Shown here: positions 1 to 64,000 of the stretch, one piece after another
Layout: the number at the start of each line of letters is the position of its first letter
Position numbering within the stretch: position 1 is the first letter of the stretch
From: Atopobium sp.
Lineage (GTDB): Bacteria > Actinomycetota > Coriobacteriia > Coriobacteriales > Atopobiaceae
Assembly: GCA_015258835.1 (NCBI GenBank)
Contig: JABZHN010000002.1
Span: 16,624-80,623, forward strand
Reading direction: 5' to 3'
Length of the DNA: 64,000 nucleotides
Translations under genes and position numbers: made by a program
Notes under the pieces: model-generated
Seen by the model: the letters and a program-made list of their open reading frames with translations, nothing else
Database searches by the model: none
What the model was told of the DNA's origin: nothing

Positions 1-821
1 GTTCTAGTTTCAAGTACGTTCTGTGTACCAAACACGCCGGTAAACGCCATGATTACGCCAACCATAATAAGCGGGGCAATAACAAATTTACCAATAAGCG
101 CAATTGCCGTGTCACGGTCAATTCGAATGCTCGAGAGTCCCGTCTCCTGCAAAATAATGCCAATGTAAATCAGCGAAAGTGGCGTTACTAGGTTGCCTAA
201 ATACGTAAGACCAGTGTTTACAACTGCTGGAACAGGGATGTTGAACACGAGAAAAACGAGGGCTACTAAGAAACCAAGCAATGGTGGTGGTAACAACTTG
301 CTGATATTGAATTTGTGCCTAGCTGCGTTGTTTTTCTCGCCATCATTTTCTGTTGGCATTGGATCACCGTAAATGAAGAAGATTCCAATTGCCCAGGTAG
401 AAATGGTGTTCATGATGTAGTACACCAAGAAGTACGGTACGGCATGCTCGCCAAAGAGCGCAAGATTAAGTGGCATACCAATGAAGATGGTGTTGGCATT
501 TGCAAAGGTATTGAGCATCAAGCCTCGGCGACCTGGTTGGACGCGGAAAACGTTGATAACCAAAAACCCTACGACATAAGACAAAGCAAAGCTAATTGCT
601 GCGATAAGCACCGAGGGACCAAGCTGGAGCAGCTGATTGAGAGACAAGTTTTTTAGTACCGCTACAAAAATAGAGGAAGGAAGCGCCACATTCATGATGA
701 GCTTAGATGCTTGACCAGCGAATGTCTCGTTGAGCCAGTTAATCTTCCTCAGTACATAACCCAGCACAATGATCAAAATGATGGGCAATACATTTTGTAG
801 CGATGTCAAAAAGACAGACAT
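1..821 (-). CDS. mleP: Malate permease / auxin-efflux-carrier family transporter, partial; N-terminal part only, continues beyond the window start
   Basis: The reverse-strand ORF starts at ATG 821..819, 1 nt after the mleS stop. Its translation MSVFLTSLQNVLPIILIIVLGYVLRKINWL...IFIGMPLNLALFG is polytopic membrane protein of the AEC/MleP type. It is missing from the ORF track because it runs off the window edge. Confidence 0.7.
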   Translation of the reverse strand, partial: MSVFLTSLQNVLPIILIIVLGYVLRKINWLNETFAGQASKLIMNVALPSSIFVAVLKNLSLNQLLQLGPSVLIAAISFALSYVVGFLVINVFRVQPGRRGLMLNTFANANTIFIGMPLNLALFGEHAVPYFLVYYIMNTISTWAIGIFFIYGDPMPTENDGEKNNAARHKFNISKLLPPPLLGFLVALVFLVFNIPVPAVVNTGLTYLGNLVTPLSLIYIGIILQETGLSSIRIDRDTAIALIGKFVIAPLIMVGVIMAFTGVFGTQNVLETR

Positions 822-822
822 A

Positions 823-2463
823 CTATGCCTCTAACTCTTTGTAGACAGGGAACCACTTAAGGGCGTCAACTGCCTCTTTTGCATCGGCAATTGGCTCGCG
901 GTTCAGACCCTGCCTAATTGCCTCCCCTGCAACGCCAACAGCAATACGCTCGGAGAACTCGGTAATCTTGGAGACTGGAGGAAGAATTGCCGCACCAGGC
1001 TTTGTGGTATCGACGATTCCACCAAGCGAGTGAGCTGCCAGGGAAATCATCTGGTCTGTGAGTAGGCGAGCCTTTGATGCAAGTGCGCCAAGTCCAAGGC
1101 CTGGGTAAATCAGCGCGTTGTTTGCCTGGCCAATCTGGTAGGTTACGCCGCCGAGCTCCACGTCATCGGATGGGACGCCGCAGGCTACAAGTGCACGACC
1201 ATCGGTCCAGGTCAGCAGGTCTTGGGCGGTTGCCTCCGCAAGTTTAGTTGGGTTGGACAGAGGGAAGACCATGGGGCGCTCGCAATGAGCTGCCATCTCA
1301 CGAATGATCTCCTCGGTGAAGGCGCCGTGAACGGTAGAGGTGCCAACCATGATTGTTGGGTGGACCGTCTTTACAACGGCCGCTAGGTTGGTGAGCTCAT
1401 CTGCGTTTGCGAACTCAGAACGCTTGCGAGCAAATGGCTTCTGCTGTGGAGTGAGGTTGTCCATATCGTCGAAGAGCAAGCCCTGACGATCTACCAGGTA
1501 GAAGCGCTTGCGAGCCTCTTCACGGTCCATTCCCTGATCCACAAATTCCTGAAGCACACGATCAGCGATGCCGCAACCAGCAGTTCCTGCGCCAAAGCAG
1601 AGATATACCTGGTCGACGAGTTTCTCGCCAGAAATATTGAGGCCGCCGAGGATGCCTGCAAGGGTAACAATACCAGTGCCCTCGACGTCGTCGTTGAAGA
1701 CAGGGTAGGTGTTCTTGTAGCGGTCCAGGATTGCTGCAGCGTGCGAGCGGCCGAAGTCCTCGAAGTGCAGGTAGAGGTTAGGGAAGAGCCTCTCGACGGT
1801 GGTTACAAAGTTGTCAATGAATGCGTTATAGCGATCTTCATCAACGCGCTTGTGGCGTTCGCCCAGGTATAGCGGGTCATCGAGAAGTTCCTGGCGGTTG
1901 GTGCCAGCATCAATAACAATAGGCATGATGCGGTTTGGATCAACGCCAGCTGCAGCGGTGTAAACCATGAGTTTACCGACGGAAATCTCGACACCGTTGG
2001 TGCCCCAGTCGCCAATACCCAGGATTGCTTCTGCGTCGGTGACGACAATCAGGTCGATGTCTCTACCTGCGGCTGCGTTCTTCAGCGAGGTTTCAAGGTC
2101 TTCAGGACGATCGACTGACAGGAAGCATGCATACTGCGGATCGACATAGCGCTGGGAGTACTGCTCAATATCCGGAGCAATAGTTGGGTCGTAGACAATA
2201 GGCATGAACTCTTCAACATGCTTGGAGAACAGGTTGTAGAACAGCGTGCGGTTCTCGGAGAAAAGCCTCATGAGATAGTGACGCTTTGTCTCGAGGTCAG
2301 GATATTGCTGGAAAAGCACGTATGCCTGCTCAGCTTGCTCCTCGATAGTCTGAATGTTTGGAGGTAGAAGTCCTACTAAGCCATATTTCTGGCGTTCCTC
2401 CTGCGTAAAAGCAGTTCCCTTGTTCAAAAATGGATCATTCAGTAGTTCAAAACCCGTCTTCAT
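823..2463 (-). CDS. mleS: NAD-dependent malic / malolactic enzyme
   Basis: 546 aa ([20 protein letters not shown]...) with malic-enzyme family signatures. It is immediately followed on the same strand by a permease gene, the mleS-mleP arrangement. Confidence 0.85.
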
Positions 2464-2662
2464 GATGCCTCCTTAGTGCATCAGCTTTAATAGTCGCCGT
2501 ACTTGGCACAGATAGAATATGTTTTCTATCTGCGATAACAATACCCATATTCTGTTACGTATTTACGAGAATTAGAAGAAATCTCCTTCTTTTTTTGAAA
2601 AGATTTTCTTACTAAACATATATGTTCACCTGTGCATATATAAATTTGGTTAAACTGACAAG

Positions 2663-2701
2663 GTGATGTTTTCAAATCCCAAAGTGATGTTTTCAAATCC
2701 C
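2663..2701. repeat. Tandem direct repeat, 2 x 18 bp GTGATGTTTTCAAATCCC separated by 3 nt, about 200 bp upstream of mleS
   Basis: Exact duplication seen directly in the sequence. A second 13-bp direct repeat AACTGCGGTTTTG occurs at 2748 and 2841, and a 9-bp-stem hairpin CAGATAGAA-N6-TTCTATCTG lies at 2509..2532. Confidence 0.8.
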
Positions 2702-3093
2702 TTTGTAAGAATCGTTTTAACGGAGAAATGTAAGTCAGATAAATGCCAACTGCGGTTTTGCTGAGCGCTTGTCATGCAGGTGGTAAAAAATACGTTTAGT
2801 TGGAATATGCAGTAGCGATTAGTTTTTATGCAAGCCATTTAACTGCGGTTTTGTTACGGATAAAAATAGCAAAATATGGACACTTTTTGTCACCTGCGCA
2901 AACGCAAGTTAGGAATTACCGTGATTGCGATTGGACTTCCAACTAAACGGATTTTTTACCCAAAATAGGGGTTGAATTTTGGTGAGTCAAATTTTTGATA
3001 CAAAACTCCGCATAAATAAGGTGGAATATGCAATTTTCTCAGGGATTGGATGTTGCTCGGTCAATTGGATAGCGGCCAGCCCTCAAAGTGACG

Positions 3094-3924
3094 TTATTTC
3101 ACTACAACAGCACCTTCAGGAAGCGTAATATCCGCATCAGTTGCAATTAAGAGATTGTTACCTGGGGTTTTAGGAGTATCAGGCCACTCGGGCACATACG
3201 CGACGTGCGCAAACTCCTGCGCAAAGACGTTTGCCACCTGGGGGAGTAGTGTAGACCCGTGGCCTTCCAGCGGGCAGCGAACATCGGCCAGATACACCCC
3301 GCCAGCTGCAAGTTTTTCTTTAACCACTTGCGCGCCAGTCGCTGTTCCCAGAGGCCCAAGTGATTTTCGACCAGCAAACACTTCGTTTACCAGCACGTCA
3401 ATGCTGCTAGCATCTGCATCCTGCAGAACCTTCCAGGCGTCGTTCTCGACAATACGTAGCTCACTTGAAGCCGCAGCTAGAGCCTCGTCCAGAAAGAAAT
3501 GCTCGCGCGCAAGCGAGACTATCTTTGGATCAATCTCAATCGCGTCAATTACGCCGCCGGTCATGTGCGTAGCCAGGTGTTTTGGCAGCGAGAAACCTCC
3601 GCCGCCCATGACTACAACGTGACCCCGAGCAGATACCTGCTGGATAACCTTCGCCATCATGCGGTGATAGTGGACGCAGAGCTCAAAGCGCAGCTCAGGC
3701 GCAATGTAGCTCACGGACTGGAAGGTGCCATTAACGTTGAGCAGCCTAATGGGCGTACCGTCGGCGTCCTCGGAGTCAAAAATCATCGTGAGGCCAAATT
3801 TTGTACGCGTCACAAAAACGCCTCGAGCGCGCAGAATTAACAGAAATAGCTGGTAAATGCCAATAATGGCAAGCCCCGCTACGGTCGACCAGATAAAAAA
3901 TGTCCAAAAATCATGTAAGACCAT
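3094..3924 (-). CDS. Membrane-anchored spermidine-synthase-like (aminopropyl/methyltransferase fold) protein
   Basis: 276 aa. The N-terminus has a TM helix. Motifs are VVVMGGGGFSLPK (a degenerate form of the SpeE GGGDGG motif) and IEIDPKIV. The catalytic Asp appears replaced, so the function is uncertain. Confidence 0.5.
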   Translation of the reverse strand: MVLHDFWTFFIWSTVAGLAIIGIYQLFLLILRARGVFVTRTKFGLTMIFDSEDADGTPIRLLNVNGTFQSVSYIAPELRFELCVHYHRMMAKVIQQVSARGHVVVMGGGGFSLPKHLATHMTGGVIDAIEIDPKIVSLAREHFFLDEALAAASSELRIVENDAWKVLQDADASSIDVLVNEVFAGRKSLGPLGTATGAQVVKEKLAAGGVYLADVRCPLEGHGSTLLPQVANVFAQEFAHVAYVPEWPDTPKTPGNNLLIATDADITLPEGAVVVK

Positions 3925-4020
3925 GTTAATTCCTTGTTAGTAAGGTTTCCCTCGGTTATACTAGCCGATACGGCGTTTTTTCTGAACGCTTTTACAGGAA
4001 AAGATTTTCTGGGGGTTTAT

Positions 4021-4230
4021 ATGATTTTAGGACTTGGTATTCCTGAGCTTCTGATTATTGTTGTTATCGTCATGGTTCTCTTTGGACCTAAGAACCTTCC
4101 AAAGCTCGGCAAGGCTGTCGGCGAGACCGTCAAGAGCGTTCGTGAGGGCATGGAGTCTGAGACCAAGGAAGAAGCCAAGGAGCCAGAGGCTGAGCTCGTT
4201 GAGGACGAAGAGTCCAAAAAGGCTGAGTAA
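4021..4230 (+). CDS. tatA: Twin-arginine translocase subunit TatA/E
   Basis: The internal ATG of ORF 3934..4230 gives MILGLGIPELLIIVVIVMVLFGPKNLPKLGKAVGETVKSVREG... plus an acidic tail, a classic TatA. Confidence 0.85.
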   Translation: MILGLGIPELLIIVVIVMVLFGPKNLPKLGKAVGETVKSVREGMESETKEEAKEPEAELVEDEESKKAE

Positions 4231-4280
4231 CCCCATCTCACACGTATAGACCTACTTGACCCATCAACAGAAAGAACACG

Positions 4281-4760
4281 ATGGACACTACTAAAGAGAT
4301 TGTACTTACCCCAGAAGGCCGTCAGAAGCTTGTCGATGAGCTGGCTTATCGTGAGGGCGAGAAACACGACGAGATTGTTGAGCGCATCAAAGAGGCTCGT
4401 GGTTTTGGTGACCTTTCTGAGAACTCCGAGTATGACGCTGCAAAAGAAGAGCAGTCTCACAACGAGTCCCGCATCAACGAGATTCGCCAGATTCTCTCTG
4501 TCGCAAAGGTTGTCGAGGGCGGCAGCAAGCGCAACGTCACCGTTGCAATCGGCACAACCGTCGAGCTTGCTGATGCAAAAGGCAAGACAACTAAATATGT
4601 AATTGTTGGTACTACTGAGACTAACTCCCTTGAGCACAAGATCTCTAACGAGTCCCCAGCTGGCGAGGCTCTTATTGGTCATAAGAAGGGCGACGAGGTT
4701 GAGTTCACCACGCCAAACGGCAAGGTGAAGAAGTACACCATTACCTCTATTACTCGCTAG
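4281..4760 (+). CDS. greA: Transcription elongation factor GreA
   Basis: 159 aa with the N-terminal coiled-coil and C-terminal FKBP-like domain pattern (…GDLSENSEYDAAKEEQ…). Confidence 0.9.
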   Translation: MDTTKEIVLTPEGRQKLVDELAYREGEKHDEIVERIKEARGFGDLSENSEYDAAKEEQSHNESRINEIRQILSVAKVVEGGSKRNVTVAIGTTVELADAKGKTTKYVIVGTTETNSLEHKISNESPAGEALIGHKKGDEVEFTTPNGKVKKYTITSITR

Positions 4761-4781
4761 ACTGGCACAAAAGATTTTGGT

Positions 4782-4815
4782 CGCCCCGTGTCCGTCTGGC
4801 GCGGGGCGTTTTTAC
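4782..4815 (+). terminator. Rho-independent terminator after greA
   Basis: GC hairpin CGCCCCG…CGGGGCG followed by TTTTT. Confidence 0.7.
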
Positions 4816-4826
4816 GTGGAGGATAC

Positions 4827-6407
4827 ATGTCCGAAGTAGAGAACAACATCGCTGGTAGCTCGGCCGCCGCTGACGCAACCGCCGCCGAGAACGTCGACGC
4901 AACCGAGGTCACCCCAGAGGCTTCCATCAACGACGAGCGTGCTCAGCGCCGTTCCCGTCGCCAGGCGCTCATCGACACTGGCATTGACCCATACCCAATC
5001 AAGTCCACCGTCACCGCTCACGTCGCTGAGCTGGAGGAGCGCTATGCTGACCTCGAGGACGGCCAGACTGGCGAGGAAGTCTATTCCGTGGCCGGCCGCG
5101 TCCGTGCCATCCGCAACCAGGGCAAGATCGCGTTTGTCGTGGTAGAGGACTTCACCGGCCAGATTCAGCTTTTCTGTCGCATCAACAACCTTGACGAGAA
5201 GAACTGGGAGCTCCTGGGTCTTCTCGACCTTGGCGACATCATCGGCGCAACCGGCGCCATCATGCGTACGCGCCGTGGCCAGCTTTCCCTGGCAGTCACC
5301 TCGCTGGAGGTCCTCTCCAAGTCGCTGCGTCCTCTGCCTGAGAAGTTCCACGGCCTCACCGACCGCGAGGTTCGTTATCGTCAGCGCTATGTTGACCTCA
5401 TCATGAACCCCGAGGTCCGCGACGTGTTTCGCAAGCGCTCCCAGATCATCTCCATCATCCGCCAGTTCATGGAGGCGGACGGTTACATGGAGGTTGAGAC
5501 CCCTGTTCTTCAGGAGATTCTTGGCGGCGCAAACGCAAAGCCATTCATCACGCACTACAACGCTCTGAACACCGAGAACTACCTGCGCATTGCAACCGAG
5601 CTTCCGCTGAAGCGCCTGCTTGTCGGCGGTCTTGAGCGCGTCTACGAGCTTGGTCGCCAGTTCAGGAACGAGGGCACCGACCTCACGCACAACCCAGAGT
5701 TCACTTCCATGGAGGCATACGCCGCCTACTCTGACCTGGCCGGCATGCGCGAGCTGTCCCAGAACCTCTTCCAGGAGATTGCCCGCAAGGCCTGCGACTG
5801 CGAGGAGGGCCACGAGGTCATCACCTATCAGGGCACCGAGGTTGACCTTTCCGGCAACTGGCGCGTCGCATCTCTGGCAGAGATTGCGTCCGAGGTCACT
5901 GGCGAGGAGCTCTCCATTGACACTCCTGTCGAGAAACTCCGTGCTGTCCTGGACCGCTACGAGATTGAGTGGAACCCAGAGTGGCAGGCCGGCAAGCTGC
6001 TGTTTGAGATCTACGACGAGCTTGGCGAGAAGAGCATCGTAAACCCAACCTTTGTCTGCGATTATCCTGCAGAGGTTTCTCCGCTCACCAAGCGCAAGGC
6101 AGACGATCCTCGCCTGACCGACCGCTTTGAGCTCATTATCTGCGGCGCCGAGTACGCAAACGCATATTCCGAGCTCAATGACCCTGTTGACCAGGAGGAG
6201 CGCTTTGCCGCCCAGATGGAGGCCAAGCGCCAGGGCGACGAAGAGGCTATGGAGTACGATTACGACTTCATCCGCGCACTTGAGTACGGCATGCCACCAG
6301 CGGGCGGCATCGGCTACGGCATTGACCGCATGATGATGCTCTTCTGCGATCAGCCTTCTATCCGTGACGTCCTTCTCTTCCCACAGCTCAAGCCTGAGAA
6401 ACGCTAA
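4827..6407 (+). CDS. lysS: Lysyl-tRNA synthetase (class II)
   Basis: Class II aaRS motifs (…FELIICGAEYANAYSELNDP…). The start is placed at ATG 4827, which is preceded by GGAGG and lies downstream of the greA terminator. ORF-track start 4788 is rejected because it lies inside the terminator. Confidence 0.9.
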   Translation: MSEVENNIAGSSAAADATAAENVDATEVTPEASINDERAQRRSRRQALIDTGIDPYPIKSTVTAHVAELEERYADLEDGQTGEEVYSVAGRVRAIRNQGKIAFVVVEDFTGQIQLFCRINNLDEKNWELLGLLDLGDIIGATGAIMRTRRGQLSLAVTSLEVLSKSLRPLPEKFHGLTDREVRYRQRYVDLIMNPEVRDVFRKRSQIISIIRQFMEADGYMEVETPVLQEILGGANAKPFITHYNALNTENYLRIATELPLKRLLVGGLERVYELGRQFRNEGTDLTHNPEFTSMEAYAAYSDLAGMRELSQNLFQEIARKACDCEEGHEVITYQGTEVDLSGNWRVASLAEIASEVTGEELSIDTPVEKLRAVLDRYEIEWNPEWQAGKLLFEIYDELGEKSIVNPTFVCDYPAEVSPLTKRKADDPRLTDRFELIICGAEYANAYSELNDPVDQEERFAAQMEAKRQGDEEAMEYDYDFIRALEYGMPPAGGIGYGIDRMMMLFCDQPSIRDVLLFPQLKPEKR

Positions 6408-6453
6408 GAGCTTGGAAGCATAGCTGCCTAGGCGCAGTACACAAACGTATCAG

Positions 6454-6489
6454 CCCGGTATCTGCTTGTTGCAGGTACCGGGCTTTTTG
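6454..6489 (+). terminator. Rho-independent terminator after lysS; member of a conserved hairpin family
   Basis: CCCGGTATCTGC-ttgtt-GCAGGTACCGGG followed by CTTTTT. Near-identical hairpins occur at 22373 and 36925. Confidence 0.75.
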
Positions 6490-6690
6490 TGCGACGACGC
6501 CGTGAAGCTCGCTGCGGAGACTGGGCCTCGGAGCTTGCGGAAGCGCGGTCTTCTCGGCAACGCGGGTTTCTCGCCAGGCGTTTGTGTGGTTCGTACGGAG
6601 GAGAAAAATCCAACGCGAGTCGTATGTTTGCAGAGCCTTCTGATGGGTATAAATCAGAAATATATAGAGAGTTTTGAGAGGTTTCAGCAC

Positions 6691-9321
6691 ATGTTTGATA
6701 AATTCACTGACAGAGCGCGTAAAGTCATGAGCTTGGCTCAGGACGAGGCTCGCGGTCTTGGCCAGATGTATGTCGGTACCGAGCACCTGCTACTTGCTCT
6801 CATCAAAGAGGGGGAGGGCATTGCTGCTCAGGCGTTGGCTAAGCTGGAGGTCTCGTATGATGAGGCCCTAGCAACTGTAAAAGAGCTCACCACGGGCGCA
6901 GGAGACCCTATTCCTGGCGGCCACATTCCGTTTACTCCGCGCGCAAAACGCGTGCTAGAGGACGCGTACAGAGAAACCATGACCCACGGTCAAAGCTATA
7001 TTGCAACAGAACATCTGCTCTTGGGTATTGTGTCCGAGGGTAACGGTCGTGCTATGGATGCCCTGCGTACTATGGGTGTCTCGGGCGACGCCGTAAGAAA
7101 CGCCGTTGATGAGCTGGTTGCCCAGACTCCAGAAGATGCACCAGCTGGTCCTCGTATGGCAGAGCCTCGTATTGAGGGTGGCATCTTTGGCATGCCTGTT
7201 GGCGCTGGTCAGATGCGTCCTAACGCAAACGACGACGCTTCCATGTTAGAGCAGTTTGGCCGCAACCTTACTAAGCTTGCTGCAGATAAAAAGCTTGACC
7301 CTGTCATTGGCCGTGACCGCGAGATTGAGCGTGTCATGCAGGTTCTTGCCCGCCGCCAGAAGAACAACCCACTTATCCTGGGAGATCCTGGCGTTGGTAA
7401 GACCGCCATTGTTGAGGGTTTGGCTCAGCTCATTGCTTCTGGCAACGTTCCTGACATTCTGCGCGGAAAGCAGGTCTGGACGCTTGACCTAGCAAGTCTG
7501 GTAGCTGGTTCCAAGTATCGCGGTGAGTTCGAGGACCGCATGAAGAAGGTTGTTGCTGAGCTGGAGAAATCCAAGAATGACATCCTCTTCATTGATGAGA
7601 TTCACACCGTCATTGGCGCAGGTTCTGCAGAAGGCTCCATCGACGCCGCATCTATCCTTAAGCCACCGCTGTCTCGTGGAGAAATCCAGGTCATCGGTGC
7701 AACTACGGCAGAAGAGTACCGTAAACATGTCGAGAAGGACGCTGCATTTGAGAGGCGTTTCCAGCCTGTCAACATCGGCGAGCCAAACAACGACGACACC
7801 ATTTCTATCATCCACGGTCTTCAGGACCGCTACGAGAAGCACCACCACGTCCACTACACCGAGGCTGCTATCAAGGCTGCCGTTGCGCTTTCAAGCCGCT
7901 ACATCCAGGACCGCTTCCTGCCAGACAAGGCAATTGACGTCCTCGATGAGGCTGGCGCCCGCGCACGCATCCACAAGATGAGCCTTCCACCAGAGATTGC
8001 CCAGGTAGACGCAGACCTTCTCCGCGTTCGTACCCAGAAATCCGAGGCAGCAAGCGCTCAAGAGTTTGAGCAGGCAGCTCGTCTGCGCGACCAGGAGAAA
8101 TCTCTGGTAGCAGAGAGGGATCGCCTGGAGACTGAGTGGCGCGAGCAGCTGGACAAGAACATTGTTACCGTTGACGAGGACGATATTGCAAAGGTTGTCT
8201 CTGGTATCACCGGCGTTCCTGTCTCTAACCTTACCGAGACTGAGGCTTCAAGGCTGCTTCGTACAGAAGACATCCTTCACCAGCGCGTTGTTGGTCAGGA
8301 TGAGGCTGTTGTTAAGGTTGCAAAGGCAATCCGCAGAAGCCGCAGCCCTCTCAAAGACCCAAAGCGTCCTGGCGGTTCCTTCATCTTCTTAGGACCTTCC
8401 GGCGTAGGTAAGACTGAGCTTGCAAAGGCCCTGGCAGAGTTCCTGTTTGGCTCTGAAGACGCCCTGCTTTCATACGACATGTCCGAGTACATGGAGCGCC
8501 ACACTGTAGCTAAGCTGGTTGGCGCACCTCCAGGATACGTGGGCTACGATGAGGGCGGCGAGCTTACCAAGGCTGTCCGCAGGCGTCCGTACTCTGTCCT
8601 GCTCTTTGATGAGATTGAGAAGGCACATCCAGACGTCTTCAACATCTTGCTACAGATTCTGGATGAAGGTCGTTTGACTGACGGTCAAGGCCGTCACGTG
8701 GACTTCTCCAATACGGTTGTTATCATGACATCCAACATTGGCGCTCGCGAGATTGCCCGCACCAATACTATGGGCTTCTCGTCAGAAGGCTCTAAGGGAC
8801 TCTCCGACAAAGAGATTACTAGCCGTGTTATGTCCGAGCTCAAGCGTGGATTCCGTCCAGAGTTCTTGAACCGTGTGGACGAGATTGTTGTCTTCAAGTC
8901 GCTCTCTACCGAGCAGCTTCGTGGCATTGTTGACCTCATGGTTCTTGAGCTGCGCGATCGCCTGATTGCCAACGGCATGTCCATTGAGCTCACCGAGGCT
9001 GCAAAGGATCTGATTGCCAAAGACGGAACCGACCCTGTCTACGGCGCCCGTCCGCTGCGCCGCACCATTCAGTCGATGATTGAAGACCCACTGTCTGAGG
9101 AGCTTCTCTCTGGCCAGTGGACCGCAGGCGACATTGTTGCTGTTGATGTTGATGCTGAGGGTAAGAAGCTTGTGTTCACCAAGACCACGGGCGTCATCCC
9201 TGAGCCTCGCAAGAAAGAGACAATGGCGCAGCTTGATCAGATGGATGTCAGCATGGGACCATCCTCTCTGCCACAGGGTAGCGCAGGCGGCTCGTCCGAC
9301 CTGATGTCCTCCGCTGAGTAA
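6691..9321 (+). CDS. clpC: ATP-dependent Clp protease ATP-binding subunit ClpC (AAA+, two NBDs)
   Basis: [23 protein letters not shown]… is the Clp N-domain, with two Walker A sites ([16 protein letters not shown]) and the UVR-like linker. The true start is ATG 6691, which is codon 76 of ORF 6466..9321. Confidence 0.9.
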
Positions 9322-9330
9322 GCAAGTTCC

Positions 9331-9359
9331 GACCCGAGGTTCTGCCTCGGGTCTTTTTG
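9331..9359 (+). terminator. Rho-independent terminator after clpC
   Basis: GACCCGAGG-ttctg-CCTCGGGTC followed by TTTTT. Confidence 0.75.
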
Positions 9360-9543
9360 TATCGCAGCTAAAACGTACAGTTCTCTTGGTAGAAGCTCTT
9401 GGCGAGAAACCCGTCTTCTCCAAACCGTCACTACACGCACCGGCAACAAAACCGTATACTTGAAATGTTGAAACAAATTGAAGCCGTAAACGTACCAGAT
9501 CGCAAAACGCAGCCTGTAAGCTGCAAGTAATTGAGGGAGAGCC

Positions 9544-10623
9544 ATGGAGCCAACGCAACTTGATCCAAGCGCAACAGAAAACGAGGACCGTATTGCCACC
9601 GCTCTGAAGATGACTGCCCCTGGTACAGCGCTTCGCGTTGCACTGGACATGATTATCGCTGGTCGCCTGGGCGCCCTCATTTGCGTGGGAGATACAGAAA
9701 ACGTTCTTGCTGCGGGCGGAGATGGTTTCAAACTTGATGTTTCCTTCACGGCAAACCGACTGTTTGAGCTCTGCAAGATGGACGGCGCTGTAGTGGTGGA
9801 CAAAGACCTCACCAGAATTCTGCGTGCCAACTTCCACCTCAATCCTGATGCAACGCTTCCAACTGCAGAAACAGGCACTCGCCACCGTACTGCCGCTCGC
9901 ATGAGCTTGCTCACCAAGTCTATTGTGATTGCCGTGTCTTCTCGCCGTTCGTTGATTACCGTCTACGTTGATGGTCACGTTATTCCGCTAAAGTCGGTAC
10001 CAGCCATTATGTCTACCGTCAATCAGCTCTCGGTTGCTATGCAAAATACGCGCCAGCAACTTGATCGCGCGCTTCTGCGCTTGACCGCTCTAGAGCTTGA
10101 TAATTACGTTACCCTGGGCGATGTAGCAGGTATTTTCTACCTGTTTGAGGTTCTTTTGAGTGCCGCTGACCAGCTTGATTCTTGTCTTTTGGAGCTAGGT
10201 AGCGAGGGAAAAACTACCGCTATGCAGCGCGAGGAATATTTGGGCGGCATCGACGAGGCCTATAACCTGATGATTCGCGACTACGCCGTAGATTCTTCCG
10301 CTGAAGAGGCGCGCGCCATTCGCCGCCGCTTCCACGAGACAGCCAATACCGAGCTACGCTCCGCAGAAAGTGTTGGCCAGATTCTTGGTTACTCCGATGG
10401 CCGCGGAGAAGATGCGTCCATGGAGCCTCTGGGCCTGCGCACGCTTTCCCGCGTTCACGTGGTCAACGATGAGATTGCGGCCAGAATTGTTGACGCCTAC
10501 GACAACCTGCAGCAGCTACTTCACGTTGCAGAAAACGATACATCAAGCCTCAAATCTCTGGGTGTCGAGAACCCCGGTGCACTTGCTAACAGTCTCCGCA
10601 GAATGTGGGGTAAGTCAGAATAA
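9544..10623 (+). CDS. disA: DNA integrity scanning protein DisA (diadenylate cyclase)
   Basis: N-terminal DAC domain (…GALICVGD…DGAVVVDKDLTRI…), linker, and C-terminal HhH-type region. RBS GAGGGAGAG. Confidence 0.85.
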   Translation: MEPTQLDPSATENEDRIATALKMTAPGTALRVALDMIIAGRLGALICVGDTENVLAAGGDGFKLDVSFTANRLFELCKMDGAVVVDKDLTRILRANFHLNPDATLPTAETGTRHRTAARMSLLTKSIVIAVSSRRSLITVYVDGHVIPLKSVPAIMSTVNQLSVAMQNTRQQLDRALLRLTALELDNYVTLGDVAGIFYLFEVLLSAADQLDSCLLELGSEGKTTAMQREEYLGGIDEAYNLMIRDYAVDSSAEEARAIRRRFHETANTELRSAESVGQILGYSDGRGEDASMEPLGLRTLSRVHVVNDEIAARIVDAYDNLQQLLHVAENDTSSLKSLGVENPGALANSLRRMWGKSE

Positions 10624-11426
10624 TGGCTGCAAGCAGCACCTGTGCAAAGGTCGTGTCAAAGCCACGTCCTTCTCGCCTCACAACACATGGAGCAAAAGCC
10701 GATACCGTTGCCGTCATTGTGGCCGGCGGCATTGGCGAGCGCTTTGGGTATCCTGACGGCAAGCAGTTTATTTCTGTCTGCGGACTTCCGCTGATGAGCT
10801 GGTCAATCCTTGCGTTTGATCACGCGCCCAGCGTGGCTCATATTGTGATTGCTTGCTCTGACGAGAAACGCGCTGCAGTTCAAGAGGGTGTTTTGGGCAA
10901 GCTCGTACTCCACAAACCCGTTCACTTTGCAACGTCTGGTGCTACCAGACAAGAATCGGTATACAACGCGCTCCAGGTAGTGCCTGCCGGATATGATTTT
11001 ATTTCTGTTCATGATGCGGTTCGTCCGCTCATTGAGGTAGAGACTATTGAGCAGGTCATTGGTACAGTTCGCAAGTCGCCTAAGATTGCGGGAGCAATTT
11101 TGGCTCACCGTGCAACTGATACATTGAAGCGCGTAGACGGCGCAACCATCGTAGATACACCTGACCGCTCAACTTTTTGGGCTGCTCAGACCCCTCAGGT
11201 GTTCAAGACGCGCACGCTCCTTGAGGCTCACGAAGTAGCTCGTCAGGAGGGCTACCAGGGAACCGATGACTCGTCGTTAGTTGAGCGTCTAGGTCTTACG
11301 GTGCTGTGCGTTGAGTCGCAACGAGAAAATGTGAAGGTCACGTACCCGTCTGACCTTGCAATTGTTGAAGCTACGCTCAGCCGACGCCTGGTAGAAGGCG
11401 CAACCGGAAGTGAGGCTGTAGAGTGA
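10623..11426 (+). CDS. ispD: 2-C-methyl-D-erythritol 4-phosphate cytidylyltransferase
   Basis: VAVIVAGGIGERFG… is the IspD N-terminal motif. The start overlaps the disA stop by 1 nt. Confidence 0.85.
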   Translation: MAASSTCAKVVSKPRPSRLTTHGAKADTVAVIVAGGIGERFGYPDGKQFISVCGLPLMSWSILAFDHAPSVAHIVIACSDEKRAAVQEGVLGKLVLHKPVHFATSGATRQESVYNALQVVPAGYDFISVHDAVRPLIEVETIEQVIGTVRKSPKIAGAILAHRATDTLKRVDGATIVDTPDRSTFWAAQTPQVFKTRTLLEAHEVARQEGYQGTDDSSLVERLGLTVLCVESQRENVKVTYPSDLAIVEATLSRRLVEGATGSEAVE

Positions 11427-11917
11427 GCATGCCAGAGCTTAAAATTGGCCACGGATACGATGTTCATCGCCTGGTAGAGGGCAGAGATCTTATCTTGGGT
11501 GGCATCAAAATTGAGCATACCAAAGGTCTTCTCGGTCACTCCGATGCCGATGTTTTGACTCATGCACTCATGGATGCCCTGCTAGGAGCTATGCGCGCCG
11601 GCGACATCGGCCAGCTTTTTCCTGATACAGACCCTGCTTATGAGGGCTCTGATTCTATGATGCTTCTGTCCCATGTTATGCAGCTTGTTCGTAATGAGGG
11701 CTTTGAGCTTCTGGATTGTGACTGCACTGTTGCAGCTCAGGCGCCTAAGTTGCTCCCTCATCGCAATGCTATGAGAAACCGCATGGCGGAGGTCATGGGT
11801 GTTTTGCCAGATAAAGTTGGCGTAAAAGCAACCACCACCGAAGGCCTTGGCTTTGTGGGCACTCAAGAAGGCATTGCTGCCTGGGCAGTTGTACTGCTGG
11901 GACGTAGCGCGCAATAA
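11423..11917 (+). CDS. ispF: 2-C-methyl-D-erythritol 2,4-cyclodiphosphate synthase
   Basis: …GHGYDVHRLVEGRDLILGGIKIEHTKGLLGHSDADVLTHA… is canonical IspF. It overlaps the ispD stop by 4 nt. Confidence 0.9.
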   Translation: MSMPELKIGHGYDVHRLVEGRDLILGGIKIEHTKGLLGHSDADVLTHALMDALLGAMRAGDIGQLFPDTDPAYEGSDSMMLLSHVMQLVRNEGFELLDCDCTVAAQAPKLLPHRNAMRNRMAEVMGVLPDKVGVKATTTEGLGFVGTQEGIAAWAVVLLGRSAQ

Positions 11918-11918
11918 A

Positions 11919-13559
11919 TTACAGCTCTACGATATGATCGGCTGCCTCCACCACTTTAGGGTCATGAGATATGAGCAATATTATGTGGTCCTGCTTGACC
12001 TTCTTGAGAAGATTAAGAAGGACATCAACACTGTTTTGATCTAATGCTGAGGTTGGCTCGTCAAGCAACATAACACTTGGGTTCATAAGCATCATGCGGA
12101 TAATTGCAATCTTTTGTTTTTCTCCACCAGAGATAGCAGAGCTTCTTTCACCCAGGCGAACGTCAAGATTTTGATCGTCTCCAAGCAGCAATTTTTCCAG
12201 ATTGAACAGCTTGATATAGCTGATTATCTCTTCATCTGTTGGTTGGTTTTTGCAGAGTAAGGTCAGATTATTTCTTACTGTATCGTCAACAATGCTTGGC
12301 TCTTGTTCGGTAAATCCAAGAGTATTTTTTCGGAGTTCATACTGATTAATTTGAGTGAGCAAATCCTCATTAATAGCAATAGTGCCTGATAGGTGAGAAG
12401 ACCACTCTCCGTTAATGAGTTTCAGGAATGTAGATTTGCCTGTTCCGTTTCCACCGGTAATGGCGTATATATTTCCTTTTGCAAAACTACAAGACAAGTT
12501 GTTCATCAGTACTTTATTTGTATGCGGATAAGAGAAAGATACATTTGTGCAGGTAATTTGATTGACGTTCTCTGATGGAATGATGTTACCAACGGATTCT
12601 TGAGGTACCTCAAGAATCTGCTCAATTCGATTAAGACTTACCGTAATGCTCTGATAAGCCATGCCAAATTCCATAAGAAGCGTAATAGAGCCCAAAAGCG
12701 ATACAAAATAGCTTGAAATGGTTGCAATATAGCCAGGCTGCAGTGCTCCAAGAAAAATTTGATATGCACAGGTAATAAAGACAATAGCTTGGAATACAGC
12801 AATTACAGCATTGTTTAATTCCTGTACGCCAAATTCCAGTTTGTACTGCTCATGAATAGCACTACGAAGTTTTTGATTGACGGCATAGTGCTGATTAAAG
12901 AAACGCTCAAAGAGAGAATGACGCCTGATAAAATCTACGTCTGTGAATTGGGAGAGCTCAATAGATCCATACTGGGACCGCAGTTCTTTAGATTCTTTGT
13001 ATCTTTTATAGGCCGAAGCTTGGATTTGCTTATAGATAATAAAACTCACTAGCAACAGAACAACCGTTACAAGGGCGGTTAATGGGTTCAAATATAAAAT
13101 AATTGCCAGTGTGCCTAAGACAGAGACCATAGTTGTTACAAAGCTCACACATTGTGTAAGTATAAAAATCGAAACGTCATTAGAATCGTTATTTACTGTC
13201 TGGCGGTAATGTCCAGAATCATATGACGAGAAAAATGATGAATCTGCATGTTGAATCTTGTCAATCAGCTGTCGCTCAATAGTAAACGAAGAATCAATTT
13301 GTAACTGACAATAGCGTGTTTTAGCAAGATAGGAACAGCCGGCAATAAGGATTCCTAGTGCGGCAACCACGGCGCAATAGAAAAGTATCTCGCTCCAAAT
13401 TGTCCCTGAAATAAAAAGATTAATTACAAATCCAACAAGAAGAGGTTGGATCACCATAAGCGCTGTGACAAAGAATGACAGAAAGAGAAAAATCGCAAGA
13501 CTGCCTTTATCCAGAATGGTAGATATACAGTAGTGGATAATGTTAAAAAACTTACTCAT
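11919..13559 (-). CDS. ABC exporter, fused transmembrane and ATP-binding domains
   Basis: 546 aa with about 6 N-terminal TM helices, then Walker A GGNGTGKST, signature ISGGEKQKIAI, Walker B MLLDEPTS and H-loop ISHD. GC is markedly lower, about 37% versus about 55% in neighbouring genes. It is convergent with ispF with only 1 nt between the stops. Confidence 0.8.
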   Translation of the reverse strand: MSKFFNIIHYCISTILDKGSLAIFLFLSFFVTALMVIQPLLVGFVINLFISGTIWSEILFYCAVVAALGILIAGCSYLAKTRYCQLQIDSSFTIERQLIDKIQHADSSFFSSYDSGHYRQTVNNDSNDVSIFILTQCVSFVTTMVSVLGTLAIILYLNPLTALVTVVLLLVSFIIYKQIQASAYKRYKESKELRSQYGSIELSQFTDVDFIRRHSLFERFFNQHYAVNQKLRSAIHEQYKLEFGVQELNNAVIAVFQAIVFITCAYQIFLGALQPGYIATISSYFVSLLGSITLLMEFGMAYQSITVSLNRIEQILEVPQESVGNIIPSENVNQITCTNVSFSYPHTNKVLMNNLSCSFAKGNIYAITGGNGTGKSTFLKLINGEWSSHLSGTIAINEDLLTQINQYELRKNTLGFTEQEPSIVDDTVRNNLTLLCKNQPTDEEIISYIKLFNLEKLLLGDDQNLDVRLGERSSAISGGEKQKIAIIRMMLMNPSVMLLDEPTSALDQNSVDVLLNLLKKVKQDHIILLISHDPKVVEAADHIVEL

Positions 13560-13801
13560 TCAAATCACCTTCTGAAGTTGTTAAGAGTAAGATTTCTTGT
13601 CTTCTAGTTCTTCGCAGTTTTGATTCAAATATAAATTTCTTAAATTTTTGTTCATCAAGTTTAATAAAACAAAAAAACAAATCCAGCACTAATCCGTGAA
13701 CGGTAACAAAATTGAATCTTGATTAGTACGGTATGGAACTCAAAGGTTTTCCACAAACCGTTTATACTTACACCAATACACAATGGTTGCGAGGAGTATG
13801 C

Positions 13802-15283
13802 ATGCTTGTCTATAACACTCAGACGCATAAAAAAGAAGAGTTCAAGCCAATCGACGAGGGCAAAATCCGCATGTACGTGTGCGGTCCTACGGTTTACGAT
13901 CAGATTCACATCGGAAACGCCCGTACCTTCCTCTCGTTTGACGTTATTCGACGTTATCTGATGCACAAAGGTTATGAGGTCACCTTTGCTCAGAATTTGA
14001 CTGACGTTGACGACAAGATTATTCAGCGTGCCATTGAGCAGGGAAGGACTGCTCAAGAGGTTTCTGAAGAGTTTTCTCAGGCGTTTATCGAGCAGATGCA
14101 TCGTTTCAATATTCTAGATCCGGATATTCGTCCTCGCGCAACGCACGAGATTGAAGCCATGCTTCAGATGATTCAATCTTTGATTGAACAGGGCTATGCT
14201 TACGCAGTGCCTTCGGGCGACGTGTACTTCTCGGTACGTTCTGACCACGGCTATGGCGTGCTTTCTGGTCGAGATCTTGATCAGCTTCGCGCAGGCGAGC
14301 GCGTTGAGGTTAATGACGAGAAACGCGACCCATTTGACTTTGCACTCTGGAAGGCTGCAAAGCCTGGTGAGCCTAGCTGGCCAAGTCCTTGGGGAGAAGG
14401 TCGTCCAGGTTGGCACAGTGAGTGCTGCGCAATGATTCATCGCTACCTGGGTACTCCAATTGACATTCACGGTGGTGGCTCTGATCTGGTATTCCCTCAT
14501 CATGAGAACGAGACCGCGCAGGCATCTTGCGCCTGGCACGCTCCTCTCGCCAATTATTGGATGCACACCGGAATGCTTCGCGTTGATGGCGAGAAGATGT
14601 CCAAGTCTTTGGGCAACTTCTACACACTCAAGGAAGTTTTGGACAAGTACCCTGCAGATGCAGTAAGACTTTTGATGCTTCAAACGCACTATCGCGCACC
14701 ACTTGATTTCTCGTTTGAGCGCCTTGAGGGCACTGTTGGTACGCTTGAGCGCATGAAGACCTGCGTTGCAAATCTCCGCTGGGCTTTCAAGCAGTCTTCT
14801 GCTCAGCACGAACTTTCCGACGCTGATAGCACGCTTGCTGAGGCTATTAACACAGCTCAGAGCGAGTTTGACGCTCAGATGGATGATGATTTCAATACCG
14901 CAGGAGCACTCGCTGCTATCTTTGCTCTGGTAACTGCTGCAAATACGTATCTTGCAGAGGTTGGTCAGAACGTTGGCGCAAGTCCTGTTCTCCGTGCAGC
15001 AGATATGTTGTGCGAGCTCACGGGAGCTTTGGGAATTGATTTGACTCAGGCGGCGTCTACCTCTGATTTACCAGAGGAGCTTGTGGCGCTTGCCGCCCAG
15101 GTGGCAGGCTATGAGGGCGCGTCAGCTGACGAGGCTGCAGAGGCTTTGCTTGCTGCTCGTCAGGAGGCTCGTTCCCAGAAAAACTGGGCAGTTGCTGATC
15201 AAATTAGAGATGGCATTGCTGAGCTTGGACTTTTGATTGAAGATACCGCCGCTGGCGCTCGACTTAAGCGTAAGGCAGACTAA
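13802..15283 (+). CDS. cysS: Cysteinyl-tRNA synthetase
   Basis: HIGH motif (HIGNAR), KMSKS, and Zn-binding Cys residues. The start is ATG 13802 with GAGGAG 7 nt upstream, which is codon 24 of ORF 13733. Confidence 0.9.
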
Positions 15284-15285
15284 CT

Positions 15286-16302
15286 ATGGCAAGAAATCAG
15301 CGTTCTACCTCTAAAAATACACGCTCCGAGGGCGCTGCAGGCCGCGGTGGAGCAGGTCGCGGCGGCGCAGGTCGCGGTGGCGCTGCAAGTCGCGGCTCCA
15401 AAAAAGCTGCCGACTGGGGCGGTTATTTCGGCGCCAAGAATGGCCAGGGCTCAAAAGGTAGCCGCTCCGCACAAGGCTCACGCGCAGCTCAGGGTACTCG
15501 CGGACAGCAAGGTGCTGGTGGACAGCGAGGCGCTGGCGCTGGACGTCCCGGCAACAAAAAGCCTGCAACTGATCTTATCGAGGGTCGTCGCGCAGTAGCA
15601 GAGGCGCTGACTGTGGGCATTCCTTTGAAGAATGCGCTGGTACAAGCCGCAAGCGGACAGAAGGACCAGGAGATTGAGGCACTTGCACGCCAGCTTGAGC
15701 AGGAGGGTATTCCTGTCGAGCGTGTTGCAAAGCCAGTGCTTGACTCGCTTTCAAGCCACGGCGCTCACCAGGGAGTTATTGTCCGTACACAGCCGTTTGC
15801 CTATGCTGACCTCTCTGAAATCGTTCAGCGTGCGGGTTCTGAAAACGCGCTGGTTGTGGTCTTGGATCACGTCACTGACGAGGGAAACTTTGGCGCAATT
15901 GTAAGAAGTGCCGAGGTAGTTGGCGCAGCCGGCGTTGTTATTGCAAACGCTCGCGCTGCCCGAGTTGGCGTTGGAGCATACAAGACTTCCGCAGGAGCCG
16001 TGCTTCACCTGCCAATCGCTCAGGTTTCTAATCTACCACGCGCTCTTGAAGAGCTCAAAGCTGCAGGTTTTTGGACATGCGGTTCCACCGAGCATGCCAC
16101 CCAGTCCGTGTGGGAGGCTCCTATGGGAGGCCGCCTTGCACTTGTTATGGGCTCTGAAGGTTCAGGAATTTCTCGCCTTATGCTCGAGAAGTGCGATTTT
16201 ACGTGCAAGCTTCCTCAGTTTGGCCAGGTAGAGTCCCTGAATGTTGCTCAGGCAACGACGGTTATGTGCTACGAGTGGCTCCGCAGGACTCAGGAAGCGT
16301 AA
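15286..16302 (+). CDS. rlmB: 23S rRNA (Gm2251) 2'-O-methyltransferase RlmB (SpoU/TrmH family) with an RGG-repeat N-terminal tail
   Basis: The C-terminal SPOUT domain (…VLDHVTDEGNFGAIVRSAEVVGAAGVVIA…) is preceded by a GAGRGG repeat region. Its position after cysS matches B. subtilis yacO. Confidence 0.85.
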   Translation: MARNQRSTSKNTRSEGAAGRGGAGRGGAGRGGAASRGSKKAADWGGYFGAKNGQGSKGSRSAQGSRAAQGTRGQQGAGGQRGAGAGRPGNKKPATDLIEGRRAVAEALTVGIPLKNALVQAASGQKDQEIEALARQLEQEGIPVERVAKPVLDSLSSHGAHQGVIVRTQPFAYADLSEIVQRAGSENALVVVLDHVTDEGNFGAIVRSAEVVGAAGVVIANARAARVGVGAYKTSAGAVLHLPIAQVSNLPRALEELKAAGFWTCGSTEHATQSVWEAPMGGRLALVMGSEGSGISRLMLEKCDFTCKLPQFGQVESLNVAQATTVMCYEWLRRTQEA

Positions 16303-16359
16303 GCCCAGGAAGCCCAGGAAGCGTAAGCCCAGGACGAGTAAGCCCAGGAAGCGTAAGGT
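16288..16359 (+). repeat. 15-nt tandem repeat CAGGAAGCGTAAGCC x about 4.6 spanning the rlmB stop, with four in-frame TAA codons
   Basis: Seen directly: …CAGGAAGCG TAA GCC CAGGAAGCC CAGGAAGCG TAA GCC CAGGACGAG TAA GCC CAGGAAGCG TAA GGT ATG…. The yacP ATG is in the same frame as rlmB. Confidence 0.85.
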
Positions 16360-16938
16360 ATGGCTCAGAAAAAATCGCTGCTTGTAGTCGATGGCTATAA
16401 CGTCATGTTGGCAACTCCTCGCTATGAGGCGCTGCTGGATGAGCGAGGCTCTTCTACGCAAGAAACCGCTGCTGAGAGGGCCTATCACCTCAATACCGAT
16501 CCGTTTTATCGCGCCCGTTTGGCGCTCATTTCTGACGTTGCCACGTTTGCGCAGGGCACTTACGAGGCCGTTATTGTGTTCGACGGCAAGGGAAACGTAA
16601 ACGACGAGCGCCCGGAGCGCAGCCATGCTGGCGTGCAGCTGGTTTTTTCCGAGACGGGGGAGTCCGCAGATAGCGTCATCGAGCGCCTGGTCACGGACGC
16701 GCGAGAGGCTGGTCGAAAGGTATTTCTGGTCACGTCGGACAGGGACATCCGCGCCACGGCTGGCTTTGGCCCCGGCGAGGTCACGCGCATTGCAAGCGCA
16801 TCACTGGTCCACGAGATTTCCCAAGCAGATAACGTTGTCGAAGAGATGCGTCGCGATCAGGTCAGTACGCGCATGACGCTTGAAAACCGCATTTCTCCAG
16901 ATCAGCGCGAGAAACTCTGGAAGCTGCTAGGCAAATAG
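16360..16938 (+). CDS. yacP: NYN/PIN-like ribonuclease, YacP/Rae1 family
   Basis: …LLVVDGYNVM… is the N-terminal NYN motif. The gene order rlmB-yacP is conserved as in B. subtilis. Confidence 0.75.
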   Translation: MAQKKSLLVVDGYNVMLATPRYEALLDERGSSTQETAAERAYHLNTDPFYRARLALISDVATFAQGTYEAVIVFDGKGNVNDERPERSHAGVQLVFSETGESADSVIERLVTDAREAGRKVFLVTSDRDIRATAGFGPGEVTRIASASLVHEISQADNVVEEMRRDQVSTRMTLENRISPDQREKLWKLLGK

Positions 16939-17004
16939 GTGACCAGGTCAGCGTCTCACACGCCTTACGCGCTAATGCGCCCGACGCGCCAATTTGACTG
17001 ACGT

Positions 17005-17137
17005 GCCTGATTTCTGCAAAGAATCTGTAAAATTTGCCTGATAACAGCAAAGAATCGGTGGATTTGCCTGATTTCATCAAAGAATCGGTGGCTCAAATAC
17101 AGATTCTTTGCACTTTTCAGGCTCGCTTTTCAGGCTC
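17005..17137. repeat. Intergenic modular repeat, 118-bp core element copy A (MITE/REP-like)
   Basis: Three about 30-bp direct subrepeats (GCCTGAtttcNNCAAAGAATC[T/G]GT…TTT) end in an inverted arm CAGATTCTTTGCACTTTTCAGGC. It is about 90% identical to copies at 24139..24255 and 37023..37140. Confidence 0.85.
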
Positions 17138-17189
17138 ACTTTTCACGCGGGACTTTGAAGCGCGCGTGAGATTGCCCCTCCAAGGAGCC

Positions 17190-17280
17190 TGATTTTCTCG
17201 CCATATCTGAATAATTTGCCGGAAAAGTTCACCATATCTGAGCTATTTGCCGGTTTTTCTCGCCAAGTCTGAGCTGTTTT
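17190..17280. repeat. Second repeat module (TTCTCGCCA[A/T]GTCTGAGCTATTTGCCGG units), copy A'
   Basis: About 30-bp direct subrepeats. A homologous copy lies at 23961..24066. Confidence 0.75.
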
Positions 17281-17464
17281 ACACAGACATGATGCGGTTT
17301 TCAGGCTGGCTAGACTTGATGGACAGCGCATTTGTACCAAGCTAGCTCCTACAGAAGGAAAGCACTCCTACATGCTGCATCGACCAGTTTGTGGAGAAAA
17401 ATTTCTCGAAAATTGAGACTAGACCAAAGTCAGAAAAGTCTATAGAATATCCTCTGCACTTGAT

Positions 17465-17540
<76 letters not shown>

Positions 17541-17551
17541 CTTGAATTTTC

Positions 17552-17576
17552 AGCCAGGCATTGCCTGGCTTTTTTC
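17552..17576 (+). terminator. Rho-independent terminator after tRNA-Thr
   Basis: AGCCAGGC-attg-CCTGGCT followed by TTTTTT. Confidence 0.7.
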
Positions 17577-17648
17577 GTGCGAATTTTAGGGCATTCGCGA
17601 CGTATCGCGTATGGCTTCTATAGACAACCGTAAAAGCCCGTATGCGTC

Positions 17649-17800
17649 TGGCGAGAAACCCGCTTGGAGTTGTGATGAGAAAATCGGTGGAGTTGTGACG
17701 AGAAAATCGGTGGAGTTGTGGCAAGAAACCCGCTTGAAGTTGTGGCCAGAAAACCGCATGGAATTGTGGCGAGAAAATCGCTTGGAATTGTGGAAAATAT
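17649..17800. repeat. Tandem array, about 6.5 x 23-24 bp units (GGCGAGAAA[A/C][C/T]CG[C/G]TTGGAGTTGT), degenerate
   Basis: Contiguous head-to-tail units with no unique spacers. The first unit begins with the dispersed 14-mer TGGCGAGAAACCCG. Confidence 0.85.
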
Positions 17801-17970
17801 TTGATAAGATACGCCCGGTTGGGTGGATTACGTTGACAAGATTTTTATTCAATCGTAATATTTTCCCGCTTACGAGGTAATACAGAAGTTCAACAAGACT
17901 TCCTGCGTACGTTAAACCGCAAGGTAAACAGCGTACACAATTGCTTCAAGAGTGCTTGAAAACGGTATTT

Positions 17971-18054
17971 GGGGATATGGCACAGCGGCAACTGCGGCGG
18001 ACTGTAAATCCGCTCTCTCTGAGTTCCTTGGTTCGAGTCCAAGTATCCCCACCA
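17971..18054 (+). tRNA. tRNA-Tyr (anticodon GTA), long variable arm
   Basis: GGGGATA/TATCCCC acceptor, anticodon loop ctGTAaa, and a type-II variable arm. CCA encoded. Confidence 0.8.
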
Positions 18055-18055
18055 C

Positions 18056-18131
18056 GCCCGTGTAGCTCAGTAGGTAGAGCACTTCGTTGGTAACGAAGAG
18101 GTCACCGGTTCAAATCCGGTCGCGGGCTCCA
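18056..18131 (+). tRNA. tRNA-Thr (anticodon GGT)
   Basis: Anticodon loop ttGGTaa, T-loop GGTTCAAATCC, and CCA encoded. It lies 1 nt after tRNA-Tyr. Confidence 0.85.
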
Positions 18132-18150
18132 TTTTTCAAGCGGCATTTAT

Positions 18151-18227
18151 GCCGGCGTAGCTCAGCTGGTTAGAGCACACGGCTCATACCCGTGACGTCA
18201 CTGGTTCGAATCCAGTCGCCGGTACCA
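18151..18227 (+). tRNA. tRNA-Met (anticodon CAT), elongator type
   Basis: Anticodon loop ctCATac. The anticodon stem CACGG/CCGTG lacks the three G-C pairs typical of initiator tRNAs. Confidence 0.8.
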
Positions 18228-18333
18228 GACTCTTTACGGCGTACATGTCCTAGACATTTGCGCCGTTGAGTATAAACAGACGTTTTTTCACCACGGTCTA
18301 GCCCGAGGGTTAGTTCCAGAAGGAGGATTGGCA

Positions 18334-19539
18334 ATGGCCAAGGAAAAGTTTGACCGCACAAAGCCACACGTAAACATCGGTACCATTGGTCACGTCGACC
18401 ACGGTAAGACTACCCTTACCGCAGCAATCACCAAGGTTCTCTCTGAGACCGAGGGCTGCAAGGCAGACTATACCGCCTTCGAGAACATCGATAAGGCTCC
18501 AGAGGAGCGTCAGCGTGGTATTACCATTTCCGTTGCTCACGTTGAGTACGAGACTTGGGAGCGCCATTACGCTCACGTCGACTGCCCTGGCCACGCAGAC
18601 TACATCAAGAACATGATTTCTGGTGCAGCTCAGATGGACGGCGCAATCCTCGTTATTGCTGCAACCGACGGTCCTATGGCTCAGACTCGTGAGCACATCC
18701 TTCTCGCACGTCAGGTCGGCGTTCCTTACATCGTCGTCTTCCTGAACAAGTGCGACATGGTCGACGATGACGAGCTCATCGACCTCGTCGAGATGGAGAC
18801 CCGTGACCTTCTCTCCGAGTACGACTTCCCAGGCGATGACCTTCCAATCATCCGTGGTTCCGCTCTCGGCGCTCTTAACGGCGAGGAGAAGTGGGTTGAG
18901 TCCATCCGTGAGCTCATGCACACTGTTGACTCCTACATCCCAACACCAGCTCGTGACAACGAGAAGCCATTCCTGATGGCAATCGAGGACGTCATGACTA
19001 TTTCTGGTCGTGGTACCGTTGCTACCGGCCGTGTTGAGCGTGGTGAGCTCAAGCTCAACGATCCAGTCGAGATCGTTGGTATTAAGCCAACTCAGAACTC
19101 TGTTGCTACCGGCATTGAGATGTTCCGTAAGACCATGGACTTCTGCGAGGCTGGCGACAACGTTGGTATTCTTCTTCGTGGTGTTAAGCGCGAGGACATC
19201 GAGCGCGGTCAGGTTCTCTGCAAGCCTGGTACCGTTACTCCACACAAGAAGTTCACCGGTGAGGTTTACGTTCTTACTAAGGAAGAGGGCGGCCGTCACA
19301 CCCCATTCTTCTCTGGTTACCGTCCACAGTTCTACTTCCGTACAACTGACGTAACCGGCGACATCTACGAGCTCACCGATGCAAACGGTGGCAAGGTAGA
19401 GATGGCTATGCCTGGTGACCACATCACCGTTGGCTGCGAGCTCATTCACCCAATCGCTCTTGAGCAGGGTCTGAAGTTCGCTATCCGCGAGGGTGGCCAC
19501 ACCGTCGGCGATGGCCGTGTTTCCACCGTCATCGAGTAA
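18334..19539 (+). CDS. tuf: Elongation factor Tu
   Basis: [32 protein letters not shown]…. The ATG at 18334 has AGGAGGA 7 nt upstream. It is the only tuf in the window. Confidence 0.95.
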
Positions 19540-19563
19540 CTTCTTTTAAAGTTGCTAACTTGC

Positions 19564-19594
19564 CCGGCGTGCTTTTTGCGCGCCGGGTTTTTTG
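19564..19594 (+). terminator. Rho-independent terminator after tuf
   Basis: CCCGGCG-N-CGCCGGG hairpin followed by TTTTTT. Confidence 0.75.
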
Positions 19595-19723
19595 TCGAGA
19601 AAAAATATGTGAACGCCTAGAGTAATTAGAGAAAAGTATTGACATCTCTGGGTAGTGGGTGCTAACCTAAGCAACCGCGTCACATTTCGAGAATACATCT
19701 CGTGACCGTGTTCAGGAGGATCA

Positions 19724-19873
19724 ATGCGTACACTCGTTACTCTCGCCTGCACTGAGTGCAAGCGTCGTAATTACACTACGGACAAGAACAAGTCCAACAA
19801 CCCAGATCGTATGGAGTTGAAGAAGTACTGCCCATGGTGCCACAAGCACACGGTACATCGCGAGACCCGCTAG
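19724..19873 (+). CDS. rpmG: 50S ribosomal protein L33
   Basis: 49 aa [49 protein letters not shown], with RBS GGAGGA. It is too short for the ORF track. Confidence 0.85.
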
Positions 19874-19891
19874 GCTAGGTGGGTTCGTTCT

Positions 19892-19967
19892 AGGCCAGTA
19901 GCTCCAATGGTAGAGCGGCGGTCTCCAAAACCGTTTGTTGAGGGTTCGAGTCCTTCCTGGCCTGCCA
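19892..19967 (+). tRNA. tRNA-Trp (anticodon CCA)
   Basis: AGGCCAG/CTGGCCT acceptor, anticodon loop ctCCAaa, lying between rpmG and secE as in many Gram-positives. Confidence 0.85.
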
Positions 19968-20038
19968 GATAACTTCACCGGCCTTCCCATAAGGGTTGGC
20001 CGGTTTGTATGTAGGTATAACATCCAAGGGAGCGTAGG

Positions 20039-20401
20039 ATGGCAAATAAGGAGCGCAATAAGAGGAGCGCACGTAAGGCTCGCGCAGAAGAGCGCGCCCA
20101 GCGTGAGTCCCTTCAGGCTGAAGCTACTCCTGAAGCTTCTGCTAAGGCCACTAAGGTCGAGGCAAAGAAGCAGGAGAAGTCCATTCAGCGTAACGCTAAC
20201 CCTGGCTTCTTTGGCCGCCTGGGTGCTTATTTTGCAGGCGTTCGTACAGAAATGCACCGCGTTGTGTGGCCTTCAAGCTCTGAGCTTGCTGGTTTCTCTG
20301 TAGCCGTAATTGCAACAATCATTTTCTTTGGCTTGGTAACTTGGCTGGTTGATACTGGCATTGTTGCTGGTCTCGTCGCCTTTACTGGACTGAGGGGATA
20401 A
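20039..20401 (+). CDS. secE: Preprotein translocase subunit SecE
   Basis: Basic N-terminal tail and a single C-terminal TM helix. Its position before nusG supports the call. Confidence 0.8.
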   Translation: MANKERNKRSARKARAEERAQRESLQAEATPEASAKATKVEAKKQEKSIQRNANPGFFGRLGAYFAGVRTEMHRVVWPSSSELAGFSVAVIATIIFFGLVTWLVDTGIVAGLVAFTGLRG

Positions 20402-20404
20402 TCA

Positions 20405-20950
20405 ATGGCTAAGCGCTGGTATGTAGTTCACACCTATTCAGGTTATGAGAACAAGGTAAAGACAGACCTTGAGCACCGTATTGAGACCTATGGCCTTGAG
20501 CGTGCTGTTGTTGATATTCAGATTCCTACTGAGGAAGTTACTGAGGTCAAGGACGGCGGTAAGCGCGAGACCAAAGAGTCCAAGGTTTTCCCAGGTTACG
20601 TTCTTGTTCGCATGGAGCTGGATGACAATACTTGGGCTGTTGTTCGCAACACCCCAGGCGTAACTGGTTTTGTTGGCATTGACGGCAAGCCAGTTCCTCT
20701 GCGTCGTGATGAGTTCGATAAGATCATGCGTCGCGGCGGTATGAAGACGGGTAGCCCTGTACCTAAGCGCACAGCAACCAATATTGAGGTCGGTCAGGCA
20801 ATTCACGTTCTTTCTGGTCCTCTCGCTGACTTCGACGGAACTGTTTCTGAGGTCAACGCAGAGTCCGGCAAGATTAAGGTTATGCTCACCATCTTTGGTC
20901 GCGAGACTCCGGTTGAGCTCACCATGGATCAAATTTCCCTGATAGACTAG
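20405..20950 (+). CDS. nusG: Transcription antiterminator NusG
   Basis: NGN domain (MAKRWYVVHTYSGYENKV…) plus KOW. Confidence 0.9.
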   Translation: MAKRWYVVHTYSGYENKVKTDLEHRIETYGLERAVVDIQIPTEEVTEVKDGGKRETKESKVFPGYVLVRMELDDNTWAVVRNTPGVTGFVGIDGKPVPLRRDEFDKIMRRGGMKTGSPVPKRTATNIEVGQAIHVLSGPLADFDGTVSEVNAESGKIKVMLTIFGRETPVELTMDQISLID

Positions 20951-21046
20951 TAACTAACGGCTTATCCCGCACTTCTCGTCCCTTGTGGATTGCTTCTCGG
21001 GAGTGCGCGAGAATAGACTCAAACGTATTCAAACAGGAGGCTTAAC

Positions 21047-21475
21047 ATGCCCGCAAAGAAGGTTGTTAACTTTATTAAGCTGCAGATTCCTGCAGGCCAG
21101 GCAAACCCAGCTCCTCCAGTAGGACCAGCTCTGGGTGCTGCACAGGTCAACATTATGCAGTTCTGCCAGGCGTTCAACGCTGCAACTCAGGACAAGGCTG
21201 GCGACATCATCCCAGTCGAGATTTCTGTTTACGAGGATCGCTCCTTTGACTTCGTAACCAAGACTCCTCCAGCAGCTCAGCTCATCAAGAAGGAGCTTCA
21301 CCTCAAGGGTGGTTCTGGTGTTCCTCAGCGCGATAAGGTTGGCCAGCTCTCCCAGGAGCAGCTCACCAAGATCGCTGAGATCAAGATGCCTGACCTCAAC
21401 GCAAACGACATTGAGGCTGCAAAGAAGATCGTCGCTGGTACCGCTCGTTCCATGGGTGTAACCATCGCCGAGTAG
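21047..21475 (+). CDS. rplK: 50S ribosomal protein L11
   Basis: …[21 protein letters not shown]…. Confidence 0.95.
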
Positions 21476-21632
21476 TGTTTACTCCCGTCAGCCATGTGTG
21501 TGGCTGACGGTTGTTTTGTCAGAGCATCCGACGTTAGTGCACGTAGTTGGGTTTCTCGCCAAGAGGGCGTAACTATGGACGGAAGATGCAGGAGTGGGAG
21601 GGCAGACGCCCGCTAACCACAGGAGGTACATA

Positions 21633-22340
21633 ATGCCTAAGCACGGAAAGAACTACAAGAATGCAGTTGCCAAGGTAGACGGTGCAAACCTCTACAGCCC
21701 AAAAGAGGCAGTAACCCTGTCTAAGGAGCTTGCAACTGCTAAGTTTGACGAGACCATTGAGGTAGCAATTCGCCTTGGTGTCGATACTCGTAAGGCTGAC
21801 CAGAACGTTCGCGGTTCTATCTCTCTGCCTCACGGCACTGGTAAGTCCGTTCGCGTTGCAGTCTTCGCAGAGGGCGAGAAGGCCCGCGAGGCTGAGGCAG
21901 CTGGCGCTGACATCGTCGGTGGCGACGAGCTCATCGCAGAGGTCGAGAAGGGCATGCTTGACTTTGACGCAGCAATCGCAACCCCTCAGATGATGGGTAA
22001 GGTTGGCCGTCTTGGTCGCGTTCTTGGTCCTCGTGGCCTTATGCCTAACCCTAAGCTTGGCACCGTTACCATGGATGTTGCAAAGATGGTTAACGAGCTC
22101 AAGGCTGGTCGTGTTGAGTATCGTGCAGACCGTTTTGGTATCTGCCACGTTGCAATCGGCAAGGCTTCTTTTGAGGTCCAGCAGCTTGTTGAGAACTATG
22201 GCGCACTGATCTCCGAGATCATCCGCGTCAAGCCATCCAGCGCAAAGGGTAAGTACGTCAAGACCGTTGCTATTTCCTCTACTATGGGCCCTGGCATCAA
22301 GGTTGATCCAACCAAGGTTCGTAACCTCATGGAGGACTAA
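21633..22340 (+). CDS. rplA: 50S ribosomal protein L1
   Basis: Start at the internal ATG ([11 protein letters not shown]…) with AGGAGG upstream. ORF-track start 21594 is probably leader sequence. Confidence 0.9.
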
Positions 22341-22372
22341 GCTAAACGCTTAGAAGTACCTAGCACGTTTAA

Positions 22373-22405
22373 TCCGGTATCTGCTTGCAGGTGCCGGATT
22401 TTTCT
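22373..22405 (+). terminator. Terminator/attenuator after rplA (hairpin-family member)
   Basis: TCCGGTATCTGC-ttgc-AGGTGCCGGA followed by TTTTT. Confidence 0.7.
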
Positions 22406-22408
22406 TGC

Positions 22409-22809
22409 GGAGTGCGCTCGGCATGCGTCGCGCATGTGACTTGCGGCAAGCGGTGCGCATATGGCATGTGGCTTGCGATGTGCACGTGACTTAAGGCGTG
22501 TGCGTAGCTGCTTAGCCGCCCTTCTCGTCAAATTTTTGTGAAGAGAAAGAAATTGCGCGCTCAACCTTGACTTGGATAGTTTTTTGCTGCACAATATCCA
22601 ACGCAAGACAGACGTCTTGTAGTTGCACGTTCGCTGCCAAAGACAGCCGGCGCCTTGAATCCAAGGCTTAATGGGAATTCCCGCCTGCCGAGGTGGTCTT
22701 GAGATTAGTACATCCAGACCCCGCTTTGGTTGCCAAAGTGGGGTCTTTTCATGTGAGGGCCGCACCTGTTGGCGCTCGTGCCCGAGACATGATAAAGGAG
22801 GTGTACTAC
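22409..22809 (+). promoter_or_regulatory. Long untranslated leader of rplJL, the expected site of L10(L12)4 autoregulation
   Basis: A non-coding leader of about 400 bp before rplJ is typical. It contains three copies of GCA[T/C]GTG[A/G]CTT[G/A][C/A]G at 22433..22494. Confidence 0.5.
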
Positions 22810-23331
22810 ATGCCAGCTCAGTCTAAACTTGATTTGCTCGAGAAGGTTTCCGCTTCTCTCGACAATTCCAAGGGCCTGTTTGTTATCGACTATCGTGGTC
22901 TCTCCGTAAAGGAGACTCAGGAGCTTCGCCGCGCACTTACCGCAGCAGGCGCTCACATGAAGGTCTACAAGAACAACATCGTCAAGATTGCTCTTAAGAA
23001 CGCTGGTATGCCAGAGATTGACGAGATGCTCGCCGGTACCTGCGCATACGTTTTCTATGAGAATGATCCTGTCGAGGCCGCTAAGGTCATCAAGGATCAG
23101 GCCAAGAAGCTCAAGAAAGTTGAGTTCATTGGTGGTATCGCTGATGGTCAGGCACTTACCGCTGACGAGGCAAAGGCTTACGCAGACCTTCCTTCTCGCG
23201 AGGAGCTCATTGCAAAGCTTGTCTTCGTTGTTGCAAGCCCACTTACCGGTATTGCACAGGTTTGCGCTGGTCCAGCTCGTGGACTCGCAACCGCTCTTTC
23301 TGCAGTCGCAGATCAGAAAAACGCTGCATAA
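22810..23331 (+). CDS. rplJ: 50S ribosomal protein L10
   Basis: Start at ATG 22810 (MPAQSKLDLLEK…) with AAGGAGG upstream. ORF 22693 includes leader sequence. Confidence 0.9.
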   Translation: MPAQSKLDLLEKVSASLDNSKGLFVIDYRGLSVKETQELRRALTAAGAHMKVYKNNIVKIALKNAGMPEIDEMLAGTCAYVFYENDPVEAAKVIKDQAKKLKKVEFIGGIADGQALTADEAKAYADLPSREELIAKLVFVVASPLTGIAQVCAGPARGLATALSAVADQKNAA

Positions 23332-23463
23332 GCAACGTTTTGTTGTACCCGCGCATTGGCGCAAACCGCGTGAGAGTGTAGACGCACTTAAACGCACACA
23401 TACAAGCCGGGCTTTTGCCCAGATGCAGTACAAAGGCTGCATCGTTTAAAAAGGAGAATTGAC

Positions 23464-23844
23464 ATGGCTGTCACTAAAGATGAGATCATTGAGGCCCTTA
23501 AAGAGATGCCAGCACTCGAGCTTTCTGAGCTCGTTCACGAGCTTGAGGACGTCTTTGGCGTTTCCGCTGCTGCTCCTGTAGCTGTCGCTGCTGCTCCTGC
23601 AGCTGGTGGCGCTGCTGAGGAGGCAGAGGAGAAGACCAACTTTGACGTTGTCCTCGAGGGCTTCGGCGACAACAAGATCGGCGTCATCAAGGTTGTCCGT
23701 GCTCTTACCAACCTTGGTCTCAAGGAGGCAAAGGAGGTCGTCGAGGGTGCTCCTAAGGCAGTCCTCGAGGGCGCTAAGAAGGAGGACGCTGAGGCTGCTA
23801 AGGCTCAGCTCGAGGAGGCTGGCGCTACCGTCACCCTTAAGTAA
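23464..23844 (+). CDS. rplL: 50S ribosomal protein L7/L12
   Basis: Ala-rich hinge and C-terminal domain …[16 protein letters not shown]…. Confidence 0.95.
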
Positions 23845-23866
23845 GTCCATCCTACATTGCTTACTG

Positions 23867-23898
23867 GAGAGGTCAGACTTCGGTCTGGCCTCTTTTTT
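23867..23898 (+). terminator. Rho-independent terminator after rplL
   Basis: GAGGTCAGAC-ttcg-GTCTGGCCTC followed by TTTTTT. Confidence 0.8.
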
Positions 23899-23960
23899 AT
23901 TTGCCTGGCGAGAAACCCGTGTGCTCGCAAATCGTATGAAGCTGAGGTGCTTTTGCTGCA

Positions 23961-24066
23961 GCCTGAAAAGTGCATCAAGTCTGAGTGATTTGCCGGATTT
24001 TCTCGCCATGTCTGAGCTATTTGCCTGTTTTTCTCGCCTTGTCTGAGTACTTTTGCTCAGACTTGG
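23961..24066. repeat. Second repeat module, copy B' (begins with an inverted copy of the core end GCCTGAAAAGTGCA)
   Basis: Homologous to 17190..17280. It ends in the palindrome GTCTGAG-tacttttg-CTCAGAC. Confidence 0.75.
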
Positions 24067-24138
24067 TGTGCATTTCAGGCTCATAAATCCTGCGTGACAA
24101 CTCATAAATTCCGCGTGACTTACCCCAGCTTCCTCGCA

Positions 24139-24255
24139 CCTGATTTCCTCAAAGAATCTGTAACTTTTGCCTGAAAACGTTAAAGAATCTGTGGATTTGC
24201 CTGATTTTGCAAAAGAATCGGTAGCTCAAATACAGATTCTTTGCACTTTTCAGGC
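24139..24255. repeat. Intergenic modular repeat, core element copy B
   Basis: About 90% identical to 17005..17122 and 37023..37140. Confidence 0.85.
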
Positions 24256-24635
24256 GCACGCAGCAAAAGGCCGGCGCGCCCGGCGAGAAATCCGTGCGCT
24301 CGCACTCACGCCTGGCGAGAAACCCGTGCGCTCGGAGCGCGCTCGGGGCTCGTGGAGCGCCATGCGAAGCGACGCGGCGGGGGAGAGCCGCTCACCGAAA
24401 GCGATTTCTGCCTCCGTGGACCTTCTCCACAAAATCTTCACAACTAGAAAAGACGAGTTAGTTAAGGATTTACCTGCAACATAACGTTTGTGCAGTTGAA
24501 AAACATAAACGCGATAATATAGTCAAAACGTCTTAAAAAATCAAGTGTTTTTCTGTTGACGCGCATTAAAATCTTGACTAAATTACTAGGTTGCGACAAT
24601 TGCCACCTTCCACCCTTTTGAAGGAGGACAACCTG

Positions 24636-27600
24636 GTGTCTACCGCTAAAAAGACTTCCCTCACCACGCCTCAGGCGCATACTGGACGCAGGACGTTCAG
24701 TAAGATTCCCGCAGCTATGGAGCTGCCAAATCTGATTTCTGTACAGAAGGAATCATTTGAGCGCTTTATGGGAGAGGGCCTTGCAGAGTCCTTCGCTGAG
24801 TTCTCGCCAATTGAGAACAGCGCTGGAACCATGCAGGTCACCTTTGGTGACCATCAGTTCGGCGACCCTGCCAATTCAATGGCTGAGTGTCGTGCAAAAG
24901 ACATTTCATATCAAGCACCTCTTTTTGTTGACGTCCGTTTTGTCAACAAAGAGACTGGTGAGATGAAGGAGCAGCTTGTCTTCATGGGTGATTTCCCACT
25001 GATGACTGAGCGCGGTACCTTCATCATCAACGGTTCTGAGCGCGTTGTGGTTTCACAGCTCGTTCGTTCACCTGGCGTGTATTTCTCGTCAGAGATGGAC
25101 AACGGTGTTTTGGTCCACAAGTCTCAGTTCATTCCTGCACGTGGTGCATGGCTCGAGTTTGAGGTTGATAAGCGCGGCCACCTGGTCGTCTCCATTGACC
25201 GCAAGCGTCGCCAGAGCGCTACCGTTTTCCTCCGTGCACTTGGCATCGCTGTTACCGACGACGAGATCCTCTCGCTTCTTGGTGACTCCGATGTTGTTCG
25301 CAACACACTTGAGCGTGATGTTGCAACCACGCGTGAGGATGCACTTATCGAGATTTATCGTCGTCAGCGTCCAGGCGAGCCACCAACTGTTGACTCTGCC
25401 CGTTCTCTGCTTGACGGCCTCTTCTTCAACGAGCAGCGCTATGACCTTGCACGCGTTGGTCGTTACAAGATCAACAAGAAGCTTGAGGAAGAGATTCCTG
25501 CAGACGTTCGTGTCCTTACCAAAGAGGACATCGTTGCAGCTCTTCAGTACCTTCTTGCAGTGCACGCAGGTGATGAGTCTAAGCACCTCGATGACATTGA
25601 CCACTTTGGCAACCGCCGCGTCCGTACCGTTGGCGAGCTGGTCCAGAACCAGTTCCGCATTGGTATGAGCCGCATGGAGCGCGTTGTCCGTGAGCGTATG
25701 GCATCTCAGGACGCAGACGACATCACTCCACAGTCTTTGATCAACATCCGTCCAATTGTTGCTGCAATCAAGGAGTTCTTCGGTTCTTCTCAGCTTTCGC
25801 AGTTCATGGACCAGGCAAACCCACTTGCTGGTTTGACTCACAAGCGTCGTCTCTCTGCTCTGGGACCTGGCGGTCTTGCAGGACACAAGTCCGGCTCCAG
25901 CCGTCGTACCAACGTTCCTACCGCAGTCCGCGACGTTCATAACTCGCACTACTCCCGTATGTGCCCAATCGAGACTCCTGAGGGACCAAACATTGGTCTT
26001 ATCGGCTCCTTGGCACTGTACGCTCACGTAAATGAGTACGGCTTTATCGAGGCTCCTTATCGTAAGGTCACAGGCGGTGTTGTCTCTGATGACATTGTCT
26101 GGATGACTGCAGACGAGGAGGAGAATCACATTATTGCTCCTGCTAACACCCCAATTGACCCTAAGTCTAAGAAGTTTGTTGAGGTTGACGCAGACGGCAA
26201 GATTGTTGATGCAGACCGCGTTATTGCACGTACCCGCGACTTCGACGGTTCCTTCGGTGCACCTGCACAGGTTCCTGTTGAGGACGTTGACTACATGGAC
26301 GTTTCTCCACGTCAGCTTCTCTCCGTCGCAGCTAACCTCATTCCATTCCTTGAGCACGACGACGCAAAGCGTACCCTCATGGGTGCAAACATGCAGCGTC
26401 AGGCAGTGCCTCTGATTCAGTCCCACGCTCCATTTGTTGGAACTGGTATGGAGGGCCGCGCAGCTCAGGACTCTGGTGAGCTTATTTGCGCAGAGTTTGC
26501 CGGCGAGGTCACCGAGGTTGATGCAGCTCACATTGTCATCTACTCCGATGAGCACGGTTCTCAGCGCTACGATCTTCCTAAGTACGAGCGCTCCAACCAG
26601 TCCACTTGCATCAACCACCGTCCAATCGTCACTGTTGGACAGCAGGTCGAGAAAGGCCAGCCAATCGCAGACGGTCCATCTGTTGACCACTCTGAGCTGG
26701 CACTTGGTGCAAACCTTACCGTTGCTTACATGCCATGGGAAGGCTACAACTACGAGGACGGTATTATCGTCTCCGAGCGTGTTGTTCAGGAAGACCTTCT
26801 GACCTCCGTTAACATTTCCCGCCACGAGATTGATGCTCGCGATACCAAGCTTGGTGCTGAGGAGATTACCCGCGAGATTCCAAACCTTGGTGAGGACATG
26901 CTCGCAAACCTCGACGATGACGGTATCATCCGCATCGGCGCTGAGGTTGGCCCTGGCGATATTCTGGTTGGTAAGGTCACTCCTAAGGGTGAGACTGCTC
27001 TGACCGCAGAAGAGCGCCTGCTTCGCGCAATCTTCGGTGCTAAGGCACACGATGTTCGTGATACTTCCCTTAAGATGCCACACGGCTCCTATGGCCGCGT
27101 TGTTGACGTTGTCCGCTTCAGCCGTGAGGCTGGAGACGACCTGCCTCCAGGAGTAAACGACCTGGTCCGCGTCTTTGTTGCTCAGCGCAGAAAGATCCAG
27201 CAGGGCGATAAGATCGCTGGTCGCCACGGTAACAAGGGTGTTATTTGTAAGGTTCTCCCAGTTGAGGACATGCCTTACATGGCAGATGGTACCCCAGTAG
27301 ACGTTATTCTCGACCCACTGGGCGTTCCTTCCCGTATGAACGTTGGTCAGCTGCTTGAGTGCCATCTTGGTTGGGGCGCTGCACACGGTTGGGATGACGA
27401 CGACGCAGATTCTAAGCGTTACGTTGAGGGTCCAATTCCTGTTGCAACACCACTCTTTGACGGTGCTACTGATGAGTCCGTTGCAGAGATTGTTCGCCGC
27501 ACCAACATCAATATGATCAACAAGGCTCTCAAGGAGTACGGCGAGGACATGCGTGAGGAGTTTGTTCCACAGCTCAACGAGCGTGGTAAGACTACCCTCT

Positions 27601-28151
27601 ACGATGGTCGTACCGGCGAGGCATTCAAGAGCCCAATTACCGTTGGTGTTTCTTACATTCTGAAGCTCGGCCACATGGTTGACGATAAGATCCACGCACG
27701 TTCAACTGGTCCTTACTCTCTTGTTACCCAGCAGCCTCTGGGTGGTAAGGCACAGTTCGGCGGTCAGCGCTTTGGTGAGATGGAGGTTTGGGCACTGTAT
27801 GCATACGGTGCTGCTAACGTCCTCCAGGAGATCCTCACCGTTAAGTCTGACGATACCAACGGCCGTGTTAAGACCTATGAGTCCATTGTTAAGGGCGAGA
27901 ACATTCCTACTGCTGGAATTCCTGAGTCCTTCAAGGTTCTGGTCAAAGAGATTCGCTCCCTGGCACTTGACATTGAGCCAATCTCCTATCGTAAGCGTGC
28001 AAATACCGCAAAGGTCACCGATCCTGAGGAGAAGAACGCTGTTGAGATCCTCAACGACCTTGGCTTCACTGAGGTAACCGCTTCCGACCTGTCCCAAGAC
28101 GCTGAGGGTGCATCCGCACTTGTAGGCGACGCGACCACCGATAAGGAGTAG
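24636..28151 (+). CDS. rpoB: DNA-directed RNA polymerase subunit beta
   Basis: Full RpoB conserved blocks. The start is placed at GTG 24636, in frame, with AAGGAGG 8 nt upstream. ORF-track ATG 24591 lacks an RBS. Confidence 0.9.
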
Positions 28152-28156
28152 CGACT

Positions 28157-38780: not shown

Positions 38781-39407
38781 ATGTCCAAGTATGAGATTAA
38801 GAACGTAGAGGGAAAGAAGGTCGGCGACGCCGAGCTCTCCTCTGACGTCTATGGCATTGAGCCAAACATCCCTGTTGTGCACCAGGTTGTAGTCTGCCAG
38901 GACGCATCCGCACGTCAGGGTACCCACTCTACAAAGAACCGTCACGAGGTATCCGGCGGTGGCGTTAAGCCTTACCGTCAGAAGGGTACTGGTCGTGCTC
39001 GCCAGGGTTCTATTCGTGCTGGTCAGTGGACTGGTGGTGGCGTCATCTTTGGACCTACCCCTCGTTCCCATGCACGTCGTATTAACAACAAGATGGTCAA
39101 GCTTGCTATGAGGTCCGTCCTCTCCGGCAAGGTTGCAGACTCCGAGCTTGTCCTCGTTGACTCTCTCGAGTTTGCTCAGCCTTCCACCAAGCAGGCAAAG
39201 GCTGCACTTCAGAACCTCGGTATTGAGGGTAAGCGCGTTACCGTCATCGTCCCAGACGACGACGTCAACACCTACCTCTCTTTCCGTAACCTTCCTAAGG
39301 TTTCAATCTTCGGCGTTTCTGAGGTTACTACTCGTTTCCTGATCGACAACGGCGCACTTGTTATGTCCGCTGATGTCGCTAAGCAGCTTGGGGAGGTGCT
39401 CGCATAA
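38781..39407 (+). CDS. rplD: 50S ribosomal protein L4
   Basis: …KPYRQKGTGRARQGSIRAGQWTGGG…. Confidence 0.95.
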   Translation: MSKYEIKNVEGKKVGDAELSSDVYGIEPNIPVVHQVVVCQDASARQGTHSTKNRHEVSGGGVKPYRQKGTGRARQGSIRAGQWTGGGVIFGPTPRSHARRINNKMVKLAMRSVLSGKVADSELVLVDSLEFAQPSTKQAKAALQNLGIEGKRVTVIVPDDDVNTYLSFRNLPKVSIFGVSEVTTRFLIDNGALVMSADVAKQLGEVLA

Positions 39408-39706
39408 TGAACTCTCCTTATGAGGTCATCATTCGTCCTATCGTTTCAGAGCGTGCTTTCGATCTGATGGAGCAGGGCAAGTACACTTTTGAGGTTGCTC
39501 GTAACGCAGGTAAAGAAGAGATTGCTGCAGCTGTAGAGAAGCTCTTCTCTGTACACGTCACCAAGGTAAACACACTTTCTGTTAAGCCAAAGAACAAGCG
39601 TGTACGTTATCAGCAGGCAGGCAAGACCCGCCAGTGGAAGAAGGCTATTGTTACCCTCGCTGCTGGTGAGACTATCGAGATCTTCGGTAATAACTCTGCT
39701 GAGTAA
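39407..39706 (+). CDS. rplW: 50S ribosomal protein L23
   Basis: 99 aa, with conserved position and sequence. Confidence 0.9.
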   Translation: MNSPYEVIIRPIVSERAFDLMEQGKYTFEVARNAGKEEIAAAVEKLFSVHVTKVNTLSVKPKNKRVRYQQAGKTRQWKKAIVTLAAGETIEIFGNNSAE

Positions 39707-39844
39707 GGTTTTTCTCCCGTGCCTCTTTTGAGGTACGGGTTCGTATGCCGCGCATAGTAGATACGCGCGGTACCGTGGTAATCCGGTGTTAGCTCGACTT
39801 TCCCTTAAGCGGGCTAGCCAACGGAGAAGAAAGGGATACTGTTT

Positions 39845-40681
39845 ATGGCAGTTAGGCATCTAAAGCCAACAAGCGCAGGCAGGCGCTTCCAGACAATCTC
39901 AGACTTTGCTGAGATTACAACTGATAAGCCCGAGAAGTCCCTTCTCGAGCCTCTGCCAAAGAAGGCTGGCCGCAACAACAATGGCCGCATCACTACCCGT
40001 CACCAGGGTGGTGGCCACAAGCGCCAGTACCGTCGTATCGACTTCAAGCGTCGCAAGGATGACATCCCAGCTAAGGTCGCTACTGTTGAGTACGATCCTA
40101 ACCGTTCCGCTCGTATTGCTCTTCTGCACTATGCAGACGGCGCAAAGGCATACATCCTTTGCCCAGAGGGCCTGAGCGTCGGTGACACCGTTCTTTCTGG
40201 TACCAAGGACATCGACATCAAGCCTGGTAACTGCACCACTCTTGAGCAGATTCCAGTAGGTACTCTTGTTCACGCAGTTGAGTTCCAGCCTGGCAAGGGT
40301 GCTGCAATGGCACGTGCTGCTGGTACTTCCGTCCAGCTCATGGGTAAGGACAACGGCTATGCAGTTCTGCGTATGCCTTCCTCCGAGCTCCGTCGTGTTC
40401 TTCTGACCTGCCGTGCAACCATCGGCGAGGTTGGTAACGCTGAGCACTCCAACATTGTTGTTGGTAAGGCTGGTCGTTCCCGTTGGGCAGGCGTCCGTCC
40501 TACCGTCCGTGGTACTGTTATGAACCCTGTTGACCACCCACACGGCGGTGGTGAAGGTAAGAACCACACTTCTGGTCGTCCTTCCGTCACCCCATGGGGT
40601 AAGCCAACCAAGGGTTATAAGACCCGCGACCCGAAGAAGGCTTCTAACCGCCTGATCATTCGCCGTCGTAAGTCCAAGTAA
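39845..40681 (+). CDS. rplB: 50S ribosomal protein L2
   Basis: …HPHGGGEGK…[13 protein letters not shown]…. Confidence 0.95.
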
Positions 40682-40702
40682 GACACGAGTAGGAGTAGAT
40701 AA

Positions 40703-40963
40703 ATGAGCAGAAGTCTCAAAAAAGGCCCCTTTGTGGAGACTCGCCTCCTTGCGCGTGTCGCTGCAATGAACGAGGCTGGCAAGAAGGACGTTATCAAGAC
40801 CTGGTCACGTTCCTCAACCATCTTCCCTGAGATGGTCGGTCACACCATCGCTGTTCACGATGGTCGTAAGCATGTACCTGTGTACGTCACCGAGTCCATG
40901 GTTGGTCACAAGTTGGGCGAGTTCTCCCCATCCCGTACCTTCCGCGGTCACAAGGCCAAATAG
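40703..40963 (+). CDS. rpsS: 30S ribosomal protein S19
   Basis: [11 protein letters not shown]…. Confidence 0.95.
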
Positions 40964-40977
40964 GGGGAGTGTAGTAA

Positions 40978-41340
40978 ATGGCTAAGAACACCGATTCTAT
41001 TGAGGTTCGCGCAACAGCTAAGTATGTTCGCGTTGCTCCTCGTAAGGCTCGCGCAGTTGTCGCGCTTGTCCGCGGTAAGTCTGTCGAGAAGGCCCTTGAG
41101 GTTCTTCAGTTCTCGACTCGCGCTGCCGCTACTGATGTTGCTAAGGTTCTGCGCTCTGCAGTTGCTAACGCCGAGAACAACAATGGTCTCCGTGCTAACA
41201 ACCTGGTAGTCAAGACCGCTTTTGTTGACGAAGGCCCAACGCTTAAGCGTATTCGCCCTCGTGCAAAGGGTTCGGCTTCCCGCATTAACAAGCGCATGAG
41301 CCACATTACCGTTGTCGTTGCACCTCGAAAGGAGGCGTAG
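40978..41340 (+). CDS. rplV: 50S ribosomal protein L22
   Basis: Conserved sequence and position. Confidence 0.9.
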
Positions 41341-41342
41341 GA

Positions 41343-42053
41343 ATGGGTCAGAAAGTACAGCCTACAGGCTTCCGTCTTGGTGTAACCGAGAGCTGGCGTT
41401 CTCGTTGGTACGCCGATAAGGACTACGCCGAGCAGCTCGGCAACGATCTTGCTATCCGCAAGTATCTTGAGAAGCGCCTTGAGAAGGCAGCCGTTGCTCG
41501 CATTGACATCGAGCGTGCTGGCGATAAGGTCAAGGTAACTATTTTCTCCGCACGTCCTGGTATTGTCATTGGCAAGAAGGGTGCAGAGATTGACGGCCTC
41601 CGTGCAGATCTTGAGCGTGTTGCTAAGGTCGGCAAGGGTCAGGTCAACGTTGATGTTGTCGAGGTTAAGCGTCCTGAGCTTGACGCAAACCTTGTTGCTC
41701 AGTCCATCGCAGAGCAGCTTGAGCAGCGTGTCGCTTTCCGTCGCGCTATGCGTAAGGCTGTTCAGTCCGCTCGTAAGGCTGGCGCTAAGGGTATTCGTAT
41801 CCAGTGCTCCGGTCGTCTGAACGGTGCTGAGATGGGCCGCCGTGAGTGGTACCGTGAGGGTCGCGTGCCTCTGCACACCCTTCGTGCTGCAATCGGCTAT
41901 GGTACCGCTACAGGTCGCACCACCATGGGCGCTGTTGGTATCAAGGTTTGGATTTATTACGGCGAGAAGATGCCTGGACAGCCAACACCTAACCCAGCTC
42001 TTGAGGGCTCCGCTCGTCCTCGTCGTGCTCGCAATGAGAGGAGGGGCCGTTAA
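41343..42053 (+). CDS. rpsC: 30S ribosomal protein S3
   Basis: [14 protein letters not shown]… KH domain. Confidence 0.95.
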
Positions 42054-42478
42054 TGCTTGCTCCAAAGCGTGTATTGCACCGTAAGGTACAGCGCGGTTCC
42101 ATGAAGGGCCAGGCAAAGGGTAATACCCAGCTGCATTTTGGTTCCTGGGGCATCCGTGCAGAGGAGGCTCACTGGATTACTAACCGCCAGATTGAGGCTG
42201 CTCGTATTGCTCTCACCCGTGAGATGAAGCGTGGCGGTAAGGTTTGGATTACTATCTTCCCAGATAAGCCAATCACCAAGAAGCCTGCAGAGACTCGCAT
42301 GGGTTCCGGTAAGGGTAACCCAGAAGAGTGGGTAGCAGTTGTTAAGCCTGGTCGTATCATGTTCGAGATTGATGGCGTACCAGAGGAAGTTGCTCGTGAG
42401 GCTCTCCGTCTTGCTCAGCACAAGCTTCCAATCAAGACCAAGATTGTCTCCAAGGCCGATCAGGACGGTGAGAACTAA
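42053..42478 (+). CDS. rplP: 50S ribosomal protein L16
   Basis: [19 protein letters not shown]…. Confidence 0.95.
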
Positions 42479-42693
42479 TGAAGTACACCGAAATCAAGGC
42501 TATGAGCGATGCAGACCTCGCTAAGAAACTCGAGGAAGGCCGCGCAGAGCTCTTTAATCTTCGTTTCCAGATGGCAACTAGCCAGCTGGACAACACCGCT
42601 CGCGTCAAGGCAGTTAAGCGCGACATTGCTCGCGTTCAGACCGAGATGCGCACCCGTCAAATTGCTGCGGAAGCATCCGCAGAGCAGAACTAG
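42478..42693 (+). CDS. rpmC: 50S ribosomal protein L29
   Basis: 71 aa, with conserved position. Confidence 0.85.
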   Translation: MKYTEIKAMSDADLAKKLEEGRAELFNLRFQMATSQLDNTARVKAVKRDIARVQTEMRTRQIAAEASAEQN

Positions 42694-42710
42694 ATCGCAG
42701 GAGATAAGTT

Positions 42711-42977
42711 ATGGCAGAGACCGAAAGCAGAAATGCGCGTAAGGTTCGTACCGGACTCGTTGTCTCCATCTCTGGCGACAAGACGATTACGGTAGAGATT
42801 ACGTACCGTAAGCACCACCCTAAGTATGGCAAGATGATGACCATCGGCAAGAAGCTTCACGTTCACGATGAGAACAACGAGGCTGGTCTGGGCGATACCG
42901 TCCGTGTCATGGAGACTCGTCCTCTTTCCAAGACCAAGCGTTGGCGTCTCGCAGAGATCGTTGAGCGCGCTAAGTAA
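42711..42977 (+). CDS. rpsQ: 30S ribosomal protein S17
   Basis: …[21 protein letters not shown]…. Confidence 0.9.
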
Positions 42978-43087
42978 TTAGCACCTAGGAAACAGCTTTT
43001 AGCTCAACCTAGTTTTGTATCTATCATTATTTCTCATGTGCGCAAATACGTGCACCTCTGAGAAATTAGGTTCCGGAGGAACGTCAT

Positions 43088-43456
43088 ATGATTCAGATGG
43101 AGACCATTCTCAACGTCGCTGACAACAGCGGCGCAAGGCGCGTAAAGTGCGTCAAGGTCCTTGGTGGCTCCAAGCGTCGTTACGCCGGCCTTGCCGACGT
43201 CATCATTGGCGCTGTCCAGGAGGCTACTCCAGGTGGTTCGGTGAAGAAGGGCGATATTGTTCGCTGCGTCATCGTTCGTACCGCTAAGGACACCCGTCGC
43301 AAGGACGGTAGCTACATCCGCTTTGACCAGAACGCATGCGTTCTTGTTAACAAAGAGGGTGAGCCCAAGGGTACTCGTATCTTTGGACCAGTCGCTCGCG
43401 AGCTGCGCGACCACAAGTACATGAAGATTGTCTCACTTGCACCTGAGACCCTTTAA
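43088..43456 (+). CDS. rplN: 50S ribosomal protein L14
   Basis: [19 protein letters not shown]…. Confidence 0.95.
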
Positions 43457-43467
43457 GGAGGAACGAC

Positions 43468-43785
43468 ATGCCTAAGATGAAGATCAAGAAGGGCGACAAG
43501 GTCGAGGTCCTCACTGGTAAGGACAAGGGTAAGCGCGGCGAGGTACTTCGCGTATATCCAGAGAAGAACAAGGTTGTCGTTGAGGGCGTTGCAATTGCAA
43601 AGCGCCATGTCAAGCCAAACGCAGCTAACCAGCAGGGTGGCATCGTTGAGGCAGAGGCAGCAATCGACGCTTCCAATGTTGCTCTTATCGACCCTAAGAC
43701 CGACAAGCCAACCCGTGTTGGCTACCTGATCAAGGAGGACGGTACTAAGGTCCGCGTCTCCAAGAAGTCAGGCGCTGAGCTCTAA
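43468..43785 (+). CDS. rplX: 50S ribosomal protein L24
   Basis: KOW motif …[20 protein letters not shown]…. Confidence 0.9.
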
Positions 43786-43830
43786 GTTATACGTGTTTCT
43801 CGCTTTGTAGAAACATCTCAGAGCTACTTC

Positions 43831-43868
43831 AAACCCCGTTATCATCAGATAGCGGGGTTTTCTTTTTG
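43831..43868 (+). terminator. Terminator-like hairpin between rplX and rplE
   Basis: AAACCCCG-ttatcatcagata-GCGGGGTTT followed by TCTTTTT. An unusual 300-bp gap follows, containing three CTCGCC-type motif fragments. Confidence 0.55.
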
Positions 43869-44087
43869 GGCGAGAAGTGCGGTGTTGTGTAAGTCGTGTG
43901 ATGACATGAAAAAATATCAGCTAGCTTGAAATTCTCGCCCCATTTTTGCTCAATAAGGTCTAATATTGTTCATTGCGTCTTTCTATGGGACACGTATGTC
44001 TCGAGGATGCAGATGGCTCCTAGTTCGCCAAACTAGGAGGTGCGAGGCGATCCCCGCACTTAAAACCCCAAGAGTTAAGGAGAAACC

Positions 44088-44648
44088 ATGGCAGACGAGA
44101 AGTACACACCTCGCCTTAAAGAGCTTTACTACGCATCTGTGCGTGATGCTCTGAAGGAGAAATTTGGTTACACCAACGTTAACCAGATTCCTAAGTTTGA
44201 GAAGATCGTTGTCAACATGGGTGTTGGCGAGGCAGCTACAGACGCTAAGGCAATTGACGGCGCTGTAAACGACCTCCGTACCATTACTGGTCAGCAGCCA
44301 CTCGTTACACACGCTCGCAAGTCTATCGCAACCTTTAAGCTTCGCCAGGGTATGCCAATCGGCGCTAAAGTTACCCTTCGTGGCGATCGTATGTGGGAGT
44401 TCCTGGATCGTCTGATCGCAGTTGCAATTCCTCGTATCCGCGACTTCCGTGGTATTTCTGCTAAGAGCTTCGATGGCCGTGGTAACTTCTCTATGGGCGT
44501 AACCGAGCAGCTCATCTTCCCAGAGATTGACTTTGACAAGATGGACCACACCCGCGGTATGGACATCACCATTGTCACCACTGCTAACACCAACGAGGAG
44601 GGTAAGGCACTTCTTGACGCCTTCCACTTCCCATTCAAGCAGGACTAA
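44088..44648 (+). CDS. rplE: 50S ribosomal protein L5
   Basis: Conserved sequence. Confidence 0.95.
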
Positions 44649-44772
44649 CTTTTACCTGCGCTTAAATTAAGCGCATTCCTGTTGGCATCTTCGATGCCGG
44701 GTGACATAGTCACCAGCACTATTGTTTGAAGTCATCTTGGCGTTCGCCAAGTTGCATTTTGAAGGAGGATTT

Positions 44773-44958
44773 GTGGCTAAGACTTCGATGATCGTCAAAG
44801 CCTCGCGTGAGCCGAAGTACTCTACGCGCACACAGAACCGTTGCCAGCGTTGTGGACGTCCCCACTCCGTTTACCGCAAGTTTGGTCTGTGCCGTGTGTG
44901 CTTCCGTGAGCTAGCGAGCAAGGGCGAGCTTCCTGGTGTCCGCAAGGCAAGCTGGTAG
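44773..44958 (+). CDS. rpsZ: 30S ribosomal protein S14 type Z (zinc-binding, 61 aa)
   Basis: Start at GTG 44773 ((M)AKTSMIVKA…) with GGAGGA upstream and a CxxC…CxxC zinc ribbon. ORF 44722 is an upstream extension. Confidence 0.85.
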
Positions 44959-45047
44959 GACTCAGGGCTCTGGCGTCAAGGCATCTGCGCCACGGGTGTA
45001 GATGAACCAGACACGCAGTTTCATCATTAACGAAGGAGAAGGATCAA

Positions 45048-45446
45048 ATGAAAATTACCGATCCCATTTCAGACATGCTGACGCGTATTCGTAACGCAAA
45101 CTCAGCTGGCAAGGATTCCGTATCCATGCCATCGAGCAAGGTGCTCGTTGAGATTGCTCGCGTCATCACCGAAGAGGGCTATGTCGAGGGTTACACCGTT
45201 GAGGATACTAAGCCTCAGAAGACTCTTCACATCACCCTTAAGTATGGTAAGAAGCGCGCTAAGGTTATCCGCGGCATCCGTCGCATTTCTAAGCCTGGTC
45301 TGCGCATTTACTCCACCGCTGAGAAGCTTCCACGCGTTCTTGGTGGTCTTGGTACTGCAGTGGTTTCCACTTCTAAGGGCATGATGTGCGACCGCGACGC
45401 TCGTAAGAACGGCGTTGGCGGCGAGGTCATCGCTTACGTTTGGTAA
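45048..45446 (+). CDS. rpsH: 30S ribosomal protein S8
   Basis: [17 protein letters not shown]…. Confidence 0.95.
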
Positions 45447-45473
45447 ATCTGACAGGAATGAAAGGAGACAGCC

Positions 45474-46010
45474 GTGTCTCGTATTGGTAAGAAGCCTGTC
45501 CAGATTCCTGCTGGAGTCACTGTGACAGTTGATAACACCACCGTTACCGTTAAGGGTTCTAAGGGCGAGCTGACTCGTACTTTCTCTGAGCTGGTTGCTA
45601 TCGCTCAGGAGGGCGAGGAGATTCTTGTTACTCGCGTTGACGAGTCCACTGAGTCCAATGCTCAGCAGGGTCTTGTCCGTACCCTTATCCACAACATGGT
45701 TGTTGGTGTCTCTGAGGGCTTCGAGAAGAAGCTCGAGCTCACCGGCGTTGGTTACCGTGTAGCACTTAAGGGCAAGGATCTTGACCTTTCCCTTGGTTAT
45801 TCTCACCCAGTTCTCTATGTTGCACCTGAGGGCATTAGCTTTGAGGTACCTGATAACACTCACCTTACTGTTAAGGGTATTTCTAAGGAGAAGGTCGGCC
45901 AGGTTGCAGCTGAGATTCGTATGAAGCGTCCACCAGAGCCTTACAAGGGCAAGGGCATTCACTACGAAGGTGAGCACATCCGCAGGAAGCTCGGTAAGGC
46001 TGCTAAGTAA
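45474..46010 (+). CDS. rplF: 50S ribosomal protein L6
   Basis: MSRIGKKPVQIPAGV…. Confidence 0.95.
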   Translation: MSRIGKKPVQIPAGVTVTVDNTTVTVKGSKGELTRTFSELVAIAQEGEEILVTRVDESTESNAQQGLVRTLIHNMVVGVSEGFEKKLELTGVGYRVALKGKDLDLSLGYSHPVLYVAPEGISFEVPDNTHLTVKGISKEKVGQVAAEIRMKRPPEPYKGKGIHYEGEHIRRKLGKAAK

Positions 46011-46078
46011 AGCAACCCTACTTTTAGGCTAAAAGACCATCACCCCGTTAGGTGATGGCATGTCTCTAAGGAGAAGGA

Positions 46079-46447
46079 ATGAACAAGCAGCAGGCGAAAA
46101 AGGCGGGTCTTGAACGCCGCAAGCGCCGCGTACGTGCCAAGGTCTTTGGTACACCTGAGCGTCCGCGTCTTGCAGTTCACCGCACAAACGCAAACATTTA
46201 TGCACAGCTTATTGACGACGCTTCTGGAAGAACTCTCTGCTCTGCCTCTACGCTTGACCCAGAGTTCCGTTCTACTGGCAAGGTTGGCTCCAACAAGGAG
46301 GCAGCTGAGTTCGTAGGTGAGCTTATCGGTAAGCGCGCTGCCGAGAAGAACGTCACTGAGGTCACTTTTGACCGTGGTGGCCGTCTCTATCACGGCCGCG
46401 TCAAGGCTTTGGCAGATGGCGCCCGCAACGCGGGCCTGAAGTTCTAG
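46079..46447 (+). CDS. rplR: 50S ribosomal protein L18
   Basis: Conserved sequence and position. Confidence 0.9.
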
Positions 46448-46456
46448 GAGGATTCA

Positions 46457-46978
46457 ATGGCACGTGATCGTAAGCGCCAGCAGGATACGGATCTTCAGGA
46501 GCGCGTCGTTTATATTCACCGCGTTTCCAAGACCGTCAAGGGTGGCCGCCGTATGTCACTCGTTGCTCTGGTAGTCGTTGGCGACGGTAAGGGTAACGTT
46601 GGTATTGGCCAGGGTCGTTCCGCTGAGGTACCTCTGGCAATTCAGAAGGGCGTCGAGGACGCAAAGAGGAACATGTTCAAGGTCCCACTGACCGAGACTG
46701 GTTCCGTACCACACGCAGTCACTGGTCACTACGGTGCAGGTTCTGTTCTTATTAAGCCTGCATTCGAGGGTACTGGTGTTATTGCTGGTGGTCCTATTCG
46801 TCCACTCTTCGAGCTTGCAGGTATCACCAATGTACTTTCTAAGTCCCTTGGTACCGACAACGCTCTGAACATGATTAAGGCAGCAGCTGAGGGTCTGAAG
46901 GAGCTTTCCAGCCCAGAAGAAGCAGCTGAGCGTCGTGGCCTAACCGTCGGCGATATGTTCGTCGGAAAGGAGAACTAA
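46457..46978 (+). CDS. rpsE: 30S ribosomal protein S5
   Basis: …[23 protein letters not shown]…. Confidence 0.95.
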
Positions 46979-46980
46979 CG

Positions 46981-47166
46981 ATGGCTAAGAACCTTAGCAT
47001 CAAGCTTGTCCGTGGCGCCGTTGCAGGCGTCAAGAAGGACCAGACTGCTACGGTGAAGGCCCTCGGCCTCCACAAGATCGGCGATACCGTCGAGCAGCCT
47101 GACAACCCAAGCATTCGTGGAATGATCTTCAAGGTTAAGCACCTTGTCGAGGTTGAAGAGAACTAG
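46981..47166 (+). CDS. rpmD: 50S ribosomal protein L30
   Basis: 61 aa, with conserved position. Confidence 0.85.
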
Positions 47167-47177
47167 AGGTAGTAATA

Positions 47178-47624
47178 ATGCAGCTCAATGATCTTCGCCC
47201 CGCAGTGGGTTCGCGCAAAAATCGTAAGCGCGTAGGTCGCGGTAATTCTTCAGGCAATGGTACTTTTGCCGGCCGCGGTATGAATGGTCAGCTCTCCCGC
47301 TCTGGTGGCGGTAAGGGCGCTGGCTTCGAGGGTGGACAGCAGCCACTGGCTATGCGTCTTCCTAAGCTTCCTGGTTTCACTAACCACAACCGTGTTGAGT
47401 ACGCTCCAGTCAACGTTGCTCGTCTGAATGCACTCTTTGCAGACGGCGAGACCGTAGACGCAGAGGCTCTGGTTGCTAAGGGAGTTATCAAGTACAACTT
47501 CATCCCAGTCAAGGTTCTGGGTGATGGCGAGCTTTCTAAGAAGCTCACTGTTAAGGTCGACAAGGTTTCCGCCTCCGCAAAGGCTAAGATCGAGGCGGCC
47601 GGTGGAAAGGTTGAGGCCGAGTAG
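47178..47624 (+). CDS. rplO: 50S ribosomal protein L15
   Basis: Gly/Arg-rich N-terminus, with conserved position. Confidence 0.9.
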
Positions 47625-48904
47625 TGAGTAAAGGAATCGCCAACGCATTTCGTGTTCCGGAACTAAGGGGAAAGATTCTCCTTACGGTACTGATTCTTCT
47701 TCTGTACCGTTTTGGTGCGTATCTTCCTGTGCCCGGTGCTCCATTCCAGCAGATGCTTTCTGTTTATCAGAATGGTCTTTCTAAGAATGGCGCAATGGCC
47801 GTGCTTAACCTATTTTCGGGTGGCGCTCTTTCTCGCATGTCTGTTTTCAGTCTGGGCATCATGCCTTACATTACGGCTCAGATCATCTTCCAGATGATGC
47901 AGTCCGTTATTCCATCTCTTGGCGAGCTTGCTAAAGATGGTGAGAGCGGCCAGCGTAAGATTACGCAGTACACGCGTTATCTTACGGTTGGCCTAGCTCT
48001 GCTCAATGCAGTTGGTTACCTGTTCTTGTTTAAGAGCTATGGTGTATCTTTTGCATCTATGGAGGGCGTGCCTGAGGCACTTGAAAACTTCCTGGTAGTC
48101 TTTACTATGCTAGTTGGTGCCATCATTATTATGTGGCTCGGTGAGGTTATTACCCAGCAGGGTGTTGGCAACGGAATGAGTCTTATCATCTTTGCAAACA
48201 TCATGGCTGGACTTCCAACAGCCCTTATTTCTTCAGTAGCTACTCGTGGAAACATTGTTCTTACCGTTGTTACTGTTGTGGTTATGCTCGCTATTATTCC
48301 GCTCATTGTTTACATTGAGCGTGGTCAGCGTCGTATTCCTATCAACTATGCCAAGCGCGTTGTTGGTCGTCGTATGATGGGTGGTCAGTCAACGTACCTT
48401 CCAATTAAGGTAAACACTGCAGGCGTTGTACCAATCATCTTTGCATCTGCAATCCTGTATCTTCCTGCTCAGGTTGCTGTGTTCTTCCCAGGAGTAGAGT
48501 GGATTCAAAATCTTGCTACTTCACTTTCTTCTGGATGGGTTAACTGGGTTCTCTCAGTTATGTTCATTGTCTTCTTTGCATACTTCTACACCTCAATGGT
48601 GTTCAATCCAGAGGAGACAGCAGACCAGCTTAAGAAGCAGGGTGGCTTTATTCCTGGTGTTCGTCCAGGTACTGCTACTTCAACGTATATCAAGACTGTT
48701 ATTGACAGAGTTACCCTTCCCGGTGCTATCTTTATGGCAGTTCTTGCAATCGTCCCAACCATTATTTTCTGGTTCACAGGCGATTCGTTGATACAGGCGT
48801 TTGGTGGAACTTCCGTCCTGATTATGGTCGGTGTTGCAATGGATACACTCTCTTCCATTGAGTCCCACCTTAAGATGCACAACTATGAGGGCTTCTTTAA
48901 GTAG
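47624..48904 (+). CDS. secY: Preprotein translocase subunit SecY
   Basis: GTG start overlapping the rplO stop by 1 nt. 10-TM SecY pattern. Confidence 0.9.
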   Translation: MSKGIANAFRVPELRGKILLTVLILLLYRFGAYLPVPGAPFQQMLSVYQNGLSKNGAMAVLNLFSGGALSRMSVFSLGIMPYITAQIIFQMMQSVIPSLGELAKDGESGQRKITQYTRYLTVGLALLNAVGYLFLFKSYGVSFASMEGVPEALENFLVVFTMLVGAIIIMWLGEVITQQGVGNGMSLIIFANIMAGLPTALISSVATRGNIVLTVVTVVVMLAIIPLIVYIERGQRRIPINYAKRVVGRRMMGGQSTYLPIKVNTAGVVPIIFASAILYLPAQVAVFFPGVEWIQNLATSLSSGWVNWVLSVMFIVFFAYFYTSMVFNPEETADQLKKQGGFIPGVRPGTATSTYIKTVIDRVTLPGAIFMAVLAIVPTIIFWFTGDSLIQAFGGTSVLIMVGVAMDTLSSIESHLKMHNYEGFFK

Positions 48905-48923
48905 TTCTTAATACGTAGCATAA

Positions 48924-48951
48924 AGGGGCCTGGAAACAGGCCCCTTTTATT
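48924..48951 (+). terminator. Rho-independent terminator after secY
   Basis: GGGGCCTG-gaaa-CAGGCCCC followed by TTTTATTATTT. Confidence 0.75.
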
Positions 48952-48971
48952 ATTTGAAAGGAAGGCGAAGC

Positions 48972-49598
48972 ATGAACATTGTTCTTCTCGGCGCACCTGG
49001 CGCTGGCAAGGGTACACAGGCTCAGAAGCTCGTTGCAGAGTATGGACTTGCTCACATCTCAACCGGTGACCTTCTTCGTGCTGCTGTTAAAGCTCAGTCT
49101 GAGCTTGGCGTTAAGGCTAAAGAGTATATGGATGCTGGTCAGCTTGTTCCAGATCAGCTTGTAATTGACCTGGTAAAAGAGCGCCTTTCTGCAGACGATG
49201 CAAAGGCTGGTTTTATTCTTGATGGCTTCCCACGCAACACCGCTCAGGCAGTAACCCTTGATTCTGAGCTTCAGAATATGGGCCTCAAGCTTGATGCAGC
49301 TCTGCTTGTTGCTGTTGAGCCAGAGGTTATTGTTGAGCGTCTTTCTTCTCGCCGTACGTGCAAAGAGTGTGGTTATACTGCACCTGCTGGTACAGAGACT
49401 TGCCCAAATTGTTCTGGTGAGATGTATCAGCGTGATGACGATAAGCCAGAGACAATTCGTAAGCGTCTTGATGTATACGAGAACCAGACTTCTCCTTTGA
49501 TTGAGTACTACAAGGGTCATGGAATTCTGAAGGAGGTCAACGGAGATCGTCCTGTTGACGATGTATTCGCCGACGTAAAGACACTCCTCGCACTATGA
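48972..49598 (+). CDS. adk: Adenylate kinase (zinc-lid type)
   Basis: Start MNIVLLGAPGAGKGTQA… at the internal ATG with an RBS. LID CxxC…CxxC present. Confidence 0.9.
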   Translation: MNIVLLGAPGAGKGTQAQKLVAEYGLAHISTGDLLRAAVKAQSELGVKAKEYMDAGQLVPDQLVIDLVKERLSADDAKAGFILDGFPRNTAQAVTLDSELQNMGLKLDAALLVAVEPEVIVERLSSRRTCKECGYTAPAGTETCPNCSGEMYQRDDDKPETIRKRLDVYENQTSPLIEYYKGHGILKEVNGDRPVDDVFADVKTLLAL

Positions 49599-50383
49599 TT
49601 ACGATAAAAACACCTGAACAAATCGAGGCAATGAAGGTGTCGGGCACCCTTTCTAAGGCAGCTCTTCGTCGTGCTGGATCCATGATTAGACCTGGTGTTT
49701 CAACGCTCGAGATTGACCGCGCTGTTGAAGCTTTTATTAGACTTCATGGCGGAACCCCTACCTTTAAGGGCTACGGTGGATTCCCTGGATCTGTTTGCTC
49801 TTCTATTAACGAGCAGATTGTTCACGGTATTCCATCAGCTAACGTCATTTTGCAAGATGGCGATATTCTGACCATTGACACGGGCGCTACTGTTAACGGT
49901 TGGGCAGGAGATAACGCTTGGACGTTCTACTGCGGAACAGTTGACGAGAAAACCCAGGCACTTTGTGAGGTTACCCGCGATTGTCTTAAGGCAGGTATTG
50001 CAGCTGCTGTTCCTGGTGCTCGCCTTGGCGACGTCGGCCATGCAGTTCAGAAACTTGCTGAGGATAACGGCTATGGCGTCATTCGTGATTTTGTTGGCCA
50101 TGGTATTGGCCGCAATCTTCACGAAGACCCCGAGGTCAGAAACTACGGTCGTGCAGGCAACGGTATTGTTCTTCGTGAGGGAATGGTAATTGCAATTGAG
50201 CCTATGATTGCTATGGGTACCTACGATTGCACCGTTCTTGAAAATGGTTGGACCGTTGTTACAGATGATGGCCTGCCATCAGCACATTATGAGAACACGG
50301 TTGCTATTACTGCCGATGGTCCCGTTATCGTTTCAGAAGATGAAGTTGGTCCATGGTGCGAGATGCAAGGCGGTCTTGAGTAA
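49595..50383 (+). CDS. map: Methionine aminopeptidase type I
   Basis: Pita-bread metal ligands (D…D…H…E…E) in conserved context. It overlaps the adk stop. Confidence 0.9.
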   Translation: MITIKTPEQIEAMKVSGTLSKAALRRAGSMIRPGVSTLEIDRAVEAFIRLHGGTPTFKGYGGFPGSVCSSINEQIVHGIPSANVILQDGDILTIDTGATVNGWAGDNAWTFYCGTVDEKTQALCEVTRDCLKAGIAAAVPGARLGDVGHAVQKLAEDNGYGVIRDFVGHGIGRNLHEDPEVRNYGRAGNGIVLREGMVIAIEPMIAMGTYDCTVLENGWTVVTDDGLPSAHYENTVAITADGPVIVSEDEVGPWCEMQGGLE

Positions 50384-50496
50384 CACATACATTGTTCTTC
50401 TCGCTGTCTAATTGTGTTGAAAAAATAAGTGATAGACGAGTGGCACATTTTTATGTATTATTGATAACCGCTGTCGATGTGTCGAGAGGATGAAAG

Positions 50497-50715
50497 TTGG
50501 CTAAACAAGACGCGATTGAGCTTGAAGGCAAGGTACTAGAACCCCTGCCAAACGCTATGTTTAACGTTGAGTTAGAGAACGGCAAGACCATCCTTTGCAC
50601 CATCTCAGGTAAGATTCGAATGAATTACATTCGAATTCTCCCTGGTGATAAGGTTGTAGTAGAGATTTCTCCTTACGATCTTACCAGGGGTCGCATTACC
50701 TACCGTTATAAGTAA
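50497..50715 (+). CDS. infA: Translation initiation factor IF-1
   Basis: [29 protein letters not shown]… S1-like OB fold. TTG start. Confidence 0.9.
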
Positions 50716-50861
50716 GTAATGCAAAAGTCTTGTGCCATGCATGAGGCTATCTGTGTCTTTGCGCACGTTGCAAGGGCATATGTACGTAAGTACAGTCGGT
50801 ATTTCACGCCAGCGGCTGGGCGAGTATATAGTTCGTATCAGCAGAACCGAAAGGAAGACAC

Positions 50862-50975
50862 ATGAAGGTACGTCCTTCGGTAAAGAAGATGTGCGACAAG
50901 TGCAAAGTCATCCGTCGCCACGGTAAGGTTTACGTGATTTGCGAGAACCCGCGCCACAAGCAGCGTCAGGGCTAA
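50862..50975 (+). CDS. rpmJ: 50S ribosomal protein L36
   Basis: 37 aa [37 protein letters not shown], with RBS AAGGAAG. It is too short for the ORF track. Confidence 0.9.
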
Positions 50976-50990
50976 GGAAGGAGCACCAAG

Positions 50991-51359
50991 TTGGCCCGTA
51001 TTAACGGCGTCGACCTGCCACGCGATAAGCGTGTTGAGGTCGGACTCACCTATCTTTACGGCATTGGTCAGACTCGTGCAACCAAGATTTGCAACGAGAC
51101 TGGTATCGATGTAAATACTCGCGTCAAGGACCTCACAGAGGAAGAAGTCACTAAGATTCGTGACTTTATTGACGCTCATTACACCACCGAGGGCGATCTT
51201 CGCCGCGAGGTGCGTCAGAATGTTGCCCGCCTGATGGAGATTGGCTGCTACCGCGGCCTCCGTCACCGCAAGGGCCTCCCTGTCCACGGTCAGCGTACCC
51301 ACACTAACGCTCGTACTCGTAAGGGTAAGAAGCGTCAGGTGGGCGGCAAGAAGAAGTAG
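50991..51359 (+). CDS. rpsM: 30S ribosomal protein S13
   Basis: [26 protein letters not shown]…. Confidence 0.95.
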
Positions 51360-51373
51360 GCGAGGAGTAGCTA

Positions 51374-51775
51374 ATGGCACAGAAAAAGAACGCTCGCACT
51401 ACACGCGTCCGCCGCTCCGAGCGTAAAAACATTGCAGTGGGCCAGGCCCACATCAAGAGCACATTCAATAACACGATTGTCTCTATTTCCGATCCCCAGG
51501 GTAATGTAATTTCCTGGCAGTCCGGTGGTACCGTCGGCTTCAAGGGCTCTCGTAAGTCCACTCCTTTTGCTGCACAGCTTGCAGCAGAGGCAGCAGCAAA
51601 GGCAGCAATGGAGCACGGTCTCCACAAGGTAGCTGTTTTTGTTAAGGGCCCAGGCTCTGGTCGCGAGACCGCAATCCGTTCCCTTCAGGCAGCAGGCCTT
51701 GAGGTTTCGGGTATTCAGGATAAGACACCTATTGCACACAACGGCTGCCGTCCTAAAAAGCGCCGTCGCAACTAG
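51374..51775 (+). CDS. rpsK: 30S ribosomal protein S11
   Basis: Conserved sequence. Confidence 0.95.
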
Positions 51776-51792
51776 CACGAAAGGACAAGCAA

Positions 51793-52386
51793 ATGGCAAT
51801 TGATAGGACCCCGGTCCTTAAAAGATGTCGTCAGCTTGGCATCGATCCCGTTGTGATGGGGATCAATAAGACTTCTAACCGTGAGCCACGTCGCCGTCGT
51901 CGCCAGGAGAGCGAGTACGGTATGCAGCTCCGTGAGAAGCAGAAGGCTAAGTTCATTTACGGCGTCCTTGAGAACCAGTTCCACGGTTACTATGAGATGG
52001 CTAAGAAGAACCCAGGCATTACTGGTGACAACCTGATGAGCATCCTTGAGACTCGTCTTGACAACGTCATCTTCCGCCTTGGCTTTGCTCGTACACGTAA
52101 AGAGGCTCGTCAGACTGTCCGTCACGGTCACATCACCGTTAACGGTCAGCGCGTTGACATTCCTTCTTATCGCGTAAAGAGCGGCGATGTTATCGCTGTT
52201 GCTTCCAAGGCAAAGGATCTTCTTCCAATCAAGGAAGCTCTCATTTCCTCCGAGCACATGGCAGTTCCTGCATGGCTTGAGGTTGACATTGAGAAGCTGC
52301 AGGGCACTGTTCTTCAGCTTCCAACCCGCGATCAGATCGACCTTGAGATTGACGCACAGCTGATCGTCGAGCTCTACTCCAAGTAA
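51793..52386 (+). CDS. rpsD: 30S ribosomal protein S4
   Basis: Conserved sequence with S4 domain. Confidence 0.95.
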   Translation: MAIDRTPVLKRCRQLGIDPVVMGINKTSNREPRRRRRQESEYGMQLREKQKAKFIYGVLENQFHGYYEMAKKNPGITGDNLMSILETRLDNVIFRLGFARTRKEARQTVRHGHITVNGQRVDIPSYRVKSGDVIAVASKAKDLLPIKEALISSEHMAVPAWLEVDIEKLQGTVLQLPTRDQIDLEIDAQLIVELYSK

Positions 52387-52410
52387 GCCCGACCCGTTTT
52401 GGAGGTAGCA

Positions 52411-53352
52411 ATGTCCGAATTTATCCGACCAAACGTGTCGGTAGATGAAATCGGCGCAAACGTCGCTCGTGTGAGCGTAGAGCCGCTTGAGCGTGGCTAT
52501 GGTGACACGCTTGGCAACTCCCTCCGCCGCGTACTGCTTTCCTCTCTTGAGGGAGCTGCGGTTGAGGCCATCCAGATTGATGGCGTTCAGCATGAGTTCA
52601 CTACGGTTGAAGGCGTCTATGAGGACGTTACTGACATCGTTCTGAACGTTAAGGGCCTAGTTTTCCGCAACACCAACAACTCTGATGAGGCTGAGGCTTC
52701 CATCTCTGTTGATGGTCCTTGCAAAGTCACTGGTGCTGATCTTGATGTTCCTATGGGCTACGAGCTGGTTAACCCAGCTCAGCACATTTGCACTCTTGCT
52801 GAGGGAGCTCATCTTTCCATGAGACTTCGCCTTGGTAATGGTCGTGGTTATGTTTCCGGTGAGGATAACGAGCGTGAGAGCGATCCAATTGGATTCATTC
52901 ACGTTGACTCGATCTTCTCGCCAGTTCGCCGCTGCGCTAAGGCTGTTGAGCCTTGCCGTGTTGGCCGTCACACCGACTATGATCGTCTGGTGCTTGAGGT
53001 TGAGACCAATGGTGCAATCAGCCCTCGCGAGGCTGTCGTTGAGGCTGCAAACATCATTAACCAGCACATGAGCGCATTCATGGGACTTACTGATTTTGAC
53101 GAGACTCAGGAAGAGGCTTCGATTTTTGCTAAGGCAGACGTCGAGGACGATTCCGAGCTTGAGAAGCAGGTTGAGGATTTGGACCTTTCCGTCCGTTCTT
53201 ACAACTGCCTCAAGCGTGCAGGAATTCACTCTGTCCGTCAGCTCGTTGATTTCTCTGAGAACGATCTTCTCAACATCAGAAACTTTGGTGTTAAGTCTAT
53301 TGAAGAAGTCAAGGAAAAGCTCGAGAGCATGGGCCTGTCCCTTAAGGCTTAG
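52411..53352 (+). CDS. rpoA: DNA-directed RNA polymerase subunit alpha
   Basis: Start MSEFIRPN… with RBS GGAGGT. The alpha-CTD HhH is …VRSYNCLKRAGIHSVRQLVDFSENDLLNIRNFGVKSIEEVKEKL…. Confidence 0.95.
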   Translation: MSEFIRPNVSVDEIGANVARVSVEPLERGYGDTLGNSLRRVLLSSLEGAAVEAIQIDGVQHEFTTVEGVYEDVTDIVLNVKGLVFRNTNNSDEAEASISVDGPCKVTGADLDVPMGYELVNPAQHICTLAEGAHLSMRLRLGNGRGYVSGEDNERESDPIGFIHVDSIFSPVRRCAKAVEPCRVGRHTDYDRLVLEVETNGAISPREAVVEAANIINQHMSAFMGLTDFDETQEEASIFAKADVEDDSELEKQVEDLDLSVRSYNCLKRAGIHSVRQLVDFSENDLLNIRNFGVKSIEEVKEKLESMGLSLKA

Positions 53353-53385
53353 TCGCGCCTTGTCACGCATAGGAGAATGTAAATT

Positions 53386-53871
53386 ATGAGGCACAATAAG
53401 AAGAGGGGCATGAAGCTTGGTACTGATGCTAGCCACACCAAGGCCATCAAGAAGAGCCTGATCCAAGCCCTTTTCACTAACGATCGTATTAAGACTCTTG
53501 ACGTCCGCGCTAAGGCAGTTCGCGGCGAGGTCGACAAGGTCATCACTTGGGCAAAGCGCGGCGACCTTCACGCTCGTCGTCTTGCTATGGCCAAGGTTGG
53601 TAACGCAGAGCTTGTCCGTGAGGTATTTGACAAGGCTGCTCAGGGTATGTGGGCTGACCGCAACGGCGGCTACACCCGTATCATGAAGCTTGGTCCTCGT
53701 AAGGGCGATGCTTCTGAGGTTGTTATCCTTGAGCTCGTTACCGAGCCAGTTCAGCCAAAGGCTTCTAACAAGAAGGCTAAGGCTACCAAGGTTGCTCCTG
53801 CTCCTGTAAAGGAAGAGGAGACCGAGGCTCCAGCAGAGGAGACCGAGCAGACCGAAGAGGCTGCAGAGTAA
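53386..53871 (+). CDS. rplQ: 50S ribosomal protein L17 with a Lys/Ala/Glu-rich C-terminal tail
   Basis: The L17 core is followed by a low-complexity tail of about 40 aa. Confidence 0.9.
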   Translation: MRHNKKRGMKLGTDASHTKAIKKSLIQALFTNDRIKTLDVRAKAVRGEVDKVITWAKRGDLHARRLAMAKVGNAELVREVFDKAAQGMWADRNGGYTRIMKLGPRKGDASEVVILELVTEPVQPKASNKKAKATKVAPAPVKEEETEAPAEETEQTEEAAE

Positions 53872-53893
53872 CTTCTGTCAAAGTGAATCTGAA

Positions 53894-53925
53894 GAGGTCC
53901 TGGCTTTTTGCTGGGACCTCTTTTT
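53894..53925 (+). terminator. Rho-independent terminator after rplQ
   Basis: GAGGTCCTGG-ctttttg-CTGGGACCTC followed by TTTTTC. Confidence 0.75.
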
Positions 53926-53944
53926 CAAATGAAGGAGGGTTGTC

Positions 53945-55657
53945 ATGATTGAGTTCAAAAACGTATCTTTCGCATACGGTACGTCAGCTGCAGCACAATC
54001 TTTGACTGACTCTGCTTCTAAAGATGCCATAGGAGCCACTGAGAGCCAATCTCCGCACCCAATGGCACTAACTCTTGATAACGTTTCATTTACCCTAAAG
54101 CCGGGCTCTAGAACGGTTGTGCTTGGCCACAATGGTTCAGGCAAGTCAACGCTTGCAAATCTTTGTAATGCATCACTTTTTCCTCTATCCGGAGAGGTTT
54201 TAGTAGACGGCAATTCAGTGACCGTAGTGCCGTCTACTCAGATTTCTTCCGTTGTGGGAATGGTTCGTCAAGATCCAACAGCGCAGCTTGTTTGTGCAAC
54301 TGTCTTTGATGAAGTTGCCTTTGGTCCTGCTAATCTTGGTTTGCCAAAAGAAGAGATAGTTTCTTGCGTTACTCAAACACTGGAGCTTTGTGGCATTGCC
54401 GATTTGATTGATGCGCCTACCCATACGCTTTCTGGAGGCCAACAGCAGCTTGTTTCTATTGCAGCAGCGCTTTCAGTGCATCCACGTTATCTGGTGCTTG
54501 ATGAGGCATTTGCTCAGCTTGATACTCGATTCAGAAATCACCTTTCTAACCTGGTAAACACTCTTGTTACAAACGGAATGGGTATGCTTGAGATTTCTCA
54601 TTCGTTTGAGTCTCTTCCCGGGGCTGACCAGGTACTTGTTTTGGAGAAAGGCCAGCTAGTTTGGTCGGGAACTCCCACAGAGTTTCTCTTGGATGCAAAT
54701 GCAATCGCAAACGCTGGTTTTGATGATGCACTCACAGCAACAGCGCATATAGCTGCACAGGCTGGCTATAAGTTTGATGTGCCTTTTAACGCATCAGAGT
54801 TTGTTGCGTTTCTTGTTCAGAACAACCTTGCGTTTGACGCTTTGGATACCCTTGTGTATCAGCGTGCTCTTGAGGTAGTGCGAGCAAATAACTATGACGG
54901 AATACAAGCGCTTGGAGAGGCGCACGAGTTGGCAATTTGTGGCGTTTCTCATGCGTTTGACAAGCCAGTCCTGCACGATATAACGCTTTCTTCCACGGGG
55001 GAGCTTACTGTTTTGGTGGGCGCTTCTGGTTCTGGAAAAACAACCTGTGCCCGAATAGCTGCTGGCCTCATAGAGGCTGATACTGGTCATGCAACAATCG
55101 ATGCACGACTAGTAAGTCCTGGAGATGTCGGCATGTGTTTCCAGCGCCCTCAAGATCAGCTCTTTGCCCAAACTGTTGCTGAAGATATTGCGTTTGGTCC
55201 AACTAACAAGGGTTTCTCGCCAGATGATGTTGAGGCGCTTGTCGCGTATGCGGCAGCGCGGGTGGGACTTGACCAGCAGGCCATGGACGCGTCTCCGTTG
55301 ACGCTTTCTGGTGGCCAGGCTCGTCGCGCAGCGCTTGCAGGAACGCTGGCCTGCGCAACGTACGCGGTAGTGTTTGATGAGGCAACGTCTGGACTTGATG
55401 GTGAGGCGCGCTCGCAGGTGCTGCATCTTGCTCGTGAGCTGGCAAACGAAGGCAAAGCGGTTTTTGCAATCACCCATGATGTAAGTGAATGGCTTCCTTT
55501 TGCTGACAGAGTAGTGTTTCTCGAGAAGGGCTGTGTTGTTGCAGACGTCAACGTACAAGAAGCGCAGACAACCCCAGAGATATACGAGGCTGCGCAGCTT
55601 GATTGCCCGCTGTTTGTAAGCGTATTGCATGAGCTTTTGGAGGCCTGCTATGTCTAA
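53945..55657 (+). CDS. ecfA: Energy-coupling-factor transporter ATPase, fused EcfA1-EcfA2 (two ABC nucleotide-binding domains)
   Basis: Two Walker A sites (GHNGSGKST, GASGSGKTT) and two LSGGQ signatures. Its position after rplQ is as in Firmicutes ecfA-ecfA'-ecfT. Confidence 0.85.
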   Translation: MIEFKNVSFAYGTSAAAQSLTDSASKDAIGATESQSPHPMALTLDNVSFTLKPGSRTVVLGHNGSGKSTLANLCNASLFPLSGEVLVDGNSVTVVPSTQISSVVGMVRQDPTAQLVCATVFDEVAFGPANLGLPKEEIVSCVTQTLELCGIADLIDAPTHTLSGGQQQLVSIAAALSVHPRYLVLDEAFAQLDTRFRNHLSNLVNTLVTNGMGMLEISHSFESLPGADQVLVLEKGQLVWSGTPTEFLLDANAIANAGFDDALTATAHIAAQAGYKFDVPFNASEFVAFLVQNNLAFDALDTLVYQRALEVVRANNYDGIQALGEAHELAICGVSHAFDKPVLHDITLSSTGELTVLVGASGSGKTTCARIAAGLIEADTGHATIDARLVSPGDVGMCFQRPQDQLFAQTVAEDIAFGPTNKGFSPDDVEALVAYAAARVGLDQQAMDASPLTLSGGQARRAALAGTLACATYAVVFDEATSGLDGEARSQVLHLARELANEGKAVFAITHDVSEWLPFADRVVFLEKGCVVADVNVQEAQTTPEIYEAAQLDCPLFVSVLHELLEACYV

Positions 55658-56426
55658 GTGCCCCTGTGCTCTGCTTAAGCACTTCTCGCTTGCTTCATTG
55701 ACAGCGCAGACAAAAATCGTTGCCACTTTTGTGGGTATTGTTGCTCTCTTCTCAGTACAGCAGCCACTTGCCTTTGCGGTGTTCGCCTTGATTTGTGTGA
55801 GCCTTTTGTGGAGTGCTCGTGTAAGCTTGCCAGAGTTTTTGCGCGTAGCAAAGCCTGCAGCGTTCATTTTGCTTATATCATTTGTGACCAATACGCTGGT
55901 ATTTATTGGACATCCCGATATTATTTTCTCCGGATCAGTCGGTCTTTCTGTGGCGGGTTTTTACAGAAGCACCGTGGCTATTGCCCGCGTGTTGCTTGCC
56001 TTAGCACTGGTTTTATCAGTAGCATCAACAACTACTCCTACGCAGCTTGCTGATGGCTTTTCTGTACTGTTGCTGCCGCTGCGTCTTATTCGTGTTGACG
56101 TTGATGGTTTGAGCATTGTGCTCTCAATTGCGCTGAGGGCAATTCCGCTTACCTTAGAAGAACTCGACAGAATTAGAGCAGCTCAGAGGGCACGTGGATT
56201 CAATTTTGAATCGGGCGGTATTGTTGAGCGCATCAAAAAGTGGTTTACGCTTTTGGTACCGCTGACCGTCTCGCTCTTTCAGCGCGCAGATCAGATGGCG
56301 CAAACAATGACAGATCGCTGTCTTGGTGTAGCAAAACGCACGCGTATCTCTGCAAAAATGCAGCTTGTTGACTGGGTAGTGTTGCTGCTCTGGTCTGTGC
56401 TGTGCTTTAGCCTTGCAACGCTGTAG
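55650..56426 (+). CDS. ecfT: Energy-coupling-factor transporter transmembrane subunit EcfT
   Basis: Polytopic membrane protein of the CbiQ family. The ATG at 55650 overlaps the ecfA stop. Confidence 0.8.
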   Translation: MSKCPCALLKHFSLASLTAQTKIVATFVGIVALFSVQQPLAFAVFALICVSLLWSARVSLPEFLRVAKPAAFILLISFVTNTLVFIGHPDIIFSGSVGLSVAGFYRSTVAIARVLLALALVLSVASTTTPTQLADGFSVLLLPLRLIRVDVDGLSIVLSIALRAIPLTLEELDRIRAAQRARGFNFESGGIVERIKKWFTLLVPLTVSLFQRADQMAQTMTDRCLGVAKRTRISAKMQLVDWVVLLLWSVLCFSLATL

Positions 56427-56570
56427 TGATCTTGCATTGCTGGGACAGTCTTGCAACGCTGTAGCGGGTTTGCAACGCTGTAGCGCTGGCGTTTGTTGTC
56501 GCGTAGCGTGCGCTTTCTTTGAGCCTACGATACAATCACTCTAGTGGGCAAAGTCATTCCAGGGAGCTTC

Positions 56571-57467
56571 ATGAACTCAGAAACATCACAGAATATTGCA
56601 TCAAATTGCAGTTTTGATGCATGCGAGGAGTCTTCGGCTGAACCTTCAGTTCCTGAGACTCTCGCTAAAGCTTCTTCTGAGCCTGAAGCCACGCTTGTTA
56701 TCCAGCTAGGTTATCGCGGCGCTGCATTCTGCGGCTTTGCCGAGCAGCCCACTCAGCGCACCGTGGCAGGCGACCTTCGCCGCGCGCTTCAGACCGTTTT
56801 GCGCAGAGAGGTCGAGCTCACCTGCGCGGGCAGAACCGACGCCGGCGTGCACGCCCAGGCCCAGTACGTGAGCCTACCTGTGTACGGCGCTGAGCTGGCG
56901 CTGTCTGGCGAGAAACTCGTCCGCTCGCTTACCGCTCTGACCGACGATGACATCTCTATCCGACAACTCTTCCGCGCCCCACAGGGTTTCTCGGCACGCT
57001 TTGATGCCCAGGCTCGCTCGTACCGCTATCGCATTTGTGCAGGTAGCGCTCGTCCCGTGCTGGGCTGGGACCACGTGTGGTGGTACAACGGCCACTTGGA
57101 CGCAGAGCTTATGGACAAGGCGGCGCAGGCGTTGGTGGGGGAGCACGATTTCAAGAGCTTCTGCAAGGCAATTTCTGCCGAGGGCAAGCCAACACATCGT
57201 TTTGTGGAGCGCCTTACCGTTGAAGAAATTGAAGAAGCTGGCGAGAAACTCATTGCAGTTGATATTACGGGAAACGCCTTCTTGCATAACATGGTGCGCA
57301 CGATTGTGGGCACGCTGGTTGAGATTGGCCGAGGTCACAGGCCTGTTGAGTGGATCGACGAGGTTCTAGCTGCTCAGAATAGAATTGCCGCTGGTAGTTG
57401 TGCGCCTGCTCAGGGCCTCACGTTTGTAAGCGTTCGCTATCCAGAGGGTGTTTTGCAACCCTGGTAG
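56571..57467 (+). CDS. truA: tRNA pseudouridine(38-40) synthase TruA
   Basis: …LGYRGAAFCGFAEQ…GRTDAGVHAQAQ… with the catalytic Asp context. ATG 56571 is preferred (GGGAG RBS) over the GTG at 56544. Confidence 0.85.
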   Translation: MNSETSQNIASNCSFDACEESSAEPSVPETLAKASSEPEATLVIQLGYRGAAFCGFAEQPTQRTVAGDLRRALQTVLRREVELTCAGRTDAGVHAQAQYVSLPVYGAELALSGEKLVRSLTALTDDDISIRQLFRAPQGFSARFDAQARSYRYRICAGSARPVLGWDHVWWYNGHLDAELMDKAAQALVGEHDFKSFCKAISAEGKPTHRFVERLTVEEIEEAGEKLIAVDITGNAFLHNMVRTIVGTLVEIGRGHRPVEWIDEVLAAQNRIAAGSCAPAQGLTFVSVRYPEGVLQPW

Positions 57468-57665
57468 CGCTTTCGGTTCCTTGATTGAGTCGTAGTATCT
57501 GTGTGCCAATCCAGCTTCATCGGTCTTCTCGCGCCGTTCACGAAGACTTTTCTACCACTTGTATTGTGTGCGGTGGTTTCCCTCGCAAAGAAATAGCATC
57601 ATAGAAGAGAGCGTCTTTTTTAGGAGCTCTTGCAGAACTGATGAGCAGTGAGGCAGGGAGCCAGT

Positions 57666-58406
57666 ATGTTTAGGAAAAGAGAAAGATTTGAGCGCAGCGA
57701 TGTTCCGCGTGAGAATCCCTATACCAACGTGATTGGCCTCGCCGTAATTGCCATTGTTGCCGTGCTTGTGGGTATTGTCGTTGTAACTCTTTGGGATCGC
57801 GCGCAGCTTGAGTCTCACTTGGGAGATCATGGGCTTAACAAGGCTGTAAAGAGCCAAAGTGTTTCAGGCAATCCGGATGGCACTACACAATCTGATGATG
57901 ACTTTCTTACCTATGCCGTTATCAGCACAAATTCGCTTAAGGCAGGGGATTCGACTCTTCAGTCTGTACGGCTTTTGGTCATTGATCGCACGCAGGGAAC
58001 CGGCCATATAGTGTCTATTCCTACTGATGTGTATGCAGAAGTAGACTCAAACGCTAAAACACTGGCAGATATTTACAAAGATGACGGTCAGAGCGCTTTT
58101 GTTAGTGCACTTGCTTCTGTCACCAACATCAAGATTACGCACGTTATCATTGCCACAGATGATGTGTGGGAGAAAATCTCGGCACTTTCTGGTTCGGGCG
58201 CTCGTTCACTGGTAAGCAATGCTTCTAGTTTGTTGTCTTCAATGATTACCGATATGAATCCCAATCAGCTTCTTGAGCTTGTAGAGATTGTGCAGCCAAT
58301 TGGCGTGTCTAATCTTGAGCATGATGAAGCTCCTGTTGTTGAAGGTTCAAGTGGCACTACCGTTGACCCTACGGCCTTAGGAAAGCTTGTTGGCATGCTC
58401 GTATAG
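57666..58406 (+). CDS. Membrane-anchored LytR-CpsA-Psr (LCP)-like protein; divergent, so assignment is tentative
   Basis: N-terminal TM helix followed by …LLVIDRTQGTGHIVSIPTDVYAEVD…, which resembles an LCP core but lacks the canonical Arg/Asp residues. Confidence 0.4.
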   Translation: MFRKRERFERSDVPRENPYTNVIGLAVIAIVAVLVGIVVVTLWDRAQLESHLGDHGLNKAVKSQSVSGNPDGTTQSDDDFLTYAVISTNSLKAGDSTLQSVRLLVIDRTQGTGHIVSIPTDVYAEVDSNAKTLADIYKDDGQSAFVSALASVTNIKITHVIIATDDVWEKISALSGSGARSLVSNASSLLSSMITDMNPNQLLELVEIVQPIGVSNLEHDEAPVVEGSSGTTVDPTALGKLVGMLV

Positions 58407-58578
58407 ACGTTATGGGCGTTGTGTGTAGCGCCGCTCCTGCAAAATAGGTCAGATGTCCACATAACAGCAGTTAAACACGATATGTGGAGAGATTTTGATA
58501 GAATAAAAATGTCTTTTTAATTCACTTTTTATGGGTAAACTGGTATCTAAAATTTAGGACCAGTTTGGGGGATGTGGA

Positions 58579-59619
58579 ATGCACGAGCGCTCATACAATC
58601 CACATATGATTTCGGTTCTCATGGCTGCTGATAATGATGCTGATGCTATTAGAACGGTAATTAGGCAACTTCAAGAGCAGACATATCCTCATTGGGAGCT
58701 CATCATCGTTGACAACAGTTCCGATCCCCAGATTGCTCGCATGTTAGATAACCTTGCCAATCAAGAGCCTCGTTTAGATGTCTTGTGCCAATCAGGCATT
58801 AGCCATTTTGTTGCGCTTGAGATTGCTCAGGGTCGTGCTCGCGGAGCTTATACGCTTACCACTGAGCCTTCTTATAGGTTTAACTCCCACCTTTTGCAGG
58901 AGCTTTATTCTGCAGCTACTGCTTTGGGTCCTGTTGGTTCACCTAAAGCGGCTGATATTGTTATTGCGCATATGAAAACTGCCAATTCACCTATGGAATG
59001 CAAAAAGGTTTTTGGTTCAAAAGCTTCTGCATTGTTGCAGGTATTTGAGGAGTCGCAGCTTCCTTATTTGACGTCTATGAGCGGAAAGCTGTGCTCAACA
59101 CGCATTTTGACCGAGATTAAGCATGAGCCAGAGACTGATGGCGAGTGCAATTTTGTTGGCTACTGTTTTGAGATTGCAAAACATGTTACGTACGCCCCAG
59201 AAGCAATTTTTGTTGATGTACCAAAGGAATCTTCTGAGGAAGAAATAACTATTGCTGCTTCTATGGATGAACTTACTCAGGAACGTCAGGCACTCATGGC
59301 TCTTGCCAAGCATCTTGGCTTTGCAAACTCCAAAAAAGTTCAAAAGTTGATTAGTCGCTACTTGATCAGCAAACTTCTTATGAATATGTATCCTGTATTC
59401 AACGAAGAATCCCAGCTCAGCCATGAGGAAAAAGAAAACTTTATCGTCAAGATTCTTTCTAATCCTGTAGCGCACCTTATTGTCACTGAAGCAACTTCTC
59501 CGCGACTGGTAGCTCATGCCTTGCTTGGTGCTATTTTGTCTACTACAACACAAGCTCGTTATGCCTATGTACGTAGAGCCGTATGGTATGCACGTTTTAT
59601 GCGCATTCCACTGGTATAA
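58579..59619 (+). CDS. Family-2 glycosyltransferase
   Basis: …ISVLMAADNDADAIRTVIRQLQEQTYPHWELIIVDNSSDP… GT-A fold N-terminus. GC is lower, about 43%. Confidence 0.7.
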   Translation: MHERSYNPHMISVLMAADNDADAIRTVIRQLQEQTYPHWELIIVDNSSDPQIARMLDNLANQEPRLDVLCQSGISHFVALEIAQGRARGAYTLTTEPSYRFNSHLLQELYSAATALGPVGSPKAADIVIAHMKTANSPMECKKVFGSKASALLQVFEESQLPYLTSMSGKLCSTRILTEIKHEPETDGECNFVGYCFEIAKHVTYAPEAIFVDVPKESSEEEITIAASMDELTQERQALMALAKHLGFANSKKVQKLISRYLISKLLMNMYPVFNEESQLSHEEKENFIVKILSNPVAHLIVTEATSPRLVAHALLGAILSTTTQARYAYVRRAVWYARFMRIPLV

Positions 59620-59740
59620 GCTGCAGTGACACATAAGCAGCATCAAAATTTAACTGTGTGATTCTAGAGTAACCCTGGCGATTTGTGTTTAGGGCTAGTC
59701 TTTATAGCTATCCTTAAGAGCCAGTCTTTAGAACCAAATC

Positions 59741-60907
59741 TTAACGCCTGTCCATGAGCGATTTAAACGTTTGTGCTATGCCGTCATTTTTGACACGGAA
59801 AAATCCCTCTTTGGCTAGATATGCATAGCGTGCAAACTTGTTATCTTTTGGCAGAGCAATACCTCGCACCTGTGCAAAGAAAGCCTTTCCAGAGCCTGAG
59901 ATTGCTGGGTTTTCAAACACGCGCTTTGCGTCCATGCGCTCAAAGCTCTTGGCGAGAAGATCGTGCACTTCTGAGTCAGTCTCACCTGCAGCATCATGTT
60001 CTTCTCGCCAGGTAAGCGCGTCTTTTGTAAGCAGCGCGTAGTTGATGCCGCGCAGTGTGAGCGCGTTGAGCACCACGTCTGAGGTAATGTTGCGTGCGTC
60101 CACAACATCCATCATGTCGTTCCAGCGCTCAAGCGGAATTTTAGGCTGACGCTGCGCAAAGGTAGCGGCTTCTGCATAGCCATTCTCGCGATAGTTGTAG
60201 AGCGCAGAGTCTGTGTACACTATGCGAGCTCTGCAGCAATGCGAGGCAATGAGGAAGGGGTTGTCCACCCAGCCTGCACCGGGGACTTCTTTGAAATTGA
60301 TGTGGTTCTGGGTTAAGAATTCCTTGCGATAGAGCGCCGTCCAAATGGCAGGATGGTGCAGTAGAAGCTGTGCCATCTGATCAATTGAACAAGGCAGCTG
60401 CTTGGGTTTGACGCGGCCCTTATATGCGCAGGGAACTCTGTACTCGGCAGCGCCGGCAGCAGCTTTAAACTGCGACTTTGCTCCCGCACGGCCATTTTTC
60501 TGATTGCCAAATACGCGCCAATAGGCAGAGCGGGCAATATCTACCTGGCTTTCTCCACCGTTTGCTTGGATAAGATCAACAAGCTCTTGAACCATGCTTG
60601 GCTCAAGGTAATCGTCAGGCTCTACAATACCCACCCATGAGCCGTGAGCTGCGGCAATGCCACGATTACACGTTGCTCCGTAACCCTCATTTTCTTTGTC
60701 GATGATGATTATGCGACCATCACGGGCAGCGTATGCTTCCAAAAGAGCCAAAGACGAGTCAGTTGAGCCATCGTTTAGGCAGATAATCTCCAGGTTTGTG
60801 TAGCTCTGTGATTGAATACTTGCCAGGCATTGCTCCAGATAGTCTGCAACGTTGTATATGGGCACAACAAGAGAAACCAAAGGTTGGTGGTTTTGAGCGT
60901 GACTCAT
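59741..60907 (-). CDS. Family-2 glycosyltransferase with a C-terminal accessory domain
   Basis: …LVSLVVPIYNVADYLEQCLASIQSQSYTNLEIICLNDGSTDSS…GIVEPDDY… (DXD). Confidence 0.75.
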   Translation of the reverse strand: MSHAQNHQPLVSLVVPIYNVADYLEQCLASIQSQSYTNLEIICLNDGSTDSSLALLEAYAARDGRIIIIDKENEGYGATCNRGIAAAHGSWVGIVEPDDYLEPSMVQELVDLIQANGGESQVDIARSAYWRVFGNQKNGRAGAKSQFKAAAGAAEYRVPCAYKGRVKPKQLPCSIDQMAQLLLHHPAIWTALYRKEFLTQNHINFKEVPGAGWVDNPFLIASHCCRARIVYTDSALYNYRENGYAEAATFAQRQPKIPLERWNDMMDVVDARNITSDVVLNALTLRGINYALLTKDALTWREEHDAAGETDSEVHDLLAKSFERMDAKRVFENPAISGSGKAFFAQVRGIALPKDNKFARYAYLAKEGFFRVKNDGIAQTFKSLMDRR

Positions 60908-60980
60908 CTAAACTCCTTTTGATTGCTGCTTTATACTATATAGGCATCAACTCACTCACGAAGTCACATTTTGAGGAAAT

Positions 60981-61970
60981 ATGAAGCGCACCGCCCTTGT
61001 CATAGTCACCTTTAAACGCCAGGAACTGCTTTCCAACCTGCTCAATTCCATTACGCAGCTCACGCAGGCTCCATGGCGCATCATTGTTGTGGACAACGAG
61101 AACTCCTCTGAGACAGCCTCGCTTGTGTCGGAGTTTTCGGAGAAGGTCAAAACCACGTGGGGAGAAACCACTGATGATCCCGACGCTCACGGTGGCACTA
61201 ATCGCGTGTGTTACGTCCCTATGGAGCAAAATACCGGTGGTTCCGGCGGCTTCTCTGAGGGTGTGCGCGTAGGTTATGAGCTGGGTGCCGAGTGGTTCTG
61301 GGTTATGGACGATGACGTAGCTGTGCTGCCTGATGGTCTTGATAAGCTTGACGCATGGTCAGATAAGGCTGAGGTTATCCAAGGTCAGCGCTACGACTTT
61401 GATGGTGGTCCTTTCTTCTGGCAGTATCGCTTTAGCACCGCCCTGGGCATCTACAATCCGCTGGCAAAGGCTGGCTTTGACGGTGTACCTTATCGCGAGT
61501 GCAATGTGATGTGCTTTGAGGGCGCCTGCTTTAAGCGTTCTGTAGTGCAGAAGATTGGTTTACCTGACGCACGTTTCTTTATCTACTGGGATGACGCTCT
61601 GTATGGCTATTTGGCCAGTAAGGTAACGCAGCCTATTTTGATTCCAGACTTTGTTCTTTCAAGATGTCGAGAAGTTCCTGGTCAGAGTATTGGTTCTGTG
61701 CGTCAGCTTAATTCAACCTCTGATATGACACGCTATTACATCACACGTAACCGCGGCTATATTGCCCGTTACTTCCAGGTTCATGGTGATTACAACCCTG
61801 TGCTCTTTGGTGTTGGTACCGCGCTGACCTTTGCAAAAGAGATTATTCGACTCATTTTGGTAGATAGAGCGCACTTCTCGTCTGGCCTTTCTCGCCTTAT
61901 AAAGGGCTGGAAGGATGCACGTCTTATCTATAAAGACGCAACCTGGCGCCCACAGCCTCCACTAGACTAG
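60981..61970 (+). CDS. Family-2 glycosyltransferase, rhamnosyl/galactofuranosyl-transferase-like (WbbL/GlfT-type)
   Basis: …ALVIVTFKRQELLSNLLNSI…IIVVDNENS…WFWVMDDDV…. Divergently transcribed from the upstream GT2 gene. Confidence 0.7.
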   Translation: MKRTALVIVTFKRQELLSNLLNSITQLTQAPWRIIVVDNENSSETASLVSEFSEKVKTTWGETTDDPDAHGGTNRVCYVPMEQNTGGSGGFSEGVRVGYELGAEWFWVMDDDVAVLPDGLDKLDAWSDKAEVIQGQRYDFDGGPFFWQYRFSTALGIYNPLAKAGFDGVPYRECNVMCFEGACFKRSVVQKIGLPDARFFIYWDDALYGYLASKVTQPILIPDFVLSRCREVPGQSIGSVRQLNSTSDMTRYYITRNRGYIARYFQVHGDYNPVLFGVGTALTFAKEIIRLILVDRAHFSSGLSRLIKGWKDARLIYKDATWRPQPPLD

Positions 61971-62213
61971 CCACCAAAGCCGGCATTTTGTGTCGGCTTT
62001 TTTAGTCCCCAAATGCTCAACACAAGTGAGCGCTGAGGGACGAATTGTGGCGCATTTGTGAAAGGCGACGAATGCCTACTTACAAAAAATCGAATTATTT
62101 TTTGACCATTAATAAATTTTGTAATTAGCGAAGTTTCTAGCTAATTTTCTACCTGCAGAGATATTGGTTGCCGCAACGTGTCAATACATAATTTTGTATT
62201 CGTGTGGAAATTT

Positions 62214-62259
62214 CACAATATATTGTTATAGTTCTCGAACCCAAACACTATAAGTTGTG
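62214..62259 (+). promoter_or_regulatory. Tandem NrdR boxes upstream of nrdD
   Basis: CACAATATATTGT (perfect palindrome) and ACACTATAAGTTGTG are centred 32 bp apart. This matches the NrdR-box consensus acaCwAtATaTwGtgt and the usual three-helical-turn spacing. Confidence 0.6.
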
Positions 62260-62393
62260 GCATAGTAGTTTCCATCACACAAGCGGGTTCCCAACTACTT
62301 CGCTTAGGCAAAAGCTTAGGAACCGCAGTGATAATCCAATTAAACACGCATGAAAGCGTTGCTTTCACCAACGTTTGTTCAAGGAGTTTGCAC

Positions 62394-64000
62394 ATGAAGA
62401 TTATCAAGCGCAATGGCTCAGAGGTCACCTTCGAGGTTGAGAAGATTGTTAACGCAATCGCTAAGGCTAACGCAGAGGTCCCTGAGGATCAGCGCCTGAC
62501 TGAGCGTGAGATTCAGTTTGCTTCCCTCAACGTTACCGATGAGTGTGAGAAGGCTGGACACACCGTCACCGTCGAGGAGGTCCAGGACCTTGTCGAGGAT
62601 CAGCTCATGGCTCTTGACCGCTTTGAGGTTGCTCGTAAGTACATCATTTACCGCTACATCCAGAACCAGAAGCGTCACAAGAACACCACCGATGACAAGA
62701 TTCTGTCTCTGATTGAGTGCAACAACGAGGAAGTCAAGCAGGAGAACTCCAACAAGAATCCTACTGTTGTTTCTGTTCAGCGTGACTACATGGCTGGTGA
62801 GGTTTCTAAGGACCTCGTTCAGCGTGAGCTTCTTCCAGAGGATATTGTTGCTGCTCACAACGAGGGTCTCATTCACTTCCACGATTCCGATTACTTTGCA
62901 CAGCACATGCACAACTGTGACCTCATCAACCTTGATGACATGCTGCAGAACGGCACTGTTATCTCCGGTACTCTGATTGAGCGTCCACACAGCTTCTCCA
63001 CTGCATGCAACATTGCAACTCAGATCATTGCTCAGGTAGCATCTTGCCAGTACGGTGGTCAGTCCATCTCCCTGGCTCACCTTGCTCCTTTTGTTGATGT
63101 TTCTCGTAAGAAGATTCGCAAGACCGTTATGGAGGAGATGAACTCCGTCGGTGTTGAGCTCTCTGCTGAGCAGCTCAACGAGATGGTTGAGAAGCGCCTT
63201 CGCGATGAGGTTTCTCGTGGCGTTCAGACCATTCAGTACCAGGTTGTCACTTTGATGACCACCAACGGTCAGGCTCCTTTCATTACTGTCTTCATGTATC
63301 TCAACGAGGCAAAGAATGAGCAGGAGAAGCAGGATCTTGCACTCATCATCGAGGAGATGCTCCGTCAGCGTTACCAGGGCGTAAAGAACGAGGAGGGTGT
63401 CTGGATTACTCCTGCATTCCCTAAGCTCATCTACGTTCTTGAAGAGGATAACGTTTACGAGGATTCCAAGTACTACTACCTCACTCAGATGGCTGCAAAG
63501 TGCACCGCTCGCCGCCTTGTTCCTGACTACATCTCTGAGAAGAAGATGAAGGAGTACAAGCTTTCTAAGGGCGAGAAGGAAGGCGAGGGCGATACCTTCA
63601 CCTGCATGGGTTGCCGTTCCTTCCTGACTCCAGACCGTTCTGGTAATGGCTTCAACAACGTTGCTCGCGCTAAGAACTATGAGCCAAACAAGCCTAAGTA
63701 CTATGGCCGCTTCAACCAGGGTGTTGTAACTATCAACCTTCCTGACGTTGCTCTTTCTGCTGGTCGTGATATGGACAAGTTCTGGAAGATCTTTGATGAA
63801 CGTCTTGAGCTTTGCCATCGTGCACTTCGTGCTCGTCACGATCGCCTGAAGGGTACTCTGTCTGATGCTGCTCCTATCCTTTGGCAGTACGGCGCACTTG
63901 CTCGTCTGGACAAGGGTGAGGTTATCGATCCTTTGCTTTACGGCGGATATTCCACTATCTCCCTTGGTTATGCAGGCCTATACGAGTGCGTTAAGGCTAT
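62394..64000 (+). CDS. nrdD: Anaerobic ribonucleoside-triphosphate reductase (class III RNR), partial; continues beyond the window
   Basis: RBS AAGGAG then ATG. N-terminal ATP-cone (MKIIKRNGSEVTFEVEKIVNAI…), then …AAHNEGLIHFHDSDYF…. The long antisense ORF 62418..63839 is spurious. Confidence 0.8.
   Translation, partial: MKIIKRNGSEVTFEVEKIVNAIAKANAEVPEDQRLTEREIQFASLNVTDECEKAGHTVTVEEVQDLVEDQLMALDRFEVARKYIIYRYIQNQKRHKNTTDDKILSLIECNNEEVKQENSNKNPTVVSVQRDYMAGEVSKDLVQRELLPEDIVAAHNEGLIHFHDSDYFAQHMHNCDLINLDDMLQNGTVISGTLIERPHSFSTACNIATQIIAQVASCQYGGQSISLAHLAPFVDVSRKKIRKTVMEEMNSVGVELSAEQLNEMVEKRLRDEVSRGVQTIQYQVVTLMTTNGQAPFITVFMYLNEAKNEQEKQDLALIIEEMLRQRYQGVKNEEGVWITPAFPKLIYVLEEDNVYEDSKYYYLTQMAAKCTARRLVPDYISEKKMKEYKLSKGEKEGEGDTFTCMGCRSFLTPDRSGNGFNNVARAKNYEPNKPKYYGRFNQGVVTINLPDVALSAGRDMDKFWKIFDERLELCHRALRARHDRLKGTLSDAAPILWQYGALARLDKGEVIDPLLYGGYSTISLGYAGLYECVKA

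Follow-up and report, generated by a model that had tools for sequence, protein, structure and literature searches.

Among the short words that bacterial genomes carry in great excess, the uptake sequences are represented by the DUS of the Neisseriaceae (AT-GCCGTCTGAA) and the USS of the Pasteurellaceae (AAGTGCGGT and ACAAGCGGT), which are often arranged as close inverted pairs that act as terminators. Other dispersed signals have properties of their own: strong co-orientation with replication is what defines Chi and the KOPS/SRS sequences, REP elements are palindromes that lie outside genes, and the sites of parS, matS, Noc and SlmA are palindromic and number in the tens. Uptake sequences occur in approximately 770-1,900 copies, 34-65% of them in ORFs, where they sit in permissive codons and preferentially in poorly conserved genes (PMC2817400), and a sequence-specific uptake requirement has been described as unique to the Neisseriaceae and Pasteurellaceae, both proteobacterial, with dialects that distinguish groups of species (PMC3630211).

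The stretch of DNA analysed here (64 kb of a metagenome contig, hereafter the window) contains eight perfect copies of the 14-mer TGGCGAGAAACCCG, against approximately 0.001-0.002 expected (0.002 under an order-4 Markov model). A first-pass annotation had placed them at 9400, 17649, 23906, 24313 and 37173 on the plus strand and at 6563, 33206 and 36984 on the minus strand, and all of these positions and strands agreed with ours. It had also proposed a comparison with a shuffled control, and within the window the 14-mer was found in none of 100 dinucleotide shuffles. The imperfect copies it had listed were present as well, one with two mismatches at 24281 and two with a single mismatch at 37842 and 21548, together with GGCGAGAA fragments at 43869 and 43932; overall, 24 copies in the window differ from the 14-mer by at most two mismatches, whereas 0.54 would be expected. 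Its description of the 14-mer as non-palindromic agrees with the absence of self-complementarity seen here.

On a curated gene map, all eight perfect copies of the window are non-coding, the ORFs that overlap those at 6563, 23906, 24313 and 36984 having been rejected as genes because they are start over-calls or spurious ORFs over repeats. The earlier statement that the motif is always intergenic stands for these eight copies only: copies with one mismatch fall within genes at 1617, 55209 and 56906, related contigs have genic perfect copies (in dapB and in genes for an MBL-fold hydrolase, a HAD hydrolase and a helicase-like protein), and the 8-9-nt core is strongly enriched in genes. Predicted terminator hairpins lie 5' of six copies (hairpins at 6452, 9331, 17552, 21485, 23866 and 36925), as the annotation had it, but at a distance of 11-79 nt and not of 40-90 bp. 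In the interval from these terminators to the following promoter, the intergenic copies of consensus sequence cluster as tandem arrays and within mosaic repeat modules, and their distance to promoters is not fixed, ranging from 40 to more than 240 nt.

The multiple alignment of the copies showed that, beyond the motif, only a pyrimidine before the T is conserved and that the flanks are unrelated; solo copies have nothing in common beyond 14-15 nt. No 8- to 12-mers of the window are more frequent than those that make up the motif (GGCGAGAA, 42 occurrences; TGGCGAGAA, 27; TGGCGAGAAA, 20), and for the 9-mer TGGCGAGAA the 27 occurrences compare with 3.6 expected under an order-4 Markov model of the window. 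A position profile, built from 169 sites of the core GGCGAGAA in the window and in other contigs of the group, displays T at position -1 in 72% of the sites, A or G at +8, nearly free positions at +9 and +10, C at +11 in 90%, and mostly G at +12. The C at +11 is found in 25 of the 27 TGGCGAGAA sites of the window, and sites well inside genes keep both the T at -1 and the C at +11 in the two orientations (C in 85% and 84%). The 14-mer is therefore the best-matching form of a bipartite word, T-GGCGAGAA-NNN-C-G (T-GGCGAGAA-R-N-N-C-G). As its conservation is bipartite and does not decay uniformly, the profile is unlike what would be left over from decayed repeat copies; it fits contacts made by a protein, by which the word is predicted to be recognised.

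Genes hold 23 of the 42 GGCGAGAA sites of the window and 44% of its bipartite sites. When synonymous codons were permuted within each gene of the window, TTCTCGCC was observed 12 times in the antisense orientation against 1.35 expected, and 11 times in the sense orientation against 5.2; among all coding 8-mers it is the strongest outlier relative to this shuffle, and the next outliers include its overlapping neighbours. In 99 independent genes from other contigs, after removal of the genes with the perfect copy used for contig retrieval, TGGCGAGAA occurred 21 times in sense (2.8 expected) and 16 times in antisense (1.3 expected). Under a stricter null, in which the protein, the codon usage and every dinucleotide were preserved, TGGCGAGAANNNC was counted 11 times in the genes of the window (1.4 expected) and 22 times in 90 independent, trimmed genes (3.6 expected), and in either set the observed count was reached by none of 300 shuffles. 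The enrichment of the word in genes is thus 6-8-fold and concerns both strands, with similar sense and antisense counts, and the same codon solutions are used repeatedly, namely GGC-GAG-AAR (G-E-K), TTC-TCG-CCA (F-S-P), TCT-CGC-C (S-R) and CTC-GCC (L-A). The word stands in frame within intact genes beyond what the protein requires, as uptake sequences do. These data show that it influences synonymous codon choice and is written in genes as far as synonymous codons permit; being found on both strands, this genic enrichment cannot come from transposition or insertion. The window gene list includes one spurious ORF of 473 aa (62418-63839, minus strand), which is not a called gene and is probably an antisense ORF in an nrdD gene that runs off the window end; as it contributes one site, its effect is negligible.

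No strand is preferred. The bipartite TGGCGAGAANNNC sites of the 64 kb divide into 11 on the plus and 14 on the minus strand, and the 27 core sites into 12 and 15; the genes of the window are almost all in one direction, and the GC skew is positive in 7 of 8 bins of 8 kb. Overall density is approximately 0.4 sites per kb; spacers reach approximately 1.5 per kb and genes 0.25-0.35 per kb, with zero sites in a 14-kb block of ribosomal-protein operons and few or none in most of rpoB and rpoC. In other assemblies, the unselected DNA flanking the window matches or exceeds it in density, one flank having 3 sites in 8 kb and the other 4-7 in approximately 6 kb. Extrapolated from approximately 0.4 per kb, the word would be present hundreds of times per genome. 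The basis of these comparisons is the 64-kb window and approximately 0.3 Mb of related DNA, and most of the related DNA was retrieved via the word itself; this retrieval bias was countered by removing the trigger copies and by using the unselected flanks, and genes outside the window are simple long-ORF calls.

Within the spacers, the word is associated with longer repeats (Table 1). Module A is a dispersed repeat that accompanies the motif and is itself not a motif site, while the 31-nt units of module B, read in the minus orientation, are bipartite sites (GGCGAGAA-AAT-C); both modules are dispersed at 80-90% identity among unrelated loci. There, a recurrent order is apparent, which leads from the terminator hairpin through CGGGTTTCTCGCCA, module A, module B and one or two TGGCGAGAAACCCG copies to the next gene. 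The right-hand mosaic unit, CGCC-TGGCGAGAAACCCG-TGCGCTCGCA, occurs one to two times with a 32-nt period, and only a subset of copies precede TGCGCTCGCA, which is able to pair with GCGAG. The copy at 17649, which the first-pass annotation regarded as the seed of a tandem array, is indeed unit 1 of six 24-nt units, and the array ends approximately 40 nt upstream of a promoter-like site, TTGACA-17-TAATAT, at 17833 (tRNA-tuf operon). Arrays and mosaic embedding of this kind would also be expected of a selfish repeat or of a DNA-binding protein that acts cooperatively.

The view that the motif flanks MITE cores was only partly sustained, since the copies at 36984 (minus) and 37173 (plus) do bracket a 127-nt repeat module, but without a target-site duplication and with no transposase nearby. 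Inverted copies were found to bracket modules elsewhere too, as the annotation had suggested checking, at five or more unrelated loci, among them L125, L134, L154, L155 and L199. Such inverted pairs lie 150-600 nt apart and differ in the content between them, some forming bounded elements of 200-650 nt; five of the eight perfect copies do not belong to a bracketing inverted pair. The flanks of the bracketing pairs do not match, so that none displays a target-site duplication, and a Pfam analysis of ten motif-flanked genes at other loci identified housekeeping functions only, with no transposase or recombinase. Searches with Rfam at gathering thresholds returned tRNAs and the L10 leader only, and no RNA family over the motif or the modules. 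The suggestion that the motif might simply be part of a longer known repeat or of an annotated IS end was not borne out, the longer repeats being built around the word and not corresponding to a known IS.

Table 1. Coordinates of the word, of its bipartite sites and of the associated repeats in the window
Feature	Position	Strand	Context
Bipartite site TGGCGAGAAACTC	1618..1630	-	Within malic enzyme gene
Bipartite site	6023..6035	+	Within lysS, codons L-G-E-K-S
89-nt segment	6492..6580		Present in window, absent from L195; TTTGTG direct repeat at bounds
Perfect 14-mer	6563..6576	-	lysS-clpC spacer, 79 nt past lysS terminator, inside the 89-nt strain-variable segment
Perfect 14-mer	9400..9413	+	47 nt past clpC terminator, upstream of disA; kept in L195 and L331-L333
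Module A	17005..17131	+	Three 30-nt direct units (GCCTGATTTCnnCAAAGAATCTGTrrATTT) and one inverted unit
Module B copy	17187..17307	-	Two bipartite sites, at 17191 and 17253, within 17187..17272
Tandem array	17649..17793	+	Six 24-nt variant units (TGGCGAGAAACCCG, TGATGAGAAAATCG etc.), after tRNA-Thr
One-mismatch copy TGGCGAGAAACCCA	21548..21561	-	rplK-rplA spacer, 38 nt past terminator
Perfect 14-mer	23906..23919	+	11 nt past rplL terminator; opens a segment of ~113 nt missing in L004
Module B	23980..24081	-	Two 31-nt units, GCCGGATTTTCTCGCCATGTCTGA..., at 23992..24046
Module A copy	24138..24264	+	83% identical to the copy at 17005
32-nt tandem duplication	24278..24334	+	Two-mismatch copy at 24281 and perfect copy at 24313, each followed by TGCGCTCG
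Bipartite site	32386..32398	-	Antisense in rpoC, TTC TCG CCA = F-S-P
Bipartite site	32952..32964	+	Within arsR-like gene
Perfect 14-mer	33206..33219	-	50 nt past arsR-like gene, ~90 nt upstream of rpsL promoter-like site
Perfect 14-mer	36984..36997	-	29 nt past hairpin at 36925; left half of inverted pair around module A
Module A copy	37023..37149	+	88% identical to the copy at 17005
Perfect 14-mer	37173..37186	+	Right half of inverted pair; 42 nt upstream of LMW phosphatase gene
One-mismatch copy	37842..37855	-	3' of LMW phosphatase gene; with the copy at 37173 (+) flanks the gene in inverted orientation
Bipartite site	52911..52923	-	Antisense in rpoA-like gene, F-S-P codons
Bipartite site, 13/14 of full motif	55210..55222	-	Antisense in ABC ATPase gene
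Bipartite site, 13/14	56906..56918	+	Within truA-like gene
Second bipartite site of truA-like gene	57239..57251	+	Genic
Bipartite site	59950..59962	+	Glycosyltransferase gene, antisense to gene
Bipartite site	59998..60010	-	Glycosyltransferase gene, sense to gene

Comparison with orthologous spacers of related strains, another check that had been proposed, revealed that the motif-bearing spacers are hypervariable, through indels, a replaced core and changes in copy number. The 24-nt array consists of six units in the window, five in L005, two in L004 and one in L133. L004 is without nucleotides 23907-24020, a deletion between TTTGCCTG repeats, and has a single unit in place of the 32-nt duplication at 24278..24334. 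The rpsJ-LMWPc spacer of L005 displays a matching inverted pair around a completely different core. In L004, the counterpart of the copy at 33206 is the degenerate GGCATTTCTCGCCA, within a diverged and expanded block, and the block around this copy is replaced or expanded in both L004 and L007. At least four alleles of the lysS-clpC spacer exist, one of them an empty form without the 89-nt segment, and others being found in L331-L333. A BLAST search with the 89-nt segment that is present or absent in this spacer found no other copy in all the related DNA, and the segment was ruled out as a member of a mobile unit family, being single-copy in all data. L155 had been considered as an orthologous rplL-rpoB spacer and was dropped, because its large gene does not encode RpoB and, on visual inspection, resembles Mfd or RecG.

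Proteins of the window recur unchanged in many assemblies, GCA_000564995.1 among them, which marks the source as a common organism rather than an artefact of assembly; the GreA sequence recurs identically in approximately 9,900 blocks of the assembly index. Among RpoB-anchored loci, RpoB identity to the window is 99-100% for three records titled Atopobium sp. (L004, L005 and L007), 85% for an uncultured Olsenella sp., approximately 84% for other Atopobiaceae and approximately 76% for Collinsella. The exact 14-mer was absent from all of the 78 loci of other Coriobacteriia (0/78), and in the orthologous loci of Collinsella, Enorma and Eggerthellaceae the core was not enriched by the codon-shuffle test; the background there amounts to 0.17 GGCGAGAA per kb, mostly in conserved G-E-K/N codons. 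In Olsenella sp. L006, the density is 0.72 per kb, with 14 occurrences in genes against 3.5 expected and C at +11 in 16 of 17 sites; these sites have G at +8 (GGCGAGAA-G-NN-C) and no preference for T at -1, a form that reads as a variant of the same word. The taxonomic sampling behind these comparisons is small.

A metagenome scan retrieved approximately 20 contigs that represent further genomic regions of Atopobium-like organisms, and several of these contigs pair as orthologues at only 82-88% identity and hence come from different species. In these pairs, motif positions stay 95-98% identical, with 94-100% in single pairs, and once the trigger copies are left out they are identical in 76 of 80 cases, against a background of approximately 85%. 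A mutational intermediate is seen at one orthologous spacer site, where one species has TGGCGAGAAACCC and the other TAGCGAGAAAATC, and the difference is due to point substitutions and not to insertion. Overall, these data show that the word is lineage-specific, is maintained between species and has accumulated on both strands, largely by point substitution, to approximately 0.4 sites per kb. Among viral contigs scanned for the 14-mer, the matches were singletons at chance level only, and no word-rich phage emerged.

Set against the described systems, the word most resembles DUS and USS. Like them, it is short, sharply defined, non-palindromic, hugely over-represented and equally frequent in both orientations; it enters genes through permissive codons, although few of its sites fall in the most conserved ones, and is enriched in spacers near terminators; weaker flanking positions surround a strong core; and, within a small sampling, it is common to related species, with a dialect in a neighbouring lineage. 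It differs from them in that its host belongs to a Gram-positive actinobacterial lineage (Atopobiaceae, Coriobacteriia) for which no uptake specificity has been described, in its bipartite layout (9 + 3N + 1-2), in reaching about half the density seen in H. influenzae or N. meningitidis, in lying 11-79 nt after terminators instead of forming them, with inverted pairs 150-600 nt apart, and in its strain-variable arrays of variant units and its embedding in mosaic repeats of 300-650 nt. As uptake sequences are the only kind of genome-wide signal compared here to combine the shared properties listed above, the reading we tentatively favour, while granting it somewhat less than an even chance, is that the word is an uptake-type signal of own-kind DNA, recognised by a protein and kept by biased uptake and recombination. 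A sequence-specific protein would read the asymmetric word on double-stranded DNA, and a surface or competence-associated receptor would prefer DNA that bears it. Homologous recombination of the preferred DNA would then drive and maintain the word across related Atopobiaceae species, where it would thereby mark own-kind DNA. The mosaics and arrays of the spacers would be secondary, extra copies being harmless there and duplicated by slippage or recombination. No competence or pilin genes were seen in the approximately 0.3 Mb of mostly motif-selected DNA, a sample too small to bear on uptake, and full-text literature searches found the sequence in no paper and nothing on uptake sequences or competence in Atopobium or Coriobacteriia.

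The annotation had offered two explanations, a site for an asymmetric DNA-binding protein, which fits, and a recombination or transposition end, which is insufficient alone. The first would also be served by a sequence-specific DNA-binding protein that is abundant in the cytoplasm and has a different role, the frequency of the word being kept by selection for many sites; this is the main rival, to which we give perhaps one chance in a few. Such a protein may organise or anchor the chromosome, form a boundary or roadblock at gene ends, or activate from upstream of stable-RNA and ribosomal promoters. A bipartite, asymmetric footprint of 13-14 bp is typical of protein recognition; consensus copies stand at gene boundaries, intergenic sites are clustered at spacings of 24, 31 and 32 nt, arrays would allow cooperative binding under this reading, and the six-unit array lies approximately 40 nt upstream of the tRNA-tuf promoter-like site. 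Known high-specificity nucleoid and partition sites are, however, palindromic and in the tens, against approximately 0.4 per kb here, the distance to promoters varies from 40 to more than 240 nt, and hundreds of sites at synonymous positions of ordinary genes, on either strand, are not readily explained. An operator of a regulon transcription factor, for instance for genes of the translation apparatus, would account for the many perfect copies that adjoin ribosomal, tRNA, rpoB and clpC operons, and is the most improbable of the alternatives: the word is non-palindromic, far too frequent, variable in orientation and distance, situated mostly just past the upstream terminator and not at promoters, and present beside unrelated housekeeping genes and within coding regions. 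Sigma-54 and ECF promoters, the DnaA box, parS, the CIRCE, ClgR and CtsR operators, integron attC and dif are not known to fit in sequence, copy number or coding enrichment.

That the word is instead the terminal inverted repeat or building block of selfish or neutral mosaic repeats (MITE-, BIME- or NIME-like) that transposition or recombination has dispersed would explain the spacers, not the genes, and we regard it as unlikely. In its favour, inverted copies surround modules A/B at 36984/37173 and at the five further loci named above, these modules recur at unrelated loci with 80-90% identity, strains are hypervariable in the spacers, and the 89-nt presence/absence polymorphism has a 6-nt direct repeat. 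As in the BIMEs of enterobacteria and the NIMEs of Neisseria, spacers hold combinations of short repeats in alternating orientation, with tandem units, downstream of genes and variable between strains; as in MITEs, some elements of 200-650 nt are bounded by inverted 14-mers and have internal modules dispersed elsewhere. The mosaic combination expected of REP/BIME sequences was thus found in the spacers, but their imperfect palindrome of 20-40 nt was not: unlike in BIMEs and NIMEs, the word is neither a REP-like palindrome or hairpin nor a dRS3-like 20-bp inverted repeat, it is enriched in genes, and no link to a RAYT-type transposase or a phage integrase was seen. Unlike in MITEs, the pairs have no target-site duplication, length and content are variable, the flanks of many solo ends are unrelated, no autonomous partner turned up, with no transposase among the ten flanking genes, and coding DNA is enriched in the end sequence. 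Solo copies are alike over 14-15 nt only, the same pair surrounds an unrelated core in L005, the 89-nt segment carries one copy of the word and is single-copy, and conservation is bipartite; above all, the coding enrichment on both strands contradicts mobile repeats as the sole explanation. A polar recombination or segregation signal, either a Chi site (for RecBCD, AddAB or AdnAB) or a KOPS/SRS-type guide for a translocase, seems very improbable. With these the word shares an over-represented 8-9-nt core throughout genes and spacers, and its core contains GAGAA, which faintly resembles the SpoIIIE recognition sequence, GAGAAGGG; yet it displays no strand skew (11 plus, 14 minus, despite near-uniform gene direction and GC skew), similar sense and antisense counts in genes, a far higher over-representation and a consensus reaching 14 nt.

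Returning to the uptake reading, it is possible, though we consider it rather doubtful, that the word is a true DNA uptake sequence in a clade of human-associated Atopobiaceae, which would be the first outside the Neisseriaceae and Pasteurellaceae, and no Gram-positive lineage would have had one before. If so, these bacteria would perform sequence-selective natural transformation, with a new, independently evolved receptor reading T-GGCGAGAA-NNN-CG, and dialects would separate Atopobium-like from Olsenella-like species. Should it serve another protein instead, the word remains a genome-wide signal of unusual strength and clarity that affects synonymous codon choice, and its variable arrays are a ready marker for strain typing. 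Uptake specificity, known only from two families of Gram-negative bacteria, has influenced thinking about the reasons for DNA uptake and about how species barriers to recombination arise; in a common human-associated Gram-positive lineage, a word with this genomic signature would make testable the independent evolution of this specificity and of its receptor, as well as the natural transformability of the lineage, which would offer a handle for the genetics of these poorly tractable anaerobes.

Module A, the dispersed repeat of the motif-bearing spacers, is 127 nt long. Within it a 30-nt unit (GCCTGATTTCnnCAAAGAATCTGTrrATTT) occurs three times in direct orientation, and one further unit is inverted. 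Aside from its three copies in the window, the module is also present at the further loci L084, L085, L112, L125, L131, L134, L154, L155, L160 and L199, and copies at unrelated loci share 80-93% identity. Several predicted terminator hairpins likewise have a sequence in common, CCCGGTATC...GATACCGGG followed by TTTCTTGTGCG, which also occurs in hairpins of L104, L112, L131, L132 and L184, and because of this shared sequence the terminators themselves seem to be members of a dispersed repeat family. Their descending arm and tail (CGGGTTTCT) are similar to the 14-nt motif in its minus-strand form.

Location of repeats and genes (window coordinates unless a locus is named)
Feature	Position	Strand	Description
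Module A	17005-17131, 24138-24264, 37023-37149
Terminator hairpins (predicted)	6452-6484, 22371-22400, 36925-36955		common sequence
Palindrome GTTACGAAGGGACAGTCCCTTCGTAAC	L006 7439-7500, 23114-23180		tandem pairs directly 3' of genes
Phosphatase gene	37229-37762		low-molecular-weight phosphotyrosine phosphatase/ArsC-type, PF01451
473-aa ORF	62418-63839	minus

The S10 operon, normally contiguous, is split in the window by the phosphatase/ArsC-type gene, which lies between rpsJ and rplC with spacers of its own on either side; inverted motif copies (37173+ and 37842-) stand on its two sides. Gene order is also unusual for Actinomycetota in that tuf lies within tRNA(Tyr-Thr-Met)-tuf-tRNA(Trp)-secE-nusG (17465-19967), and rpsJ directly follows fusA, without tuf (34332-36780). 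The stretch around the arsR-like gene, with rpoC on one side and rpsL on the other (32709-33273), is a replacement hotspot: of the two Atopobium sp. loci compared with it, L004 (17661-18338) carries a diverged arsR allele and one additional ORF, which by eye looked GNAT-acetyltransferase-like, and L007 (7517-9307) carries about 1.8 kb of sequence unlike that of the window. At the right end (62394-64000), the 473-aa ORF is probably spurious; in other assemblies nrdD (740 aa, plus strand) begins at the matching position, and here it would extend past the window end.

Other spacer repeats occur in related organisms. The Olsenella sp. locus L006 has a different one of its own, the perfect and REP-like palindrome GTTACGAAGGGACAGTCCCTTCGTAAC. 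In Atopobium sp. L005, the spacer that separates rpsJ from the phosphatase gene (20281-20619) has, where module A would stand, a different set of short repeats with the words GGTTTTGGATCA and GTAATTATGTG, which suggests that more repeat families exist in this group of organisms.

Follow-up and report, generated by a model that had tools for sequence, protein, structure and literature searches.

The spacer between the tRNA-Thr(UGU) and tRNA-Tyr(GUA) genes in this Atopobium contig carries a bacterial VNTR that is previously undescribed and of a known repeat type. Within the window, i.e., the whole stretch of 64,000 nucleotides that was analysed, it comprises six abutting units located in the gap between a terminator and the next promoter, and at the DNA level it is neither coding sequence nor a structured RNA. 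The array is probably resized by slippage or unequal recombination in untranscribed DNA, with only the promoter-proximal unit retained everywhere, a mechanism to which the series of whole-unit alleles in related genomes points. No description of the repeats was found in the genome papers of L. parvula or in other searchable literature.

A single tandem array was detected at 17649–17793 with TRF (period 24, 6.1 copies, 81% matches). Its score of 164 was the top TRF score in the 64-kb window, and a second repeat search of the window recovered the same repeat family. The array was resolved into six contiguous head-to-tail units (17650–17673, 17674–17696, 17697–17719, 17720–17743, 17744–17767, and 17768–17791) of 24, 23, 23, 24, 24, and 24 bp, respectively, which is within the range of about 10–100 bp of bacterial VNTR and minisatellite units; the mean pairwise identity among the six was 0.80. 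The array consensus is GGCGAGAAA(A/C)(C/T)CGCTTGGAGTTGT, in which the 5′ half of each unit corresponds to a dispersed core, GGCGAGAAA(A/C)(C/T)CG, and the tail to ...TTGGAGTTGT. With a position matrix derived from 184 related units, the four 24-bp units scored 37–41 bits, while 20 Markov-simulated windows contained 0–1 matches of at least 10 bits, and a scan with this matrix found no copy of the full 24-bp unit outside the array in the window. The initial annotation had proposed a spacer-less, degenerate minisatellite of about 6.5 units built on a dispersed 14-mer. This description holds in its main part: the units abut, the unit sequences that it quoted read exactly so in the window, and the shared 14-mer pattern gave 36 matches in the window at up to three mismatches vs. 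5.5 expected. Six units were confirmed, but not the additional half unit: the trailing stretch GGAAAATATTTG... agreed with the consensus at 10 of 24 positions, no better than shuffles (P = 0.54), and the 24 nt to the left of the array, considered as a decayed unit, agreed at 14 of 24 (P = 0.06, not significant). Since neither stretch is significantly unit-like, the unit count is six rather than 6.5. The features of the locus are as follows.

17465..17540, plus strand: tRNA-Thr(UGU), the upstream transcription unit (ARAGORN; Rfam tRNA, 69 bits)
17552..17576, plus strand: intrinsic terminator of tRNA-Thr(UGU) (terminator scan)
17650..17791, plus strand: minisatellite of six head-to-tail units (TRF, repeat search, position matrix, pairwise identity)
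17768..17791, plus strand: promoter-proximal unit GGCGAGAAAATCGCTTGGAATTGT (unit segmentation of 70 spacers)
17792..17807, plus strand: AT-rich linker GGAAAATATTTGATAA, joining the last unit to the promoter box (not significantly unit-like)
17808..17818, plus strand: GATACGCCCGG box, 14 nt upstream of the −35 hexamer (cross-genus conservation)
17833..17861, plus strand: sigma-70-type promoter TTGACA-17-TAATAT (promoter scan, 10/12 matches)
17971..18227, plus strand: tRNA-Tyr(GUA), tRNA-Thr(GGU), and tRNA-Met(CAU) (ARAGORN, Rfam)
18328..19539, plus strand: tuf (EF-Tu), directly after the tRNA cluster (Pfam GTP_EFTU, D2 and D3)

The array had initially been placed inside a tRNA operon, directly after a terminator and between genes for tRNA-Thr and tRNA-Tyr. 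The two flanking genes were confirmed with ARAGORN (17465–17540 and 17971–18054), but the remainder of this placement had to be revised. The tRNA-Thr(UGU) gene has its own promoter-like site (TAGACC-17-TAGAAT at 17420–17448; promoter scan), and its terminator, an 8-bp stem with six GC pairs (17552–17570) followed by TTTTTT, is nearly invariant in related genomes (entropy 0.020); the array starts 73 nt past it. On the other side, the array occupies about −219 to −78 relative to the predicted start site of tRNA-Tyr. The question raised at the outset, whether the downstream tRNA genes have a promoter of their own, was answered by TTGACA-17-TAATAT at 17833–17861, which hardly varies among 57 distinct related sequences of the species group and is kept in position and sequence at 11 other Atopobiaceae loci. 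This promoter almost certainly serves the tRNA-Tyr/tRNA-Thr(GGU)/tRNA-Met unit, and tuf probably also belongs to this unit. With a terminator before it and a promoter after it, the array falls between two transcription units instead of within one. The gene order after tRNA-Tyr is tRNA-Thr(GGT), tRNA-Met, tuf, tRNA-Trp, secE, nusG, and rplKA, with rpoBC further on, and a YacP-type NYN protein is encoded just upstream of the locus (16360–16938).

The stretch from the GATACGCCCGG box through the −10 hexamer had a mean column entropy of 0.012–0.018 in the 57 distinct related sequences (0.012 for the box upstream of tRNA-Tyr), compared to 0.22 for the unique left spacer and 0.18 for the last repeat unit. 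The box, −35, and −10 upstream of tRNA-Tyr are also conserved in other genera of the Atopobiaceae. These genera have no array and carry a conserved ATGTGCAGGAATCGTGGGGAGG-like element at the position of the AT-rich linker (17792–17807). Three exact copies of the box occur in the window, every one ahead of a TTGAC −35, and they belong to the promoters of tRNA-Tyr, rpsL, and rplC.

The location of the array between same-strand tRNA genes, where read-through of the terminator is possible, would allow for a transcribed element (a 5′ leader, a small RNA, or a product of tRNA-Thr read-through) that is folded or processed. This is highly improbable, because a strong terminator precedes the array and a promoter follows it, and because unit number is freely variable. 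A search of positions 16000–25000 against Rfam 15 returned, even at E ≤ 1, tRNAs, the L10 leader, and sub-threshold noise, with none within the array, and the predicted fold of the array RNA was within the range of shuffles on both strands (z −0.85 and −0.55). A structured RNA or leader was rejected on the basis of this lack of Rfam matches and of excess folding, and, with spacer lengths also differing between genomes, the fixed-length leader of a known structured RNA that the initial annotation had named as evidence against its own reading is not what the locus contains. A small repeat protein was also rejected, since in most alleles the 89-aa open reading frame that crosses the array of the window either ends after 7–18 codons or has no start.

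Searching species-representative genomes with the YacP-type protein yielded 80 loci, of which about 55 were 95–98% identical and labelled Atopobium or Lancefieldella parvula, and the remaining ones, from Olsenella, Atopobium, and other Atopobiaceae, were approximately 50% identical. By its sequence, the window genome belongs to the Lancefieldella (Atopobium) parvula group. L. parvula is an oral bacterium; only one rRNA operon is present in its type strain (PMC3035223). Matching the promoter segment exactly against metagenome contigs brought in 34 further loci. The spacers from tRNA-Thr to tRNA-Tyr extracted from 70 sequences represented 69 distinct spacers, which fell into length classes of about 309, 335, 358, 380, 405, 428, and 451 bp, corresponding to 1–7 units with steps of 23–24 bp. 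One, two, three, four, five, six, and seven units were present in 23, 4, 4, 5, 25, 7, and 1 of the distinct spacers, respectively (n = 69). The whole-unit differences in copy number among related genomes that are characteristic of bacterial VNTRs were also found among isolates (three units in DNF00906, four in ICM42b, and six in BS2) and in a closed genome (five in JCVI-JB-Lp32). The strain variation that had been suggested as possible was thus confirmed as variation between genomes that are at least 1.6% (about 2–5%) diverged in the flanking genes.

Short-read MAGs could in principle mis-assemble repeats. An assembly artefact is unlikely here because the units are degenerate and identical arrays were recovered from independent samples: the six-unit allele of the window was identical to that of metagenome contig L091, and the same was true for the pairs L029 and L060, and L043 and L090. 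The unit types kept their order across alleles (GGCSAGAAACCCGCTTGGAGTTGT, then the 23-bp GACGAGAAAATCGGTGGAGTTGT, ..., and last GGCGAGAAAATCGCTTGGAATTGT), indicating an old, degenerate array whose alleles differ by whole units gained or lost. The promoter-proximal unit was the only one found in all 70 related sequences, and alleles with a quite different upstream spacer (e.g., L049) re-converged with the others at this unit. Unit number did not track the similarity of the flanking 3.2-kb cysS–YacP segment, which was used as the marker of relatedness after tuf had been dropped as too conserved: in each well-populated identity bin (0.90–0.98), a fraction of about 0.2–0.3 of the pairs had the same number of units, and the nearest relative of the window (L012, 97.0%) had one unit vs. 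six.

In the mechanism that we favour, each 23–24-bp unit joins the dispersed inter-operon core to the ...TTGGAGTTGT tail, and the array would grow and shrink by whole units as a result of slippage during replication or of unequal recombination among them. This process would also delete or swap other core-bounded mosaics of the genome. The promoter-proximal unit is the only fixed one, and the distal units would be dispensable; if the latter had any effect, they would act as weak extra sites for a putative core-recognising protein upstream of a strong stable-RNA promoter. Such protein binding by the units is possible.

The core is dispersed through the window without the rest of the unit, as only the 14-mer core, and not the whole unit, was found away from the array. 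The word GGCGAGAAA occurs 25 times in the window, 16 of them in 10.5 kb of non-coding DNA where 0.1–0.4 were expected, and the core GGCGAGAAA(A/C)(C/T)CG is approximately 40–130 times over-represented in the non-coding DNA of the window. The non-coding copies form a sharply bounded 15-mer, yTGGCGAGAAACCCGt, with unconserved flanks, and are found on both strands. They are typically positioned shortly after terminators (lysS, clpC, tRNA-Thr, rplL, and rpsJ), and each of the three GATACGCCCGG-box promoters has a core no more than 75 bp upstream. A solitary core between rplK and rplA is uninformative, since the entire spacer is conserved, probably as an L1 leader. Solitary cores and larger core-containing elements elsewhere in the window are as follows.

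6562-6577, minus strand: solitary core after the lysS terminator
9399..9414, plus strand: solitary core TGGCGAGAAACCCGT, some 40 nt past the clpC terminator
17004..17133, no strand assigned: three direct 30-bp units GCCTGATTTCnnCAAAGAATCGGTGGATTT and one inverted copy (TRF, repeat search)
17187..17279, minus strand: three 31-bp units with the core in inverted orientation (GATTTTCTCGCC) (repeat search; core matches at 17189 and 17251)
23903..24335, no strand assigned: rplL–rpoB mosaic (TRF, core scan)
33205..33294: inverted core, with the third GATACGCCCGG box (rpsL promoter) following about 65 nt downstream
36983..37187, no strand assigned: rpsJ–phosphatase mosaic, a 30-bp module between perfect 15-bp inverted cores ACGGGTTTCTCGCCA ... 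TGGCGAGAAACCCGT
37843..37869: inverted core (GGCGAGAAACCCAAGGAATTTT on the minus strand) abutting the second GATACGCCCGG box ahead of rplC

The array could also be viewed as a cluster of signal words of the DNA-uptake type or of another genome-wide kind, given that coding DNA of the window contains GGCGAGAAA nine times vs. about 0.6 expected and TGGCGAGAAAC four times vs. 0.05 expected, on both strands; GGCGAGAA(A) is over-represented inside genes too. We regard this as hardly credible. Nine of the ten sense-strand coding occurrences are in frame as Gly-Glu-Lys/Asn codons, the core is nine times denser in non-coding than in coding DNA, and in Olsenella-like relatives the word is found in coding DNA only, without the extended consensus, which points to codon bias. 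The core was therefore not read as an uptake-type signal (DUS/USS), since most of its copies in genes are either Gly-Glu-Lys codons or antisense and the relatives show a codon-driven pattern only. An ECF-sigma promoter (GAGAAAC-N16-CGTC) was rejected as well, as by inspection its downstream element was inconsistent among the listed core sites.

The position of the array invites comparison with the activating regions of stable-RNA operons. In E. coli, thrU(tufB), tyrT, and rrn P1 have multiple FIS sites upstream. Like the FIS-dependent upstream activating sequences of thrU(tufB), tyrT, and rrnB P1, the array presents repeated sites at about −60 to −220 upstream of a strong promoter, in front of a tRNA-plus-tuf operon and with the proximal site conserved; stable-RNA activating sites are generally found at about −60 to −150 of rRNA and tRNA promoters, and the array, at about −219 to −78, likewise lies upstream of such a promoter. 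FIS sites, however, are neither tandem duplicates nor variable in number between strains, protein binding by the array is putative, and Fis is a proteobacterial protein. By analogy, a trans-acting protein that would raise tRNA-Tyr promoter activity via the array is possible. In its full form, this explanation holds that the units bind a putative Atopobiaceae protein and that their number acts as a rheostat on the tRNA-Tyr/Thr/Met–tuf promoter, which is a serious possibility, though on balance an improbable one.

The location upstream of a strong, conserved promoter, the universal presence of the proximal unit, the sharply bounded, enriched 15-mer on both strands, and the cores ahead of all three GATACGCCCGG-box promoters are all consistent with such an activating array. 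So is the pattern of variation inside units: changes among orthologous units were concentrated at positions 2, 4, 11, and 18 (chi-square p = 0.0017, state counts), and positions 1, 5, 7–9, 12, and 23 never changed. Together with the cores near GATACGCCCGG boxes, this position-specific variation hints at a sequence-specific constraint and possibly a real function, although gene conversion among units could explain the shared variable positions. Further, the single conserved ATGTGCAGGAATCGTGGGGAGG element at the same place in other genera is loosely unit-like; this likeness is weak, however, with individual P values of 0.04–0.8 and a combined value of about 0.02 from non-independent sequences, and homology of the unit to this element was considered suggestive only.

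Several other observations argue against an activating array. One-unit alleles are common (23/69) and unit number is without lineage structure. The last unit showed no phylogenetic footprint, being no more conserved than the unique flanks (0.18 vs. 0.22). The inner units carry degenerate cores (GAYGAG and GGCMAG), and a spacing of 23–24 bp would place successive sites on different helical faces. Intrinsically curved upstream DNA was rejected as well: the predicted curvature of the array was ordinary, with an end-to-end/contour ratio of 0.893 compared to a shuffle value of 0.932 ± 0.043 and a rank of 76 among 440 windows, in a wedge model with approximate parameters (phased A-tract controls, 0.34–0.63).

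The core also borders strain-variable mosaic repeats in other spacers between operons. In the inter-operon spacers 16990–17330, 23900–24335, and 36980–37190, cores are combined with other modules, the types being 30-bp units with an inverted copy, 31-bp units with an inverted core, and 13-bp units. The module at 17004–17133 and the 23-bp array units share AATCGGTGGA(G/T)TTG. In the rplL–rpoB mosaic, a core just past the rplL terminator (23905–23920) is followed by 31-bp units (23979–24047), the 30-bp module (24141–24256), and tandem cores (24282 and 24314). These spacers also differ between genomes: L041 is without the 430-bp YacP–tRNA-Thr mosaic, L095 has precisely lost about 430 bp between the outer direct cores of the rplL–rpoB spacer with a single hybrid core left, and in further genomes units of 31–40 bp have been added or removed there. 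The rpsJ–phosphatase spacer contains three unrelated cassettes in different contigs, all re-converging exactly at the right-hand core, and its alleles are not simple empty sites. The whole-unit gain and loss of the array is thus shared by core-bounded DNA of this lineage in general.

The same mosaics could instead mean that the VNTR is a by-product of a mobile or recombining mosaic family (MITE-, NIME-, or BIME-like), in which the core would be a terminal or recombination site and the array a pile-up of ends. The perfect 15-bp inverted cores flanking the 30-bp module at 36983–37187, the direct cores bounding the rplL–rpoB mosaic with the precise loss between them, the three cassettes ending at one and the same core, and the absence of the YacP–tRNA-Thr mosaic from one genome all agree with this explanation, as does the breaking of MAG contigs in mosaic regions. 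It is nevertheless unlikely. No target-site duplication was seen in the repeat family, including at 36983–37187, the array itself is without terminal inverted repeats, and no transposase or recombinase was found in the 64-kb window, in which the full-length 24-bp units are moreover confined to the array. In plasmid and phage collections, only the tRNA-Thr gene gave matches; with this result and housekeeping genes as neighbours, plasmid iterons and a phage origin were rejected. The 15-mer was found in 36 viral contigs, two of which, of human oral origin, show a terminator followed by the core and favour a mobile family; the other 34 carry single matches, have unrelated base composition, and correspond to chance expectation. 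A phage att site was rejected on the basis of these 36 contigs.

A broader proposal, which we regard as speculative and rather doubtful, is that TGGCGAGAAACCCGT is the site of a putative DNA-binding or recombination protein that would label the borders of operons, downstream of terminators and ahead of promoters, in Lancefieldella as well as in its phages, and that variable stacks of this site would act as heritable rheostats on the tRNA–tuf promoter.

Bacterial VNTRs are well known, e.g., as MLVA and MIRU typing loci, and the statement in the initial annotation that minisatellites are unusual in bacteria was therefore too strong. The present locus shares with VNTR, MLVA, and MIRU-VNTR loci the degenerate head-to-tail intergenic units, the sequence in common with other intergenic loci, and the whole-unit alleles (1–7 here). 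MIRUs are 40–100 bp long and lie between genes inside operons, with small ORFs coupled to the neighbouring genes. The array differs from them in unit size (23–24 bp) and dispersal, as only the 14-mer core is dispersed, and in position, as it lies in a terminator-to-promoter gap and not within an operon with overlapping ORFs, and contains no conserved ORF.

As a system, the locus most resembles the mosaic extragenic repeats known as BIME/REP (E. coli), NIME (dRS3-flanked RS units of Neisseria), and BOX (pneumococcal, with variable boxB number). As in these, short modules (here 24-, 30-, 31-, and 13-bp units and a 15-bp core) occur in varied order and orientation, differ in number and orientation between strains, and recombine at a shared short repeat. 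The core lacks the dyad symmetry of REP and dRS3, and the palindrome typical of REP/BIME was not found in the unit, in agreement with the unexceptional fold (z −0.85 and −0.55). Unlike BOX, the array has no stable RNA fold, and no transposase or recombinase was found with the repeats in the window. Contingency repeats, such as the TAAA tracts of Neisseria nadA and the 7-bp repeats of Haemophilus hmw, are likewise variable tandem repeats upstream of a promoter that could tune expression; theirs, however, are 1–9 bp long, vary frequently, and regulate genes for surface or virulence factors, whereas here degenerate 23–24-bp units precede core translation genes. CRISPR arrays and plasmid iterons also consist of short direct repeats of about 23 bp. 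The array is not CRISPR, as the initial annotation had recognised, because its units abut without spacers, and unlike iterons it has neither a replication gene nor plasmid similarity and is located in a chromosomal housekeeping context.

The locus provides a VNTR marker that can be sized by PCR (about 310–450 bp between two tRNA genes, 1–7 units) and could help to separate L. parvula lineages in oral and gut samples. The repeats also explain why short-read MAGs of the L. parvula group break at mosaic spacers. More generally, they point to an undescribed modular family of intergenic repeats in a commensal of the Coriobacteriia, expose the conserved GATACGCCCGG box in promoters of translation-machinery operons in Atopobiaceae, and offer an entry point to a putative core-binding factor. 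If unit number alters promoter strength, this would be a rare case of repeat-number control of core translation genes, not of surface antigens.

Spacers between operons in which the core, a short (~15-bp) motif, is found were compared between the window and corresponding loci of related genomes and contigs (L-numbers). For two of them the coordinates in the window were:

36781-37228, spacer between rpsJ and the phosphatase gene, compared with loci L116-L125
16990-17330, mosaic of 30-, 13- and 31-bp repeats between a YacP-type gene and tRNA-Thr(UGU), compared with loci including L041 and L054

The rpsJ-phosphatase spacer was occupied by three unrelated sequence cassettes, which differed by human-oral contig (L116-L125). 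Each of them gave way to the shared sequence precisely at one core, T(G/A)GCGAGAAACCCGTAGAAT, located at 37172-37193 in the window. Perfect 15-bp inverted cores were present on both sides of the window's cassette. The mosaic of the rplL-rpoB spacer (window 23903-24335) also differed between genomes (L094, L095, L102, L108, L111, and L115): approximately 430 bp between two direct cores were absent from L095, one 31-bp unit was missing in L094, and L108 and L115 carried one or two additional ~40-bp units, together with a single core vs. the tandem pair of the window (24282 and 24314). The YacP-tRNA-Thr(UGU) mosaic measured 427–588 bp in most related genomes and was absent from L041, where the spacer was 91 bp. 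Several contigs of short-read metagenome-assembled genomes (MAGs) stopped a few hundred bp past the YacP gene, suggesting that the repeats of this mosaic break short-read assemblies.

In two IMG/VR contigs from human oral samples, classed as viral and with a GC content of ~0.50, a terminator hairpin was directly followed by TTTGGCGAGAAACCCGT (L145, ~3276; L155, ~8499). This terminator-then-core order is that found downstream of rplL in the window (23870-23920).

The core word GGCGAGAA(A) was over-represented in coding DNA of the window as well, the count of the 9-mer inside genes being 9 vs. ~0.6 expected. At coding sites ~1621, 56907, and 57240, (S/A)GEKL(V/I) was encoded by the near-identical DNA (T/G)CTGGCGAGAAACTC. 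Most of the coding excess is explained by Gly-Glu-Lys codon choice, with the exception of the extended matches.

The following features were found in and around the translation operons:

37229-37762, low-molecular-weight phosphotyrosine phosphatase gene between rpsJ and rplC
22619-22758, Rfam L10_leader match upstream of rplJ (46.7 bits; gathering score 44)
25089-27695, 29171-31966 and 33789-36503, minus strand, antisense ORFs opposite rpoB, rpoC or fusA

The L10_leader is an expected, ordinary feature. The antisense ORFs are very long (868–931 aa); almost certainly they encode no proteins and arise incidentally from codon composition. Gene order at 33368-38741 was unusual in that rpsJ lay downstream of rpsL-rpsG-fusA; two terminators and a repeat mosaic accompanied the phosphatase gene between rpsJ and rplC, and rplC was served by a separate box-type promoter. 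The tuf gene of the window lay downstream of the tRNA cluster rather than of fusA, resembling the thrU-tufB arrangement of E. coli.

The box, the 11-mer GATACGCCCGG, was present in three exact copies, all on the plus strand, where ~0.03 would be expected for an exact 11-mer in the window:

17808-17818, plus strand, box preceding the tRNA-Tyr operon
33284-33294, plus strand, box preceding the rpsL operon
37859-37869, plus strand, box preceding the rplC operon

Each copy lay 8–14 nt upstream of a TTGAC(A/C) −35 hexamer. Further loci with the box were L058, L064, L068, L070, L071, and L078-L080. Because the box upstream of tRNA-Tyr was kept in other Atopobiaceae genera, it looks like a family-wide promoter element of translation genes.
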